Shown: piece by piece, positions 1 through 64,000 of the stretch
Layout: the number at the start of each line of letters is the position of its first letter
Position numbering within the stretch: position 1 is the stretch's first letter
Assembly: GCA_965213625.1 (NCBI GenBank)
Contig: CBDBZU010000004.1
Location: 1,024,001 to 1,088,000 of the forward strand
DNA from: a bacterium
GTDB lineage: Bacteria; UBA8248
Length of the DNA stretch: 64,000 nt
Direction: 5' to 3'
Notes under the pieces: model-generated
What the model saw: the letters and a program-made list of their open reading frames with translations, nothing else
What the model was told of the DNA's origin: nothing
Databases searched by the model: none
Translations under genes and position numbers: made by a program

Positions 1-624
1 TATTCGCTGGAAGAGGAAAAGGTGGCGGCGAGCAGAAAGCGCGTGCTCGACACCGCGCGCGCCCTGGCGAAGTGCGGGGGTGACGGCGCGTGTTTTCACC
101 CCGGCTTCTACCAGAAACGAGACCCGAAAGAGGTCTACGACTTCATCTGCAACCAGATAGGAGAGCTCGCCGACATTCTGGAGGATGAGGGTTGTCCGGT
201 GCGTCTCGACCCGGAGACGACGGGTAAGGGCACGCAGTTCGGCTCGCTCGAGGAAATCGCCGATATGGGCGGCGATCTCAAGGGCAAGAACATCGGCTTC
301 ACGATAGATTTTGCGCACATTCACGCGCGCTCGGCGGGAGCGCACAACACGTATGACGAGTTCGGCGCGCAACTCGAACTCCTCAAGAACAGGATGGGCG
401 ACGACGTTCTCAAGACCATGCACATCCACCTCTCGGGCATCGCGTATTCTGACAAGGGCGAGGCGCATCATCTCGAACTCGACGAGTCGGACATGAATTA
501 CAAGGACCTCTTCCGCGCGCTCATCGATTTCGGCGCCGAGGGCCGGGTGGTGTGCGAGAGCCCGGCGCTCGAATACGACGCGCTCATCATGCAGAAAGCA
601 TACAGAAAGCTGAACGGCGGCTAG
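1..624 (+). CDS. nfo: Endonuclease IV-like / AP endonuclease family 2 TIM-barrel protein, 5'-truncated by the window edge
   Basis: Frame +1 is open from base 1; motifs FHPG, PETTGKGTQFGSLEE, IDFAHIHAR, HIHLSGI..GEAHH, CESP. Confidence 0.7.
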   Translation, partial: YSLEEEKVAASRKRVLDTARALAKCGGDGACFHPGFYQKRDPKEVYDFICNQIGELADILEDEGCPVRLDPETTGKGTQFGSLEEIADMGGDLKGKNIGFTIDFAHIHARSAGAHNTYDEFGAQLELLKNRMGDDVLKTMHIHLSGIAYSDKGEAHHLELDESDMNYKDLFRALIDFGAEGRVVCESPALEYDALIMQKAYRKLNGG

Positions 625-677
625 CCCGCTCGATGAGAATTCCCCACTAAAAACCGGTTCTACGAAGGAGCAAGATA

Positions 678-2048
678 ATGACGATTGTGGAACAGATTGC
701 GGCGTTCGCCGCGAACAGCAGTTTCGATGATCTCTCCGAAGAGATGCGTGGGCAGGTAAAAATGCTCATGGTCGACACCATCGGCTGCGCCATCGGTTCG
801 CTGGGCGAAGGCCCCATGCGCCACCTGCGCGAGCAGGCGGATGATTTCGGAGGCGCTGCGCACTGCACGCTCATCGGCGGCGGCAAGAGCGCGCCCGACG
901 CCGCCGCGTTCTACAACACCTCACTCATCCGCTATCTCGATTTCAACGACGGATTCATGGGCAACCTCGCCACCTCGCACCCGAGCGACAACACGGGCGC
1001 CGTGATGGCGGCGGCCGAATACGCCGACGCGAGCGGAGCGGAGTTCATGACGGCGCTTGCGCTCTCGTACGAGGTGCAGTGCCGCCTTTGCGACAGCGCG
1101 CCCTATGAGAAAAGAGGCTTCGACCAGCCCATGGCGGGGGCATACGCCGTGGCGGCGGGAACATCGCGCGCCCTGGGGCTGGATGCCGAGAAGACGGCCA
1201 ATGCGGTCGCGATCAGCGGCGTGCGCCAGAACCCCCTGCTCATCACGCGCACGGGCGAACTCTCCCACTGGAAGGGCTTCGCCTATGCGGCTGGCTGCCA
1301 CAGCGGGGTGCACTCGACGTTTCTGGCCATGCGCGGGGTGACGGGGCCGCTCAAGTTGATAGAAGGCCCTCTGGGTGTTTTCGAGTCCGTGACGGGCGAG
1401 TTCGAGGTCGACTGGTCGGATACTTCTTTGAGCAAGATGCTCGAAATAAGCGTGAAGCGCTACAACGCGGGCCTCCATTCCCAGACGGCCATCGAGGGCG
1501 TCATCGACATGAAACGCGAGCATGGCTTCAGTCCAGAGGATATCGAAGACATCGAGATCGGCATCTATGAGCGCGCCTATTTCATCATGGGCGAGGGCAA
1601 GGCGGGCGCGCGCGAGCACGTGCTGAACAAGGAGACGGCGGACCACAGCCTCCCCTACGTGCTCTCCGCCGCCATCATCGACGAGCAGGTCCTGCCCGCC
1701 CAGTACGAGGAAGCGAGAATCCGCTCGGACGACGTGCAGGCGCTGCTCAAGAAGGTGCGCACCACCAACTCCGATGAGATGACGGCCAGGTATCCCGCGC
1801 AGTCGCCCGTGCTCATCACCATCACGCTCAAGAACGGCGCCGTCCACAAGATGGACAAGCCCACCTGGGAGGGGCATTTCTCCACGCCGATGAGCTGGGC
1901 GACGGTGAACGAGAAGTTCGAGGCGTTGAGCGAAGCGCACACGGACGCCTCCTTGCGCGGTGAGATTGTGGACGCCGTATCGAGGCTCGACTCGATCCGG
2001 ATCAAGGAGCTGGCCGCACTGCTCGAGCGGGTGAACACGCCGAGGTAG
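678..2048 (+). CDS. MmgE/PrpD family protein (2-methylcitrate dehydratase-like)
   Basis: RYLDFND, HPSDN, SHWKG and ETADHSLPY motifs; RBS AAGGAG. Confidence 0.85.
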   Translation: MTIVEQIAAFAANSSFDDLSEEMRGQVKMLMVDTIGCAIGSLGEGPMRHLREQADDFGGAAHCTLIGGGKSAPDAAAFYNTSLIRYLDFNDGFMGNLATSHPSDNTGAVMAAAEYADASGAEFMTALALSYEVQCRLCDSAPYEKRGFDQPMAGAYAVAAGTSRALGLDAEKTANAVAISGVRQNPLLITRTGELSHWKGFAYAAGCHSGVHSTFLAMRGVTGPLKLIEGPLGVFESVTGEFEVDWSDTSLSKMLEISVKRYNAGLHSQTAIEGVIDMKREHGFSPEDIEDIEIGIYERAYFIMGEGKAGAREHVLNKETADHSLPYVLSAAIIDEQVLPAQYEEARIRSDDVQALLKKVRTTNSDEMTARYPAQSPVLITITLKNGAVHKMDKPTWEGHFSTPMSWATVNEKFEALSEAHTDASLRGEIVDAVSRLDSIRIKELAALLERVNTPR

Positions 2049-2133
2049 CGCAAAACTCCCACGGGAACGATATTGATAATAACGCGCGCCCAGAAGCCCG
2101 GGCGGCGCACAACGGCTTCAAGGGAGACTCAAG

Positions 2134-2379
2134 ATGTCCGATAAGGAAGTGACGGTCTATTCGTCCACGTTCTGAGCGCCGTGCAAGGCGGTGAAAGAGT
2201 TTCTTTCCCATCATGGCGTGGCGTACACGGAAAAACTCGTCGATCAGGACGAAGCAGCTCTGGAGGAACTCTTCCAGAGAGCGGAGATGCGGGCCACGCC
2301 CGTGATTTTCATCGGCGAGGAGAAGGTGGTCGGCTTCGACAGGGCGAAGCTCCAGGCGCTTTTGGGGCTCGCCGCGTGA
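2134..2379 (+). CDS. Glutaredoxin/NrdH-redoxin-like selenoprotein (UxxC active site)
   Basis: ATG 2134 after RBS GGGAG gives MSDKEVTVYSSTF-U(TGA 2173-2175)-APCKAVKEFLSHHGVAYTE...ATPVIFIGEEKVVGFD; TGA occupies the first Cys of CxxC; hairpin GAAAGA-GTT-TCTTTC downstream. Confidence 0.88.
2176..2215 (+). promoter_or_regulatory. Candidate bacterial SECIS element for the glutaredoxin Sec codon
   Basis: Stem GAAAGA(2193-2198)/TCTTTC(2202-2207) with a G-initiated loop about 23 nt after UGA. Confidence 0.55.
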
Positions 2380-2675
2380 GCGAGAGGCGAAAGACGCTTC
2401 CCTGCCACGGCTGAGGGCAGCGCATACCCGTCCCGTGGGACGCGAAGCCGCGCGACCTCATCGATTGCGGCAACTGAGCGGGGGTCAGGTTTCGCCTGGG
2501 CCGGGCGGAGGGGACGGAGGTGCTCACCGTCGTACAAATGGTCTCATGCCCTGTTTGCGGCGAGCGCATCCCGGTGGATGGGGATACCTCCGCAGGAACA
2601 ATCGTGGAGCACGACGGAAAAAGGCTTTGCCTGGAGAAGGAATTCGGCGCGTTCGTTCTGGAACCTGCGGAATAG
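2376..2675 (+). CDS. Small LysW-like zinc-ribbon repeat protein with two predicted selenocysteines (CHGU...CGNU, then CPVC)
   Basis: GTG start overlaps the grx stop (GTGA); MSERRKTLPCHG-U-GQRIPVPWDAKPRDLIDCGN-U-AGVRFRL...VSCPVCGERIPVDGDTSAGTIVEHDGKRLCLEKEFGAFVLEPAE*; TGAs at 2412 and 2475. Confidence 0.78.
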
Positions 2676-2701
2676 GGGCTATTGATAAACCCCTTGCGGG
2701 G

Positions 2702-2730
2702 TTGGCACGGGGTGGGGCGGGTGTTAGAAT
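2702..2730 (+). promoter_or_regulatory. Sigma70-like promoter of trxB
   Basis: TTGGCA-N17-TAGAAT with extended -10 TG. Confidence 0.55.
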
Positions 2731-2804
2731 CTGCGCGGTTTTTTGGGCACGATCAATCGGCATCACTTCTTTTCGTCGCCTTTCCTTAGTTCTGGAGATT
2801 CGTA

Positions 2805-3761
2805 GTGGCTGAGCGGGATTTCGACATCATCATCATCGGAGCGGGACCGGCCGGACTGACGGCGGGGCTTTACACGGCGCGCTCGAAGCTGAACGTGGTC
2901 TGCTATGAAAAGCTCGCGCCCGGCGGCGAGATTCTCAACACCGAGCACGTGGAAGACTACCCGGGCTTCGAACTGGTCGGCGGCCAGGAATTGGCGGCCA
3001 AGTTCACCGATCACGCCATGAAATTCGGCCTCAATATAGAGATGGAAGAAGTATCCGAAGTCCGCAAGGACGGGGATGATTTCGTCGTCGTCACCGATAT
3101 GGGCGAGCGCCGCTGCGGCGCCGTGATCTACACGCCCGGCGGTTATCCGAAAAAACTCGGCATTCCGGGCGAGGAGAAATACGCCGGCAAGGGCGTGAGC
3201 TACTGCGCGCTGTGCGACGGCGCGTTCTTCCAGGACGAGGTCATCACCGTAATCGGCGGCGGGAACAGCGCCGTGGAAGAGGGGCAGTTCCTCACGAAGT
3301 TCGGCACGAAGGTCTACATCATCCATCGCCGCGATCAGTTCCGCGCCCATGCGGTGCTGGTGGACAAGATTCGCGAGAACCCGAAAGTGGAGATCATCAC
3401 CGATTTCGTACCCGAAGAAGTGGTGGGCGACGACCGGGAGATGAAGAAGCTTCGCATCAAAAACGTGAAGACGGACGAGACGCAGGAGATCGATGCCACG
3501 GGCCTGTTCGTCTTCATCGGTTTTATTCCGAACACGGATTTGATAAAAGATCACGTAGAAAAAGACGACGCAGGCTTCATCTTGACGGACCAGAACATGG
3601 AGACGAACGTTCCGGGCCTGTTCGTGGCCGGTGATTGCAGAAGCCAGCTGATTCGCCAGATTACCAACGCGTCGGGCGATGCGACGACGGCGGCGGTGGC
3701 GGCCGAGAAATATCTCGAAGCCCAGGAAGAGGCCAAGAAGGCCGCGGCAGCGGCTTCCTAG
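2805..3761 (+). CDS. trxB: Thioredoxin-disulfide reductase
   Basis: GAGPAG, GKGVSYCALCDG, GGGNSAVEE, HRRDQFRA and GLFVAGD motifs. Confidence 0.93.
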   Translation: MAERDFDIIIIGAGPAGLTAGLYTARSKLNVVCYEKLAPGGEILNTEHVEDYPGFELVGGQELAAKFTDHAMKFGLNIEMEEVSEVRKDGDDFVVVTDMGERRCGAVIYTPGGYPKKLGIPGEEKYAGKGVSYCALCDGAFFQDEVITVIGGGNSAVEEGQFLTKFGTKVYIIHRRDQFRAHAVLVDKIRENPKVEIITDFVPEEVVGDDREMKKLRIKNVKTDETQEIDATGLFVFIGFIPNTDLIKDHVEKDDAGFILTDQNMETNVPGLFVAGDCRSQLIRQITNASGDATTAAVAAEKYLEAQEEAKKAAAAAS

Positions 3762-3783
3762 AGCACAAGGCGAGGAGAGGGAA

Positions 3784-4332
3784 ATGGGGTTCACCAGGGG
3801 GATTCAGAAGTTCTTTCTCTGGGATATCGTGAAGGGCATGTCCGCCACGCTGCGGCATATGTTCAAGAAGCCCGTCACGCTTCAATACCCGACGGAGCGC
3901 TGGGAGCCGCCCGAGCGTTTTCGCGGATTTCTGGGTCTCACGCGCGATTTCAAGACGGGCGAGGAGCTTTGCATCGGCTGCCTGAACTGCGAGAAGGCCT
4001 GTCCGGTGGACTGCATCACCATCGTCACGGCGGGCAAGGGCCGCGAGATGTACGCCAAGGAATTCTATATCGACTACATGCGGTGCATGTACTGCGGGCT
4101 TTGCACCGAGGCGTGCCCCACGACGCCCAAATCCATCGTTCATACCCATCAGTACGAGACGCCCGGCTATTTCCGGGAAGATCTCGTGTATGAAAAAGAA
4201 CGCCTCTACGACGTCTGGGAAAAAGAGGTGAACTACACCGGCCCCAGGCCCTGGGGCAAGCTGTTCGGCCTCAGGAACGAAGAGGCGGACATGCGGCCTG
4301 AAGCTCCTGCCGAGACGGCGCCCGCCGAATAG
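3784..4332 (+). CDS. nuoI: NADH-quinone oxidoreductase subunit I-like 2x[4Fe-4S] protein (stand-alone)
   Basis: VTLQYP..RFRG, CIGCLNCEKACP and CMYCGLCTEACP; ATG 3784 after RBS GAGG. Confidence 0.85.
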   Translation: MGFTRGIQKFFLWDIVKGMSATLRHMFKKPVTLQYPTERWEPPERFRGFLGLTRDFKTGEELCIGCLNCEKACPVDCITIVTAGKGREMYAKEFYIDYMRCMYCGLCTEACPTTPKSIVHTHQYETPGYFREDLVYEKERLYDVWEKEVNYTGPRPWGKLFGLRNEEADMRPEAPAETAPAE

Positions 4333-4357
4333 CGGGTCTCCCTGGCGGAATCCTCTT

Positions 4358-5530
4358 TTGAGTCTTTTCACCGCCGATTTCGACGATATCCGTTCGGGCA
4401 AAGTGACGGACGTCTATTTCGAACGGACCCTCAAGATTCTCGAAGCCAAAGGCATCAGAAAGAACGTGCGCGCGGAATTCGCGGCCAAGTCCCTCCCGGG
4501 CGGCTGGGGCGTGTTCACGGGCCTGGAGGAAATCCTGCGCCTGCTTGAAGGATTCCCCGTAGACGTTCGCGCCGTGCCCGAGGGGACGGTTTTCGGGCCC
4601 GCCCAGCCCGTTCTGGAAATTACGGGGACCTACAACGATTTCTGCAGGCTGGAGACGCCCATCCTGGGGCTGATGTGCCAGGCGAGCGGCGTCGCCACCA
4701 AGGCGGCGCGGTGTCGCATCGCCGCGGAGGGCAGGCAGCTCGTGAGCTTCGGCGCGCGGCGGATGCACCCCGCCATCGCGCCGATGGTCGAGCGCGCGGC
4801 CTACGTGGGCGGCTGCGACGGCGTGGCGCTGGTGAAGGGAGCGGAGCTTCTGGAAATTCCGGCGGCGGGCACGATGCCACACGCGCTGGTGATACTCATG
4901 GGCGGCCTCGTGCCTGCGGCGAAGGCGTTCGATGAGGTCATCGAGCCGGAGGTGGGCCGCGTAGCGCTGGTGGACACGTTCGCGGACGAGAGGTTCGAAA
5001 CCCTGGAGGCGGCGCGCGCGCTGACGGACAGGCTCTGGGCCGTACGGGTGGATACGCCGGCATCAAGGCGTGGGAACCTCTATGAGATTCTCGAGGAAAT
5101 CCGCTGGGAACTCGACCGGGCGGGTTTCCCGAACGTGAAGCTATTCGTGAGCGGGGGATTGAGCGAGGAGAAGATTCTGGAACTGAACCCCGTGGTGGAC
5201 GGCGGCTACGGGGTGGGCACTTCCGTCAGCGCGGCGGCCACTATCGATTTTTCGATGGACATCGTCGAGGTGGACGGCGAGGCTATCGCCAAGCGCGGCA
5301 AGCGCCCCGGCGCGAAGCACCTGCTGCGCTGCCGCGATTGCGGAAAGGAGCGCGTCATCCCCATCGACAAGCCCTACGGGGATTGCGCGTCGTGCGGCGG
5401 CGTAGTGGAGCAACTGCTCGCCGACGTAATGAAAGGCGGCGAGCGGATGGACGCTGCGCCTTCGGCGAAGGAGATCAGAAGCTACGTTTTACGCCAGATC
5501 CACCGGGTGAGCCTGGATTCATCCTCATGA
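4358..5530 (+). CDS. pncB: Nicotinate phosphoribosyltransferase with C-terminal zinc ribbon
   Basis: TDVYF, SFGARR, GTMPHAL, VDTF, VRVDT and SGG motifs; CRDC...CASC tail. Confidence 0.88.
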   Translation: MSLFTADFDDIRSGKVTDVYFERTLKILEAKGIRKNVRAEFAAKSLPGGWGVFTGLEEILRLLEGFPVDVRAVPEGTVFGPAQPVLEITGTYNDFCRLETPILGLMCQASGVATKAARCRIAAEGRQLVSFGARRMHPAIAPMVERAAYVGGCDGVALVKGAELLEIPAAGTMPHALVILMGGLVPAAKAFDEVIEPEVGRVALVDTFADERFETLEAARALTDRLWAVRVDTPASRRGNLYEILEEIRWELDRAGFPNVKLFVSGGLSEEKILELNPVVDGGYGVGTSVSAAATIDFSMDIVEVDGEAIAKRGKRPGAKHLLRCRDCGKERVIPIDKPYGDCASCGGVVEQLLADVMKGGERMDAAPSAKEIRSYVLRQIHRVSLDSSS

Positions 5531-5543
5531 GCGCAGAAAAAGC

Positions 5544-6575
5544 ATGAGTATGGAGCAAACGCAGAAACCGAGCCGCTTTCAGCCTCTAAGAAAATTCCTC
5601 GCACAACACGAGCGCTTCTTGCTTCTCACCCACATCGGACCGGACGGCGACGGCCTCCTCGCGTGCGTCGCGCTGAGCCGCTACCTGAAGTCGATCGGCA
5701 AACACGCCACTGCCGTCACCGAGGACAAGGCGCCCGTATTCGTCGCGCCCTTCGATCCGGAAGGCCTCGTGCGCTCAAGAAAGGATCTCCTCGCACAAGA
5801 GGACTGGGCGGCGCGCTTCGATGCGTGTCTTATCCTCGACACGGGAAAGGCGAGCCGTCTGGGCAGGCTCGAGGAGCCTCTTATGGCCAGCGGACTTCCC
5901 ATGGCCGTCGTGGATCACCACATTAAAGAGGAAGACAACATCGATTGCCCCTCCGTCATCGACGCGCAAGCCGCCGCGGTGGGCGAGATGATCGCGGATT
6001 ACCTGGACGAGGAGGGCTACGCGTTCGACGACCCGCTCATCACCCGCTCTCTCATGGCGGCCCTCGTCTACGACACGGGGCAGTTCCGCTTCACGAACAC
6101 GTCGAAGCGCACGCTGAACTGGGCGGCGCGCCTGGTGGAACTCGGCGCAAGCCCCGGAGAGGCCTACTCGATCTTCTGGGAATCGAACGGCGCGGGATCG
6201 GTGAAGCTGCTGGGCACGCTGATGAGCCGCATGACGCTCGAGTGCGGGGGACGCCTCGCCTGGTTCACCCTGAGCGCACAGGAACTCGACCGCTTCAGGG
6301 TCTCGCGAGACGAGACGGAGGAATATATTTCGGTTCCCCGCTCGATAGAGTCCGTCGAGGTCATCGCCTTTTTGTCCGAACTCGAGAACGGGCGAATCCG
6401 CGTGAGCCTGCGCTCGAAGGGCCGGGTGGAGATTCATGACGTGGCGCGTATGTTCGGCGGCGGCGGCCACGCCTTCGCCGCAGGCGCGCGCATGCGTCCC
6501 CCCCTCGAAGAGGCGGCGAAGCTCATCACCACCGAACTCGCAAAAAAAATCAGAACCTTCCTGGGGCCCGACTAG
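5544..6575 (+). CDS. nrnA: DHH/DHHA1 phosphoesterase (NrnA-like oligoribonuclease/PAP phosphatase)
   Basis: HIGPDGD, DHH, DTGQF, SLRS and GGGH..AAG motifs. Confidence 0.85.
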   Translation: MSMEQTQKPSRFQPLRKFLAQHERFLLLTHIGPDGDGLLACVALSRYLKSIGKHATAVTEDKAPVFVAPFDPEGLVRSRKDLLAQEDWAARFDACLILDTGKASRLGRLEEPLMASGLPMAVVDHHIKEEDNIDCPSVIDAQAAAVGEMIADYLDEEGYAFDDPLITRSLMAALVYDTGQFRFTNTSKRTLNWAARLVELGASPGEAYSIFWESNGAGSVKLLGTLMSRMTLECGGRLAWFTLSAQELDRFRVSRDETEEYISVPRSIESVEVIAFLSELENGRIRVSLRSKGRVEIHDVARMFGGGGHAFAAGARMRPPLEEAAKLITTELAKKIRTFLGPD

Positions 6576-6581
6576 CGGCGC

Positions 6582-6959
6582 CTAGACGCCGAACTCCTTG
6601 AACACTTGCAGCGACACGTCCGTCGCGCCTACGGCGTTGGGTGCGCCCGCATAGATTGCGCACACCATGATAATCTCCTGAATTTCTTCTTTCGTCATTC
6701 CGATACGAAGCGCCGCCTTGGCGTGGTACCCGAACTCCCTGTCCCGGCCCAGGGCGCAAAGGACGGAGAGGATGACGGTTTCGCGCATCTTGTCGTCGAT
6801 GCCGTCTCGCGCGTAGAGATCGCCGTACACGGTTTCGGTGACGAACTGCGCGAATGCGGGGCTCGCCTCCGCGAATGCCTGGCGTCTATCTTCACCTTCT
6901 TCACCAAAAATTCTCGCGCGGGTTTTCAGTCCTCTCTCGAGGCGTGTTTCTTCGCTCAT
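6582..6959 (-). CDS. Carboxymuconolactone decarboxylase (CMD) family protein
   Basis: YGDLYARDGIDDKMRE, H..AALRIG.T.EEI and IYAGAP motifs. Confidence 0.8.
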   Translation of the reverse strand: MSEETRLERGLKTRARIFGEEGEDRRQAFAEASPAFAQFVTETVYGDLYARDGIDDKMRETVILSVLCALGRDREFGYHAKAALRIGMTKEEIQEIIMVCAIYAGAPNAVGATDVSLQVFKEFGV

Positions 6960-7119
6960 CAGATCGACCTCCTGTGTCGGGATGGGCGATGCGCCCATCC
7001 GGGATGAATGCGTGCGGGCCTTTCGGGGGCTCGCTGTTGGTTTTGCCGGGAAACTACATGGGGCTTATATTGAATAGCGTATGTAGGAGCGCATTTCCAC
7101 GCCATCAGGGAGATTCGAC

Positions 7120-7371
7120 GTGAAACTGGACGCCGTGAAGTTCGGCCTGGCCGCCGGAATCATCTACGGGGCCATGTTTTTTCTCTACGCCCTTCTGGGC
7201 GCGCTGTTTGGCGTGGGCGGAGAGATGCTGAGGATGATAGGCGATTTCTACCCGGGCGTTTCCCCCACCTACCCGGGCGCGATAATCGGCGCGGCCTGGG
7301 GGTTCGCGATAGGGTTTTTCTTCTTCACGATTCTGGCGTGGATATACAACCGCCTTCTGGGAGAGGGGTAG
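7120..7371 (+). CDS. Small two-TM membrane protein (family sometimes labelled holin-like)
   Basis: 83 hydrophobic aa; FYPGVSPTYPGAIIGAAWGF...AWIYNRL pattern. Confidence 0.6.
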   Translation: MKLDAVKFGLAAGIIYGAMFFLYALLGALFGVGGEMLRMIGDFYPGVSPTYPGAIIGAAWGFAIGFFFFTILAWIYNRLLGEG

Positions 7372-7384
7372 GCGATTCCTGGCC

Positions 7385-7715
7385 GGGTTGTTGGAAGAGT
7401 CCCGGCTTCGTGATCTGGTGTTTGGAGCCAACGTGGGAGGATAGTCCGTAGGGACAGGTCGCGACCTGTCCCTACATTGTCCCTACATTCTTCTTTTTCG
7501 ACCAAACAAAGGCATCGTCATTCCGGCGAAAACCGTACCGATAGCAGACGGACAGGCCATTGGCCTGTCTGTGGTCCCCGTGTTTTTGTAGGTAGCGCTC
7601 CCTTCTTGGAAGCGCTACATATATGCGGGCCATAACGGGTGATGAAAAAAGCAGGGTCGCATATATGCGACCCCTACGGTGGATTTCCTAGGGAGGAGGG
7701 GTTTTCCAACAACCC
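7385..7715. repeat. REP/REPIN cluster bounded by IS1182-like inverted repeats (MITE-like)
   Basis: Ends GGGTTGTTGGAA / TTCCAACAACCC; internal perfect 28-bp palindrome GTAGGGACAGGTCGCGACCTGTCCCTAC (7448-7475), CGTCATTCCGGCG and GGGTCGCATATATGCGACCCCTAC. Confidence 0.7.
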
Positions 7716-7716
7716 C

Positions 7717-8169
7717 CTACCCCAGGGACTTGGCGAGGGCTTCCCCCTGCGCGCGCATCTCGGGCGTCATGGACTCGTTGTGGGGCAGGAACGCCATGGC
7801 GACGAAAATGTTCTCGACCCCGTCTCCCTTGGAGAGGTTGCGGTACAGCGGCTGGGGGTAGTAGTCGTTCATGGGCTCCGCGTGGCCGATGCGCTCCTCG
7901 TTTCTCGCGAAGTGATAGGCGACCACCGCCCTCGGGGGGACCCACCGCACGCGCTCCTCGCCCTCCGGGTCCACGTCGCGCACGAAGCCGCCGAAGCCTT
8001 TTGTGAACGAGTCGCCGAACACGAAGTGCGCTATCTGCGCCTCATCGCAGGTGTCCATCTCCGCGAGCTGGATGTAGAGGATTTCGTTCGGCTCATCCAC
8101 TCCGTCCAAAGGCAGTTCGGTTTTCCCGCACGCGGGGCAGATGAAGGTGACGTTTCCGTTTTCAGCCAT
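7717..8169 (-). CDS. Hypothetical protein with N-terminal CxxC
   Basis: 150-aa ORF with RBS GGAA and host-like codon usage; FICPACGK; no family recognised. Confidence 0.65.
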   Translation of the reverse strand: MAENGNVTFICPACGKTELPLDGVDEPNEILYIQLAEMDTCDEAQIAHFVFGDSFTKGFGGFVRDVDPEGEERVRWVPPRAVVAYHFARNEERIGHAEPMNDYYPQPLYRNLSKGDGVENIFVAMAFLPHNESMTPEMRAQGEALAKSLG

Positions 8170-8336
8170 ATCGGTGTTCCTGTTCCGAGGGCCGCCGGAG
8201 GAAGGCTCCGGGACGGCGCGGTGTCATGTTTTTAGAGTGTTCCACCGAAAACGAATCGTGCCAGAGGTCACCCTCCCGCGCAAGTTTGAAAGCGCATTCC
8301 GGCCCGCCGGGGAAAAGGCGCAAGGGCGGCCGGCGC

Positions 8337-9209
8337 TTATCCCCGCGTCCGGGGGTCGAGCGCGTCGCGAAGCCCGTCACCCACGTAGTTGATGCTCAGC
8401 ACGGTGAGCGATATCGCGAGGCCGGGCCAAAGGACGCGCCCGGGGTATTGCTGGAGGTAATCGGTAGAGTCGTAGAGCAGCCTTCCCCATGTGGGGAAAT
8501 CCGGCGGAAAGCCCAGCCCCAGGAAGGAGAGCGCTGATTCGGTGATGATGGCGTCGCCCACGCCCAGGGCTGCGGAGATCATGATGGGCGAGACGACGCC
8601 CGGCAGGATGTGGCGGAAGATGAGTCGCCCCGTGGGCGCACCGAGCGCGCCCGAGGCGAGGACGAACTCGCGTTCTTTCAAGGCGAGTACCTCGCCGCGC
8701 ACGATGCGGGCGGTCTTCATCCAGGAGGTCGCGCCGATGACCGAGGCGATGAGGATGAAGATGCCGGTCTCGGGACCGAAGGCGGCGCGCAAGGCGTCTC
8801 GGAACAGCGCGATGATGACGAGCAGGAGCGGCAGGAGCGGAAGCGCGAGGAACAGATCCGTCAGCCGCATGAGCGGGCCGTCCAGGCGCCTGAAGTAGCC
8901 CGACACCACGCCGATGACCGCACCCAGGGAGAGGGCCAGGCCCATGGCGGCGCCCGCCACCGCGAGCGAGACGCGCCCCCCCGCCAACATGCGCGCCAGG
9001 GTGTCGCGGCCCAGGCGGTCGGCGCCGAGCGGGTGGGCGAGGCTCATGCCCTGGTTGCGCGCCCTAATGTCGATCAAGTGCGCGTCGATGCTCCATAGAT
9101 GCGGGCCGAACAACACGGCGAGCGCTGCGATGAGCAGAATCCCCGCCCCTATCACCGCTCCCCGGTGGGTGCGGAACTGCGCCCACGTCCCGCGCCTAGC
9201 GCTGGTCAT
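8337..9209 (-). CDS. Peptide/nickel ABC transporter permease (OppC/DppC-like)
   Basis: HPLGADRLGRD, ESALSFLGLG and GDGLRDALDP motifs. Confidence 0.9.
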   Translation of the reverse strand: MTSARRGTWAQFRTHRGAVIGAGILLIAALAVLFGPHLWSIDAHLIDIRARNQGMSLAHPLGADRLGRDTLARMLAGGRVSLAVAGAAMGLALSLGAVIGVVSGYFRRLDGPLMRLTDLFLALPLLPLLLVIIALFRDALRAAFGPETGIFILIASVIGATSWMKTARIVRGEVLALKEREFVLASGALGAPTGRLIFRHILPGVVSPIMISAALGVGDAIITESALSFLGLGFPPDFPTWGRLLYDSTDYLQQYPGRVLWPGLAISLTVLSINYVGDGLRDALDPRTRG

Positions 9210-10206
9210 AGCGGATGGTGGGGTCCAGTACCCCGTAGAGGATGTCGGCGACGAGGTTGAACGCTACGATCAGCCCCGCGAAGATGAAGGTGAGCGTCTG
9301 TACGGTCGGCAGGTCTCCCCCCTGGATGGCGACGATGAGCAGCTGCCCCAGCCCGTTCACCTTGAATATCTGCTCGGTGATGATCGCGCCGCCGAACACC
9401 TGCGGCACGCCCAGCGCGATGATTGTGACGACGGGGATCATCGAGTTGCGCAGGACGTGGACGAAGAGAATCCGCCGCTCGTGAAAGCCCTTGCCCCGGG
9501 CGGTGCGCACGTAGTCCTGGCCCAGGTTCTCGAGCATGGAGGCGCGCATGAACCGGCTGATCTGCGCCGCGTTGTAGAGGGCGAGTACGAAGACGGGCAT
9601 GGCCATCTGCCGCGCCTGGACGAGAAAGCTGCTCCAGTCCGTCACGCGGTGCGTGGTGTCGTAGATGGAGGGAAACCAGCCCAAGCCTACGGAGAAGACA
9701 ACAATCAGCAGCACGCCGGTGAAAAAAGTCGGCACCGAGAACCCCACGGTGGAGATGAATGTGCCTATCTGGTCGAACCAGCTGTATTGCCGGTAGGCGG
9801 AGATGATGCCGATGGGTATCGCGATGAGTACGCCGATGACGTAGGAGAGACCCACGACCCACAGGGTCTGCGGCAGGCGCTCGACGATCAGGTCCACGAC
9901 CGGGGAGCGCGTCTGCCAGCTCAGCACGCGGAACCTCTCCGAGTCGCCCGCGCCGAGCAGGGCGTCGATGACGTTCAGCGGCTCGTTGATGAAAAACTGC
10001 TTGCACCACAGCAGGTAGCGGATGTGGATAGGCTGACCCAAGCCTAATGACTCGCGGATGTTCTGGCGCACCTCGGGCGGAATCGTGAGGGGGAGATTCG
10101 CCGTCGGGTCGCTGGGGGCCAGGTCCAACAACAGGAATATGACGAGGCTGATGAAGAGCAGCGTGGGTACGGCGAAGAGCAGCCGCCTGATAGTGTAGGT
10201 TCCCAT
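9196..10206 (-). CDS. Peptide/nickel ABC transporter permease (OppB/DppB-like)
   Basis: DYVRTARGKG, HVLRNS and NLVADILYGVLDP motifs. Confidence 0.9.
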   Translation of the reverse strand: MGTYTIRRLLFAVPTLLFISLVIFLLLDLAPSDPTANLPLTIPPEVRQNIRESLGLGQPIHIRYLLWCKQFFINEPLNVIDALLGAGDSERFRVLSWQTRSPVVDLIVERLPQTLWVVGLSYVIGVLIAIPIGIISAYRQYSWFDQIGTFISTVGFSVPTFFTGVLLIVVFSVGLGWFPSIYDTTHRVTDWSSFLVQARQMAMPVFVLALYNAAQISRFMRASMLENLGQDYVRTARGKGFHERRILFVHVLRNSMIPVVTIIALGVPQVFGGAIITEQIFKVNGLGQLLIVAIQGGDLPTVQTLTFIFAGLIVAFNLVADILYGVLDPTIRYDQR

Positions 10207-10250
10207 CGCCCGTTTGCCTCGCTCGGCGAGCCCTTAAGCGGCGCGCGGGT

Positions 10251-11948
10251 CTATTTGACGCGGCGCCAGTCGGCGATGTTCCAAAGCTCCGAATCCCAGG
10301 TGTTCAAAACCACGCCGCCCAGCTTTTTCGAGTGGGCCGATACGCGGCCGCGGTCGACCAGCGGAATGAGCACGTAGGCCTGCATGAGCATGTCGTTCAT
10401 GGCCCTGGCGAGACGCGCCCGCTCTTTGAGTGCGCCCGCGCGCGCCATTTTGGCGATGAGGGCGTCATAAGCCTTGTCGCAGTAACGCGGCACGTTGTTG
10501 CCCTGCCACTGCGTGGCGGGACGCGGGGCCTCCTTGCAAGCCCAGTTCGCCATGTAGGATTCGGGATCCGTGCCGTCGAAATTGTTGGCGTACATTTGTA
10601 CGTCGGCCTGGAATTTCTGGAAGGTGTCGCCGCTCGCCGGGTCGCCGCCGAAGAACACCGAGGCGCTGATGTTGCGGAGTTCGGTCTCGACCCCGATCTT
10701 GGACCACCACTGCTTGATGAGCGCCTGGAAATCCTGGCGCACGGCGTTGGTGGAGGTCTGGTAGAGAATCGAGAGCTTGACGCCGTTCTTCATTCGCACG
10801 CCGCCGGATCCTCGCTTCCAGCCCGCCGCATCGAGCAGCTTGTTCGCGCCGGGGATGTCCTGTTTCAGGCAGGCGTCGTTGGCGGTGGATTTGTAAATGG
10901 CGGGGGCGGGGAGGATGTTGCACGTCGGCCGGCCTGCGGGGCCGTAGCCGATCTCGACGAGCAGCTTTCTGTCGATGGCCATCGAGAGCGCCTTGCGAAC
11001 GCTCGGGTCCGAGAGAAACGGATGCGGGTGCTTGGCGGTGGAGCGCTCCTTGCCGAGTTTGGGAGCCGGGTTCGTGAGGTTCAAGATGATGCGCTCGACG
11101 AGCGTGCCGAACGAGGAGATGACTACCCCCTTGCCCGCCTTTTTCATGTTCGCCAGCACGTCGGGGGCGAGTTGCAGGTTCCAGGCGTAGTCGAACTCGC
11201 CGGTCTCCAATACGGAGCGGGCAGCCGCCGCCGCATCGCCGCCGCCCTTGAAGGTCACCCGCGCGAAGGCCGGCTTGGCCGGGTCGCGGTAGTTGGAGTT
11301 CGCGACGAAGGAGATGACGTCGTTCGGGCGGAACTCGGCCACGGAGAAGGGGCCTGTGCCCAAAGGCTTGAAGTTGGCGTCGGTGCAGCGCGGCGCCTTG
11401 GCGCCCAGGCAGTCGGCGAACTGCGCCGCCTGGATGAGGGGGGCCTGCGCCCCGACGAACGGCCCGTAGGGAAAGGGTTTCGCGATGCCGAAGGTCACGC
11501 GCACGGTGAGCGCGTCCAGGGCTTCCACGTTTTTTACGTCGTTGTATTTCTCGCTCTGGGAGCACCCCCCCTGGGGATGCGTGCAGTATTTCCAGGTGAA
11601 GACCACGTCTTTTGAAGTTACCGGCGTTCCGTCGGCCCACTTGAGGCCGCTCTTGAGCTTCCAGGTGATGGTGCGCAGATCCTTCGAGACGCCGCCGTTT
11701 TCCAGCGTAGGGACCCGTTCGGCGAGCCAGGGCGTCATGTTCCCGTTCTGGTCGTAGCGCGCGAGGGGCTCCAGGACCAGCGATGCGGCCTCTATCTCCT
11801 TGGTGCCGCCCGAGAGGTAGGGGTTCATGGTGGAGGGCGCCTGCCAGTAGATGATGCGCAGATGCCCGTCGGCTCCGCGCGCGGCATGCGCAGGCTGCGC
11901 AGTGAATAAAGTGATGATGGCAACGATGAGTGTGAATATGGTTTTCAC
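10251..11948 (-). CDS. Peptide ABC transporter substrate-binding protein (family 5)
   Basis: Signal peptide; PWLAE, KWADGTPVT, GTGPF and VRKALSMAIDR motifs. Confidence 0.9.
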   Translation of the reverse strand: MKTIFTLIVAIITLFTAQPAHAARGADGHLRIIYWQAPSTMNPYLSGGTKEIEAASLVLEPLARYDQNGNMTPWLAERVPTLENGGVSKDLRTITWKLKSGLKWADGTPVTSKDVVFTWKYCTHPQGGCSQSEKYNDVKNVEALDALTVRVTFGIAKPFPYGPFVGAQAPLIQAAQFADCLGAKAPRCTDANFKPLGTGPFSVAEFRPNDVISFVANSNYRDPAKPAFARVTFKGGGDAAAAARSVLETGEFDYAWNLQLAPDVLANMKKAGKGVVISSFGTLVERIILNLTNPAPKLGKERSTAKHPHPFLSDPSVRKALSMAIDRKLLVEIGYGPAGRPTCNILPAPAIYKSTANDACLKQDIPGANKLLDAAGWKRGSGGVRMKNGVKLSILYQTSTNAVRQDFQALIKQWWSKIGVETELRNISASVFFGGDPASGDTFQKFQADVQMYANNFDGTDPESYMANWACKEAPRPATQWQGNNVPRYCDKAYDALIAKMARAGALKERARLARAMNDMLMQAYVLIPLVDRGRVSAHSKKLGGVVLNTWDSELWNIADWRRVK

Positions 11949-12215
11949 TCTTCTGTCCTCGTATTTTGAAGGGTTACGAGTCTGTGGCTCGGGTGCGCGT
12001 GAACGCAGAATATCCTAGAAGGCGGGGCGGGGAATTGCAACAGAAAAATGGCGCTCGGTCTGCAGGGAAAGGGTTTGGCAGGGGCGGTCACGATGTTTGT
12101 ACGTCACGAGCTTTATCCCGCATCGAAATTTACATGCCGCTCCTCACCCATCATTTGCCGTCCATCGTCTATAATAGGAAAGATGAAAACACTATTCGCC
12201 TTGTGAGCGTTCACG

Positions 12216-13031
12216 ATGACACAAGTTCGCAGGAATCGATTTCTTCTCGCCTCTCTCCCCGCGTTCTTTCTGATGGCGGCGTCCATGAGCGTCGCCTGGG
12301 GCGAGGGGCTTCCGAAGCAGATAACGGGACTCGACGGCGCGCCCCTGCTCCTCGTGCCGGCGGGCGAGTTCGTGATGGGTTCCGCGCCCGGCGGCTATAT
12401 CTTCGGGGACAACGAAACGCCGCGCCGCCGGATATTCCTCAAGGCCTTCTATATCGATAAATACGAGGTGACCAACCGGCGCTTCAGGAAACTCTTTGAG
12501 CCTGCGGAGCGCTACGCGGGCTCGTTCGAAGAACCCGAGCAGCCCGTCGTGGGCGTCAACTGGTATCAGGCGCAGGAGTACTGCGCGCGGGTGAACCGGC
12601 GCCTGCCTACCGAGGCGGAGTGGGAGAAGGCGGCGCGCGGGGCGGACGGGCGCATCTACCCGTGGGGGGATGAGCGGGCGACGTGCGCGAAGGCCGTCAT
12701 GGGCGGCGTGATCCCCTCCTGCCGCAAGGGATTCGCCACCTGGCGCGTGGGGAGCAGGCCGCTGGGCGCAAGCCCATACGGCGCGATGGACATGGCGGGA
12801 AACGCCATGGAGTGGGTGGCGGACTGGTACCGGGGGAATTTCTACGCGCGCATGTCTCAAAAGAACCCGGTGGGACCAGGCTCCGGCAGCCTGAAAGTGC
12901 TGCGAGGCGGCTCATGGTTCAACAGCCGAGTTCTGATGCGCTCGGCATTCCGCACCGGCTATGCGCCCCATGAGTCGAACCACGGGGTGGGTTTCCGCTG
13001 CGCGAGACCGGCGGTAACGGGACTGGTTTGA
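12216..13031 (+). CDS. FGE-sulfatase (SUMF1/EgtB/PvdO) domain protein, exported
   Basis: FVMGS, YEVTN, RLPTEAEWEKAARG, DMAGN..EW, RGGSW and GFRC motifs; lacks the FGE catalytic Cys pair. Confidence 0.85.
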   Translation: MTQVRRNRFLLASLPAFFLMAASMSVAWGEGLPKQITGLDGAPLLLVPAGEFVMGSAPGGYIFGDNETPRRRIFLKAFYIDKYEVTNRRFRKLFEPAERYAGSFEEPEQPVVGVNWYQAQEYCARVNRRLPTEAEWEKAARGADGRIYPWGDERATCAKAVMGGVIPSCRKGFATWRVGSRPLGASPYGAMDMAGNAMEWVADWYRGNFYARMSQKNPVGPGSGSLKVLRGGSWFNSRVLMRSAFRTGYAPHESNHGVGFRCARPAVTGLV

Positions 13032-13083
13032 CTGGTGGGCGGCCGACCGCTCCGCGTAGCCTGCCGCTCAAGACGGAAAAAGG

Positions 13084-14709
13084 ATGCCTCCCTTGAACTA
13101 CGATCTGAATACGCTGCGCGGGGACGTCTACGGCGGACTCACCTCGACGGTGGTCGCGCTGCCCTTCGCGCTTTCATTCGGCGTGGCCTCGGGCCTGGGC
13201 GCGGCGGCGGGACTTTACGGTGCGATAGCGGTGGGTTTTTTCGCGGCGCTCTTCGGCGGGACGCGGACCGTCATCTCGAGTCCAGCGCCTTCGATGACTG
13301 TCGCCATGGCGGTCATCGTCACCACGCACGCGACGAACCTGGCGGAAGCCATGAGCATCGTCGTTCTGGGCGGTCTGCTGCAAGTGCTCCTGGGAGCGCT
13401 GGGGGCCGGGCGCTTCGTGATCTACACGCCCCATGTGGTCGTCTCGGGCTTCATGTCCGGCATCGGGGTCATCATCCTGGCGATCGAGGCCTTGCCTTTC
13501 CTCGGCGCGCCGCCCGCGCCCGGCGGCTTCATGGGCGCGATACGCGCGCTGCCCGATGCGGTGGCCGGCGCAAACGCGGACGCACTGGGCGTCGCCGCCG
13601 CGGCGCTCGCAGCCTTCGTGTTCTGGCCCCGCCGCTTCTCGAGGTTTCTGCCTCCTCCGCTGATGGCGCTGATCGTCGGCTGGCTTCTGGGCGTCTTGTG
13701 GCTGAACGACGCGCCCACCATCGGGCGGATACCGGCCAGCCTGCCGGGGCTGCAGCCGGGACTCCCCTCCGCTGGTTTTCTAGCGGGGGCATTGCAGCCG
13801 GCCATCGTTCTCGCCCTGCTGGGCTCCATCGACAGCCTGCTCGCCGCACTGGTGGCCGACTCGCTGACCGGCTCGCGCCACAAACCGAACCGCGAGCTTG
13901 TGGGGCAGGGGATAGGGAACATGGCCGCCGGCCTCATCGGCGGACTGCCGGGCGCGGGAGCCACCGTGAGCACGGTGACGAACATTCGCGCAGGGGGACA
14001 GACGCCGGTTTCAGGCGCATTGCGCGCCGTGCTCCTGCTCGTGCTCCTGCTGGGTTTCGGCTCCTACGTCGAGTCGATTCCGCTCGCCGCTCTCGCGGGC
14101 GTTCTGATGAAAGTGGGCTGGGACATCATCGACTGGCGTCTGCTCGTCCGTGTCCGCCACATCAGGCGAGAGCACCTCTTCGTCATGCTGACAACGCTGT
14201 GCCTGACGGTGTTCGTCGATCTGCTGACCGCCGTGGCCATCGGCCTCATCGCCTCAGGCATGGCCCACGCGCGGCATCTCGAGCGCCTGGAGATCGACAA
14301 CGTGGTCTCCGTGCCCATGCTCGACCATATATTCTTCGGTCAGGCGAAAGAGCCGATCGCCGTGAACCCCTATGCGGCGCGCGTCGGCCTGGTGGGGCTC
14401 CGGGGGAGCTTCACCGTCGCCTCCTCCCATGAGTTGGTCGCGGCGATAAGCGCCGACATCAAGGATCACGAGGTCGTCATCTTCGATTTCTCAAGCGCCA
14501 CCTATCTCGACGACAGCTCCGCCATGCTCATCAGGCGGCTCATGGACATCGCCGTACAGGAGAAGACCGGGTTCATCGTGATGGGCCTCACAGGCGACGC
14601 AGCGGACACCCTTCGCGCCTTCGACGTTCTGCGCGACGCGCCGGAGGGTTGCATCGTCAAAAACCTGGAGGAAGCGCGGGAAAGCGCGAAGAAAATCCTC
14701 GGCTTGTAA
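13084..14709 (+). CDS. SulP family inorganic anion transporter with STAS domain
   Basis: GDVYGGLTSTVVALP, NRELVGQGIGN; C-terminal STAS (FDFSSATYLDDSS). Confidence 0.9.
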   Translation: MPPLNYDLNTLRGDVYGGLTSTVVALPFALSFGVASGLGAAAGLYGAIAVGFFAALFGGTRTVISSPAPSMTVAMAVIVTTHATNLAEAMSIVVLGGLLQVLLGALGAGRFVIYTPHVVVSGFMSGIGVIILAIEALPFLGAPPAPGGFMGAIRALPDAVAGANADALGVAAAALAAFVFWPRRFSRFLPPPLMALIVGWLLGVLWLNDAPTIGRIPASLPGLQPGLPSAGFLAGALQPAIVLALLGSIDSLLAALVADSLTGSRHKPNRELVGQGIGNMAAGLIGGLPGAGATVSTVTNIRAGGQTPVSGALRAVLLLVLLLGFGSYVESIPLAALAGVLMKVGWDIIDWRLLVRVRHIRREHLFVMLTTLCLTVFVDLLTAVAIGLIASGMAHARHLERLEIDNVVSVPMLDHIFFGQAKEPIAVNPYAARVGLVGLRGSFTVASSHELVAAISADIKDHEVVIFDFSSATYLDDSSAMLIRRLMDIAVQEKTGFIVMGLTGDAADTLRAFDVLRDAPEGCIVKNLEEARESAKKILGL

Positions 14710-14925
14710 GGGTTGTTGAAAAAGCCCTCATGTCGCGATTCTGCGCTTGAAACCAACCAGGAAGGAGGGTCCGTAGGGACAGGCCTCCGTGCCTGTCCGA
14801 GATCTCAGTACCTGACTTGACGAGGGACAACAACAGAGGGCGGGCACAGTCGAACTTCCCGAAGAGGGAAGTCCGACGCCCCTACGAAAACACCGAATTA
14901 CTACTTCTAGCTTTCCCAACACCCC
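14710..14925. repeat. REP cluster bounded by IS1182-like inverted repeats
   Basis: GGGTTGTTGAAAAAGC ... GCTTTCCCAACACCCC (13/16 inverted match); internal GTAG-GGACAGGC..GCCTGTCC and hairpin-CCCCTAC. Confidence 0.6.
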
Positions 14926-15016
14926 CGTCCAGGGGTGAATGCGCGGGAAGTCGGCCGGGGTGGCGCTATATCCTCGTATCATCAGGTGGAGACGGCGTAT
15001 TCTGGCGCCAGGCCGC

Positions 15017-16477
15017 TCAATCCGGATTCAGCGCTTCCCTCCCGAAGCGCTCTATCGTCTCGAGCGTCTCGCGCACGTCGTCCCAGGCCGTGGTGTGGTT
15101 GATGATGCAGAACCTGAGCGCGAACTTCCCCTTGAGGAGCGTGGAGGACACGAACGCCTTGTCGTCCCAGAAGATGCGGGCGAGCATCGTCTTGTTGATC
15201 TCTCCCAGGGCATCCTCGTCAAGCTCTGCGTCCGCCGGGTTGACCCGGAAGCACACGACCCCCAGCGAGACGGGCGTCAACATCTCCAGTACCGGGCTCT
15301 CGCGAACGTATTCCTCGGCCTGTGCGGCCAGCTCCATGCCCTTCGAGACGGCTCGGCGGAACGCGGCCATGCCGAAGGTCTGCACCGACATCCAGACTTT
15401 CAAGGCCCGGAACGAGCGGCTCAACTGCAGGCCGCGGTCCGAGAAGTTCGGGTGGTTCGCGCCCCATATCGTGTCCTGTAAAACATCGTGGCGCACCGCA
15501 AACGCATTTTCGAGCTTGCTCACATCCTTCACGAGCAGGGCGCCCGCCTCGTAGGGCTGGAAGAACCATTTGTGCGCGTCCATACCGATGGAATCGGCGC
15601 GCTCCATGCCGCGCATGAGTTCCTTACCCTGCTCGGTCACGACCGCGAAGCCGCCGTAGGCGGCGTCGACGTGCAGCCAGATGTCTTGCGCCTCGCAGAA
15701 ATCCGCCATCTCTTCGAGCGGGTCGACCGCTCCCGTGCTCACCGCTCCGGCATTGGCGCACACCGCGATGGGATTAAGCCCCGCCGCGCGGTCCTCATTC
15801 ACGGCGCGCACGAGCGAATCCATATCCAGGCGGTAGTCTTCATCGCTCGGAAGAAGGCGTATCCGCTCGGGCTTGACGCCGATGATCCGCGCCGCGCGGA
15901 TGTGCGCGCTGTGGCTCTGGTCGCTCATGTATACGCTCGCGCGATCGGGATGCCCCGCCGCTTCGCGCGCCGTGACGAAGGCGTCCAGGCTCGCCGCCGA
16001 GCCCCCGCTCGTGAAAAGCCCGCCCGCGCTTTCGGGATAGCCGACAAAGCGCCGGAACCAGTCGATGACGACGAGTTCGAGCTGGCTCGGACCGCTCGCG
16101 ACCAGCCAGGTGCATTGGTTGATGGCGTAGCCTGAAGCAATGAAATCGGCCAGTACGCCGGGCCAGGTGGGTGAGGCCGAAACGAACGCGAGGGAACGGG
16201 GATGATCCAGGCGCAACGAATACGGGAGAATGTCGCGCGCGGCGCGCTCCATCACTTCGGCCGCCGGCCTCCCGTCTTCGGGCGGGGTCTCCATGAGCTG
16301 TTTTTCGAGTTCCTGCTGGAAATCTCCGTCCCACGCGCGATGCTCGGACAGCTTCTCGCTTCGCTCCACCAGGAGTTCCGCCGCCCTGCGCGCCAGATCG
16401 AGCATCTCTTCGGGCGCCATTCGGAGGCCATCGCTATCTGAAGCCGATGCTTCTCTTGTTCCCTCATCATTAGTCAT
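15017..16477 (-). CDS. Group II PLP-dependent decarboxylase (aromatic L-amino acid decarboxylase-like)
   Basis: FTSGGS, SDQSHS, WLHVDAAYGG, DAHKW and QLSRSFRALKVW motifs. Confidence 0.88.
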   Translation of the reverse strand: MTNDEGTREASASDSDGLRMAPEEMLDLARRAAELLVERSEKLSEHRAWDGDFQQELEKQLMETPPEDGRPAAEVMERAARDILPYSLRLDHPRSLAFVSASPTWPGVLADFIASGYAINQCTWLVASGPSQLELVVIDWFRRFVGYPESAGGLFTSGGSAASLDAFVTAREAAGHPDRASVYMSDQSHSAHIRAARIIGVKPERIRLLPSDEDYRLDMDSLVRAVNEDRAAGLNPIAVCANAGAVSTGAVDPLEEMADFCEAQDIWLHVDAAYGGFAVVTEQGKELMRGMERADSIGMDAHKWFFQPYEAGALLVKDVSKLENAFAVRHDVLQDTIWGANHPNFSDRGLQLSRSFRALKVWMSVQTFGMAAFRRAVSKGMELAAQAEEYVRESPVLEMLTPVSLGVVCFRVNPADAELDEDALGEINKTMLARIFWDDKAFVSSTLLKGKFALRFCIINHTTAWDDVRETLETIERFGREALNPD

Positions 16478-16616
16478 CAAGCCTCTCCTCTCGTCTCTAA
16501 ACGCTCTGGAGCGAAAGTTCGTTCAGGGCGCCGGAATCTGACCCCAATTAGCCGTGAGATACCAACGGGTGAGTAATTTTAGCGGAGCGCAGGCGCTAAT
16601 TCTCAACCAGTTATGG

Positions 16617-16649
16617 GCAGGAGCAACCCTGACGAGAGATTGCCCCTGC
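16617..16649 (-). terminator. Hairpin downstream of the autotransporter gene
   Basis: GCAGGAGCAACCCT...AGATTGCCCCTGC inverted repeat. Confidence 0.45.
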
Positions 16650-16666
16650 GGAATTTCCTTTCTATT

Positions 16667-19600
16667 CTACCAGCGCAACGAGCCGCGAAGCGCCACGCCG
16701 TGAACCGGGTCGGCGTTCACCCGCTCGCGCACGTCACCCTCCAGGCTCATGCTCAGTAGCTCGCCAACCTTGAAGCGTCCGCCGAGACGGTAGGTCCCGT
16801 TTCCGCTATCGGACACCGAAAGGCCGGCGTAGGGCGTCAGCAGACCGCCCCAGGCGTCCAGCCTGTAGCCCACCTCCGCGCGGACGCGGGGGTCCAGGTC
16901 CTCGATTTCCTCTCGCGCCAGACGCGAGGCGTCCTTGAGACCCCACAGGCGCTCTGCGCCGCCTGCGGTCTCACCCACCAAAGGCTGCACGGTGAGGGCG
17001 AGGCCGCGGCCCGCCTTGCCAGGGGCGATGCGGATCATGCCGCCCACGCCCCAGTCGGCCACGTCGCTTTCCTCGTGCGTGATGAGCCCCCGCGCATTCA
17101 CCTCGAGCGTCAGGCCCATGCCGGGATTCGTGAAGCGAAGGCTGCCGCCCACTTCGACGCCCAGCCCCTCGTCCACGTCGCCTCCATCAAGCCTCAGGCC
17201 CGCCTCCACCGAGGGCCGCACCGTGCCGCCGCCTTCCATGGCGACCTCGCGCGATGCCTCGAGCAACACGCGGAGACGGCTCGACTCCGCCGAGATGGCC
17301 TCGAGTCCGTCCTTCGCGTCCGCGTCCATCTGTGTGAGAAGAACGTCCGATTTCACCGCCAAGTCGAAGCCGCCCAGCCTGGTGAGTTCTCCGCGAACAC
17401 CGAACGCGCCCATGCGCATCTCGATGTCGGTTTCATACTCCTGGCCGCTCTCGCTGTCCGTTTCGTCGAGCGTCATCTCGCCCTGGCCCATACCCAGGAT
17501 GCCCCACAACGAGAGCCGCTCGCTCGCCTCGTAGCGAAGATAGGGATGCACGCTGGTTAAGGACGCTTCCAATTCGCTGCGGCCATCGTTCTGGAAGCCG
17601 CCGTCGCCGCTCGAGCGGGAGAGCGCCACGCCCGCGAGGAGCTTGCCCTTCTCGTAGTCCACGCCGAGCATGGCCGTCGTCACGTCGCCCTCGATCGCGT
17701 CGTCGCCACCGCCCTCGAACGAGCTCTGCGCGCCGCGGGCCCAGATCGACCACCTGCTGCCCGCCGCCTCCGCGGCTTCCCTGGTGGAGGCGAGGTGGAA
17801 CGAAGCGCCCGATAGAAGCCCGCTCATCGTCATCTCGCGGTAGGAGCCGGTGGAATCCTCCTCCCCATTTGTCAGCCGGTTCGCTGTTCTCGCGCGCGCG
17901 AGGCCGCGCGTACCGATTCCGTTATGCGTGTGTGAGGCGAAATCGAAGCCTGCGCCTTCTTTCGTCAGATAGCGCTCCGGATCCGCATCCAGTTTCACGG
18001 TCTGGCCGCCGAGGGTCATCTTCGCCCCGCTCGGCGCAGGCGCGTTCAGGCGGCTCGATATCATGTCCACCGCCTGGCTTCCCACCGCGCGGCCGAAGCG
18101 CGCCAGCCAGCCGCTTGTCGCCGCCACGCTCTTCTCTGACACTGCGCCTTCGTCGCCGTAGATGCCCGCGCCCACGATGAACGAGTTGGTTTGCGGAGGG
18201 AATCCGGGGATTTCAATCGTTGTGGTGAGCAGGCGCGCATAGGTCACCTTGGGCACGTCGGCGCTGTCGGTGTCGTCGTCGGGGTTGTCGAAGAAGTACC
18301 GCACGAAGCCGCCCTTATCCCCGCTCTGTTGCGCCACCTCGATGATCTGCGGCAAGATGAGTTCTCCGGTCACTTCGTCTCGCAAGATCTGCGTCGGCGT
18401 CTGGAATTCGAACCTGTCCGGGAACCCTCCGTGAAGGTGCGTGTAACCGGTCGGATCAATCACGAACAAATAGACGGGGCCGTGCCGCCAGGGCGGACGC
18501 CTCAAAATGCTTCTCGCGATTCCGATGGCTCCAGTGGGGTTCTCGTTGAATATCTCGAGCAGGTGGTCTACCGCCCCGTTCACGAATCGCTTGAGCGTTG
18601 CGCGGTCCACAACTTGATCGGCGCTTACTTCCGGGTCGCCCGGGTCAACGGTATCCACCCCGAAATGCGCTTCCTGAAGGTCCACGCCTGCGAGCAGGAT
18701 GTAGGGGATCCTGGTGCCGTACCCGACGGCGTAGCCGCCTCCAGGCAAAGCGCCGCCGTTCGCCTTCGGGAAAGTAGTTTGTCCTGTTGTGAATGCTCTT
18801 GTAGCCACTTGGGTCAAGGCGTCTTCCGTGGCTTTCGGATTAGCCGGGTCGACCGGGATTCCAAGCGCTTGGAGAATGCCCCCATAAACCAGGGGATTGA
18901 GCGGTCTGCCTCCCGTCGACATGTCGTTACCGTTGAAGAACACCCTGCCGTCGAGAGAAACGCTGACGAGGTAAGTGGAGCCGGACTTCCAGGGCCCCTC
19001 GTTCCTGGCGATGCAGCCGGCGTAGCCCAATTCCCCAGGCGTCCTGATGGAGTCGAAATAGTCTCTCCCCGCCTGCGCGAAGTCGCCTACGTCGCCAGAA
19101 CCCGACGCTACATCGTCAGCGGTTACGCTTGGGGATTCGTACATATTTTCGGCAAGGCCCGCCGGACGCGGACAAACTTCTTCCGCCACCGTGCTCGGGT
19201 CCCCGTAGATGCCCGCGCCGACGATGTAGGATACCGGTGGGCTTCCCGGAACGGAGAATGTCAACCGGCGCGCGTAGGTCACCTTCGGCACGTCGGCGCT
19301 GTCGCTGTGGTCGCTGGGATCGTCGAAGTAATACCTGACGAATGCGCCTTCGTCGCCTCCCGCATTCGCCGCCTCGATAATCTGAGGCAAGATGAGTTTA
19401 CCGGTGACTTCGTCTCGCAAGATCTGCGTCGGCGTCTGGAATTCGTACCTGTCCGGGAACCCCGCGTGAAGCAGCGTGTAGCCGCTGTCCTCCATGACGA
19501 AGAGATAGGTGGGGCCGCTTCTCCAGGGCGGATTTCTCAGAATGCTCCTCGCGATTCCGATGGCGCTGTGGGGGTTCTCATCGAATATCTCGAGGAGGTG

Positions 19601-21328
19601 GTCTATCGCCCCGTTCACGAATCGCTTGAGCGTTGCGCGGTCCACTACTTGATCGGCGCTTACGTCCGGATCGCCGGGGTCGGCGATATCCGCCTTGAAG
19701 TGGGCTTCCTGAAGGTCCACGCCAGCGAGCAGGATGTAGGGAATGGTCGTGCCGTACCCCACGGCGTAGCCGCCGATTCCCGGAATTTGGCCGCCGTTCG
19801 CGTTCGGGAAGCTTCCTGTTGTGGCCACATTGGCCAAGGCGGCCCTGATTCCGGCCTCGGTAGTGGCAGTGATTCCCAGCGCGCCGAGGATGGCCCCATA
19901 AACTGCGTCCTGGAGCGGCCTGCCCCCCGTCGACATGTCCTTCCCGTTCAAAATCACCCTGCCGTCGAGCGAGAGGGCGACGATGTAGGTGTCGCCGGCC
20001 TTCCAGGGTCCCTCGTTCCTGATGAGGCAACCGGCGTAGGCCAACTCCTGGGGCGTCGTGATGGAGTTGAAATAGTTTCTCCCCGCCTGCGCGAAGTCGC
20101 CTACGTCGCCAGAACTCGACGCAACATCGCCAGCGGTTACGCTCGGGGATTCGTACATATTTTCGGCAAGGCCCGCCGGACGCGGACAGACGTCCTCCGC
20201 CACCGTGCTCGAGTCGCCGTAGATGCCCGCCCCGAAGATGAGCGGGTATTCGAACGTGGTCCCATCCGCTCTCTGTCCCTCAAAGACGTGCTGGCGCACA
20301 TAGCTCACTTTGAGGGTGTTGAAGTCGTCGTTCGGGTCGTCCGGGTTGTCGAAATAATACTCCACGAAGCCACCGCCGGGGTTGCTTATCGCTGTCCGTA
20401 TGATCTTCGGCAGAATGAGGTCACCCTGTTCACCCGATGGCAGCTGCTCCCTCAGGGTGTTTGTCGGCGTCCGGAACTCGAACCTGTCCGGGAACGCGCC
20501 GTGGAAGATGGTGTAGCCGCTGGGATCCATGATGAAAAGATAGGTGGGACCACTCCTCCAGGGTCCGCTCGGATCCCGCAAGACACTCTTCACCTGCGTG
20601 AAGGCGCTGCGGCCTTCCGTCCGGAAGCGGTCGACGACGTACTGCGTAGCTCCCTCGACGAAGGCTTTCAGCGAGTCGCGATCCATCACCTGGTCGGCCC
20701 GCACATCGGGGGAGCCCTGGTCGATGGTTTCCGTGCCGAGGTGAGATTCCCCGATGTCGAGGCCGGCGACGAGGATGAGCGGGTTACCTCCAGTGCGCTT
20801 GAAGCCGACGGCGTAGCCGCCGATTACCGGAATTTGGCCGCCGTTCGCGTTCGGGAAGCTTCCTGTTGTAGCCACATTGGCCAAAGCGGCACTGATGTCG
20901 GCAGGTGCAGTAGCGGTGATTCCCAGCGCGCGAAGAATCGCTCCGTAAACTCTATTGTTGAGCGGTCTGCCGCTCAACTCCGCCTCGTCCGAGTGGAAGA
21001 ACACCCTGCCATCGATGGATATGGTGACGAGGTAGGTGTCGCCGGACTTCCAGGGTCCCTCCTGCCTAATGACGCAAGCGTTGTGCGACAGTCCCGCCAG
21101 ATTGACGCTCTCCATATATCCTTTCGCCGCCAGGGCGAAATCGCTGATGCTGGCGGCGCCCGCTTCCACCTGCGCCGCCGTGACGCTCGGGGTGGCGAGA
21201 GGATTCGCCGTGACGCCCGCCGGCAGCGGGCAGGCGTCCTGCGCGAAGGCGGCGGGCGCGGCGGAAAAAACGCCAAAAAGCGCCAGGATAAGCGCCGCAA
21301 AAAGTATTCGTCTTGGAAATGTCATCAT
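16667..21328 (-). CDS. Autotransporter-type outer-membrane protein with three ~340-aa repeats containing Cache-like domains
   Basis: Signal peptide (AFA-Q); repeated W(R/K)SG.TYLF..D..G....H..FPD...GGFV.YYFD.P....K..Y.R units; C-terminal beta-barrel from WLARFGRAVG ending in aromatic LRW. Confidence 0.8.
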   Translation of the reverse strand: MMTFPRRILFAALILALFGVFSAAPAAFAQDACPLPAGVTANPLATPSVTAAQVEAGAASISDFALAAKGYMESVNLAGLSHNACVIRQEGPWKSGDTYLVTISIDGRVFFHSDEAELSGRPLNNRVYGAILRALGITATAPADISAALANVATTGSFPNANGGQIPVIGGYAVGFKRTGGNPLILVAGLDIGESHLGTETIDQGSPDVRADQVMDRDSLKAFVEGATQYVVDRFRTEGRSAFTQVKSVLRDPSGPWRSGPTYLFIMDPSGYTIFHGAFPDRFEFRTPTNTLREQLPSGEQGDLILPKIIRTAISNPGGGFVEYYFDNPDDPNDDFNTLKVSYVRQHVFEGQRADGTTFEYPLIFGAGIYGDSSTVAEDVCPRPAGLAENMYESPSVTAGDVASSSGDVGDFAQAGRNYFNSITTPQELAYAGCLIRNEGPWKAGDTYIVALSLDGRVILNGKDMSTGGRPLQDAVYGAILGALGITATTEAGIRAALANVATTGSFPNANGGQIPGIGGYAVGYGTTIPYILLAGVDLQEAHFKADIADPGDPDVSADQVVDRATLKRFVNGAIDHLLEIFDENPHSAIGIARSILRNPPWRSGPTYLFVMEDSGYTLLHAGFPDRYEFQTPTQILRDEVTGKLILPQIIEAANAGGDEGAFVRYYFDDPSDHSDSADVPKVTYARRLTFSVPGSPPVSYIVGAGIYGDPSTVAEEVCPRPAGLAENMYESPSVTADDVASGSGDVGDFAQAGRDYFDSIRTPGELGYAGCIARNEGPWKSGSTYLVSVSLDGRVFFNGNDMSTGGRPLNPLVYGGILQALGIPVDPANPKATEDALTQVATRAFTTGQTTFPKANGGALPGGGYAVGYGTRIPYILLAGVDLQEAHFGVDTVDPGDPEVSADQVVDRATLKRFVNGAVDHLLEIFNENPTGAIGIARSILRRPPWRHGPVYLFVIDPTGYTHLHGGFPDRFEFQTPTQILRDEVTGELILPQIIEVAQQSGDKGGFVRYFFDNPDDDTDSADVPKVTYARLLTTTIEIPGFPPQTNSFIVGAGIYGDEGAVSEKSVAATSGWLARFGRAVGSQAVDMISSRLNAPAPSGAKMTLGGQTVKLDADPERYLTKEGAGFDFASHTHNGIGTRGLARARTANRLTNGEEDSTGSYREMTMSGLLSGASFHLASTREAAEAAGSRWSIWARGAQSSFEGGGDDAIEGDVTTAMLGVDYEKGKLLAGVALSRSSGDGGFQNDGRSELEASLTSVHPYLRYEASERLSLWGILGMGQGEMTLDETDSESGQEYETDIEMRMGAFGVRGELTRLGGFDLAVKSDVLLTQMDADAKDGLEAISAESSRLRVLLEASREVAMEGGGTVRPSVEAGLRLDGGDVDEGLGVEVGGSLRFTNPGMGLTLEVNARGLITHEESDVADWGVGGMIRIAPGKAGRGLALTVQPLVGETAGGAERLWGLKDASRLAREEIEDLDPRVRAEVGYRLDAWGGLLTPYAGLSVSDSGNGTYRLGGRFKVGELLSMSLEGDVRERVNADPVHGVALRGSLRW
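18150..21240 (-). repeat. Three ~1.0-kb intragenic tandem repeats
   Basis: GTAGATGCCCGC junction recurs at about 18158, 19206 and 20219, with long near-identical DNA blocks. Confidence 0.85.
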
Positions 21329-21667
21329 GGACCTCCTGGTGTGTTGGCTTTTCCCTCGTGTAATATCTTCTTTATCCGGTCACATTTCCTCCTTCCTCAG
21401 TCGGAAATGACCCCGTTATTTTCGCCGTCAAGCCTTGTCGCGAAACCGGATCGTTCACTCGCAGCAACGCCCGGCCCCATGGGTGCGTGGGTGCGATGCC
21501 TTCCTTCGTTTACGACAGGGCGAACTTATCGCATAAAAATTGTAAAGAACTGAATATGTTTTTAGATTACGACAAGCCAAGCGCGCGAGGCAAGGATTTT
21601 TTGGAGGCGATGGCGCATATCACGCGATAATGAATGCCCGGGAGGAGCGCTCTAGAGCCTGGCCAGC

Positions 21668-21883
21668 GGGGTTGTTGTAAAAGGCCAACGCGAGAGGGTT
21701 TGCGTTTGTTGTAGGGACAGGTCGCGACCTGTCCCTACGGTTGGCGGCATTCTCTTCTCGTGACCCAAGACGAATTAAGTTTTGTTCGTCATTCCGGCGT
21801 TATTGCCGCTCCTGTTGTAGGGGCCGCATACATGCGGCCCTGCCTTTTCTTCACGATGCGGGTCGCATATATGCGACCCCTAC
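21668..21883. repeat. REP/REPIN cluster upstream of IS copy 1
   Basis: Same 28-bp palindrome as 7448 at 21711-21738; CGTCATTCCGGCG at 21787; GTAG...CTAC REP doublet at 21817-21883. Confidence 0.75.
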
Positions 21884-21934
21884 ACGCGTATTGACGTCCC
21901 GACCATGGGGGGAGAGGTTCGGTCTGACCCTCAA

Positions 21935-23454
21935 GGGTCTGTTGAAAAACCCGGTGTTGGAAGCGGGCGTTTTGGCGGCTCACGCGGCGGCGGGGAGGCA
22001 GCCCAATTGGCGCGTGAGGGCGCCATGTGCGCGCAGCCGGCGTCTCCGGGCGGCACAGGCCGTCCAGAGGGCGAATATACGCGCCGCAAAAGCGGCGGCC
22101 AGCCGCTTGAGGTTCACCGCTATCGCCGTCAGGTAGGACTGGATCCGCATGTTCGCAAGGCCCCGGCGCACCGCCCGCCCCAGTCCGTGCCGGCTCTTCG
22201 CCTCGCCGTGGTAGCCCTCCGAGCGCCAACGGTGGCGGCCATAGAGACGCTTCTCCTCCTCCCCCCAGCGCGCATGCCGCCGACGCGCGCGCAACAGCGC
22301 CGGATACGCGTGCGGAATCAACACCGTCCTGCTCGTGCGCGACTTCGACAGACAATCGGGCCTGAGCGCGCAGCCCGCGCAATCCCGCGTCTTCGATACA
22401 TAGGAGCGCCCCCGCTCCGTCGCCTGCCGGGGGCGCAGCGTCTTGCCTCCCGGACACTTCACCACCTCGTTGCGCGCGTCGTAGTGGAACAACTGCAGCG
22501 GAACACGGCTCTGGCTGGGTTCCTTCTTCGCTGGTATCAGCGCTTCCACGCCCCGCCGCTCCAATTCGCCGTAAACCTTCGAGTACGCGTACCCCGAATC
22601 CGCCGTCACCATCTCCGGCGTGCGGCCCGACAACTCGCTTACCGCCTCTATATGGGACGCCATCATCTCACGCTCGTTCCGCGTCCCCTCCGTCACCGAC
22701 ACGTCGAGAACAACACCCCGCTCATCGTCCACCGCCGCGTGCTGCTTGTAGCTCGGCTCGAACCCCGCCCGCGCGCTCTTGCGCGCAAGCCGCGCGTCCG
22801 GGTCCGTCCGGCTCACCGGACCCCCGCCACCGCGGCCTCCTCCCTTCTTCCCGACCTCATCATCGACGGGATTCTCCTGAATCACCTTCTCCGCGTGGTG
22901 CGCCGCCAGGCTCTCCCAGCTCACGTCCGCGCGTATCAACGAGGCGTCCACGTGCACCACTTCCCCCTTCGCCACATTCGCCTCCAGGCAAGCCTGCACC
23001 GTGCGACGGAATATCTCCTTGAACCGTGCCTCCCCCCAGCGCTGACGTATCCGCGTCAGGCTCGAATGATGCGGCAACTCCTCGTGCAGCCCGTACCCGA
23101 TGAACCACCGGATCGCCAGGTGCGCACGCGCCTCGCGAAGCAGGCGACGGTCGTGAACGTAGCCCAGCAACATACCCGCCAGCATCAAGCGGAGCGCCAC
23201 CTCCGGGTCGATCCCCGGACGACCGTTATCCGCGCAATAGCAATCCGCCACCTCCTCCCGTAGCCAGCTCAAATCCAGTACGTGGTCCACGCGCATCAGG
23301 ACGTGATCCTCGGGGATCAGCCGTTCCAGCGAACCGGCCACGAACAAATCCATCTGCTCGCGCCTCTTGCTGCCTATCATCGAGGGAACTCCCATCTCGG
23401 GCGAGATAGTGTCATTACACCCAATCACAATGCCGGGGCTTTTTCAACAGCCCC
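21935..23454 (-). mobile_element. IS1182-family insertion sequence, copy 1 (1520 bp)
   Basis: TIRs GGGTCTGTTGAAAAA / TTTTTCAACAGCCCC; flanking direct repeat CTCAA (5-6 bp TSD). Confidence 0.88.
21980..23380 (-). CDS. IS1182-family DDE transposase
   Basis: LIPEDH, GRPGIDP, VDASLI, TADSGY, CP.GK..C..C..C and R.RSEG.HGEAK..HGL motifs. Confidence 0.9.
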   Translation of the reverse strand: MIGSKRREQMDLFVAGSLERLIPEDHVLMRVDHVLDLSWLREEVADCYCADNGRPGIDPEVALRLMLAGMLLGYVHDRRLLREARAHLAIRWFIGYGLHEELPHHSSLTRIRQRWGEARFKEIFRRTVQACLEANVAKGEVVHVDASLIRADVSWESLAAHHAEKVIQENPVDDEVGKKGGGRGGGGPVSRTDPDARLARKSARAGFEPSYKQHAAVDDERGVVLDVSVTEGTRNEREMMASHIEAVSELSGRTPEMVTADSGYAYSKVYGELERRGVEALIPAKKEPSQSRVPLQLFHYDARNEVVKCPGGKTLRPRQATERGRSYVSKTRDCAGCALRPDCLSKSRTSRTVLIPHAYPALLRARRRHARWGEEEKRLYGRHRWRSEGYHGEAKSRHGLGRAVRRGLANMRIQSYLTAIAVNLKRLAAAFAARIFALWTACAARRRRLRAHGALTRQLGCLPAAA

Positions 23455-23707
23455 CTCAAGAGGGGAGTGATGTCTCTTCCCTTCTCCGTCGGCTCCATAC
23501 GCTAAATCAAGTAACCAGGTCTCTTTCAACGACACCAAGCGCTGCGTCTGCGCAATACGCGTCGAAACCGGGGGCGTCCTCATCCGTAGCCGGGAACGGC
23601 CGGCTTCGCCGTGCGGTTGCCACCCGCGCTTTCTCCACTATAGGATGAGCGCACCAGACAAAAACCGCGCGCCGCTTCATCCGGCGCAACATATTCGGAG
23701 ACAAGAC

Positions 23708-24625
23708 ATGAAAGAAGGCATGAGGCCCGGAGACCGCCTGCCCTATTCGGCCATTATCGACAGAAAGCCGCTCAAACTGCCCGAAGGCGCGCGCCTGGTG
23801 CTCTGGCCGGTACTGGCGCTGGAAGTGTGGGACATCGTGCGGCCCATGGCGCGCATGGTGATACCCCCGCCGCAGGGGGTGCCGATGCTCCCCGATCATC
23901 CCAACTGGAGCTGGCACGAGTACGGCATGCGGGTCGGTATATGGCGCATCAAGCGCATGCTCGACGACTTGGGCGTGCGGCCGACGGTGACGCTGAACGC
24001 CCGCACCTGCCTGGAATATCCGCGCGTCGCAGACGCCTGCCTGGAGGCGGGCTGGGAATTCAACGCCCACTCCTACGAGCAGGTGCCGATGCACAAGCTC
24101 GACGACGAGCGCGAGACGATTGAGCGGTGCATGGGCATTATCGCGGAATTCTGCGGCAAAAGGCCGCGCGGATGGTTCGGTCCGGGGCTGACGCAGACCT
24201 ACCGGACGCTGGATTTTCTCGCAGAAGCCGGGGTCGAATACATCGGCGACTGGGTGCTCGACGACCAGCCGGTGCACGTGAAGACGACGGCAGGCAAATC
24301 GGTCGTGGCGCTGCCCTACAACTACGAGCTCCACGACATCGTGAGCATGGCGATCCAGTACCATGAGTCCCGGGTCTTCCGCGACAGGGCGATTGATTAC
24401 TTCGAGACCGTGTATGCCGAAAGCCACGAATCCACAAAGGTGATGTCGATCGCCATGCATCCATATCTCTCGGGTTCGCCGCACCGGATAAAATACGTGC
24501 GCGAAACCTTCGAGCATATTCTCTCCAAACCGGGGGTGGTGTGCTGGGACGGCGAGCAGATACTCGACTGGTTCCTGACCGAACGCCCGGCGCCGAAACC
24601 CCGGAAGAAGCGCGCCAAGACGTAA
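23708..24625 (+). CDS. Polysaccharide deacetylase-fold hydrolase (PuuE allantoinase-like)
   Basis: YSAIIDR, SWHEYGMRVG.WR, GWFGPG, DDQP and MHPYLSG motifs. Confidence 0.8.
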   Translation: MKEGMRPGDRLPYSAIIDRKPLKLPEGARLVLWPVLALEVWDIVRPMARMVIPPPQGVPMLPDHPNWSWHEYGMRVGIWRIKRMLDDLGVRPTVTLNARTCLEYPRVADACLEAGWEFNAHSYEQVPMHKLDDERETIERCMGIIAEFCGKRPRGWFGPGLTQTYRTLDFLAEAGVEYIGDWVLDDQPVHVKTTAGKSVVALPYNYELHDIVSMAIQYHESRVFRDRAIDYFETVYAESHESTKVMSIAMHPYLSGSPHRIKYVRETFEHILSKPGVVCWDGEQILDWFLTERPAPKPRKKRAKT

Positions 24626-24670
24626 AAAGGTTTGATAGGGAATGACGAACCAAACTTCACCGCTTCTTCA

Positions 24671-24713
24671 GGACAGGTCGCGACTTCGGACAGGCACAGG
24701 GGCCTGTCACTAC
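24671..24713. repeat. Degenerate GTAG-family REP remnants
   Basis: GGACAGGTCGCGAC and GGACAGGC..GCCTGTCACTAC. Confidence 0.5.
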
Positions 24714-24806
24714 GGTCTCAAGGGCAATAGTTCGGCGCGACTCACATGACGACATCGAAGAAGGTTTTCTGACTGCGAAACGCCGCAGGGCGGAGCCGGG
24801 AAACTG

Positions 24807-25247
24807 CTAGCGTTGATATTTGATGAACGGGGTGAGATTCGCCACGCGGTCATAGAGGACCCGGGCCGTCTCGTTGAAATCCTGCGTGAGCCAGTAAACA
24901 GACGGCGCGCCTCTCTCATCCGCAGCCTCATATACCGCTTCGATGAGGGCGCGGCCGACGCCTTTGCCGCGAAATGCGGGCGCGGTATAGAGGTCCTGGA
25001 GATAGCAGACATCCTCGACCCGCCAGTTGTGGGGGTGAAAAATGTAATGGACCAGGCCTGCCGCCTGCCCGTCGGTGAGCGCGATGAGTCCGTTCTGCTG
25101 CGGGCGGGCCGGGTCCAGAAGGCGGGCGAAGGTCGTCCGGTAGACCTCTTCGGTTACGCTGGACTCGTAGAACTCCAGGTAGGCGGTCCACAGACGGCGC
25201 CAGTCGGATTCGTCTTCGGCGGAGATGGGGCGAATGGTGGGCGTCAT
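24807..25247 (-). CDS. GNAT family N-acetyltransferase
   Basis: CYLQDLY..P.FRGKGVGRALI and VYWLTQ..N..AR.LYD motifs. Confidence 0.88.
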   Translation of the reverse strand: MTPTIRPISAEDESDWRRLWTAYLEFYESSVTEEVYRTTFARLLDPARPQQNGLIALTDGQAAGLVHYIFHPHNWRVEDVCYLQDLYTAPAFRGKGVGRALIEAVYEAADERGAPSVYWLTQDFNETARVLYDRVANLTPFIKYQR

Positions 25248-25869
25248 GAAAACCTCTCGTTTTGGTTTGGGCTATACGGCGGCAGGGGATTGTACGTTTC
25301 GGGCGGTGGCAGTCAAGCGGCTGGAAATTCGCCGGAGCGCCGAAGCGCTTCAGGTGATGCGGGAGCGGCTGCCGCCCTGAAAGCATATTTCCCCGCAACT
25401 GGCGTCATTGGGCATTCGTCGGAACGGGCGATTCGGCTCCGGGCGGAAACCGCAATCGCTCCTTCTTCAGCCATGAGGATACTTCCCTCCCGCGGTCGTC
25501 CATTCCTCAGTAGGAATGGAATTCCCTCCCTGGCCGGAATCGACCTCGCTCCTCACTCGCGTCAATCGCTCCCTCACCGGTCGCGTCGAACACTCCTTCA
25601 TCAGTCGCGTTCGATCCCGCACGAGCAGACAGGAATTTCTGAAAAATTCGATAAAATTAGATAATTTCACGGGGTTTATCGCCTAATAAACGAAAATAAA
25701 TTTGCTCTGGAACAGGCGTAAAAGTAGCGGCGCAGGGGAATTCTGCCATGACCCGTGACCTGCTCGTTAACGGCAAATGCGGGGAGTTACGGGGCCGGAA
25801 TGCGTGTTAATGCGTGCGCGAAACTGCCGGGGTTCCTCCTGAACACATGTAATAACAATAACTTGTGGC

Positions 25870-26292
25870 CTACGAGGGCTCCGGAAGCCGCCAGATGCGA
25901 GGCGAGGCGAGTTCGACGCTGTTCCCCGCCGGGTCCCTGAAGTAGATGGAGCGCCCGCCGCCGGGCCAGTCGACCTCCTTCTCGACCCCCACGCCTTGCT
26001 CGACCAGCCGCTCCCGCCAGGCGGGCAACTCGGCCTCGCGTATGGAGAACGTCACATGCCCCGGCCCCGCAGCACCATGCGACGGCACGCCGAGTTTCAA
26101 GTCGGGCCGGGCGGTCGCTTCGGGGTTAAAGACGAGGAAGACGGCATGCGGCCCGCTGTAAAAGAAAACGTGGCGTCCCGGCGCTTTCTGGAAGGCTTCG
26201 AGGCCTAAAACGGAGCGGTAGAAGGCCTCCGCCGCTTCGAGATCCTCAGCGTAAATGCATGTTTCCAGGACGCCTGCGACATTAAGGCTCAA
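25870..26292 (-). CDS. VOC/glyoxalase family protein
   Basis: VLETCIYAEDL, HG..GPGH and SIYFRDPAGNSVEL motifs; start approximate (TTG). Confidence 0.82.
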   Translation of the reverse strand: MSLNVAGVLETCIYAEDLEAAEAFYRSVLGLEAFQKAPGRHVFFYSGPHAVFLVFNPEATARPDLKLGVPSHGAAGPGHVTFSIREAELPAWRERLVEQGVGVEKEVDWPGGGRSIYFRDPAGNSVELASPRIWRLPEPS

Positions 26293-26293
26293 C

Positions 26294-27070
26294 TCATCGG
26301 CCCTTCCATTCGGGCTTTCTCTTCTCCAGGAAGGCGCGCAGGCCCTCCGCCTTGTCCTCTGTTTCGCAGAGCGCGCCCTGGGCGAATTTCTCGAGAGCAA
26401 GGCCCGCCGTCATGCTGCCCTCCATGCCGTAGTGCACCATGGCCTTCATGAACTGGGGTACGAAAGGCGCGTAGGCTGCGAGTTTTTCGGCCATCTTCCT
26501 CACCGTGGGCATGAGCTCCTCCGCCTCGACCAGCCGGGTGATGAGGCCGATCTCGAGCGCGCGTTTTGCGTCGAAGGTCTCCCCCATCAGGAGCATCTCC
26601 ATCGCCCAGGCGCGCCCGATGAGACGGGGCAGACGCTGCGTGGCGCCCCCGCCCGGGATAATGCCGATTTTCCCCTCTGGCGTGGCGAATTTCGAGGCAG
26701 GAGTCGCGATACGCAAATCACAGCCGAGAGCCACCTCCAAACCCCCGCCCATGCAAAAGCCGTTGATGGCCGCGATCGTCGCCTTGGGCGTTCTCTCCAG
26801 GCGCTCCGCCACGCCTTGGACCAGCGGGGTGAGCGCAATGGCGAGGTTTCGGTGTTCGACTTCCTGTAAGTCCGAGCCTGAGGCGAACGCCTTCTCGCCC
26901 GCTCCGGTGATGGCGATAACCCGGACGGCTTCATTATCCGCCGCTTCGGCGATGGCGGCGTGGAGATCGTCCAGCGTGGCCAGGGATATGGCATTATGTC
27001 GATTCGGGCGGTTGATGGTGATGAGGGCGAGGGGCCCTTCGACTTCATATAATAGGTTTTCGTATGGCAT
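26294..27070 (-). CDS. Enoyl-CoA hydratase/isomerase family protein
   Basis: AFASGSD, GGGLEVALGCD, PEGKIGIIPGGGATQRL and AFLEKRKP motifs. Confidence 0.9.
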   Translation of the reverse strand: MPYENLLYEVEGPLALITINRPNRHNAISLATLDDLHAAIAEAADNEAVRVIAITGAGEKAFASGSDLQEVEHRNLAIALTPLVQGVAERLERTPKATIAAINGFCMGGGLEVALGCDLRIATPASKFATPEGKIGIIPGGGATQRLPRLIGRAWAMEMLLMGETFDAKRALEIGLITRLVEAEELMPTVRKMAEKLAAYAPFVPQFMKAMVHYGMEGSMTAGLALEKFAQGALCETEDKAEGLRAFLEKRKPEWKGR

Positions 27071-27135
27071 GGTCGTCCTTTCTCCTAGGTGACTGTGCCG
27101 GTCATTGTATGGCTCTTTTAGCGGGAAGGAAAAGG

Positions 27136-27663
27136 ATGTCTCCGAAAAAGGTGAGGGAGGTTACGACGTGCGCGCCACGGAGATACGGGCGGTATCGCTA
27201 TTTTCTGGAGGTACGGATTGCGGAGGAGCCCACACGAACACTCACCGTTATCCTCAAGAACCCGTCCACAGCGTCTGCGGAGAGGAGCGATCCAACCGTG
27301 GGGAAAGTGGAGGCCTGGGCGCGCAAGAACAAATTCGGGCGGATCCGGTACGTAAACCTGTTCGCGCTTCGCTCTCCTTATCCCGAAGAACTGAACGCAC
27401 ATTCCTACCGGGTGATGGTGGGGAGAGAGAACGATGCCTGGATAAGGAGGAGCCTCAACGGCGCGGACGTGGTGCTGGCCGCCTGGGGGAATCCCAACGG
27501 TGTCGACACCGAGAAATACGAGAGAAGAATCGCCAAGGTCTCGCAGTTGCTCGAAGGAGTCCGAATCCGCGCCCTGGGAACTCCGACCATGCTCGGCTAC
27601 CCTCGGCACGGCCTCATGTGGAACGGGGAGCTTGTATTGCGCGAATGGCCACCCGGTCTTTAA
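27136..27663 (+). CDS. DUF1643 domain protein
   Basis: NPSTA...DPTV, NLFA.R, G.END, AAWG and PRH motifs. Confidence 0.7.
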   Translation: MSPKKVREVTTCAPRRYGRYRYFLEVRIAEEPTRTLTVILKNPSTASAERSDPTVGKVEAWARKNKFGRIRYVNLFALRSPYPEELNAHSYRVMVGRENDAWIRRSLNGADVVLAAWGNPNGVDTEKYERRIAKVSQLLEGVRIRALGTPTMLGYPRHGLMWNGELVLREWPPGL

Positions 27664-28652
27664 TTCTCTCTCACAATCTTGTTTTTCAGGACGCCGATTC
27701 CTTCGATTTCAAGCTCGATTACGTCGCCCGGCTTTATCCATTTATCAAGATCCGCCCCGCAGCCGGTGGCCACGGTGCCCGAGCCGAACATTTCCCCCGG
27801 AACCAGTTCTTCTTCCATCGAGGCGTATTCGATCATCTTGTTCCATGAATAGTAGGCGTCGCCCGCGTTACCCCGGCTCCACTCCTCGCCGTTGACGCGG
27901 GCGATCATCACTGCGTCGGTGGGGTCGAACTCATCCGCCGTAACGACACACGGACCGATCGCCGTGCCGAAATCCTTGCCCTTGTGGGGTCCCAGCCAGT
28001 TTTTCATCTCATTGATCTGGATGTCGCGCGCGCTGAAATCATTCAGCACACTGAAGCCGAAAACGTGATCCATGGCGTTTTCCTGTGTGATGTCCTTGCC
28101 GCGCTTTCCGATGAACATGGCGAGTTCGAGTTCATAGTCGAGTTTTTTGGTGTAGTGCGGCCATTTGAGTTCGTCATCCGGGCCGATGATGGTCAAACGG
28201 TTTCCCTTGTAGCAAGAAGGAAGCTCGTACCAGATGGGGTCGATGGTGGTGTTCCGGCGACGCGCGCCCGCTGCCTTGTGTCCCTCGTGGATCAGAAAAT
28301 CGCGAAACGTGACGGGTTGGGGCACCGGAGGGCGCAAACGCGCCTCATCGAGGGAGAAGGCGAGTTGCTCCCCATCCGGTCCGCGTCTCGAAGTGTCGGC
28401 CAGAATAAATTCCTGCGCCGCCCGGGCAGCCTGTAGGGATGGTTCTCCGCCAGCCATCAGTTCGCACATATCCTGAGGAAGCCTGAAGTCCGCGTATTCT
28501 CGAAAGCGCGGTTCTGCGCCTTCTTCCTGGAGGAGCGCAGCGTAGCCGTGGGCGAGGTCCAGGGCGATAGGGCCGTCTGCGCCCTCCACCAGAGCGCCGA
28601 CGCGCGGGACGTTTCCGAGAGGGGTGGCGATTTCGAACGTAACGAATTTCAT
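27660..28652 (-). CDS. Fumarylacetoacetate hydrolase family protein
   Basis: RDFL..E.H, YKGN, LDYELE, NDFSARDIQ, KGKDF and GSGT motifs. Confidence 0.88.
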   Translation of the reverse strand: MKFVTFEIATPLGNVPRVGALVEGADGPIALDLAHGYAALLQEEGAEPRFREYADFRLPQDMCELMAGGEPSLQAARAAQEFILADTSRRGPDGEQLAFSLDEARLRPPVPQPVTFRDFLIHEGHKAAGARRRNTTIDPIWYELPSCYKGNRLTIIGPDDELKWPHYTKKLDYELELAMFIGKRGKDITQENAMDHVFGFSVLNDFSARDIQINEMKNWLGPHKGKDFGTAIGPCVVTADEFDPTDAVMIARVNGEEWSRGNAGDAYYSWNKMIEYASMEEELVPGEMFGSGTVATGCGADLDKWIKPGDVIELEIEGIGVLKNKIVREN

Positions 28653-28802
28653 TGCTGTCTCCATGAATGAGGCAGGTGATACGGGAGTTCCGAGATTGTT
28701 TGGAAAATAGCACAAATCCCCTGGCGTGAGGAGGTGAAGCGTACCGGAGAACGAAGGCCAAATACCCTGAATACTGGAAGTTGTAAAAAATTCCTCCGGG
28801 GC

Positions 28803-28831
28803 TTGACTTCGACCATGGCTGTGGGTAGTTT
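28803..28831 (+). promoter_or_regulatory. Sigma70-like promoter of the atp operon
   Basis: TTGACT-N17-TAGTTT. Confidence 0.55.
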
Positions 28832-28975
28832 TAAGCGTTTTTCGGGGCAGGACATCAAGCCATGCCCCTGAAAACCATACGATTTCATACGCCATTCCCC
28901 GACGGTTTTTCGTGGAAGCGCCCGAATCTCCTCGGGATGGGTCTGTGCCCTATAAGGCATGATGCAGAGGAAACG

Positions 28976-29554
28976 ATGGTCCGCCTTTTCCGCTTGAAAC
29001 GATTCGCTCTCGGCCTGACGCCAATTCTAATGCTTCTGGCCGCGCCGTCTATCTCTTGGGCGGCGAGCGCTCCCACGAGCGGCTTCGGCGCTTGGCTCGC
29101 GAGCTTCAACGTGGGAAGCGGCGCCCTCGTCATCAACCCGGTCGTCATCCTGATTCAGTGGACCAACTTCCTGATCCTGTTGGTTGTCCTCAACAAAATA
29201 CTGATTAAACCCCTGTTGAACCACATGGAATCGCGCGATTCGCAGATCACCGGCGATCTCGAGACCGCCGAGCGTGACAGGAGCGAGGCGGCAGGCTACA
29301 TCAGCCAGTACGAGGACGCTCTGGCGGAAATTCAGCGCGAGAATACAGAAGCTCTCATTGCGCTCCAGCAGGAGATGACCGAAACGACTCGTAAGCGACT
29401 CGACGATATTCGCGAGAGAACAGGCCGCGAGATTGAGGAAACGCGTCAGTCCATCGCTGCGCAGGCGAAACAGGCGGCTTCCGAGCTCGAGAGTAGCGCC
29501 AGCCGGCTGGCGGGTGATATCGCCACGAGGCTTGCGGGCCGCAGCATCGCATAG
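28976..29554 (+). CDS. ATP synthase F0 subunit b'
   Basis: IQWTNFLILLVVLNKILIKP followed by a coiled coil; first gene of the atp operon. Confidence 0.82.
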   Translation: MVRLFRLKRFALGLTPILMLLAAPSISWAASAPTSGFGAWLASFNVGSGALVINPVVILIQWTNFLILLVVLNKILIKPLLNHMESRDSQITGDLETAERDRSEAAGYISQYEDALAEIQRENTEALIALQQEMTETTRKRLDDIRERTGREIEETRQSIAAQAKQAASELESSASRLAGDIATRLAGRSIA

Positions 29555-29569
29555 AGGATTCGACAAGCC

Positions 29570-30172
29570 GTGCTTTCAGAGAAAAAATTCAGCAGCCTTT
29601 TGGGCCTTCTTGTTCTGGTGGCGGCCCTGCTTTCTTCGGAATGGGTCCTGGCCGCGGAGGCCGGAGCTCACGCCAAGGCGTTCAGCTTCACCGAGGAACT
29701 CTTCAAGATCGTCAACACACTCATCGTCGTGGGCATTCTCTACAAGGTCGCGTATCACCCCATCAGGAACTTCCTCAAGGACAGAAGAGAGGGGATACGC
29801 AAGGCGCTCGAGGAATCCCGGGCGGCCCGCGAAGAGGCGGAAAAAGAGCTTGCCGAGCAACGTTCCAAGGTGGCCGATCTGGAAGCCGAACTCGTGCGCG
29901 TTCGCGAACAGGGTAAGAAAGAGCGCGCCGCGATGCAGGAGAGACTGGAAGAAGAACAGGAGAATCAGGCGCAGCGCCTGCTCGAGCAGACGAGAACGAC
30001 CATCGAGCTCGAGGCTTCCAAGGCGCGCGCGGATCTACAGAATCAGGCGGCGAGTCTGGCGTTGAACCTGGCAGAAGAGATGCTCAAAAAAGAGTTGGGC
30101 GAGGCGGATCAAGAAAGATTCGTCGAAAACTATCTCGCCAAGCTCAATGATAGAAACGGAGGATCGCTGTGA
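29570..30172 (+). CDS. atpF: ATP synthase F0 subunit b
   Basis: TM segment plus coiled coil (PIRNFLKDRREGI); operon position. Confidence 0.85.
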   Translation: MLSEKKFSSLLGLLVLVAALLSSEWVLAAEAGAHAKAFSFTEELFKIVNTLIVVGILYKVAYHPIRNFLKDRREGIRKALEESRAAREEAEKELAEQRSKVADLEAELVRVREQGKKERAAMQERLEEEQENQAQRLLEQTRTTIELEASKARADLQNQAASLALNLAEEMLKKELGEADQERFVENYLAKLNDRNGGSL

Positions 30173-30711
30173 TTGGTGGCGAGGCGGCGCGCCGCTATGC
30201 GCGTGCGTTGGTGGACATTGCCGAGAGCCGTAGCGTTCTGGATGAAACCGGAGAAGCGCTGTCGGAGATAGCGGGCGAGTTCCAGGGAAATCTGGAGTTG
30301 CGGCGCGTTTTGCTCAATCCACGATTTGCGCGCGCTGAGCGGGTGAAGATACTCGATGAGATTATGGCCGCATCGGGCGCAGACGAGTTGTTGCGCAACT
30401 TCGTGCGTGTGGTGGCCGAGAAAGACCGCATCGGCGAACTCTCCGATATGGCGCACAGTTACCAGCAACTTGCGGATGAGAGACGCGGCCGGGTTCGCGC
30501 ACAAGTGAAGGCGGCTTACGACCTGGATGCAGAGGCCATCGAGGGTCTCCGCGAAAAGCTCTCCGAGATTACGGGCCGTGAGGTACTCATGGGAGTGGAG
30601 ACGGACGAGACACTGATTGGCGGGCTGGTCTGTCGCGTTGGCGGCGTCATTATGGACGGCAGCATCAAGAACCAGCTACGCAATTTAAGGAAAACGTTGA
30701 TTACGAGTTGA
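30169..30711 (+). CDS. atpH: ATP synthase F1 subunit delta
   Basis: ARRYARAL and LIGG...DGSIKNQL motifs. Confidence 0.9.
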
Positions 30712-30749
30712 TACTCCAAGAACAAGTTGAAGGATCAAGGGGGCAATCC

Positions 30750-32291
30750 ATGCAGATTCGCGCCGAAGAAATCAGCCAGATCATTCAGAAACAAATCGAG
30801 GGTTTCGACGCCTCGGTCGAACTCGCCGAGACTGGCAGCGTCATTTCGGTGGGCGACGGCATCGCCCGTATCTATGGTCTCGAGAAGTGCATGGCCGGTG
30901 AGTTGCTGGCCTTCCCCGGTGATTTGTTTGGGATGGCGCTCAACCTCGAAACCGACAACGTCGGCGCCGTGCTCTTAGGTGATGACCGCGCCATCAAGGA
31001 GGGTGACGAGGTCCGGCGCACGGGCCGAATTGTCGAGGTGCCCGTCGGCAAGGCGCTGGCCGGACGCGTCGTGAACGCGCTGGGCCAGCCCATCGACGGA
31101 AAAGGCCCCATCGAGACCGATGATACCCAAAACCTTGAGGTTATCGCCCCCGGCGTGGTGGAGCGCCAGCCCGTGAAAGAACCTTTGCAGACGGGCATCA
31201 AGGCGATCGACGGCATGGTGCCGATTGGCCGCGGCCAACGCGAACTCATCATCGGCGACAGGCAGACCGGCAAGACCGCTATCGCGATCGACGCCATCAT
31301 CAACCAGAAGAACACCGACGTGTATTGCATCTACGTCTGCACCGGCCAAAAGCGTTCCACGCTTGCGCAGGTGGTGAGCACGCTTGAGGAATACGGCGCG
31401 ATGGACTACACCGTCGTCGTGGCGGCCACGGCGTCAGACCCGGCGCCCCTGCAGTACATCTCCCCGTATGCAGGGTGCGCTATCGGCGAATATTTCCGCG
31501 ACAACGGCATGCACGCGCTGATCATCTATGACGACCTTTCGAAACAGGCGGCGGCCTATCGCCAGCTTTCTCTCATGCTCAGGCGCCCGCCGGGCCGCGA
31601 GGCCTATCCTGGAGATGTCTTCTACCTGCATTCGCGCCTACTGGAGCGCGCGGCCAAGCTGAACGACGATTTGGGCGGCGGTTCGCTCACGGCCCTGCCC
31701 ATCATCGAGACGCAGGCGGGTGACGTGTCGGCCTATATTCCGACGAACGTGATCTCCATCACCGACGGGCAGATATATCTCGAATCCGCCCTGTTCCACT
31801 CGGGTATCCGGCCTGCCATCAACGTGGGTCTTTCCGTCTCCCGTGTGGGAGGCGCCGCACAGAACAGGGCGATGAAAAAGGTGGCCGGCACCTTGCGCCT
31901 CGATTTGGCGCAGTACCGCGAGATGGCGGCTTTCGCACAGTTCGGCTCCGAGCTCGATGCGGCCACGCAGGCGCAGCTCGCACGGGGTTCTCGCCTGACG
32001 GAACTGCTCAAGCAACCCCAGTATGCGCCCGAGATAGTACACCGCCAGACCATGTCAATATTCCTGGGCACGCAGGGCTATCTCGATAATGTGGATATCG
32101 AAGACATTCAAAAAGTGAACAACGACTTCCTGACTTATATGGAGACGAGTCACTCGCAGCTGGTGAGCGATCTGATCGAAAAGCGCGAGTTGACCGACGA
32201 GATCACCGAGGGCATGCGGGCCGCGTGCGAGGAATTCATGAAGACGCTCCAGACGGCGGAGCCCGAAGCGGCGGCTGCCGCGGCGGAGTAG
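30750..32291 (+). CDS. atpA: ATP synthase F1 subunit alpha
   Basis: GDRQTGKT and [21 protein letters not shown] motifs. Confidence 0.97.
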
Positions 32292-32298
32292 GTGAAAA

Positions 32299-33180
32299 AT
32301 GGCCTCTACCAGAGATTACAAGCGCCGCATACGCAGCGTAAAGAACACCCAGCAGATCACGAGAGCGATGAAGCTCGTGGCTGCTTCGAAGGTGCGGAGA
32401 GCGCAGGAGCGCATCGAGAGCGCCCGGCCCTACAGCGAGAAAATTGAGGAGCTGGTGAATTCGCTGGCCGCGAAAGTCTCAGCGGACACGCACCCCCTTC
32501 TACGCGACGACATGAAGGACGACAGGGTGCTTCTGCTCGTCATCACCTCGGACAAGGGCCTTTGCGGCGGCTACAACACCAATTTACTTCGCCAGGCATT
32601 TCAGTTCCTGAGAAAGCGCGAGGAAGAGGGCAAAGAGACAGAGATAATCGTCGTGGGCCGCAAGGGCCGCGATTTCCTCGCGCGACGGGAATATGCGTTC
32701 AAAGAGGAGTTCACCGAAGTCTACGGGAAGATTGACTTCGCTCTCGCCACACAATTGGCCGAAATTTTGACCAAGGCGTACCTTGAAGAGGGCTTCGATG
32801 AGGTCCACATCATCACCACGGAATTTCGCACGATTTTGAGCCAGAACCCTAGGCTCTCGCGTCTTCTGCCCTTGGCCCCCCCGGTGCCCGAGTCTATCAA
32901 CGAGCAAGGTGAACCCGTGGCGGCGGAATACATTTACGAGCCCTCGATGGAGGGCGTGCTGGACAGCATCTTGCCGAGACACGTGCGGGTGCAGATCTAC
33001 AAATCGCTCCTCGATGCGGAGGCGAGCGAGTTCGGCGCCCGAATGACGGCAATGGACAACGCGTCCAGAAACGCCGAGGAAATGATCGGGACACTGACAT
33101 TGCAGATGAACCGCGTGCGCCAGGCTTCGATCACCACGGAGTTGCTCGAAGTGGTGGCCGGGGCCGATGCGTTGGCGTAG
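32299..33180 (+). CDS. atpG: ATP synthase F1 subunit gamma
   Basis: QITRAMKLVAA, DKGLCG and NRVRQASITTE motifs. Confidence 0.96.
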   Translation: MASTRDYKRRIRSVKNTQQITRAMKLVAASKVRRAQERIESARPYSEKIEELVNSLAAKVSADTHPLLRDDMKDDRVLLLVITSDKGLCGGYNTNLLRQAFQFLRKREEEGKETEIIVVGRKGRDFLARREYAFKEEFTEVYGKIDFALATQLAEILTKAYLEEGFDEVHIITTEFRTILSQNPRLSRLLPLAPPVPESINEQGEPVAAEYIYEPSMEGVLDSILPRHVRVQIYKSLLDAEASEFGARMTAMDNASRNAEEMIGTLTLQMNRVRQASITTELLEVVAGADALA

Positions 33181-33227
33181 AGGATTACGGATCAGAGAAA
33201 ACATCTCCGAATAGAGCTACTCGATGA

Positions 33228-34688
<1,461 letters not shown>

Positions 34689-34692
34689 GAGA

Positions 34693-35118
34693 ATGGTTGA
34701 AGGCAAGATGATGCTCGACATCGTAACGCCCGAGCGGAAGCTCGTCTCCACCGAGGTGGACGAGGTGACGGCTCCGGGGTTTTACGGCGAGTTCGGCGTA
34801 TTGCCCCAGCACACGCCCTACCTGTGCCAGCTCGGCGTCGGCGTGCTCAGCTACCGTACGGGCAGCGCGCGGTATTTCATCTCGATCATCGAGGGATACG
34901 CCGAGGTAGGACCGGACAAGATAACCATCCTGGCGGAGAGCGCCGAGCGGGCCGAAGACATCGACGCTGCGCGCGCGCAGGAATCGCGCCAGCGCGCGCA
35001 GGAGCGCATGGGGGGCCAGAAGAGCGAGGAAGAACTCGATTTCGATCGCGCCGAGTTGTCCTTGAAGCGCGCCATCACCCGCATTTCCGTAGCGAACCAA
35101 AGCGGCCTCAACAACTAA
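34693..35118 (+). CDS. atpC: ATP synthase F1 subunit epsilon
   Basis: IVTPER, GEFGVLPQH and ILAESAERAEDID motifs. Confidence 0.93.
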   Translation: MVEGKMMLDIVTPERKLVSTEVDEVTAPGFYGEFGVLPQHTPYLCQLGVGVLSYRTGSARYFISIIEGYAEVGPDKITILAESAERAEDIDAARAQESRQRAQERMGGQKSEEELDFDRAELSLKRAITRISVANQSGLNN

Positions 35119-35132
35119 CGGGCATTTCGCAT

Positions 35133-35179
35133 GGGGGCTGTTGTTTACCTGAAAGGGTGAATGACAGCCCTCTTTTTTT
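35133..35179 (+). terminator. Intrinsic terminator of the atp operon
   Basis: Long stem GGGCTGTTGTTTACC/GGTGAATGACAGCCC with GAAA loop, followed by T7. Confidence 0.75.
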
Positions 35180-35288
35180 GCCGTATACATGAGGCCGAAA
35201 ATCTTGTGTCGATTGGATTGATCGCTAAGAGTGAGCAATCAAAATATGCCGTCTGAAAATGGAAGTTTCGTTTCCAGGAGATGATGTC

Positions 35289-35732
35289 ATGAAAATTTTG
35301 TCCCTCGCTATTTTTACGGTCGTGATTTCGCTCGCTCTGGCGGCGCCCTCTCATCCGGCGGGGGATCCCAAACCCGAGATGGCCGGGCAGAATTATGCGC
35401 AAGGAGAGGAAAAAGCGCGGCAGGGAAATTGGGCGGAAGCTGCGGCCCTGTTCCAGAAGGTGATCGAGGAAGACGATCAGCATTACAAGGCCTTCAACAT
35501 GCTGGGCTATTCTTTGAGGAAGTTGGGCAAGGCGAAAGAGGCCATTGCCGCTTACAACAAGGCGCTTTCCATCAAGCCCGACTACGCGCCCGCTCTCGAA
35601 TACAGGGGCGTCGCCCACGTCATGGCCGGAAACAAGGCGGCCGCGCTGGCGGATTTACAAAAGTTGAAAACCCTGGGTTCTCCCCTCGCAGAAGACCTTG
35701 ACAAGCAGATCGCGGCCATGCCGGCCAACTGA
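35289..35732 (+). CDS. Exported TPR-repeat protein
   Basis: Signal peptide; AFNMLGYSLRKLG..EAIAAYNKALSIKPDY. Confidence 0.82.
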   Translation: MKILSLAIFTVVISLALAAPSHPAGDPKPEMAGQNYAQGEEKARQGNWAEAAALFQKVIEEDDQHYKAFNMLGYSLRKLGKAKEAIAAYNKALSIKPDYAPALEYRGVAHVMAGNKAAALADLQKLKTLGSPLAEDLDKQIAAMPAN

Positions 35733-35782
35733 TTCTCCTGATCATAAATCCGCCCTGCAGGATGAGACCCGCGGGGCGGTTT

Positions 35783-36973
35783 TTATATGCGCATGAACTT
35801 CATGGGGAATTTCTGGAGGGCGCGCGCACCGGTCTTGGTGACTTCCACGAGGTTTCCCACCTGAAGGCCGCGCCTGCCGTCCGCCGTGCAGACGTTGGGC
35901 TGAATCACCATGAGCATTCCCTCCTTGAAGGTGATTTCGTTCTGGGGCCGCTTGAGGATGGTGGCGCCTACATCCACGCGGGGGTTTTCGATGAGCAGCC
36001 CCCAGCCGTGGAAGGTGGTGTCGAAGGTGGTGAATCCTTCCTCCTCGATGATGGAGCCGGCGCGCTTGATGTCCTCGTGCGTGTTGCCCGGCTTCAAGGC
36101 CTCGAGGATGCGCTCATAAGCCTCCACGCTCACCTCGTAGAGTTTCCGGTAGATGGGCGTCGGCTCAACGCCTACGGAGATGGGCCGGTGCGCCTGGCCG
36201 GGGTGCATCTCGTAATCGGCGGAAAGCTCCGTGAGCACGATATCGCCTTTTCTGATCTTGCGGTGCGAGGGGAACTGGTTCGGGAAGATTAGCTGCGGTC
36301 TCGCCATGGAGGTCGAACCCACGAAAATGAGCTGCGGGCTCCCGCCTTTGGGCACGTATGCGCCGGAGATGGTGGCGGCGAGTTCGAACTCGCTCATGCC
36401 TGTCTTTGCTTTTTTATCTAGTGCCTCGAATGCCATGTCCGTGAGCGCCGCCCCGCGCCGGAACCACTTGAGTTCCTCACGGCTCTTGATGAGCCGCACT
36501 TCGGCAAGGATGTCCGAGGCGTCGGTGAAGTTCGCACCTTTGAGGGTCTTTCGCCAGTGATCCACTACGCTGAATGGCATGGAGACGGGCAGAATGCCGC
36601 GAAAGCCGACAAGGCCGATGGTTCCTTTCGCAAGGCCCAGTTCGCGGATGCGTCCCTCGACCTTGAGCCCCGGCTCGTAGTCCACGGCCTCTGTTTTCGC
36701 GATGACGCTCATCTTCTTGGCGTAGGGGAGATAGAGCCTGTTCGACATGAAAAGGGCGGGCGCACCCTTGAGCGGAAATACGAAGAAACTGCTCACCGGG
36801 TCCTTGTAGTTCGTGACGTATTTCAGGTTGGCCTGGTTGCCGCCCTGCATTCCCGAATCCCCGTAGAAGATGAGGACGTCGATTCCCCGCGCGCGCATCC
36901 TTTTTCTGATCTCGCGGTAGCGTCGCGCGTATTCGGTTTTCGGGTAGCGGGGAAAATCTTTTGCAGAAGCCAT
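35783..36973 (-). CDS. M24/creatinase-fold protein (Xaa-Pro peptidase family, apparently metal-free variant)
   Basis: N-terminal creatinase domain, RLIKS.EE, HGWGL; IQP in place of IEP. Confidence 0.8.
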   Translation of the reverse strand: MASAKDFPRYPKTEYARRYREIRKRMRARGIDVLIFYGDSGMQGGNQANLKYVTNYKDPVSSFFVFPLKGAPALFMSNRLYLPYAKKMSVIAKTEAVDYEPGLKVEGRIRELGLAKGTIGLVGFRGILPVSMPFSVVDHWRKTLKGANFTDASDILAEVRLIKSREELKWFRRGAALTDMAFEALDKKAKTGMSEFELAATISGAYVPKGGSPQLIFVGSTSMARPQLIFPNQFPSHRKIRKGDIVLTELSADYEMHPGQAHRPISVGVEPTPIYRKLYEVSVEAYERILEALKPGNTHEDIKRAGSIIEEEGFTTFDTTFHGWGLLIENPRVDVGATILKRPQNEITFKEGMLMVIQPNVCTADGRRGLQVGNLVEVTKTGARALQKFPMKFMRI

Positions 36974-36993
36974 TGTAGTGTCTCCCTGGTGTT

Positions 36994-38001
36994 CTATGCC
37001 TTCAGCGCGGGCATAAGTTCGTCGGAGATGAGCCGCGCGCTCTCAAGCGCCGAGGAGGCAGGCATGCCTATCCAGTGCGTGCGGAAGATGAAGTGGTTCA
37101 CGCCCATGTCCTTGTAGGGCTTGAGCTCCTCGTAGCAATCCTCCGGCGAGCCGATGACGAAGCGATCCTTGAGCAGGTCTTCAAAGGGCTGATCGAAGGT
37201 CTCATCCCCGGGCAGGGCCTTGTCCTGCCCCCAGCGGGCGTAGTCCCTGTATTTCTGGCCAAGGTAGGGGCCGGCGAGTTCGAGCGCCGTTTTCCTGTCC
37301 TTGGCGCAGAAGACCTCCTTCATGCAGGGGAGCTCCTCGGGCATGGGTTTACCCGCCTCGGCCAGGCCTTCGCGGTAGACGTCCATCTGGCGAGCGATGG
37401 TAGCCGTGGTGGCGTGGGGGTTGATGAAGAGCGTATCGCCCATGTGCGCGGCGCGCTTCACGGCCGGGTCGTTGTTCGCTGCGAACCAGATGGGCGGATG
37501 GGGTTTCTGCACGGGGCGCATGTTCATGCGCACGTTATCGAGTGTGCAGTATTCGCTCTCGAACGACACGGATTCTTCCGTCCAAAGACGCTTCACCAGT
37601 TCGAGGCAGTCAATGAAGCGCTTCACCCGCTCTCCCCGCCGGACGCCGAAGGCGTCGAACTCCACGTCGCGGTATCCCAGGCCTACGCCGAACGCCATAT
37701 TGCCCTCGGCGATGACGTCCATGGTGGCGACTGTCTCCGCCACGTAGACCGGATTATGCAGATTGATGAGCAACACGCCGATGCCGAGCATCATGTCGCC
37801 CGCCTCGGCTTTTAAGCGTGCGAGAAATGGCAGGTTTTGCAAGTGCTGCACGTTGCCCTCGCTCAGGTAGTGCTGGCCGGTGAAAAAAGAATCCCAGCCC
37901 TTGTCGCGCGTCAGGCGAACCAGATCGATTTGAGAGCGGAACGCATCGACCAGATTGGCGTCCAGGGTTTGTTGCGCGGACAAAAAGATGCCGAATTTCA
38001 T
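36994..38001 (-). CDS. LLM-class flavin-dependent oxidoreductase
   Basis: MKFGIF, QHY, PVYVAE..ATMD, GVGLGYR..EF and PVQKPHPPIW motifs. Confidence 0.88.
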   Translation of the reverse strand: MKFGIFLSAQQTLDANLVDAFRSQIDLVRLTRDKGWDSFFTGQHYLSEGNVQHLQNLPFLARLKAEAGDMMLGIGVLLINLHNPVYVAETVATMDVIAEGNMAFGVGLGYRDVEFDAFGVRRGERVKRFIDCLELVKRLWTEESVSFESEYCTLDNVRMNMRPVQKPHPPIWFAANNDPAVKRAAHMGDTLFINPHATTATIARQMDVYREGLAEAGKPMPEELPCMKEVFCAKDRKTALELAGPYLGQKYRDYARWGQDKALPGDETFDQPFEDLLKDRFVIGSPEDCYEELKPYKDMGVNHFIFRTHWIGMPASSALESARLISDELMPALKA

Positions 38002-38040
38002 ATTTAAACCTCAGGAAAAGCGTTTTATCCGTGATGGTGT

Positions 38041-38077
38041 AAAAAAACCGCGGGGGGCGCCTATCCGCCCCCCGCGG
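38041..38077 (-). terminator. Intrinsic terminator after SBP copy 1
   Basis: 12-bp stem CCGCGGGGGGCG/CGCCCCCCGCGG with an A7 tract (U-tract on the minus strand). Confidence 0.75.
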
Positions 38078-38101
38078 CGTGTGAAGCGAAAAACACCCGC
38101 T

Positions 38102-39631
38102 TTAGTTCATGCCGAGCACTTCGATCTCCCAGGGGAGAAGCGTCTCGTCGTGGCGCGGAGTCCACTTGAGATTCGCCCGGTGGCCGAGTACGTCGTGGAT
38201 CTTCACGACGATCTTGTGCGTGGCCAGTTCTTTCATCTTGTCGGTTACGGCCTCGAACGCCATCTGCTGTTCTTTCTCGTCGATGGTGGAGTTGGCCTTG
38301 TCGATCATCGCATCCAGCTCCTTGAAGCACATGCCGCTCCAGGCGCCTTTGCAGCCCGACGTTCCGCGAAGCACGCCGGAGGAATCGCCCCCGCCGTTGC
38401 CGAAGCCCATGTAGTAAGCCGCAGCGCCTTTTTTCTTGCCCGCTTTGTAAGCGCGGTGGTTTTTCTTGAAGAGCGGGAATCGCTGGGAGTTGCACTTGGC
38501 GTCCACACCGACTTTCTTGATCATGCCGGCGATGGCCTCACACGTGGCCTTGTCGCCCGGGTAGCGGCCGTTCGTGGCGATGATCTCCATCTTGAAGCCC
38601 TTTTCGTGTCCGGTTTCCTTCAAGAGGGCCTTTGCCTTGGCCGGGTCGTAGCCGTACCATTTTTTCTTCGGGTTGTAGCCCGAATAGTTCCAGGGGTGGA
38701 GCATTTGACCGAAGAGGTCGGCGCGTCCGCCCAGGATGGTCGTGCGAATTGCTTCCGCGTCGATGGCGTAGTTGATCGCCCTGCGCACCTTCACGTTGGC
38801 CATCGGGCCGCCGTGTCCCGTGAAAAATCCCATGTGCATGATGCGCACGGCGGGGACGACGGCGATTTTCGTTTTCGGGTTTTTCTCGACCTGAGGGATG
38901 AACTGCGGCATGATGCCCCAGGCCACGTCGATCTCGCCTACCAGTAGCGCCTTGGCGCGCGTGGCAGTCTCTCTAATGCCCCGGAGTACGATGCGCTGCG
39001 GTCGTTTCGGGAAGTTCTTGTTGTTCCACCAGTTCGGGTTCGCCTCGAACTCCAACCTCTGGCCCTTCTTAAAAGATTTCAGGATGTAGGGACCCGTGCC
39101 GTAGGTGTTGCGCGTAAGGTGGGCGAGTTCCATTTTTTTGGTCTTCAGGCTGATGGGGCCGGCCCAGCGGGTCAGGCGGTTCCACATGCCACTGTCATAT
39201 TGTTTGTTGTGGTAGATGAAGGTGTTGTCGTCGACAACTTCGATCTTATCGAGGTTTTTGAAGTATGTTCTCTGGCGCGCGGACTTCATGATACGGCTGA
39301 AGGTGTATTTGACATTCTCGGCGGTCAGACGCGTGCCGTCCGAGAATTTCACGCCCTTTCTCAGACTAAACTTTGCTTGCGTTGGAGTGACTTTCACCCA
39401 CTTGGTGGCGAGCCAGGGCTTTTTCTCACCCGTTCCGGTCTCGGCGTGAATCAGGGTGTCATAGCTCCAACGCCAGACCATCGCGCCGATGAAACTAGAA
39501 ACGCGGTGTGGGTCCATTGTGTTGGGCAGGTTCGAGAGAGAGATAGTGACGGTGCTTTTCGCGTGTGCCGTCGTGAGCGCTCCTAGCACCAGCATGGCGA
39601 AAGCGGCCAGAATTACGAGAAACTTGCGCAT
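38102..39631 (-). CDS. ABC transporter substrate-binding protein family 5, paralog 1
   Basis: Signal peptide; PWLA, KFSDG, GTGPY and VRRAINYAID motifs. Confidence 0.9.
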   Translation of the reverse strand: MRKFLVILAAFAMLVLGALTTAHAKSTVTISLSNLPNTMDPHRVSSFIGAMVWRWSYDTLIHAETGTGEKKPWLATKWVKVTPTQAKFSLRKGVKFSDGTRLTAENVKYTFSRIMKSARQRTYFKNLDKIEVVDDNTFIYHNKQYDSGMWNRLTRWAGPISLKTKKMELAHLTRNTYGTGPYILKSFKKGQRLEFEANPNWWNNKNFPKRPQRIVLRGIRETATRAKALLVGEIDVAWGIMPQFIPQVEKNPKTKIAVVPAVRIMHMGFFTGHGGPMANVKVRRAINYAIDAEAIRTTILGGRADLFGQMLHPWNYSGYNPKKKWYGYDPAKAKALLKETGHEKGFKMEIIATNGRYPGDKATCEAIAGMIKKVGVDAKCNSQRFPLFKKNHRAYKAGKKKGAAAYYMGFGNGGGDSSGVLRGTSGCKGAWSGMCFKELDAMIDKANSTIDEKEQQMAFEAVTDKMKELATHKIVVKIHDVLGHRANLKWTPRHDETLLPWEIEVLGMN

Positions 39632-40013
39632 CGTCTTTCCTCCTTTAGAGGGACAGGTTGCGAAAATCTACTCCTGCTAGATGAAAAATCACTATTGTAA
39701 TCACTTAAACAATTTGTGATTTTTCTCGCCTAAATATTGTCATATGTCTAAATTTATCATGGATTCGAACGAAGCGTCAAAGCAAGGAAACGACTTGTCG
39801 ACGCCTGGATTCCTGGTGAAGGCGGGGTGCCTCGTCGTGAAAGCTGGAAGATTGTGTCGTGGTTTCGGAATTTCGGGGAGTTCTATCCTTGGTCGTAGTT
39901 AAAGTGAGGACAAATCAACATCGCCGCTGTGGGGGCTCGAACATCCACGAGATCGACAGATCTGATGATGTCGAGCCGCCCACAACGGCGAGATGCAGCG
40001 AAGAAAGCCCGGC

Positions 40014-41543
40014 TTAGTTCATGCCGAGCACACCGATCTCCCAGGGGAGGAGTGTTTCGTCGTGGCGCGGGATCCATTTCAGGTTCGAGCCATGGCCGAG
40101 CACGTCGTGGATCTTCACGACGATCTTGTGCGTAACCAGTTTTTTCATCAAGTCGGTTACGCCTTCGAATGCCATCTGCTGTTTTTTCGGGTCGACGGTG
40201 GCCGTGGCCGCGTCGATCGCCTTATCCAGCTCCGGGTAGCACATGCCGCTCCAGGGGCCCTTGCAGCTCGACGTTCCGCGAAGCACGGAAGTGGAGTCGC
40301 CCTGGCCGTTGCCGAAGCCCATGTAGTAGGCGGCGGCGCCTTTTCTCTTGCCGGCCTTGTAGGCGCGGTGCAGCTTCTTGAAGAGTGGGAAGCGCTGGGA
40401 GTTACACAGGGCGTCCACGCCGACTTTCTTGACCATGCCGGCGATGGCCTCACAAGTAGCCTTGTCGCCCGGGTAGCGGCCGTTCGTGGCGATGATCTCC
40501 ATCTTGAAGCCCTTGCCGTAGCCGGCTTCCTTCAAGAGGGCTTTCGCCTTGGCCGGGTCGTAGCCGTACCATTTTTTCTTCGGGTTATAGCCCGAGTAGT
40601 TCCAGGGATGGAGCATCTGACCGAACAGGTCGGCGCGCCCGCCCAGGATGGTCGTGCGAATCGCTTCTGCGTTGATGGCGTAGTTGATCGCTTTGCGTAC
40701 CTTCACGTTGGCCATCGGGCCGCCGTGTTTCGTGAAGAAGCCCATGTGCATGATGCGCACGGCGGGGACGACGGCGACTTTCGTCTTCGGGTTTTTCTCG
40801 AGTTGGGGGATGAACTGCGGCATGATGCCCCAGGCCACGTCGATCTCGCCCGCCTGAAGCGCCTTGGCGCGCGTGGCAGTCTCGCGGATGCGGCGGAGAA
40901 CGATGCGCTGCGGCCGTTTCGGGAAGTTCTTGTTGTTCCACCAGTTCGGGTTCGCATCGAACACCATCTTCTGGCCCTTGGTCCAGGATTTCAGAATGTA
41001 GGGACCCGTGCCATAGGTGTTGCGAGAGATGTGGGCGAGTTCCATGCCCTTGGTCTTCAGGCTGATGGGGCCGGCCCAGCGGGTCAGACGGTTCCACATG
41101 CCGCCGTCGGGTTCACTGTTGTGATAGATGAAGGTGTGATCGTCGATGACTTCGATTTTCTCGATGTTCTTGAAGTACTGCCTTTGCCGCGCGGACTTCA
41201 TAATACGGCTGATGGTGTACTTGAAGCTCTCCGCCGTGAAGGGCGAGCCATCCGAGAACTTGACGCCCTTTCTCAGGCTGAACTTCCATTTCAGGGGAGA
41301 GAGTTGCACCCACTTCGTGGCGAGCCAGGGCTTTTTCGCGCCCGTTCCGGTCTCGGCATGAAGAAGGGTGTCGTAGCTCCAACGCCAGACCATCGCGCCG
41401 ACGAAGTTCGAGACGCGGTGCGGGTCCATTGTCGGTGGTTCGCCCGAGAGGGCGATGGTGACGGTGCTTTTTGCATGCGCCGTCAGGGGCGCGCCCACCG
41501 CCAGAATGGCGAAGACGGCCAGGATTACGAGAAACTTCCGCAT
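40014..41543 (-). CDS. ABC transporter substrate-binding protein family 5, paralog 2 (tandem duplicate)
   Basis: Same length (509 aa) and largely identical to 38102-39631. Confidence 0.9.
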   Translation of the reverse strand: MRKFLVILAVFAILAVGAPLTAHAKSTVTIALSGEPPTMDPHRVSNFVGAMVWRWSYDTLLHAETGTGAKKPWLATKWVQLSPLKWKFSLRKGVKFSDGSPFTAESFKYTISRIMKSARQRQYFKNIEKIEVIDDHTFIYHNSEPDGGMWNRLTRWAGPISLKTKGMELAHISRNTYGTGPYILKSWTKGQKMVFDANPNWWNNKNFPKRPQRIVLRRIRETATRAKALQAGEIDVAWGIMPQFIPQLEKNPKTKVAVVPAVRIMHMGFFTKHGGPMANVKVRKAINYAINAEAIRTTILGGRADLFGQMLHPWNYSGYNPKKKWYGYDPAKAKALLKEAGYGKGFKMEIIATNGRYPGDKATCEAIAGMVKKVGVDALCNSQRFPLFKKLHRAYKAGKRKGAAAYYMGFGNGQGDSTSVLRGTSSCKGPWSGMCYPELDKAIDAATATVDPKKQQMAFEGVTDLMKKLVTHKIVVKIHDVLGHGSNLKWIPRHDETLLPWEIGVLGMN

Positions 41544-41782
41544 CGTTTTTCCTCCTTTAGGAAAAGTAAAGGGTCCAAAAACTTCACTTCTGTGAAGATG
41601 TAACTCCTTTTGATTGTTAATTTTTATGTAACCGAATGATGATTTTTATCATGGTTGCGAATCAAGCGTCAAAGCTTGGGCGGGTGCTCCGCCACAAAGT
41701 TTCCTTGTGAGCGCGCGGGCGTTGCGTGTATGGTTCCGGCACACACAATTCATGATTACAAATGAATCAAAGGAGGCTTTTC

Positions 41783-42958
41783 ATGGCGGCGGAGAACATC
41801 ATCGGCTCGTGGTTTCGTTATTTTCCAGAACACTATCTGTGGTCGCAGTTGATGAGCGGACAAATCAACATCTCCCCGATGGGGGGCTCGAACTTTCACG
41901 AACTCGATCAGATCGGCAAACGTTTGAGCGGACGCGCCGGCGACGCCGAAGCATGGCACGACGCCTGGGGCTGGATGTCGGACAAAACGCTGGCTCGCGC
42001 GGAGGATGAGGAGCGAAAGGGCCACACGCGCACCGCCATGTCGGCCTACGTGCGAAGCGCGATTTACCGCTACGCGAGCGAGCGTTTCGTCCATCCCGAT
42101 GATCCGAGGAAATCGGAATCCTATAGCAAACTCCTGCCCCATTACGAAAAAGGGATGAAATACCGCGTGCCCGGCTTCGAGCGCGTGGAAGTTCCTTATG
42201 AAGAAGGCCCGCTGGCGGCCTACCTGCTTCCGCCGAAAAACCCGACGGGCAATGATCCTTACGTCGCCTTTTTCGACGGGCTGGACGGCTCGAAGGAGAT
42301 CACCGTACTGTGGGGCGCGCTTGCCTTGATCGAACGCGGCGTCGGAGTGCTCTGCGTGGACGGGCCGGGGCAAGGCGAGACGCTCAGGCTGCGCAAGATA
42401 CCGAGCCGATTCGATTACGAGGTGGCAGGTTCCGCTGCGTTCGATTTTCTGGATGCGCGTCCCGAGGTGGATTCTACACGCATCGGACTTATGGCCATGA
42501 GCATGGGTGGATATTACGCGCCGCGCATCGCCGCCTTCGAGCACCGCTACGCGGCGTGCCTCACATGGGGGGCGCATTTCGACTATCACGAGGTCTGGGA
42601 GCACAGGAGAAAGGTGCTGGAAAGCGGCGGCACTATCTCCTCTTCCGCCATCTGGCAACTGCCCTGGGTGCTGGGCACGCCGGACATGGATACCGCGATG
42701 GAAAAGTGCAGGGCCTATACCCTGGAGGGCGTCTCTGAGAAGATACGCATGCCCATCTGCATCACCCACGGGCAGGATGACAACATCGTGCCTGTCGATA
42801 TGGCCCACAGGCTCTATGAGGCGTGCGGCTCGAAGGAAAAAGAACTCAAAATTTTCACCGTCGAGGACGGCGGCAGCCAGCATTGCGTATTCGACAACCT
42901 CCCGATGTGCGGCGAGTGGATCGCGGACTGGTGGATGGACAGGTTCGGTACGGCGTAG
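41783..42958 (+). CDS. Alpha/beta hydrolase (2,6-dihydroxypseudooxynicotine hydrolase/FrsA-like)
   Basis: GLDGSKE, DGPGQGE, nucleophile SMGGYYAPR and QHC motifs. Confidence 0.8.
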   Translation: MAAENIIGSWFRYFPEHYLWSQLMSGQINISPMGGSNFHELDQIGKRLSGRAGDAEAWHDAWGWMSDKTLARAEDEERKGHTRTAMSAYVRSAIYRYASERFVHPDDPRKSESYSKLLPHYEKGMKYRVPGFERVEVPYEEGPLAAYLLPPKNPTGNDPYVAFFDGLDGSKEITVLWGALALIERGVGVLCVDGPGQGETLRLRKIPSRFDYEVAGSAAFDFLDARPEVDSTRIGLMAMSMGGYYAPRIAAFEHRYAACLTWGAHFDYHEVWEHRRKVLESGGTISSSAIWQLPWVLGTPDMDTAMEKCRAYTLEGVSEKIRMPICITHGQDDNIVPVDMAHRLYEACGSKEKELKIFTVEDGGSQHCVFDNLPMCGEWIADWWMDRFGTA

Positions 42959-43031
42959 GACTGCTTTTTCAGGCGGGGGTTTCCTGACACGGAGGCCTCC
43001 GCCTTTATCTTGTTCCCATAAGGAGAAGAAA

Positions 43032-43439
43032 ATGGCGGAAGAAACCAGAGAAGAAAAGGTAAAGCGCATTACGGAGAAGATTCATGGCGACAGGGGGTTC
43101 GTGTATGACGTGCTCGGCTTCGGCGCGCAACTGGACCCGGATTATTTTGAGATCTATTCGCAGATGCACTGGGGGTTTTTCAAGGAAGAGCCGCGCCATC
43201 TGGAGCCTAAGACGCGTGAACTCATCGAAATCGGCCTGCTCGCCTTCAAGGGCATGAAGCATGAGGTCTACACCCATACCAAAAAGGCGCTGCGCCTGGG
43301 CGCGACGATGGAAGAGGCGCTCGAGGCGTTCGAGGTAGCGAGCATCGGCGGCGGGGCGCCCGTGTTGATGGAAGGCCTCTACGCGCTCAAGCGCATCGCC
43401 GACGAGCAGGCCGAAGAGGAAAAGGCGAAATCCGGCTGA
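43032..43439 (+). CDS. Carboxymuconolactone decarboxylase family protein
   Basis: LEPKTRELI and HTKKALRLGATMEE..EA motifs; RBS AGGAG. Confidence 0.8.
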   Translation: MAEETREEKVKRITEKIHGDRGFVYDVLGFGAQLDPDYFEIYSQMHWGFFKEEPRHLEPKTRELIEIGLLAFKGMKHEVYTHTKKALRLGATMEEALEAFEVASIGGGAPVLMEGLYALKRIADEQAEEEKAKSG

Positions 43440-43522
43440 GCGCTGGCCCGACGGGCTGATTTGTGAGAATCTTAAAAACTCCGGATGAAAAACTTAATCC
43501 TCCCGCGCAAGGAGAACATCTA

Positions 43523-44491
43523 TTGTCTGAAGAAAAAGCGCCTCTGGGCGATGAGCGCATGCAGACGATGTACCGCGATATGCTGCGCATACGCCGCTTC
43601 GAGGAGACGGCGTTCGAGTTGTTCGAACAAGGCGAAGTGGTGGGCGGCATCCACGTGAGCATCGGGCAGGAGGGCTGCTCGGTCGGCGCGTGCAGTACGC
43701 TCCGAGAAGACGATGCGATTCTCACCACTCACCGGGGCCACGGCCATTCCATCGCCAAGGGAACGCGCCTGCCCGAGATGATGGCGGAGCTTCTGGGCAA
43801 GGCGACGGGGCTTTGCCACGCCAAGGGCGGCTCCATGCACATTGCCGACGTGTCGAAGGGCCACTACGGGGCGCATTCCATCGTGGGCTCGAACATGCCC
43901 ATGGGAGTGGGCATCGGCCTCGCCTTTCATTTCGATGGCAAGGGCCAGGTGGCGGTCATCTTTTTCGGCGACGGCGCAGCGAACGAGGGCAGCTTTCACG
44001 AGTCGATGAACCTGGCCGCGATATGGAAACTCCCCGTCATCTTCTTTTGCGAGAACAATCATTTCGCCTCGAGCACCCGGGTGGGGTACGCCACTTCGGT
44101 GGCGGACATCAGCGCGCGGGCGGCGGGCTACGACATACCCGGCGTGACGGTGGACGGCATGGACGTGCTTGCTGTCAATGAGGTGATGGTCGAGGCCGTG
44201 GATCGCGCGAGGAGGGGCCTGGGCCCCAGCCTCGTCGAGGCGAAGACTTACCGGTATTTCGGCCATTCGAGAAAAGACCCGCAGTTCGGACCGTACCGCA
44301 CGGAGGAGGAGTGGAAGGAGTGGAAGGCGAAAGACCCCCTCCTCGTGGCGGAGAAGATACTCGGCGTGAGCGAGGCGCAGAAAAAAGCGCACGATGAAGC
44401 GGTGGAAAATGAGTTGCAGGATGCGCTCTCCTTCGCGCGGCAAAGTCCCGAACCCGAACCCGACGATGTGTATGAGGATTTATATGCCTGA
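43523..44491 (+). CDS. ThDP-dependent dehydrogenase E1 alpha subunit (AcoA/PdhA-like), copy 1
   Basis: GQE, THRGHGH, KGGSMH, GDGA.NEG..HE, CENN and YRYFGHS motifs; start approximate. Confidence 0.9.
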   Translation: MSEEKAPLGDERMQTMYRDMLRIRRFEETAFELFEQGEVVGGIHVSIGQEGCSVGACSTLREDDAILTTHRGHGHSIAKGTRLPEMMAELLGKATGLCHAKGGSMHIADVSKGHYGAHSIVGSNMPMGVGIGLAFHFDGKGQVAVIFFGDGAANEGSFHESMNLAAIWKLPVIFFCENNHFASSTRVGYATSVADISARAAGYDIPGVTVDGMDVLAVNEVMVEAVDRARRGLGPSLVEAKTYRYFGHSRKDPQFGPYRTEEEWKEWKAKDPLLVAEKILGVSEAQKKAHDEAVENELQDALSFARQSPEPEPDDVYEDLYA

Positions 44492-45470
44492 TGTGAAGAC
44501 GCGAACCATTTCATACTCTACTGCGATTAACGAGGCGCTCCATGAGGAGATGGCGCGCGACGAAAAAGTGTTCCTGATGGGGGAAGATGTCGCGCTCTCC
44601 GCCATATCGCCCGCCACGGCGGGTCTGGGCGACAGGTTCGGCCACGAGCGGGTTCGCAACACGCCCATCAGCGAACTCGGTTTCACCGGAGCGGCCGTCG
44701 GCGCCGCGATGGCGGGCTATCGGCCCGTGCTCGACATGCGGCGCATCGATTTCATGATGCTGGCCATCGACCCCATCGCGAACCAGGCGGCCAAGCTGCG
44801 CTACATGCTCGGTGGCCAGGTGAGCATACCGCTGGTCATCCGGGCGCCAGAGGGCGGCGGTTCCCAGAACGGCCCGACGCACAGCCAGTGCCTCGAGGCC
44901 TGGTTCATCCAGGTGCCGGGCCTGCGCGTCATCGTGCCGAGCGACCCCGCCGACGCAAAAGGGCTATTGAAATCAGCGATCCGGGAGGACAACCCCGTGC
45001 TCTTCGTGGAATACCGCGCGCTCTATTCCCTGGAAGGCCCCGTGCCGGAGGGCGACCATACCGAGCCCATCGGGAAGGCAGCGGTCAAAAGAGAAGGAAG
45101 CGACATCACCTTGATCGGCATCGGAAGCCAGGCGCGCAGTTGTCTCGAAGCAGCGGAGTTGCTCGCGGGCGAGGGGGTCGACGCCGAGGTGGTGGACCCC
45201 AGGACCATCAATCCCCTGGATGTGGAGGGGCTTGCGGATTCAGTGCGTAAAACAGGTCGTTGCATCGTAGCCGAAGAAGGGCACAAGAGCGGCGGGGTGG
45301 GCGCCGAGATCGCGGCCTCGATGCAGGAGGCGGCATTCGGCGCACTCAAGACTCCCATCGTCCGCGTGGCTGCCCTCGACGTGCCCGTGCCCGTTCACAC
45401 GAAACTCGAAGCCATCGTCCTGCCAAACACGGAGAAAATCGTGGCGGCGGCGAAAAAAGTCCTTTCATAG
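44484..45470 (+). CDS. ThDP-dependent dehydrogenase E1 beta subunit, copy 1
   Basis: MGEDV, TPISE, NQAAK and DAKGLLK motifs. Confidence 0.9.
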   Translation: MPDVKTRTISYSTAINEALHEEMARDEKVFLMGEDVALSAISPATAGLGDRFGHERVRNTPISELGFTGAAVGAAMAGYRPVLDMRRIDFMMLAIDPIANQAAKLRYMLGGQVSIPLVIRAPEGGGSQNGPTHSQCLEAWFIQVPGLRVIVPSDPADAKGLLKSAIREDNPVLFVEYRALYSLEGPVPEGDHTEPIGKAAVKREGSDITLIGIGSQARSCLEAAELLAGEGVDAEVVDPRTINPLDVEGLADSVRKTGRCIVAEEGHKSGGVGAEIAASMQEAAFGALKTPIVRVAALDVPVPVHTKLEAIVLPNTEKIVAAAKKVLS

Positions 45471-45481
45471 AGGAATTCTTC

Positions 45482-46450
45482 TTGGCCAGGTCGACTTCCA
45501 GGTTATCCCGAAAACGCCTGGGCGAAATGTACCGCACCATGCTCCGGATCCGCCGTTTCGAGGAGACGGCGGATGATCTCTATATGGCGGGCAAGGTGGT
45601 GGGCGGGGTGCACGTGAGCATCGGCCAGGAGGCGTGTTCCGCCGGCGTATGCGCGGCCTTGCGGGAGGATGACGCCGTGCTCACCACCCACCGGGGGCAT
45701 GGACACTCCATCGCCAAGGGAACGCGCCTGCCCGAGATGCTGGCCGAACTGATGGGCAAGGTGACCGGCCTTTGCCGCTCCAAGGGCGGCTCGATGCACA
45801 TTGCCGACGTGTCGAAGGGCCACTACGGGGCGCATTCCATCGTGGGGGCGAACATGCCGATGGCGGCGGGCATCGGCCTCGCGTATCAACTCGAGGGAAA
45901 AGGCCAGGTGGCGGTGGTCTTCTTCGGCGACGGGGCTTCGAACAACGGAGCGTTTCACGAGGCGATGAACCTGTGCGCCATCTGGAAGCTGCCGGTGGTC
46001 TTTTTCTGCGAGAACAACCAGTACGCCGTCAGCGTGCCGGCGGAGTATTCCACATCGGTGGAGGACATCAGCGTGCGCTCGAAGGGCTACGACGCTCCCG
46101 GCCTGACGGTGGACGGCATGGACGTGGCGGCGGTGTATGAGGCGAGCCGCGAGGCCGTGGCGCACGCGCGGCGCGGTCTGGGGCCGAGCCTCGTCGAGGC
46201 GAAGACCTACCGGTTTTTCGGCCACTCGCGCGGCGATCCGCACTACGGCATGTACCGGACGAAAGAGGAATGGGAGGGCTGGAAAGGGAGAGACCCCCTC
46301 ATCGTGTGCGAGAAGATGCTCAAAATGACGGCGAAGCAGAAGAAGGCGCATGCCGACGCGGTGGAGGCGGAGATACGCGAAGCCATCGAGTTTGCGGAGA
46401 GTAGTCCCGAGCCCGAGGAAAGCGTGGCGCTCGAGGACATCTTCGCCTGA
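45482..46450 (+). CDS. ThDP-dependent dehydrogenase E1 alpha subunit, copy 2
   Basis: Same motifs as copy 1; TTG start after GAGGA. Confidence 0.9.
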   Translation: MARSTSRLSRKRLGEMYRTMLRIRRFEETADDLYMAGKVVGGVHVSIGQEACSAGVCAALREDDAVLTTHRGHGHSIAKGTRLPEMLAELMGKVTGLCRSKGGSMHIADVSKGHYGAHSIVGANMPMAAGIGLAYQLEGKGQVAVVFFGDGASNNGAFHEAMNLCAIWKLPVVFFCENNQYAVSVPAEYSTSVEDISVRSKGYDAPGLTVDGMDVAAVYEASREAVAHARRGLGPSLVEAKTYRFFGHSRGDPHYGMYRTKEEWEGWKGRDPLIVCEKMLKMTAKQKKAHADAVEAEIREAIEFAESSPEPEESVALEDIFA

Positions 46451-46463
46451 GAGGGAACGCGGG

Positions 46464-47447
46464 ATGCCTGAACTCACATACGTCGAAGCCCTGAACGAGG
46501 CGCTCCATGAAGAGATGGCGCGCGATGAGAAGGTATTCCTCATGGGCGAGGACGTGGCGTTCGATTATTTCGGCGTGTGCTCGGGGCTGGCCGATCGCTT
46601 CGGCCGGGACCGGGTGCGCGATACGCCCATCTGCGAACTTGGCTTCACGGGCGCAGGCGTGGGCGCGGCGATGGCGGGCTTTCGCCCCATCGTGGATTTG
46701 CGATTCATGGATTTCACCACCTACGCGCTCGACCCCATCGTGAACCAGGCGGCGAAGCTGCGCTACATGCTGGGTGGGCAGCTCTCGGTTCCCATGGTGG
46801 CGCGGATACCCAGCGGCGCGGGTCTTCAATACGGGGCGACGCACGGGCAATCGCTCGAAGCGTGGTTCATGCAGGTGCCGGGCCTGAAAGTCCTCTACCC
46901 AAGCTGTCCATCCGACGCCAAGGGTCTGCTCAAGGCCGCCGTTCGGGATGACAATCCGGTCATGTTCATCGAACACAGGCTGCTTTACGCGCAAAAGACG
47001 AAGCAAAACGTTCCCGAAGGCGATTACACCACACCCATCGGTGTGGCTGAAGTGAAGCGCGCGGGCGCGGACGCCACCATCGTGGGAATCGGCTATCAGA
47101 TGGGCCATTGCCTGGAGGCGGCGGAGGCTCTGGCGGGAGAGGGAATCGAGTGCGAGGTCATCGACCCGCGCTCGCTCACGCCCCTGGACGTGGAGACCAT
47201 CACGGCCTCCGTGCGCAAGACGAGCCGCTGCGTCATCGTTGAAGAAGGTCACCTGAGGAGCGGCGTGGGGGCCGAGATTTCAGCCGCCATACAGGAGGCG
47301 GTCTTCGAGTACCTCGACGCGCCCATCGGCCGCGTGGCCGCGCTCATGGCGCCGATTCCCGTTCAGACGAAACTCGAGAAATTTGTGCTCCCCAGCACGG
47401 AGAAAGTCATCGCGGCCGTCCGCAAGGCGCTGGGTGTCTCCGCCTGA
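46464..47447 (+). CDS. ThDP-dependent dehydrogenase E1 beta subunit, copy 2
   Basis: MGEDV, TPICE, NQAAK and DAKGLLK motifs. Confidence 0.9.
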   Translation: MPELTYVEALNEALHEEMARDEKVFLMGEDVAFDYFGVCSGLADRFGRDRVRDTPICELGFTGAGVGAAMAGFRPIVDLRFMDFTTYALDPIVNQAAKLRYMLGGQLSVPMVARIPSGAGLQYGATHGQSLEAWFMQVPGLKVLYPSCPSDAKGLLKAAVRDDNPVMFIEHRLLYAQKTKQNVPEGDYTTPIGVAEVKRAGADATIVGIGYQMGHCLEAAEALAGEGIECEVIDPRSLTPLDVETITASVRKTSRCVIVEEGHLRSGVGAEISAAIQEAVFEYLDAPIGRVAALMAPIPVQTKLEKFVLPSTEKVIAAVRKALGVSA

Positions 47448-47450
47448 TCC

Positions 47451-48434
47451 TCAGTCCTGAGCGACGATGGGGTTTCGCAAGACCCCCACATGCTCGACCT
47501 CGCATTCCACAACGTCTCCCGGCTTGAGGAGGAAGGGTTCCGGGTCTTCCTGCTCCAGGGCCACGCCGCAGAACGTGCCCGATGAGATGATGTCTCCCGG
47601 CTCCAGCGACATCTGGCTGTAGAAGGCGATTAGCTCGGGTATCTTGAAGATCATGTCGGTCAGCAGTTCATCCTGGCGCGTCTTGCCGTTCACCCGGCAC
47701 TGCACGTGGAGCGATTCGGGGTTCGGCACCTCGTCCGCCGTGACGATGTAGGGGCCGATGGGATTTGTGGTGTCGAAGTTCTTGCCAAGGAACACGCCGC
47801 CCAGAGCGGCGGAGCGTTGCACCTCGCGCGCCGTGATATCGTTGTAGACCGTGTAGCCCATAATGACGTCGAAGGCGTTTTCGGGCTTCACGTCCTTACA
47901 GTGTTTGCCGATGATGAATCCGACTTCCACCTCATAATCCAGCATCTTTGTCTGCTTGGGATAGAGCACGGGCTCTTCGTGGCCGACGAGCGAAGTGTCG
48001 AAGCGCGGCGCGCCCGGCACGTTATCGGGGACTGCATGGCCCGTGTTTGCGACGTGCTTGTTCGAGTTGAGTCCGGTGTGGAAGAACTTGCCGGGATGGG
48101 GGATCGGCGCCCTCAAGCGAACGTGCCTGTCCTTCAGGGCGGCGAGTTCGCCATCCGGCCCCGCAGGTTCTCCGCCGGCGGCGATAATGGCCTCCGCATT
48201 TCCGAGCGCCGCGCCCGCCGCCGCCATGGCCGGTTCTCCGCCGCAGAGAAAATCGCGCATATCCCGTGGAATCCGCGCGTTCGCCATGGCGTAGGGACGT
48301 CCTTCCCCCTCTTTTTCCACGAGATAGCTCGCATAGGCGAGCCGCAGGTCGAGCATCCTCCCGTCATTCAGGACGGCGCCCAAGCGGTCTCCGGTGGCGC
48401 CAGGCGATAGGTTCTGGTAGGTGGCGAGTTTCAT
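47451..48434 (-). CDS. Fumarylacetoacetate hydrolase family protein
   Basis: LDYEVE, NDITAR, GKNFD, PGDII.SGT and LRNP motifs. Confidence 0.88.
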   Translation of the reverse strand: MKLATYQNLSPGATGDRLGAVLNDGRMLDLRLAYASYLVEKEGEGRPYAMANARIPRDMRDFLCGGEPAMAAAGAALGNAEAIIAAGGEPAGPDGELAALKDRHVRLRAPIPHPGKFFHTGLNSNKHVANTGHAVPDNVPGAPRFDTSLVGHEEPVLYPKQTKMLDYEVEVGFIIGKHCKDVKPENAFDVIMGYTVYNDITAREVQRSAALGGVFLGKNFDTTNPIGPYIVTADEVPNPESLHVQCRVNGKTRQDELLTDMIFKIPELIAFYSQMSLEPGDIISSGTFCGVALEQEDPEPFLLKPGDVVECEVEHVGVLRNPIVAQD

Positions 48435-48688
48435 GGACGTCTCCTTTCGGTGATGGAAGCTAAGAATCGCGCATGTATGGGGGGACGCGCATCGCAATTT
48501 CCGCATCCTACAGAACGAAAGCGCGCGTTGTCCATGAAGTGGTGAGCTGCACGGCGTATGGAGAATTGGAAGGTTTTTGGTTTTGCACAAGCGTGACGGC
48601 TCTTGACGAGCCGGGGAAAGAAAGAGATAACTGGAGAATCACATAAAAGCGTTGTATTTGTTTATCGTTTTTCGGTAAGGGTTTCATC

Positions 48689-49708
48689 ATGCGTACTTAT
48701 ATCATCAGACGCTGCCTGCAAAGTTTCATTGTGTTCGGTGCGATATTGATCATCGTGTTCTCGATGCTCCAGATTACCGGGAACCCCGCAGCCGTCCTCA
48801 TGCCGCTCGATTCCACGGAAGAGGACATCCAGGCCTTCAGCAAGGAGATGGGCTTCGATCAGCCCATACCGATCCAGTTCGCCAAGTTCATCCTTGGCTC
48901 GGACCTGGTGGACAATTTGCTCGGCTCCGAAAGAGAGAAAGAGAAAATCGATGAACTCGAGCGCGACCCCGACGCGCCCAAGATCGTCAGGACCAAGGGC
49001 GTGATTCGAGGCGATTTCGGTTTCTCCTACCGCCACGAGATACCGGCGATGGGCCTCGTGCTCGAGCATTTCCCGAACACGGTTCTCTTGGCCCTGGTGG
49101 CGGTCCTGATCGCCGTGGTGATCTCCATACCCGCCGGGGTCTTGTCGGCGACTTTCCGCAACACGTGGATCGACTACACCAGCTCGGTCGGTGCGATGTT
49201 CGGCCAGTCGATGCCGAACTTCTGGCTCGGTCTTGTGCTCATCATCGTCTTCGCCGTTTATCTGGGCTGGCTGCCCACGTCGGGTTACGATGCCTGGTAT
49301 TACATCATCCTGCCGTCGATCACGGCGGGTCTTTACGCCACCGCGCGCATTACGCGTCTGGTGCGCTCCCAGATGCTCGACGTGCTGGGCATGGACTACG
49401 TGCGTACGGCGCGCTCGAAGGGAATCGTGGAGTGGCTCGTGGTAGTGCGCCACGCGCTCAAGAACGCGTCGATTCCCGTCGTCACCCTGGTGGGTTTCGA
49501 ACTGGGCATTCTGTTGGGCGGCACGGTGGTGACCGAAGCCGTTTTCGCGTGGCCGGGCGTGGGATTTCTGGTGGTGGACGCCATCAATAACCAGGACTAC
49601 CCCATCGTCCAGGCGGCGGTGGCGTTGCTTGCGTTCGTGTTCGTTTTCGTGAATCTCGTGGTCGACATCTTGTACGCATGGCTCGACCCGAGGATTTCCT
49701 ATAGCTAG
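48689..49708 (+). CDS. Peptide/nickel ABC permease (DppB-like)
   Basis: GDFGFSY, DYVRTARSKG, HALKNA and LDPRI motifs. Confidence 0.9.
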   Translation: MRTYIIRRCLQSFIVFGAILIIVFSMLQITGNPAAVLMPLDSTEEDIQAFSKEMGFDQPIPIQFAKFILGSDLVDNLLGSEREKEKIDELERDPDAPKIVRTKGVIRGDFGFSYRHEIPAMGLVLEHFPNTVLLALVAVLIAVVISIPAGVLSATFRNTWIDYTSSVGAMFGQSMPNFWLGLVLIIVFAVYLGWLPTSGYDAWYYIILPSITAGLYATARITRLVRSQMLDVLGMDYVRTARSKGIVEWLVVVRHALKNASIPVVTLVGFELGILLGGTVVTEAVFAWPGVGFLVVDAINNQDYPIVQAAVALLAFVFVFVNLVVDILYAWLDPRISYS

Positions 49709-49724
49709 AGGATAAGGACACGCG

Positions 49725-50654
49725 ATGGTTGTCGACGACAGGGCGGCGACGCTCGACATCGAAATTGATGAGGACATGGAACGCGGGCCGAGCGATTTTC
49801 AGCTGGCCATTCAGGAACTCAAGCGCAGGCCGCCGGCGATCTTTGGTGCGTTTTTCGTCTCTCTCGTTATCATATTCGCCCTCGTGCCGGATTTGTTCTC
49901 TCCGCTGGACCCGCTCTCGCAGGACCTGGGGCGCTATCTCAAGGCGCCCGGCTTTGTGGACAAGGCGGGAGATACCTACTGGCTCGGCACCGACCAGCAG
50001 GGCCGCGATATCTTAAGCCGCATCATCTGGGGCTCGCGCATATCGCTCATCGTCGGCATCGCCGCCGTCATCGTGAGCGGACTCATCGGCATCACGGTCG
50101 GCATATTCGCGGGCTATTTCGGCGGCTGGGTGGATACCGTCATCAGCCGCATCATCGATACGGCCCTGGCCGTTCCCTTCATCCTGCTGGCCATCAGCCT
50201 GGTGGCGATACTGGGGCCGAGCCTGCAGAACATCGTCCTGGTCATTGCGCTCAGGACCTGGCTCGTCTACGCGCGGGTGGTGCGCGCGGAGGTTCTCTCC
50301 ATCAAGGAGAACGAGTTTGTTACCGGCGCGAAGGCGACCGGCTGCGGCACGATACGGATCCTGTTCATCTACCTCTTCCCGAACGTGGCTTCCACGACCA
50401 TCGTCATCGCCACCCTGTACCTGGGCCGGATGATCATCATCGAATCCGCACTCTCCTTCCTGGGGCTGGGCGTGCCGCCTCCCACGCCGACGTGGGGCGG
50501 AATGCTCGCCGACGGCAGGAGCTTCCTCGACACGGCCTGGTGGATAGCGCTCTTCCCGGGCCTCATCCTCATGCTCACGGTCCTGAGTGTGAACCTTCTG
50601 GGCGACTGGCTGCGCGACGTGCTCGACCCGAGAATGAAGCGCCTGGCCGATTAG
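49725..50654 (+). CDS. Peptide/nickel ABC permease (DppC-like)
   Basis: LGTDQQGRD, ESALSFLGLG and GDWLRDVLDP motifs. Confidence 0.9.
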   Translation: MVVDDRAATLDIEIDEDMERGPSDFQLAIQELKRRPPAIFGAFFVSLVIIFALVPDLFSPLDPLSQDLGRYLKAPGFVDKAGDTYWLGTDQQGRDILSRIIWGSRISLIVGIAAVIVSGLIGITVGIFAGYFGGWVDTVISRIIDTALAVPFILLAISLVAILGPSLQNIVLVIALRTWLVYARVVRAEVLSIKENEFVTGAKATGCGTIRILFIYLFPNVASTTIVIATLYLGRMIIIESALSFLGLGVPPPTPTWGGMLADGRSFLDTAWWIALFPGLILMLTVLSVNLLGDWLRDVLDPRMKRLAD

Positions 50655-50679
50655 CGCCCACCGCGGGAGGAACCTCTCC

Positions 50680-51672
50680 ATGTCGAACCCCGAACTTCCC
50701 TCGAGCGTTCTCGTGCGCGATGTCGTCATGCGCGACGGCATCCAGAACCTGAAACAGGTGCTGCCCACGGAACTTAAAATCGAGATTATCGAAGGGCTCG
50801 CCGACGCCGGTATCCGCCGCATCGAGGCCACGAGCTTCATGAACCCAAAGGCGGTTCCCGCCACGGCTGACGCGGATGAGGTGATGCGCCGCATCAAGAG
50901 AAAGCCGGGCGTGCTGTATGAGTGCCTGGTCGCCAACGAGCGCGGCGCGCGCCGGGCGGTGGACGCAGGGAGCGACGGGGTTCAGCAGGTCATCTCCATC
51001 ACGGACGTGCATAACCGCGCGAACGTGAACCGCTCCGTGAAGCAGAGCCTGGATGAGATGGCCAAAATCTCTAAAATCGTGAAGGGTGCGGGCATCCCCT
51101 TCAGCGGGGCGATAAGCCTCTCGACGGGGTGTCCCTACACCGGGCGCGTAGCCGAAGAGGTGGTCTACGACATCGCCGAGAAATACGACGGGCTGGGTGT
51201 GGACGAGTTTTTCCTGTGCGATTCGATGGGCATGGGCGACCCCGCGCGGATGGGCCGCATGGTGAGCGAACTTAAAGCTCGCTGGCCGGAGAAGGGTCTC
51301 GTCGTGCACCTGCACAACACGCGGGGCATGGGGCTCGCCAACGCTCTGGCTTCGATGCAGGCGGGAGCGGACGTGCTGGACGGTTCCCTGGGCGGCATCG
51401 GGGGCTGTCCCTTCGCGCCGAACGCCTCGGGCAACATATCGACCGAGGACCTGGCCCACATGTTATGGCTGATGGAGGTGGAAACGGGGGTGGACGTGGA
51501 TGCACTTATCCATCTCGCGGAAAAGCTGGCCGACGCCATGGAAGCGCCCATGTACGGGACGGTGCTCAAGGCGGGGAAGAGCTTTAAGAAGACGCCTACG
51601 CCCGAGTGGCTCCTGGTGGATGAGGACGCCCGCACCACCCAGGCGGTGGATGAGTTGGCCGTGCGGTTCTAG
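50680..51672 (+). CDS. Hydroxymethylglutaryl-CoA lyase family protein
   Basis: RDGIQN, HLHNTRG and GGCPFAP.ASGN motifs. Confidence 0.88.
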   Translation: MSNPELPSSVLVRDVVMRDGIQNLKQVLPTELKIEIIEGLADAGIRRIEATSFMNPKAVPATADADEVMRRIKRKPGVLYECLVANERGARRAVDAGSDGVQQVISITDVHNRANVNRSVKQSLDEMAKISKIVKGAGIPFSGAISLSTGCPYTGRVAEEVVYDIAEKYDGLGVDEFFLCDSMGMGDPARMGRMVSELKARWPEKGLVVHLHNTRGMGLANALASMQAGADVLDGSLGGIGGCPFAPNASGNISTEDLAHMLWLMEVETGVDVDALIHLAEKLADAMEAPMYGTVLKAGKSFKKTPTPEWLLVDEDARTTQAVDELAVRF

Positions 51673-51808
51673 CTAGGCGGGATGAGGGTTTTACAGGGGC
51701 GTCATTCAAGGGGGGAGTGATTCTTCTCTCTCCCCGGTAGGTAAGATACGCTCGGTCTCGAAACCAGAACTTTTCAACAAACGCTTCCCGGTCGCGATTG
51801 ACCCGCCA

Positions 51809-53020
51809 TCACCCCAGGTCGATTCCCTCACGCTTTAGTTTTTCTTCCGTGTAGCCGAGGCGATCCACCAAGACCTCGCGGTTGCTGTTTCCCAGGGGCT
51901 CGCCCGCATGGCGCACCTTGCCGGGCGTGCGCGAGAGCTTGCCGAAGGCCTCCTGCATCCGCACCGGGCCGCCGAGTTCCGCATCTTGCACCTCGGTGAT
52001 GTTCCCCCGCGCGACCACTTGTTCGTTCTCCACCACCATCTTCACGTTGTTGATGGGGGTGGCCGCGCCGTCGAACTCGGTCAAGCGTTCCATCACCTCA
52101 TCGAGCGTCAGGGTATTCAGGGTCTTCTGGAGTTCATCCTCGATGGCGTCCGCGTTCTTCATACGCTCACGGTTGTCGGCGAACCTGGGGTCAGCTATCA
52201 GATCCTCGCGTCCCAGGCCCTTGCAGATGTTCTCGAAGATGGACTGGTTCGAACCCGCGATGAGCACCCATTGGCCGTCTTTGGTCTCGAAGTTGTTCCG
52301 GGGCACCGCGAACTCGAGGCGCGAGCCGCTTCTGCCCTGGATGAAGCCGAGTTGATCGTAATAGATCACCTGGGGACCCAGCATGGTGAGCAACTGCTCG
52401 TAGATCGCCAGATCTATCTGCTGGCCCGCGCCGCCCCTCCGCTCGCGCTCGAGTAGGGCGGTCATCACCAGAAACGCCGCGCCGATGCCCGTGGAGCAAT
52501 CGCCCAGCCCCCAGGAGGGACTGAGGGGTGGGCCGTCGGGGTAGCCGTTGATGTGGCTGAAGCCCGCGAAGGCCTCGGCCAGGGAGCCGAATCCGGGGCG
52601 GTTTTTGTACGGCCCCGTTCTGCCGAATCCCGTGATGGAGAGCATGATGACGGCGGGGTTCACCTCTTTTAATTTCTCGTAGTCGAGCCCCCATTTTTCG
52701 AGTACACCGGTGCGGTAGTTCTCCACCACGACGTCGGCCCCGGCCACGAGTTTCTTGACCGCCTCGACGCCGAAGGGGGTTCTCAAGTCGAGCGTGACGC
52801 TCTTCTTGTTGCGGTTGATCATCTTGTAGTAGAGGCCCACGCCGTTTTTGTTGTGGCCCCAAAGGCGCATGGGATCGCCGCCCCTGGGATTTTCGATCTT
52901 GACGACGCCCGCACCGTAGTCGGCGAGATACATGGTGCAGAGCGGCCCCGCCAGATAGTTCGACATATCCACGACCCGCACGCCTTCCAAAGGCATGCGC
53001 GTGGTTTGCTCATCGTTCAT
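51809..53020 (-). CDS. CaiB/BaiF family III CoA-transferase
   Basis: LEGVRVVD, AGP, NRNKKS, ENYR and ITGFGRTGPY motifs. Confidence 0.9.
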   Translation of the reverse strand: MNDEQTTRMPLEGVRVVDMSNYLAGPLCTMYLADYGAGVVKIENPRGGDPMRLWGHNKNGVGLYYKMINRNKKSVTLDLRTPFGVEAVKKLVAGADVVVENYRTGVLEKWGLDYEKLKEVNPAVIMLSITGFGRTGPYKNRPGFGSLAEAFAGFSHINGYPDGPPLSPSWGLGDCSTGIGAAFLVMTALLERERRGGAGQQIDLAIYEQLLTMLGPQVIYYDQLGFIQGRSGSRLEFAVPRNNFETKDGQWVLIAGSNQSIFENICKGLGREDLIADPRFADNRERMKNADAIEDELQKTLNTLTLDEVMERLTEFDGAATPINNVKMVVENEQVVARGNITEVQDAELGGPVRMQEAFGKLSRTPGKVRHAGEPLGNSNREVLVDRLGYTEEKLKREGIDLG

Positions 53021-53129
53021 GGGTTTTCCTCACGAGAAAATGTTCGCTTGCGTGTTCAGGAAACGGGGAGAATGCTATCATCCGGCGAAGCCTTTTGAAA
53101 TCAACCGAAGACTTTACGGGGAGAAAGCG

Positions 53130-54242
53130 ATGGGCTACCGGGGGATGCACGTCGTGGACGCCGACGCGCACTATCTCGAGGAAATCCGCGATTTCGCCAA
53201 GTACCTGAAGGGTCCCTCCGTCGAGCGCTTCGCCGACTGGAGCGGGCAGTACCACATGCCCGCCCTCGTGGGGGATCAGTACGACGTCATGCTTCACGGC
53301 CGTACCGTGCGGGGCGCCGAGGCCGGTAAGGGCGATCAGGACGAGATGCTCGGCATGTCGAGTCCCGCCGACATCCCCGTCGTGATGGAGCGCTTCGGCA
53401 TCGATACCATCGTCATGATTCCCACCTACATGCTCATGGTCGAGTTCGTGCGCAATGCGAACCACGCAATGGACATCTGCAACGGCTACATCGACTACAT
53501 GCTGGACGGCGTGTGCGCGCCAGAGGAGGGAATCTACACGCTGGTAGTGGCCGCAGGCCGCGACCCAGAACGCGCCGCGAAGATGATAGACCGCGTGGCG
53601 GGCAATCCGGCAGTCTGCGGGGTGGAGATGCTCGGCAGCGTCGAGCTTCCCCTGGGCGCCGAGGCGTACAATCCCATCTACGAGGCGGCGCAGCACCACG
53701 GGCTTCCCATCGTCTTGCACGCGAACTTCCTGGGGCCCGACCTTTCGAGCTTCGCCAAGTTTCCCTCCTTCGTCGAGAGCCACGCGCTGGACATGACCTG
53801 GTGCAACCAGGTGCAACTGGTGAGCATGGTGATGGAGGGAGTGCCCGAGCGGTACCCGGACCTCAAGATCGTCTTTCAGGAAAGCGGCATCACCTGGGTG
53901 GCGGGCCTCATGTACCGTCTGGACACCGAATACATGCGCCGCCGGGTGGAAGCACCCCTGCTCAGGAAGCTGCCGAGCGAATACATCAAGGATTTCTACT
54001 TCGGCACCCAGCCGATGGAGGAGATGCCGAGAAAACAGCTCAGGATGTTCTTCGAGATGCTCGATGCGGAGAACACTTTCCTGTTCGCGAGCGACTGGCC
54101 CCATTTCGATTACGACGAACCCTCGGCCATTGCAGACCTCCCGTTCTTAAGCGAGGCGGGCCGCCGCAAGATCATGGGCGAGAACGCCTTGGGCGTCTTC
54201 CGCTTCACGGAAAAGACGGTGAACCTGGAGGTGAGCGCGTAG
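53130..54242 (+). CDS. Amidohydrolase_2 family protein (possible dinuclear oxygenase)
   Basis: DADAH, H, QESG and SDWPHFD motifs. Confidence 0.8.
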   Translation: MGYRGMHVVDADAHYLEEIRDFAKYLKGPSVERFADWSGQYHMPALVGDQYDVMLHGRTVRGAEAGKGDQDEMLGMSSPADIPVVMERFGIDTIVMIPTYMLMVEFVRNANHAMDICNGYIDYMLDGVCAPEEGIYTLVVAAGRDPERAAKMIDRVAGNPAVCGVEMLGSVELPLGAEAYNPIYEAAQHHGLPIVLHANFLGPDLSSFAKFPSFVESHALDMTWCNQVQLVSMVMEGVPERYPDLKIVFQESGITWVAGLMYRLDTEYMRRRVEAPLLRKLPSEYIKDFYFGTQPMEEMPRKQLRMFFEMLDAENTFLFASDWPHFDYDEPSAIADLPFLSEAGRRKIMGENALGVFRFTEKTVNLEVSA

Positions 54243-54619
54243 TGGCGAGGCGGCTCTGGGCGGCGCGCGCGTCCGAGATAGGCCCCGGCGAGCGGATTCG
54301 CCTGGAGCTGGGCGGCCTGAAACTCGGCATCTTCCGGTTGAGCGACGGATTTTTCGCCCTGGAGGACAAATGCCCCCACCAGCAGGGCCCCGTCTGCTCA
54401 GGAAACCTATTTCGTGAGATCACGGCCACTGTGGGGGAGGACGGCAAGGTGCAAGAGCACTACGCGCGCGATGAGGCGGACGTGGTCGCGTGCCCCATGC
54501 ACGGCTGGGAGTTCGAAGTAAGAACGGGGGAATGTCTCGCCAACCGCAGGCGGAAGGTCCAGTGCTTTCCCGTGGAAGTCGACGGCGAGGACCTCTACGT
54601 CCTCCTGCCGGGAGGGTGA
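54242..54619 (+). CDS. Rieske [2Fe-2S] ferredoxin
   Basis: CPHQQGP...CPMHGWEF; GTG start overlaps the upstream stop. Confidence 0.85.
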   Translation: MARRLWAARASEIGPGERIRLELGGLKLGIFRLSDGFFALEDKCPHQQGPVCSGNLFREITATVGEDGKVQEHYARDEADVVACPMHGWEFEVRTGECLANRRRKVQCFPVEVDGEDLYVLLPGG

Positions 54620-54647
54620 GGGTGGCTACTTCGACGATTCTCCCTTC

Positions 54648-54678
54648 TTGACAATCCCGCCGGTAACGCCTCTATAAT
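54648..54678 (+). promoter_or_regulatory. Consensus sigma70 promoter with 19-bp spacer
   Basis: TTGACA-N19-TATAAT upstream of the VOC gene. Confidence 0.55.
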
Positions 54679-54763
54679 TTCAAGCATACTCACAAGTACG
54701 ATTCGGACAGGCGAGAGGGGGATGCCTCCTCTTTTTCGGCTCACCTTTTCTGGAGGGGATACG

Positions 54764-55156
54764 ATGTCCATGCCCACCTACGGTTACGACCATCTGCACT
54801 TTCGAAGCGAGGACCCCCACGCCGCCAGAAAGTTCTGGGAGGATATGTTCGGCGCGAAAGTGATGGAAGAGGGCGACCTGGGCGGCTCGCCCATTTTCAG
54901 GTTCGATCTGAACGGCATGAGCTTTCTTGTCTCGGGCCGGGCGGAGGGTGAGAACCCCGTCCACACGACGAGCGACCCGCGCTACGGGCTGGACCATTTC
55001 GGACTCGTCGTCGACGACATGGACAGGGCCGAGGCCGACCTTCGCGCGAAGGGGGCCGACTTCATCTGCGACCCGTGGGAGATCGGCCCGGGCACGAAGA
55101 TCGCCTTCATCAGAGGGCCGGACGACATCAGCATCGAGCTCGTCTCGCGGAGCTAG
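54764..55156 (+). CDS. VOC/glyoxalase family protein
   Basis: DHLH, GLDHFG and AFIRGPD.ISIEL motifs. Confidence 0.85.
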   Translation: MSMPTYGYDHLHFRSEDPHAARKFWEDMFGAKVMEEGDLGGSPIFRFDLNGMSFLVSGRAEGENPVHTTSDPRYGLDHFGLVVDDMDRAEADLRAKGADFICDPWEIGPGTKIAFIRGPDDISIELVSRS

Positions 55157-55193
55157 GCGGTTCGCATGGCACGCCTGGGCGTTGTGTTCAAAA

Positions 55194-55222
55194 TTGACAG
55201 CGCGGGGAAATCCTGCTAGCGT
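55194..55222 (+). promoter_or_regulatory. Sigma70-like promoter of the carbohydrate-type ABC operon
   Basis: TTGACA-N17-TAGCGT with extended -10 TG. Confidence 0.55.
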
Positions 55223-55503
55223 TTTTTCATAGCTACAGTACCAGTTGAGGTTGGTTGAGGATTTATCGAACGCCGGAGAGTGGGAATCGCGAACCGGTGG
55301 TATCGTCGCCTCCAGGGGATTGTTGCCCCGTTTCGCCTCCTGCCGTTAACACGCTTCCCATCTCTTCGTCTGAAATCCGAGTGAACCGAGAGGCCCTGCC
55401 CAGGGTTTCTTGATGGACGTTATGGACTGGTTCTGCCCCCGATGGCGGATCGCCCGTGCCACGGGGAGCGCAAGTTCTCTTGGGCGACGATGGAGGGTTG
55501 ACC

Positions 55504-56841
55504 ATGAAAGAACTCGGATTGAGTCGTCGGAAACTCCTTCGCAATGCCGCGCTTGGAACGGCCGCCATGGCATTGCCCGTCTCGCAGGCGACGCCCTCGG
55601 CGGCGATGGTGAAAAAGCTCAACTTCTACAGCTGGACCTACGGGATCAGCTTCGTGAAGCAGCGTATCGCCGAGTTCGAGAAGCTCGCCAAGGTCAAGAT
55701 CAACTACGGGAACACGCCGGGCAGCAAGTACCACGACGCCCTGGTCGTCAAGTTCTCGGGGAAAACCCCTCTCGACGTCATCTACATGATCGACGGGCAC
55801 CTCGCCGAGTTCGTCGAGGCGGGCTGGCTCTACCCCATCGATGAGTTCCCGCGCGTTGACGAATATAGAAAAGAGTTCATCGGCCCGACCGCCGATGCGC
55901 TCACCTATAACGGTAAGCTCTACGGCCTGCCCTACTATGTGGGCCACATGGCGTTCCTCTACAACGAGGAGCATCTGGAGAAGGCGGGCATCGGCGCTCC
56001 TCCCAAGACCTGGGACGAGGTGGTCCAGCAGAGCCTCCAGATCAAGAGCAAGGGGATTCAGGAGTATCCTTTCCTCCAGTTCCTGAAAGCCGATTTCTGG
56101 ATGGGCGAGTTGCTCTTCACCATGATGTACAGCCGGGGCGGGCGGTTCGTCGACGAGAAGTACAACGTCATGAACTACGACAAGGAAGGTTCCGCGGCGG
56201 CGCAGTCGATCCAGTGGATCATCGACGCGGCCAAGAAGCACAAGATCACGCAGCCCGGCTTCCTGGAGCTCAACGAAGTCGCCGCGCTCAAGGCCTTCAG
56301 CAGCGGCACGGGCAGCTTCGCCATCCTGCCGAACTACCGGCTGCGGGCGGCGAACGAGCCCAAATCCTCCAAGGTGGCCGGCAAGGTCAAGATGGCCCTC
56401 ATTCCCACCGCCAACAACGCCAAGCCCAACGTGTGCGGCTGGACGAGGGCCTACAGCATGACCGCCTCGGCCGCGAAGGACCCCGCGCGCAAGGCGATGG
56501 CCTGGAAGATGGTCGACTTCCTGGGCGGCAAGGACAAGTCGGGCACCTACCGCACCGCGAAGAAGTGGTTCACCGAGTTCGGCCTGGGCTTCGGCCATGC
56601 GCCGCTGTTCAAGGACCCCGACATCATCGCGGCCGCGAACAATTGGGGCGAGGCGAAACTGTTCGAGAGCCAGATGGCGCTCAGTAAGCCCAAGGACGGG
56701 CAGAAGGCCGTCTGGTACGCCGAGTGGGATCAGTACATGCGTCCGCGCGTCCACAAGGCAATCCTGGGCCAGGCCGACATCGTCGGCACGCTCAAGACCC
56801 TGACCAAGCAGTGGAACAGACTGAAGAGGCGTTACGGTTAG
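55504..56841 (+). CDS. CUT1 (sugar-type) ABC substrate-binding protein with Tat signal
   Basis: LSRRKLL twin-arginine motif; YNGKLYGLP and PPKTWDE motifs. Confidence 0.88.
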   Translation: MKELGLSRRKLLRNAALGTAAMALPVSQATPSAAMVKKLNFYSWTYGISFVKQRIAEFEKLAKVKINYGNTPGSKYHDALVVKFSGKTPLDVIYMIDGHLAEFVEAGWLYPIDEFPRVDEYRKEFIGPTADALTYNGKLYGLPYYVGHMAFLYNEEHLEKAGIGAPPKTWDEVVQQSLQIKSKGIQEYPFLQFLKADFWMGELLFTMMYSRGGRFVDEKYNVMNYDKEGSAAAQSIQWIIDAAKKHKITQPGFLELNEVAALKAFSSGTGSFAILPNYRLRAANEPKSSKVAGKVKMALIPTANNAKPNVCGWTRAYSMTASAAKDPARKAMAWKMVDFLGGKDKSGTYRTAKKWFTEFGLGFGHAPLFKDPDIIAAANNWGEAKLFESQMALSKPKDGQKAVWYAEWDQYMRPRVHKAILGQADIVGTLKTLTKQWNRLKRRYG

Positions 56842-56853
56842 ACGCAAGTGGTT

Positions 56854-56885
56854 GCCTCCCCCGGCGGTGGACCGCCGGGGGAGGC
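56854..56885. other. Perfect 15-bp inverted repeat between SBP and permease genes (likely mRNA-stabilising or attenuating hairpin)
   Basis: GCCTCCCCCGGCGGT-GG-ACCGCCGGGGGAGGC. Confidence 0.55.
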
Positions 56886-56901
56886 GCGATGGAGGTTTTC
56901 C

Positions 56902-57855
56902 TTGGCGAATATCCTGTCCGTCGAAGGAGCTAAACCCGCCGCGCAGGCGGGCCTGAAGGGCTGGTTCGCCCGGCGCACGCAGACCGAAGGCGGCATTGCG
57001 ATGTTCTTCGTGGGGCCGGCGCTGCTGCTGATGGTGCTGCTCAACATCTATCCCATCCTGCATTCGTTCTACGTCAGCGTCCACGTCTATAACCTGAAGC
57101 GGCCCCACAGAAACCCCTTCGTGGGTTTCGAGAACTACGTCATGTTCCTGGAGAGTGAGGATTTCTACAACGCGTTCATTAACACGATAGTCTTCGTCGT
57201 GGTGTCGGTGATCGCCGTGGCTCTGCTCGGACTCATCTTCTCCCTGGCGCTCAATGAACTGGGCGCCGGCGTGCGCAGGTGGGTGGTGCCGCTCATTCTC
57301 GTCCCCTGGGCGGTGCCCTACGTGGCGAACGGTCTCATCTGGGAGTGGATCTACCATTCCGACTACGGGATATTGAACGGGCTTCTGGTTGCCCTTGGCG
57401 TCATCGACAAGTACCAGACATGGCTCAGCAACCCCGACCGCGCGCTCTATACCCTCGTGAACGCCTTCGTCTGGAAGGAGGTTCCCCTGGCCACCGTCTT
57501 GTTCCTGACGGCGCTCCAGGCGATACCCGAAGACCTCTACAGCGCGGCCAAGATCGACCAGGCGGGCGCTTCGAGGCGTTTCTGGCACATCACCCTGCCC
57601 GCGCTCAAGCTGGCCTTTCTGCTGGTGCTGGTCTACACCTCGATAATTTCCATCAAGACATTCGACCTGGTCTATATCCTGACAGAGGGAGGCCCGGGCG
57701 ACGCGACTGCGCTCGTCTCCTGGTACACCTACGTGGAGACCTTCCGGAATCTGCAGTTCGGCTCCGGCGCGTCGATTTCCTACGTAATTGCCATCGCCAC
57801 CTTCATCCTGGCGATCGGCTATATCAAGATCCTCTACAGGCCGCAGGAGAGTTGA
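56902..57855 (+). CDS. Carbohydrate ABC permease (MalF-like)
   Basis: FVGFENY; EAA-type loop IPEDLYSAAKIDQAG; start approximate. Confidence 0.88.
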   Translation: MANILSVEGAKPAAQAGLKGWFARRTQTEGGIAMFFVGPALLLMVLLNIYPILHSFYVSVHVYNLKRPHRNPFVGFENYVMFLESEDFYNAFINTIVFVVVSVIAVALLGLIFSLALNELGAGVRRWVVPLILVPWAVPYVANGLIWEWIYHSDYGILNGLLVALGVIDKYQTWLSNPDRALYTLVNAFVWKEVPLATVLFLTALQAIPEDLYSAAKIDQAGASRRFWHITLPALKLAFLLVLVYTSIISIKTFDLVYILTEGGPGDATALVSWYTYVETFRNLQFGSGASISYVIAIATFILAIGYIKILYRPQES

Positions 57856-57857
57856 TT

Positions 57858-58796
57858 ATGGCTGCCCCGAGCGTTCCCGACATCAAGGAGATTCAAAGAT
57901 ACCGCCAGGCCGCCATCGTGGGGCGCATCGGGCTGTATTTGATCGTCGCCGTCATGCTCTTCTACGCCATCTCGCCTTTCTACTGGATGCTCAATTCGAG
58001 TCTCCAGTTCGAAAAGGACGTGGTGTCGGTTCCGCCCAACTGGGTTCCGCCCGCGCTCAACATCGGCAACTTCGAGGAAATTATTCTCAGAAAACCCGCC
58101 GATACGAGCGTCGCCTTCGACAAGAAGATGGCCGGATACTCCACGTTCCCCACGGCCGACGTGCTGCCCTCGATGTGGAACAGTTTCGTCGTGGCGTTTG
58201 GCGTCACCATCATCAACGTCATCCTGGGCTGCCTGGCGGCGTACGGCTTCGCGCGTCTTTACTTCAAGGGGAAACAGTCCCTTTTCTACATCGTGCTGGC
58301 GTCGCGCATCGTGCCCGAAGTGTCGCTGATCGTCCCCTTTTACCTGATGATCCGCGGGCTAGGTTTGCTGGATACCTATATGGGGCTCATCGTGGCCTAT
58401 ATTCCGATTTCGCTTCCCCTGGCGATCTTCGTGCTGGTCGCTTATTTCGAGACCGTCCCGCAGGAAATAGAAAGCGCCGCGCGCGTGGACGGCTGCAACC
58501 GCTTCCAGACGCTCTGGCGGGTGATTCTGCCGCTTTCGACGCCTGCGATCGTCACCGCCGGGGTGTTCGTGTTCCTCACGAGCTGGAACGAGTTCCTCTT
58601 CCCGCTCGTTCTGACCCAGACGATGAATACCCGGCCCATCACGGTGACGCTGCTTGATTTCGTCTCCGAGTTTTCGGTGAGCTACGCGCGGATGAACGCC
58701 GCCGGCGTCGCCTGCGTCGTGATTCCCGTCGCCCTGGCCCTCATGTTCCAGCGCTATTTCGTGCGCGGGCTGACGGCGGGGGCGGTGAAGGGCTAG
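57858..58796 (+). CDS. Carbohydrate ABC permease (MalG-like)
   Basis: EIESAARVDG, WNEFL and GLTAGAVKG motifs. Confidence 0.88.
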   Translation: MAAPSVPDIKEIQRYRQAAIVGRIGLYLIVAVMLFYAISPFYWMLNSSLQFEKDVVSVPPNWVPPALNIGNFEEIILRKPADTSVAFDKKMAGYSTFPTADVLPSMWNSFVVAFGVTIINVILGCLAAYGFARLYFKGKQSLFYIVLASRIVPEVSLIVPFYLMIRGLGLLDTYMGLIVAYIPISLPLAIFVLVAYFETVPQEIESAARVDGCNRFQTLWRVILPLSTPAIVTAGVFVFLTSWNEFLFPLVLTQTMNTRPITVTLLDFVSEFSVSYARMNAAGVACVVIPVALALMFQRYFVRGLTAGAVKG

Positions 58797-58816
58797 CCGG
58801 TTTTCCATAGGAGCGC

Positions 58817-59911
58817 GTGAGAATGGCGAAAGTCGTGTTGGAGAATCTGAGCAAGAACTACGGCGATGTGGTCGCGGTCGACAACGTGGACCTCGAAATC
58901 GAAGACGGCAGGTTCGTCGTCCTTCTGGGTCCTTCGGGGTGCGGGAAGACCACCATTCTGAACGTGGTAGCGGGTCTACTCGACCCCACCGAGGGCGCGA
59001 TTCTCATCGACGGGGTGGACGTTCGTCACATCCCGGCCCACAAACGCAACATGGCCATGGTGTTCCAGAGCTACGCCCTCTATCCCCACCTCCGGGTGCG
59101 GGACAATCTGGCCTTTCCGCTTCGGATGATGAAGATGTCCAAGGCGGAAGTCGAGGAGAAGGTCCGCTGGGCGGCCGAGGCGCTCGATATCGAGGAGCTT
59201 CTGGCCCGCAGACCCCGCGAATTATCCGGCGGGCAGCGCCAGCGGGTGGCGCTGGGCCGGGCCATCGTCCGCGAACCCTGGGCATTCCTGATGGATGAGC
59301 CGCTCTCGAACCTCGACGCGGCGCTCAGGGTCGAGATGCGCGCCGAGCTCAAAAAGCTACACCGCCGTCTCGAGACCACCATGATCTACGTGACCCACGA
59401 TCAGGTGGAGGCGCTCAACATGGCGGACGAGATAGCGCTCTTAAAAGACGGCTTGCTCCAGCAATACGCTTCTCCCTATTCCGTCTATCACGAACCGGCG
59501 AACACGTTCGTGGCGCAGTTCGTGGGCACGCCGCCGATGAACCTCATCCCCGGCGCCCTGGAGCAGGAAAACGGGAGGCTGAGTTTCCGCTACGGGAACT
59601 TCGCCGTGGAGCCTTCACCGGAACTCCGCAAGCGCCTAGAGGAGAAGGAGAGGGAGCAGGTGATTCTGGGGATTCGCCCCGAGGACGTCGTCGTGACGGC
59701 CGCTGGAGGCGATGGGGACGGTCACCTGAGCAAGGTTCTGCTCCTGGAGCCTTACGGGGCGGATCAGGTGCTGGAACTCGCCTTCGAGGACGTATCGATT
59801 ATGGCGCGCACCGACTCGACTTTCAGAGTCGATATGGGGGATGAGACCCGCGTTGGGATGCGCGAGGACAAACTTTTCTTCTTTGACGCCGACACCCAAC
59901 TGGCAATCTGA
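58817..59911 (+). CDS. Carbohydrate ABC ATP-binding protein (MalK-like)
   Basis: GPSGCGKT, LSGGQRQR, MDEPLSNLD and VTHDQ motifs. Confidence 0.92.
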   Translation: MRMAKVVLENLSKNYGDVVAVDNVDLEIEDGRFVVLLGPSGCGKTTILNVVAGLLDPTEGAILIDGVDVRHIPAHKRNMAMVFQSYALYPHLRVRDNLAFPLRMMKMSKAEVEEKVRWAAEALDIEELLARRPRELSGGQRQRVALGRAIVREPWAFLMDEPLSNLDAALRVEMRAELKKLHRRLETTMIYVTHDQVEALNMADEIALLKDGLLQQYASPYSVYHEPANTFVAQFVGTPPMNLIPGALEQENGRLSFRYGNFAVEPSPELRKRLEEKEREQVILGIRPEDVVVTAAGGDGDGHLSKVLLLEPYGADQVLELAFEDVSIMARTDSTFRVDMGDETRVGMREDKLFFFDADTQLAI

Positions 59912-59931
59912 GGCCCCGACGCTTCACGGCC

Positions 59932-60705
59932 CTACGTGTAGACCTCCTGTATCCCGAAGTAATCCGGGTTGAAGTTCTCGACTATCTCGCTCACCTTGTT
60001 CACGCAAGCCTCGAAATACCGGCGGCCTTTCTCCGGCGTGGCCCGGCGCGGGTCTCCGTAGACGCCGTTGTGCACGCGGCTGTCGGGCAAACGCACGACC
60101 GACGTCACCCCGTGCTGAAAGGAGAGGACCAGTTCGGGCTTGTACTCCCAGTCTCCGAGTCTGTCGACGTGCACCATGTCCGGGCGGATGTGCATCATGA
60201 AGGACGTCTCGAACTCGTTCGCGTGGGTGCCCTCGCGGAAGTTGTCGCCGATGGCGTCGCAGGTTTCCTTGTCCACCATGAAGTAGCTTCCGGCGACGAT
60301 GAGTTTGTCTCCGTCCCGGCCGTAGCGGTCCATGAGCCTGAACATCATGGTCTGCAGCAGGGGCAGGTTGGGGTTGTGGCCGTTCAGAAAGAGAATCCGC
60401 TTGAAGCCGTTGCGCACGAGGCTTTCGGTGATCTCGGCGACGCACGTCATGAAGGTATCGGCAGTGAAGCTGATGGTGCCGGGGAAATTATCCCACACTT
60501 CCGAGTAGCCGTAGGGAAGCGGCGGGGCGACGAGGCAGCCCGTCCGGTCGCCGACGGCCTTTGCGACTTCAAACGAACTCGATATATCCACCTGAACCGG
60601 CAGGTGGGGGCCGTGCTGTTCGGTCGAGCCCACGGGCTGGATGATGACGGGGTTTTCGGGAAGCATGTCGCGAATTTCCATCCAGGTCAGGTCGCTTAGC
60701 ATCAT
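59932..60705 (-). CDS. Creatininase family amidohydrolase
   Basis: GSTEQHGPHLP..D, NGH, HANEFETS and GVYGDP..AT.EKG motifs. Confidence 0.88.
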   Translation of the reverse strand: MMLSDLTWMEIRDMLPENPVIIQPVGSTEQHGPHLPVQVDISSSFEVAKAVGDRTGCLVAPPLPYGYSEVWDNFPGTISFTADTFMTCVAEITESLVRNGFKRILFLNGHNPNLPLLQTMMFRLMDRYGRDGDKLIVAGSYFMVDKETCDAIGDNFREGTHANEFETSFMMHIRPDMVHVDRLGDWEYKPELVLSFQHGVTSVVRLPDSRVHNGVYGDPRRATPEKGRRYFEACVNKVSEIVENFNPDYFGIQEVYT

Positions 60706-60734
60706 GGCGTCGTTTCCTCCCTTGGGTTACGGAC

Positions 60735-61205
60735 TCAGCCGGAGACGGCCTCGGCGGGTTCTCCCTCATACATTTTGAACAGCGCCAGATCGAAGCCGTC
60801 CGGATCGTAGAAAATGGCGGCTCGCCAGTAGCGGCCTGGGCCTCGCCACGTCACCTGGGGCGGGGTGGCGAACCGCACGCCCTTGGCCACGAGTTCCTCA
60901 TAGGCGGCGTCCATGTCTTCGGGCTCGAAGGCGATGTGGCTGCTTCCCACGTCGTTCAGGGCCGGCGGATTGTCGTAGGACTTCCCCTCCTGTTCCAGGA
61001 ACTGGATGAGCTCCACGACAGCGCCTCCCGCCTGGAGCATGACGATCCGAAGCCTGCTGTCGGGCGTGGTCGAGGCGTACTGGATCCCCTCCTCATCGGA
61101 GGAGATGTCCTCCACCACTTCGAAGCCCAGGGTGTCGCGGTAAAACGCGATGGACTTTTCGATGTCCGAAACCGTTCTGCTGGAATGGTGCATGGGACCT
61201 ATCAT
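60735..61205 (-). CDS. VOC/glyoxalase family protein
   Basis: HH..TVSDIEKSIAFY, VELIQF, HIAF and DPDG motifs. Confidence 0.82.
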   Translation of the reverse strand: MIGPMHHSSRTVSDIEKSIAFYRDTLGFEVVEDISSDEEGIQYASTTPDSRLRIVMLQAGGAVVELIQFLEQEGKSYDNPPALNDVGSSHIAFEPEDMDAAYEELVAKGVRFATPPQVTWRGPGRYWRAAIFYDPDGFDLALFKMYEGEPAEAVSG

Positions 61206-61509
61206 GACGATCTCCCCCCATTGGTCTTGAGAAAACCTTGCGGGCCTACCGTCTTTCGGGATGGCGCCCGTACCGGAAATTTCATGTACGAGATATGTCG
61301 GCAATATAGCACAAAACAATTTTGGGAGCACGAAACGACCGGTGGAAGGGGGTTGTTGATATAGCCGCTGAGAGGGAAACCCCATAAAGTCAACCCCCCC
61401 TACCCCCCCTTGTCAGGGGGGCAAGAAAAAGCAACCCCCCATCGAACGGGCAAGAGCAAAGCCCCTCTGCCAGGCGGGGGCGTATCGCCTTTTTATACCC
61501 CCCTGACAA

Positions 61510-63029
61510 GGGGCTGTTAAAAAACCCCCGGCATTGTGATTGGGTGTAATGACACTATCTCGCCCGAGATGGGAGTTCCCTCGATGATAGGCAGCAAGAG
61601 GCGCGAGCAGATGGATTTGTTCGTGGCCGGTTCGCTGGATCGGCTGATCCCCGAGGATCACGTCCTGATGCGCGTGGACCGCGTACTGGATTTGAGTTGG
61701 CTTCGTGAGGAGGTGGCGGATTGCTATTGCGCGGACAATGGTCGACCGGGGATCGACCCGGAGGTGGCGCTCCGCTTGATGCTTGCGGGTATGTTGCTGG
61801 GCTACGTACACGACCGGCGTCTGCTTCGCGAGGCGCGTGCGCACCTGGCGATCCGGTGGTTCATCGGATACGGGTTGCACGAGGAGTTGCCGCATCATTC
61901 GAGCCTGACGCGGATTCGTCAGCGGTGGGGGGAGGCTCGGTTCAAGGAGATATTCCGCCGGACGGTGCAGGCTTGTCTGGAGGCGAATGTGGCGAAGGGG
62001 GAAGTGGTGCACGTGGACGCCTCGTTGATACGCGCGGACGTGAGCTGGGAGAGCCTGGCGGCGCACCACGCGGAGAAGGTGATTCAGGAGAATCCCGTCG
62101 ATGATGAGGTCGGGAAGAAGGGAGGAGGCCGCGGTGGCGGGGGTCCGGTGAGCCGGACGGACCCGGACGCGCGGCTTGCGCGCAAGAGCGCGCGGGCGGG
62201 GTTCGAGCCGAGCTACAAGCAGCACGCGGCGGTGGACGATGAGCGGGGTGTTGTTCTCGACGTGTCGGTGACGGAGGGGACGCGGAACGAGCGTGAGATG
62301 ATGGCGTCCCATATAGAGGCGGTAAGCGAGTTGTCGGGCCGCGCGCCGGAGATGGTGACGGCGGATTCGGGCTACGCGTACTCGAAGGTTTACGGCGAAT
62401 TGGAGCGGCGGGGCGTGGAAGCGCTGATACCAGCGAAGAAGGAACCCAGCCAGAGCCGTGTTCCGCTGCAGTTGTTCCACTACGATGCGCGCAACGAGGT
62501 GGTGAAGTGTCCGGGAGGCAAGACGCTGCGCCCCCGGCAGGCGACGGAGCGGGGGCGCTCCTATGTATCGAAGACGCGGGATTGCGCGGGCTGCGCGCTC
62601 AGGCCCGATTGTCTGTCGAAGTCGCGCACGAGCAGGACGGTGTTGATTCCGCACGCGTATCCGGCGCTGTTGCGCGCGCGTCGTCGCCATTTGCGATGGG
62701 GGGAGGAGGAGAAGCGGCTCTACGACCGCCACCGTTGGCGCTCGGAGGGTTATCACGGGGAAGCGAAGAGTTGGCACGGACTGGCGCGGGCGGTGCGCCG
62801 CGGTCTGGACAACATGAAGATCCAGTCCTACCTGACGGCGACTGCGGTGAACCTCAAGCGGCTGGCCGCCGCTTTTGCGGCGCGTATATTCGCCCTCTGG
62901 ACAGCCTGTGCCGCCCGGAGATGCCGTCTGCGTGTTCATCGCGCCCTCGCGCGCCGATTGGGATCCCTCCCTGCCGCCGCGTGAACCGCTGTTCCACCCG
63001 CTTCCAAAACGGGGTTTTTCAACAGACCC
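61510..63029 (+). mobile_element. IS1182-family insertion sequence, copy 2 (1520 bp)
   Basis: TIRs GGGGCTGTTAAAAAA / TTTTTCAACAGACCC; flanking direct repeat GACAA. Confidence 0.88.
61584..62984 (+). CDS. IS1182-family DDE transposase
   Basis: Near-identical to 21980-23380. Confidence 0.9.
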   Translation: MIGSKRREQMDLFVAGSLDRLIPEDHVLMRVDRVLDLSWLREEVADCYCADNGRPGIDPEVALRLMLAGMLLGYVHDRRLLREARAHLAIRWFIGYGLHEELPHHSSLTRIRQRWGEARFKEIFRRTVQACLEANVAKGEVVHVDASLIRADVSWESLAAHHAEKVIQENPVDDEVGKKGGGRGGGGPVSRTDPDARLARKSARAGFEPSYKQHAAVDDERGVVLDVSVTEGTRNEREMMASHIEAVSELSGRAPEMVTADSGYAYSKVYGELERRGVEALIPAKKEPSQSRVPLQLFHYDARNEVVKCPGGKTLRPRQATERGRSYVSKTRDCAGCALRPDCLSKSRTSRTVLIPHAYPALLRARRRHLRWGEEEKRLYDRHRWRSEGYHGEAKSWHGLARAVRRGLDNMKIQSYLTATAVNLKRLAAAFAARIFALWTACAARRCRLRVHRALARRLGSLPAAA

Positions 63030-63180
63030 GACAAGGGGGGGTAGGGGGGGTTGCTCTTCCAGTCGAGAGGGGCGTCTCCTCTACCCCCTAAAAAGGGGTC
63101 TTTTTCAACAACCCCTGAAGGAGGAGTCGCGGCACATGATGGCGAGGTGAATTGTGTAAAGAAAACTTCCCGAAACCCCT

Positions 63181-63978
63181 TCAACTCCCCCTGAAGTTCG
63201 GTTTGCGCTTCTCGTGAAAGGCCTCCACGCCCTCTTTGAAATCATCCGACTGGCGAAGCCGCGAGTAGCAATGCCCTTCGAGCTGGATGCCCAGGGACAA
63301 GAAGGTGTCTTCCGTTTCGTTGAGCAGGCGCTTAGCCGTTCGCTGCGCGAGCGGGGCGAACTGGCAAAGCTCCGCCACGAGGGAGTCCGTGGCCGCCTCC
63401 AGTTCTTCGTCCGGCACGACCTCGGTGACGATGCCCCACTCATACGCCTGGCTGCCGCCGATTCGCTTCGAACGCATGACGATGTGCTTCGTCCGCGTGA
63501 TGCCGATCATCTTCTGTAAGCGCGCCGAACCGCCCGAACCCGGAATCTGCCCCAGACGCTGTTCGGGCAGGGCGTAGAGTGCCGTATCGGATGCGACGCG
63601 GAAATCGCAAGCCAGCGAGATCTCGAAGCCCACGCCGAAGCAATAGCCGCGATTTGCGGCGATGGTCGGCTTAACGCACCGCGTGGGCGCGGCGATGTTG
63701 TCGGCCAGGTTCGATACGTGCTCGGGAGAGGCCTCCATGAAGCCGCGAATGAACCCGCCCGAGGAGAAATTGGGCCCCACCGCGCGCAGCACGATGACGC
63801 GCACGCGCTCATCAAGATCCAGATTCTCGAAGGCGGCGCGCAACTCCTCACGCTGGCCCATGCTGATCGTGTTCATCTCGCCGCGGTCGAGAATGATGTC
63901 GCCGCGCTGTTGCCCGGCGTCTATCTCGACCGTGAAGCCGTCGAAACTCGCGCCGTGTAGGTCTTCGCCGTGTGCCAT
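63181..63978 (-). CDS. hmfE: Crotonase-family protein resembling 2-oxoglutaroyl-CoA hydrolase of furoate degradation
   Basis: DGF.VEID, FSSGG.I.GF.EASPEHVS, ALPEQ.LGQIPGSGGSARL and LEGHCYSRLRQSDDF match my recollection of HmfE-type proteins. Confidence 0.65.
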   Translation of the reverse strand: MAHGEDLHGASFDGFTVEIDAGQQRGDIILDRGEMNTISMGQREELRAAFENLDLDERVRVIVLRAVGPNFSSGGFIRGFMEASPEHVSNLADNIAAPTRCVKPTIAANRGYCFGVGFEISLACDFRVASDTALYALPEQRLGQIPGSGGSARLQKMIGITRTKHIVMRSKRIGGSQAYEWGIVTEVVPDEELEAATDSLVAELCQFAPLAQRTAKRLLNETEDTFLSLGIQLEGHCYSRLRQSDDFKEGVEAFHEKRKPNFRGS

Positions 63979-64000
63979 CGTCTGGGTTCTCCTCTGTCTC

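Follow-up and report, generated by a model that had tools for sequence, protein, structure and literature searches.

Gene layout and fold of the zinc-ribbon protein

The window, a 64,000-nt stretch of bacterial DNA, carries on its + strand a putative zinc-ribbon selenoprotein gene, here called ZR, which overlaps an upstream glutaredoxin-like gene (Grx) by 4 bases: the GTG start of ZR (2376) and the TGA stop of Grx (2377–2379) share the letters GTGA. A thioredoxin reductase gene follows. The features of the locus, with selenocysteine (Sec) codons as predicted, are these:

2134–2379, + strand: glutaredoxin-like (YruB/NrdH-type) selenoprotein gene, Sec TGA at 2173–2175, stop TGA at 2377–2379
2376–2675, + strand: ZR gene, tandem LysW-like zinc-ribbon selenoprotein, 99 codons, GTG start, TAG stop at 2673–2675
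2412–2414, + strand: Sec codon 1 (TGA), residue 13, in the place of the second Cys of knuckle C10-x-x-U13, context LPCHG-U-G (codon 13)
2475–2477, + strand: Sec codon 2 (TGA), residue 34, in the place of the second Cys of knuckle C31-x-x-U34, context DCGN-U-AG
2403–2477, + strand: zinc-ribbon unit 1, ligand set C10, U13, C31 and U34; the NCBIfam LysW model aligns with residues 9–54
2547–2615, + strand: zinc-ribbon unit 2, with C58, C61 and H79 (D80)
2805–3761, + strand: trxB, thioredoxin-disulfide reductase (TIGR01292, 362.9 bits, cut-off 343.45)

The original prediction had described a 99-codon frame opening at GTG, with TGAs at 2412 and 2475 at the second position of CxxC motifs, and the sequence is as described. 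It had also held that gene callers would miss this gene; indeed, translation table 11 yields only a 51-amino-acid open reading frame (2520–2675) from the ZR region, and even this is absent from a collection of 15 billion proteins. The placement of the start recurs among relatives: of 26 loci, 19 have a GTG or ATG 9 codons 5′ of the first Cys, and 25 have one at a distance of 5 to 13 codons. No paralogue of ZR occurs in its own genome, and ARAGORN finds no tRNA in the window. A metatranscriptome contig from a relative covers positions 2133–2632 with 63 differences and 2 indels; being a contig from an RNA library, it is no proof of transcription.

Sequence and structure comparisons agree on the fold. 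ZR scores above the cut-off of Pfam PF21344 (30.1 against 27) in 2 stretches, and its AlphaFold2 model (pLDDT 86.5) has as its top Foldseek match in the PDB the zinc-binding protein LysW (3vpb_E; probability 1.0, TM 0.75, rmsd 1.1 over 47 columns). Residues 55–98, which contain unit 2, align with this entry, S. tokodaii LysW, including its CPVC ... EH motif. The two halves of ZR also align with each other in BLASTP (8/25 identities, E 7e-05 in a single comparison), with U13 opposite C61. Both the LysW-like zinc ribbon and the internal duplication placing a TGA opposite a Cys, as originally proposed, are thereby borne out. Unit 2 has no clear fourth ligand in this ZR subfamily, and distant members carry C/H-C at positions 79–80. 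We conclude that ZR is a tandem LysW-like zinc ribbon, yet not LysW itself.

Selenocysteine codons and candidate SECIS hairpins

Several lines of evidence support ZR as a selenoprotein gene. First, of 51 genomes of the phylum, 30 have a ZR orthologue, with either TGA or a Cys codon at the same two columns. Two TGAs are present in 9 orthologues, one in 9 and none in 12, the two columns reading UU in 9, UC in 8, CU in 1 and CC in 12; site 1 is TGA in 17 and a Cys codon (TGY) in 13, and site 2 is TGA in 10 and a Cys codon in 20. Every ZR of the window's genus has at least one Sec (13/13) and the double-Sec form dominates there; these relatives are not independent, one genus supplying most of the Sec forms. 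Positions C10, C/U13, C31, C/U34, C58 and C61 are invariant in all 26 aligned sequences. A scan of genome contigs with a single pattern, which required Cys at site 2, was for that reason limited to 6 loci. The original prediction had proposed a search for homologues with Cys or TGA at both columns, and such Sec/Cys pairs are present at both sites across the 30 genomes, a comparative pattern that is far beyond chance.

Second, the ZR frame evolves as a continuous coding sequence. In 12 of the 13 sequences of the window's genus (L029, with an indel, was omitted), dN/dS is 0.21 in the ZR frame against 1.6–1.8 in the other two frames, and the segments before, between and after the TGAs give 0.40, 0.27 and 0.17, respectively. 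A lack of conservation across the TGAs had been named as a result that would count against the gene; instead, each of the three segments shows purifying selection, and only in the ZR frame.

Third, the genome encodes the Sec machinery, as the original prediction had suggested checking, with selA (564), selB (388), selD (333) and tRNA-Sec (75.9 bits) all above their cut-offs. The selD gene itself contains one TGA.

We reject a reassignment of TGA to Trp or Gly, because TGA is an ordinary stop codon that terminates Grx and many ZR orthologues, and the residue aligned with the in-frame TGAs is Cys. Judged by these sequence comparisons, 2376–2675 is a genuine 99-residue selenoprotein gene encoding two LysW-like units, the first with the predicted arrangement C10-x-x-U13 ... 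C31-x-x-U34.

The RNA downstream of each TGA was compared with the bacterial SECIS model given in the legend to Fig. 2 of PMC13188914, which was used for both sites. The candidates are:

2420–2453, + strand: SECIS candidate 1, core CGUCC-CGUG-GGACG at 2429–2442, loop beginning 19 nt past the UGA
2484–2515, + strand: SECIS candidate 2, core 9-bp hairpin at 2490–2510, loop GGC, 21 nt past the UGA

Both fit the model, site 1 with loop CGUG, spacing 19 and −11.4 kcal/mol, and site 2 with loop GGC, spacing 21 and −13.1 kcal/mol. The same test is passed by 89 of 300 random in-frame codons and by 43 of 129 Cys codons of the window. Relative to dinucleotide shuffles, the folding z-score is −1.09 at site 1 and −0.17 at site 2; an equally good fold is reached by 28 and 85 of 200 shuffles, respectively. 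A site 1 hairpin occurs at the same place, with a different sequence, in the orthologues L032 and L041, and the mean hairpin energy at this site is −8.6 kcal/mol in Sec forms and −11.5 kcal/mol in Cys forms, giving no advantage to the Sec forms. At site 2 the best hairpins average −14.2 kcal/mol in 10 Sec forms and −10.5 kcal/mol in 20 Cys forms, and the RNAalifold consensus over the 10 Sec forms reaches −16.7 kcal/mol with one compensatory pair (in L041). Of the two hairpins named originally, at 2429–2442 and 2483–2502, both exist; the second is better placed at 2490–2510, the overlapping position favoured when the 10 Sec-form sequences are folded to a consensus. A search of positions 2050–2800 against Rfam returned no SECIS or other family and one chance miRNA match (E 2.4). 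Taken alone, the ZR hairpins are not beyond chance, and they are weak evidence for SECIS elements because around 30% of control codons also pass the model.

Gene neighbourhood and proposed function

The partner of ZR is conserved at its 5′ side. The Grx has the Sec motif TF-U-APC (UxxC) and scores 78.9 bits against NCBIfam TIGR02196 (cut-off 88.55), with other glutaredoxin models also matching; its SECIS-like fold has a z-score of −2.67. That Grx is itself a selenoprotein is an observation absent from the original prediction. A Sec-Grx, with UxxC encoded through TGA, lies directly 5′ of ZR in 30/30 loci of the phylum and upstream of ZR in 66/66 metagenome loci whose flank reaches 300 nt or more, UxxC being present in 67 loci, and the two genes usually meet in a 4-base overlap. 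Sec-Grx and ZR constitute a conserved two-gene module, new here. On the other side of ZR, trxB follows in the same orientation at 10 of 17 loci of other genera and 3 of 4 loci of the window's genus, and in many loci a NuoI-like 4Fe–4S gene comes after trxB.

Mercury-type genes are frequent companions of this module. In 15 of 17 loci of other genera, genes for MerE, MerF, MerT or MerR, with or without a CopZ-N-like gene, separate ZR from trxB, all on one strand. Family scores beside ZR exceed the cut-offs for MerF (89.5 and 93.4, cut-off 50), MerE (35, cut-off 22.8), MerT (46.4 and 38.7, cut-off 32.9) and CopZ_Nterm (112, cut-off 100); the MerR model scores just below its cut-off, with the CadR, ZntR and CueR models close behind. 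A distant lineage from soil metagenomes, found in a search built from 8 closer sequences, has the gene order merR / merB(Sec)-grx(Sec)-ZR-merF-merT: a MerB-like gene (PF03243, 104.6 bits) is directly upstream in all 49 loci with enough flank, and a MerT-like gene is downstream of ZR in 72 of 80. ZR is without Sec in 80/80 of these distant loci, the search pattern having demanded Cys at site 2.

Several searches gave negative results. With a distant member as the query, tblastn of a plasmid collection found no ZR; MerA exceeded its cut-off in none of 5 genomes tested; and mer genes adjoin ZR in none of 4 loci of the window's genus. The Pfam models for MerE and MerT had no match in any of 5 genomes of that genus, in a comparison in which the MerE control also matched nowhere. 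The lack of mer genes in the window's genus implies that ZR has a function independent of Mer transporters; MerR-type regulators and MerT/E/F-like neighbours are no proof of mercury specificity. Of the two readings in the original prediction, a metal site with two selenolate ligands or a diselenide switch, the neighbourhood of ZR in relatives favours a metal role.

The best overall explanation, to which we give a probability of roughly 0.6, combines a Sec-bearing ZR gene with a Grx partnership and soft-metal hand-off. ZR is probably co-translated with Sec-Grx and works with it: the 4-base start/stop overlap would allow the two to be translated together, and TrxB would pass NADPH-derived electrons to Sec-Grx. 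More tentatively, and at somewhat short of even odds, the Cys4 or Cys2Sec2 site of ZR may bind a soft thiophilic metal in the cytosol, most likely Hg(II), and hand it on; the metal would reach ZR from MerT/MerE/MerF-type transporters or from MerB, and the Sec-Grx/TrxB couple would either maintain the site in its reduced state or release the metal from it. The window's genus would have lost the mer genes, keeping only grx-ZR-trxB. It is possible, although we regard it as doubtful, that Sec-Grx/ZR with TrxB provides mercuric-reductase-independent handling of cytosolic Hg(II), ZR capturing the metal from MerB or MerT/E/F and Grx loading, unloading or re-reducing ZR. If so, Grx/ZR would be the missing partner in many genomes encoding MerB without MerA, and the double-Sec ZR would be a naturally occurring protein that exploits the affinity of mercury for selenium.

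Among the alternatives, the one that survives best, while still unlikely, makes ZR a redox protein whose CxxU knuckles cycle between selenol/thiol and a selenenylsulfide or a U13–U34 diselenide. ZR would then be a substrate or relay of Sec-Grx/TrxB, for example a zinc-releasing switch, with the mer genes adjacent to it for regulatory reasons alone. Consistent with this, CxxU is a repeated motif in the PMC13188914 table of prokaryotic selenoproteins, Grx is in the Sec form at every locus, and in the window's genus grx-ZR-trxB outlasts the loss of mer genes, with ZR in a Sec form in 13/13. By contrast, the four positions match the geometry of a zinc-ribbon metal site, ZR lies within mer-type cassettes of two distant lineages, and Sec is absent from 12/30 orthologues as well as from the 80/80 distant ZRs, for which Cys was required at site 2; these observations argue against the redox reading.

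A rubredoxin-like Fe–Cys4 or Fe–Cys2Sec2 one-electron carrier, acting with the NuoI-like 4Fe–4S protein and TrxB, is improbable. Two CxxC(G) knuckles in a small beta protein, and the NuoI-like ferredoxin gene after trxB at many loci, would suit such a carrier, but no rubredoxin family appears in Pfam or NCBIfam matches at E up to 1, zinc-binding LysW is the best match in both sequence and fold, and the tightly overlapping partner is Grx rather than a ferredoxin.

We consider it very improbable that ZR is an amino-group carrier of the LysW/ArgW type, bearing substrates on a C-terminal glutamate. The fold is LysW-like and 12 of 13 ZRs of the window's genus do end in Glu, but outside the genus the C terminus is A, G, V, I, L or S or extends into long tails, and the NCBIfam LysW model (NF041070, cut-off 75) gives 44.3 bits for ZR and 53.5 for a distant member. 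The neighbours named by family or similarity are PrpD-like, Grx, TrxB, NuoI-like and mer genes, with no LysX/ArgX-type ligase or lysine/arginine biosynthesis gene among them.

Hardly tenable is the view that ZR is not a selenoprotein and that its TGAs are stops (in a pseudogene or mini-ORFs) or assembly errors: hairpins no better than chance and a full frame that gene callers do not report would fit it, but it is already contradicted by the comparative data, in which 17 genomes share the TGA of site 1 and 10 share that of site 2, the others having Cys codons there, by purifying selection on three segments in the ZR frame only, by the Sec machinery of the genome, and, as regards assembly error, by identical contigs covering the region at depths of 28 and 170 and by contigs of a second study that retain it with no change at either TGA among the differences listed.

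Comparison with known systems

LysW and ArgW have a conserved acidic C-terminal tail ending in the Glu to which substrates are attached. ZR shares their small two-knuckle zinc-ribbon fold (PF21344; 3vpb_E and 5eio_C) but differs in having two tandem units, Sec residues and a redox and mercury gene context, and in being without both the conserved acidic tail and lysine/arginine biosynthesis neighbours.

MerP and the N-terminal domain of MerA are mercury metallochaperone modules, to which the proposed receipt of cytosolic Hg(II) by ZR can be likened. Similar to these and to the N-terminal Cys-rich domain of CopZ (NF047645), ZR is small, Cys-rich and encoded beside MerT/MerE/MerF and MerR. Unlike MerP and the MerA N-terminal domain, it is a zinc ribbon rather than a ferredoxin-like heavy-metal-associated domain, with four ligands instead of two.

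For the pairing of selenoproteins there is a parallel in the ‘tandem use of selenocysteine’ of Kim et al. 2011, in which a selenoprotein glutaredoxin reportedly serves a selenoprotein MsrA. Here too a UxxC Sec-Grx is encoded together with a partner that itself bears Sec; the partner is ZR rather than MsrA, and Grx is always a Sec form whereas ZR has Sec in 18 of 30 orthologues.

A zinc-ribbon knuckle that holds Sec, in a protein with two Sec residues, has a precedent in the Sec form of the FmdB-family zinc-ribbon putative regulatory protein (TIGR02605), entered as UxxU in the table of PMC13188914. In FmdB both Sec residues fall in one knuckle, whereas ZR has one in each of two (CxxU ... CxxU), and TIGR02605 does not match ZR at E up to 1, a distant member reaching 17.5 bits against a cut-off of 31.3. 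The original prediction had not recognized ZR as a described selenoprotein family, and we likewise found no described selenoprotein family that matches it, nor, in the parts of PMC13188914 and bioRxiv 10.1101/2022.07.06.499078 consulted, a fitting entry for a zinc-ribbon/LysW selenoprotein or a Grx–ZR pair. ZR would add a selenoprotein family that annotation pipelines cut short, and two Sec residues at apparent metal-ligand positions of one zinc ribbon are a rare arrangement. Its CC, UC, CU and UU forms are a natural Cys/Sec series for the effect of selenium at a tetrahedral thiolate site.

Finally, Sec forms of other mercury-related proteins are recorded in the same two sources, namely MerT (C/SxxU, CU), HgcA, HgcB and the MerB-like SaoL (PMC13188914; bioRxiv 10.1101/2022.07.06.499078). 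Like these, ZR has Sec in place of Cys at putative soft-metal ligand positions in a putatively mercury-linked system, and both MerT and a MerB-family protein occur as Sec forms in the same cassettes as ZR. The Sec-Grx and ZR module occurs in mercury-type cassettes both of a sponge- and marine-associated phylum labelled Nitrospinota and of abundant soil-metagenome organisms, and the merB(Sec)-grx(Sec)-ZR-merF-merT cassette offers concrete, expressible candidates for the question of Christakis et al.

Selenocysteine decoding of ZR and its glutaredoxin neighbour

By comparison with its orthologues, ZR, a 99-codon tandem zinc-ribbon gene, is a real selenoprotein gene, and the original prediction of a hidden double-selenocysteine LysW-like protein was essentially right. 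Its GTG start shares bases with the TGA stop (2377–2379) of the upstream glutaredoxin gene (Grx), which is itself a selenoprotein, a point absent from that prediction.

Features of the grx–ZR region (window coordinates)
2134–2379, + strand: Grx, active site T-F-U-A-P-C with TGA at 2173–2175; matches YruB/NrdH-type glutaredoxin-like models
2376–2675, + strand: ZR, GTG start at 2376, 99 codons, TAG stop at 2673–2675
2412–2414, + strand: ZR selenocysteine (Sec) codon 1 (site 1), in-frame TGA, codon 13, LPCHG-U-GQRIPVP
2475–2477, + strand: ZR Sec codon 2 (site 2), in-frame TGA, codon 34, LIDCGN-U-AG
2420–2453, + strand: SECIS candidate 1 (site 1), core CGUCC-CGUG-GGACG at 2429–2442, loop CGUG, spacing 19 nt, −11.4 kcal/mol
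2484–2515, + strand: SECIS candidate 2 (site 2), core 9-bp hairpin at 2490–2510, loop GGC, spacing 21 nt, −13.1 kcal/mol

The predicted overlap, frame and TGAs (2412 and 2475) all agree with the sequence. As foreseen, gene callers miss ZR: translation table 11 leaves only a 51-aa ORF (2520–2675), whose exact sequence is absent from a collection of 15 billion proteins. In 19 of 26 loci a GTG or ATG start lies 9 codons ahead of C10; the distance is 5 to 13 codons in 25 of the 26, and L035 has no such start.

Several lines of evidence support the Sec reading. First, a six-frame search of 61 genomes (full length, E below 1e-12) recovered ZR in 26, including the window's own, and a profile search found it in 30 of 51 genomes of the phylum, with two internal TGAs in 9, one in 9 and none in 12. 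With TGA read as U, stops across orthologues are confined to the two knuckle columns, which hold the predicted alternation: Sec in 17 genomes and Cys in 13 at site 1, Sec in 10 and Cys in 20 at site 2 (both Sec in 9, site 1 only in 8, site 2 only in 1, both Cys in 12). Sec occurs at site 1 in three genera of two families and at site 2 in two genera, and all 13 sequences from the window's genus carry at least one. In a 26-sequence alignment every sequence has C10, C/U13, C31, C/U34, C58 and C61, and at least 90% keep H79.

Second, in 12 of those 13 sequences (L029, with a one-codon indel, was omitted), dN/dS is 0.40 for codons 2–12, 0.27 for codons 14–33 and 0.17 for codons 35–99, against 1.6 and 1.8 in the other two frames. 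These values indicate coding conservation across both TGAs.

Third, the window's genome (4.15 Mb, 4 contigs) encodes the Sec machinery, with selA (564 bits), the adjoining selB (388 bits), selD (333 bits) and tRNA-Sec (75.9 bits) all over their cut-offs. Because selD (G000:C4:1518852-1519814, outside the window) has one in-frame TGA, SelD is itself a selenoprotein in this genome. Reassignment of TGA was considered and rejected: TGA still terminates 20 of 28 Grx orthologues, forming ATGA or GTGA overlaps with the ZR start, and 7 of 26 ZR orthologues, and the residue aligned to the internal TGAs is Cys.

Fourth, sequencing error is disfavoured, as contigs from two runs of one study, probably the source of the assembly, are identical over 2100–2800 (word depths 28 and 170). 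A second-study contig spans 2100–2513 with 10 differences, none of them listed at either TGA. Taken together, it is extremely improbable that ZR is not a selenoprotein.

Several small-share holders of the window region are sponge or marine metagenomes. In a sponge metatranscriptome library (run X18), a 1118-nt contig of a relative spans window 2133–2632, covering both Grx and ZR, with 63 differences and two compensating indels near ZR codons 2–6 (40 of 71 differences listed for this contig); this is at most a hint of expression.

Both sites satisfy the published bacterial SECIS model, which in the Fig. 2 legend of PMC13188914 has a 3–9 nt apical loop with G within its first two positions, an upper stem of 4–16 bp, a UGA-to-loop distance of 16–37 nt and a minimum free energy of −7.5 kcal/mol or lower. 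The hairpin predicted at 2429–2442 stands, whereas at site 2 the consensus fold of 10 Sec forms (−16.7 kcal/mol) favours 2490–2510 over the predicted 2483–2502; L041 retains the former through a compensatory change. The same test is passed by 89 of 300 in-frame codons drawn at random and by 43 of 129 Cys codons from the window, and shuffle z-scores are −1.09 (site 1) and −0.17 (site 2), the Grx fold (−2.67) being the sole notable one of the three. Mean hairpin energies favour Sec forms at site 2 (−14.2 versus −10.5 kcal/mol for Cys forms), whereas at site 1, where the hairpin is partly dictated by the conserved peptide PVPWDA, Cys forms are at least as stable (−11.5 versus −8.6 kcal/mol). Rfam gave no SECIS match at ZR. 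This being weak evidence, the hairpins are compatible with Sec insertion and the case for it therefore rests on the comparative data.

Fold and relatives of ZR

ZR matches the LysW-like zinc-ribbon family PF21344 in two stretches (30.1 bits, cut-off 27). An AlphaFold2 model (26-row alignment, U read as C) is all-beta, with mean pLDDT 86.5 and pTM 0.68. Its top PDB fold match is LysW from S. tokodaii (3vpb_E; probability 1.0, TM 0.75, rmsd 1.1 over 47 columns, 36% identity, Foldseek E-value only 0.067), followed by Thermus LysW (5eio_C), and the second repeat (unit 2, residues 55–98) aligns to 3vpb_E by sequence, CPVC ... EH included. ZR is therefore a tandem of two LysW-like ribbons, and the internal duplication proposed originally is borne out by BLASTP of the halves (8/25 identities, E 7e-05 for a single comparison), with U13 facing C61.

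Despite this likeness ZR is not a LysW, and a LysW-type carrier is very unlikely: the NCBIfam LysW/ArgW model scores 44.3 over residues 9–54, below its cut-off of 75, the C-terminus varies beyond a single genus, and the identified neighbours include no gene for lysine or arginine biosynthesis. Within the window's genus the C-terminal residue is Glu in 12 of 13 ZR sequences (..LEPAE; window 2661–2672), recalling the LysW C-terminal Glu; this residue is unconserved outside the genus.

Among 1.84 billion protein representatives, a profile search found 90 relatives at E up to 1e-3, of which 39 had E of 1e-10 or lower and 3 of 1e-30 or lower. Nitrospinota-labelled MAGs are among the sources, and the proteins are named ‘hypothetical protein’ or, by automatic annotation, ‘paraquat-inducible protein A’. 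In distant members all six Cys are kept, with C/H-C at positions 79–80. Many short matches start at profile positions 24–51, as a gene caller would yield past either TGA. Two representatives look like fusions, of a Grx C-terminus to ZR (P0036) and of the first repeat (unit 1) to a MerF-like helix (P0050); they echo the gene order, though frameshifts or gene-calling errors are the probable cause.

Mercury-type gene neighbourhoods in two lineages

Genome comparison shows that a two-Sec tandem zinc ribbon is co-encoded with a Sec-containing Grx and with genes assigned to mercury-type transport, regulation and lyase families in two distant lineages. In the phylum, the gene directly 5′ of ZR encodes a UxxC Sec-Grx at 30/30 loci, with Sec kept even where ZR has Cys only. 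We compared flanks of up to 7 kb each side in 20 genomes, together with the window, against proteins named by hmmscan. Outside the window's genus the usual order, on one strand, is (PrpD-like)-(YnfA-like)-grx-ZR-[merE / merF / merT / CopZ-N-like / merR]-trxB-nuoI-like. Clear mer-type matches occur at 15 of 17 such loci, the other two (L102 and L103) having only a 35-bit MerE-like match; trxB, the thioredoxin-disulfide reductase gene, follows ZR at 10 of 17, several contigs stopping short of its position.

Genes around ZR
Window 678–2048, 5′ of grx: PrpD/MmgE-like gene, named from translation and tblastn similarity
Window 2805–3761, + strand: trxB, TIGR01292 362.9 bits (cut-off 343.45)
Window 3679–4332, 3′ side: NuoI-like 4Fe-4S gene, named from translation and tblastn similarity
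Beside ZR: MerF, 89.5 and 93.4 bits (cut-off 50)
Beside ZR: MerE, 35 bits (cut-off 22.8)
Beside ZR: MerT, 46.4 and 38.7 bits (cut-off 32.9)
Beside ZR: CopZ N-terminal metallochaperone, 112 bits (cut-off 100)
Beside ZR: MerR, 143 bits, just under its cut-off of 150.85
L039 1867–2241, beside ZR: MerT-family membrane protein, Pfam MerT 46.4 bits
L133 3091–3759: MerB-family organomercurial-lyase gene, PF03243 104.6 bits over the full profile

The PrpD/MmgE-like and NuoI-like genes flank grx-ZR-(mer)-trxB at conserved positions in many phylum genomes. With the L039 MerT as tblastn query, MerT-family proteins were also found beside ZR in L091, L095, L099, L101, L105 and L106. The L039 protein has an in-frame TGA, so that its first-helix Cys pair reads C-U (SSAC-U-IGP); Sec forms of MerT are among those already described in PMC13188914. 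Two genomes (G030 and G042) carry a class-I FAD disulfide reductase in the cassette 3′ of ZR (L093 3702–5018, − strand; L097 11083–12400, + strand), which scores similarly as glutathione reductase (317 bits) and MerA (301.5 bits), under every cut-off, and is split in two pieces in G042.

In the window's genus, none of four loci has mer genes beside ZR, and grx-ZR-trxB is kept. MerE and MerT models matched none of five genomes of this genus, the MerE control also matching no control genome, and no MerA exceeded its cut-off in the five genomes tested. An insertion of about 1.1 kb separates ZR from trxB in L024 (1938–2841), L020, L025–L029, L109 and L110, and the window is without it; in L024 the insert contains two ORFs, of 130 and 167 aa, matching no NCBIfam or Pfam family.

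The second lineage came from a metagenome search with 8 distant ZR representatives, which matched at least 600 stretches, 523 of them confirmed relatives. Among the best 80 of these 523, the order is merR (divergent) / merB-grx-ZR-(merF)-merT. Grx lies 5′ of ZR at 66/66 loci whose flank reaches 300 nt, its active site reading UxxC at 67 loci (the other 13 have insufficient flank), and a MerB-like gene lies directly 5′ at 49/49 loci with at least 1000 nt; MerT-like genes follow ZR in 72 of the 80, with MerR in 49 and MerF in 34. ZR has Cys at both sites in all 80, the search patterns having required Cys at site 2. The L133 MerB-family gene carries an in-frame TGA within its profile match, immediately ahead of a conserved NFF motif; it is a candidate Sec-MerB and differs from the SaoL model, against which it scores 63.6 bits (under that model's cut-off of 140).

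Proposed function and comparison with known systems

We tentatively favour a soft-metal, Hg(II)-type binding role for ZR (probability about 0.4). ZR would be made together with Grx through the 4-base overlap. Glutaredoxins of the NrdH/YruB-like class are reduced by TrxB, which may do so here, and Grx would in turn act on ZR. The unit-1 site, with either four Cys or a Cys2Sec2 set, would bind a soft metal delivered by MerT/E/F or by MerB, Hg(II) being the most plausible, and Sec may raise the affinity and exchange rate of the site. In classical mer systems the N-terminal domain of MerA provides the metallochaperone step, for which ZR could substitute.

A purely redox role, as a selenenylsulfide or diselenide switch, is the less probable of the two, at something like one chance in four; it is strengthened by the persistence of grx-ZR-trxB, with no mer gene, in precisely the genus in which double-Sec forms dominate. 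The metal and redox roles are compatible with each other. A rubredoxin-like iron carrier is unlikely.

Judged from sequence families, ZR represents a new family of selenoproteins, in which an uncharacterised tandem zinc ribbon takes a Sec form, in keeping with the original view that it was not a described one. None of the dozens of selenoprotein-specific models in NCBIfam release 20 matches it, and a literature search on selenoproteins with LysW or bacterial zinc ribbons returned no relevant match; prior listing under another name is possible. In the passages searched of the 2026 prokaryotic selenoproteome review (PMC13188914), PF21344, NF041070, LysW, ‘ribbon’ and ‘finger’ are absent and no entry fits. 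The BSepDB paper gives 48–54 selenoproteins each in Nitrospinota-labelled genomes of phylum UBA8248. The nearest entry in those passages of the review is an FmdB-family zinc ribbon with UxxU, which differs from ZR in family. Relative to known mercury cassettes, the conserved Sec-Grx/ZR module would mark a MerA-less variant.
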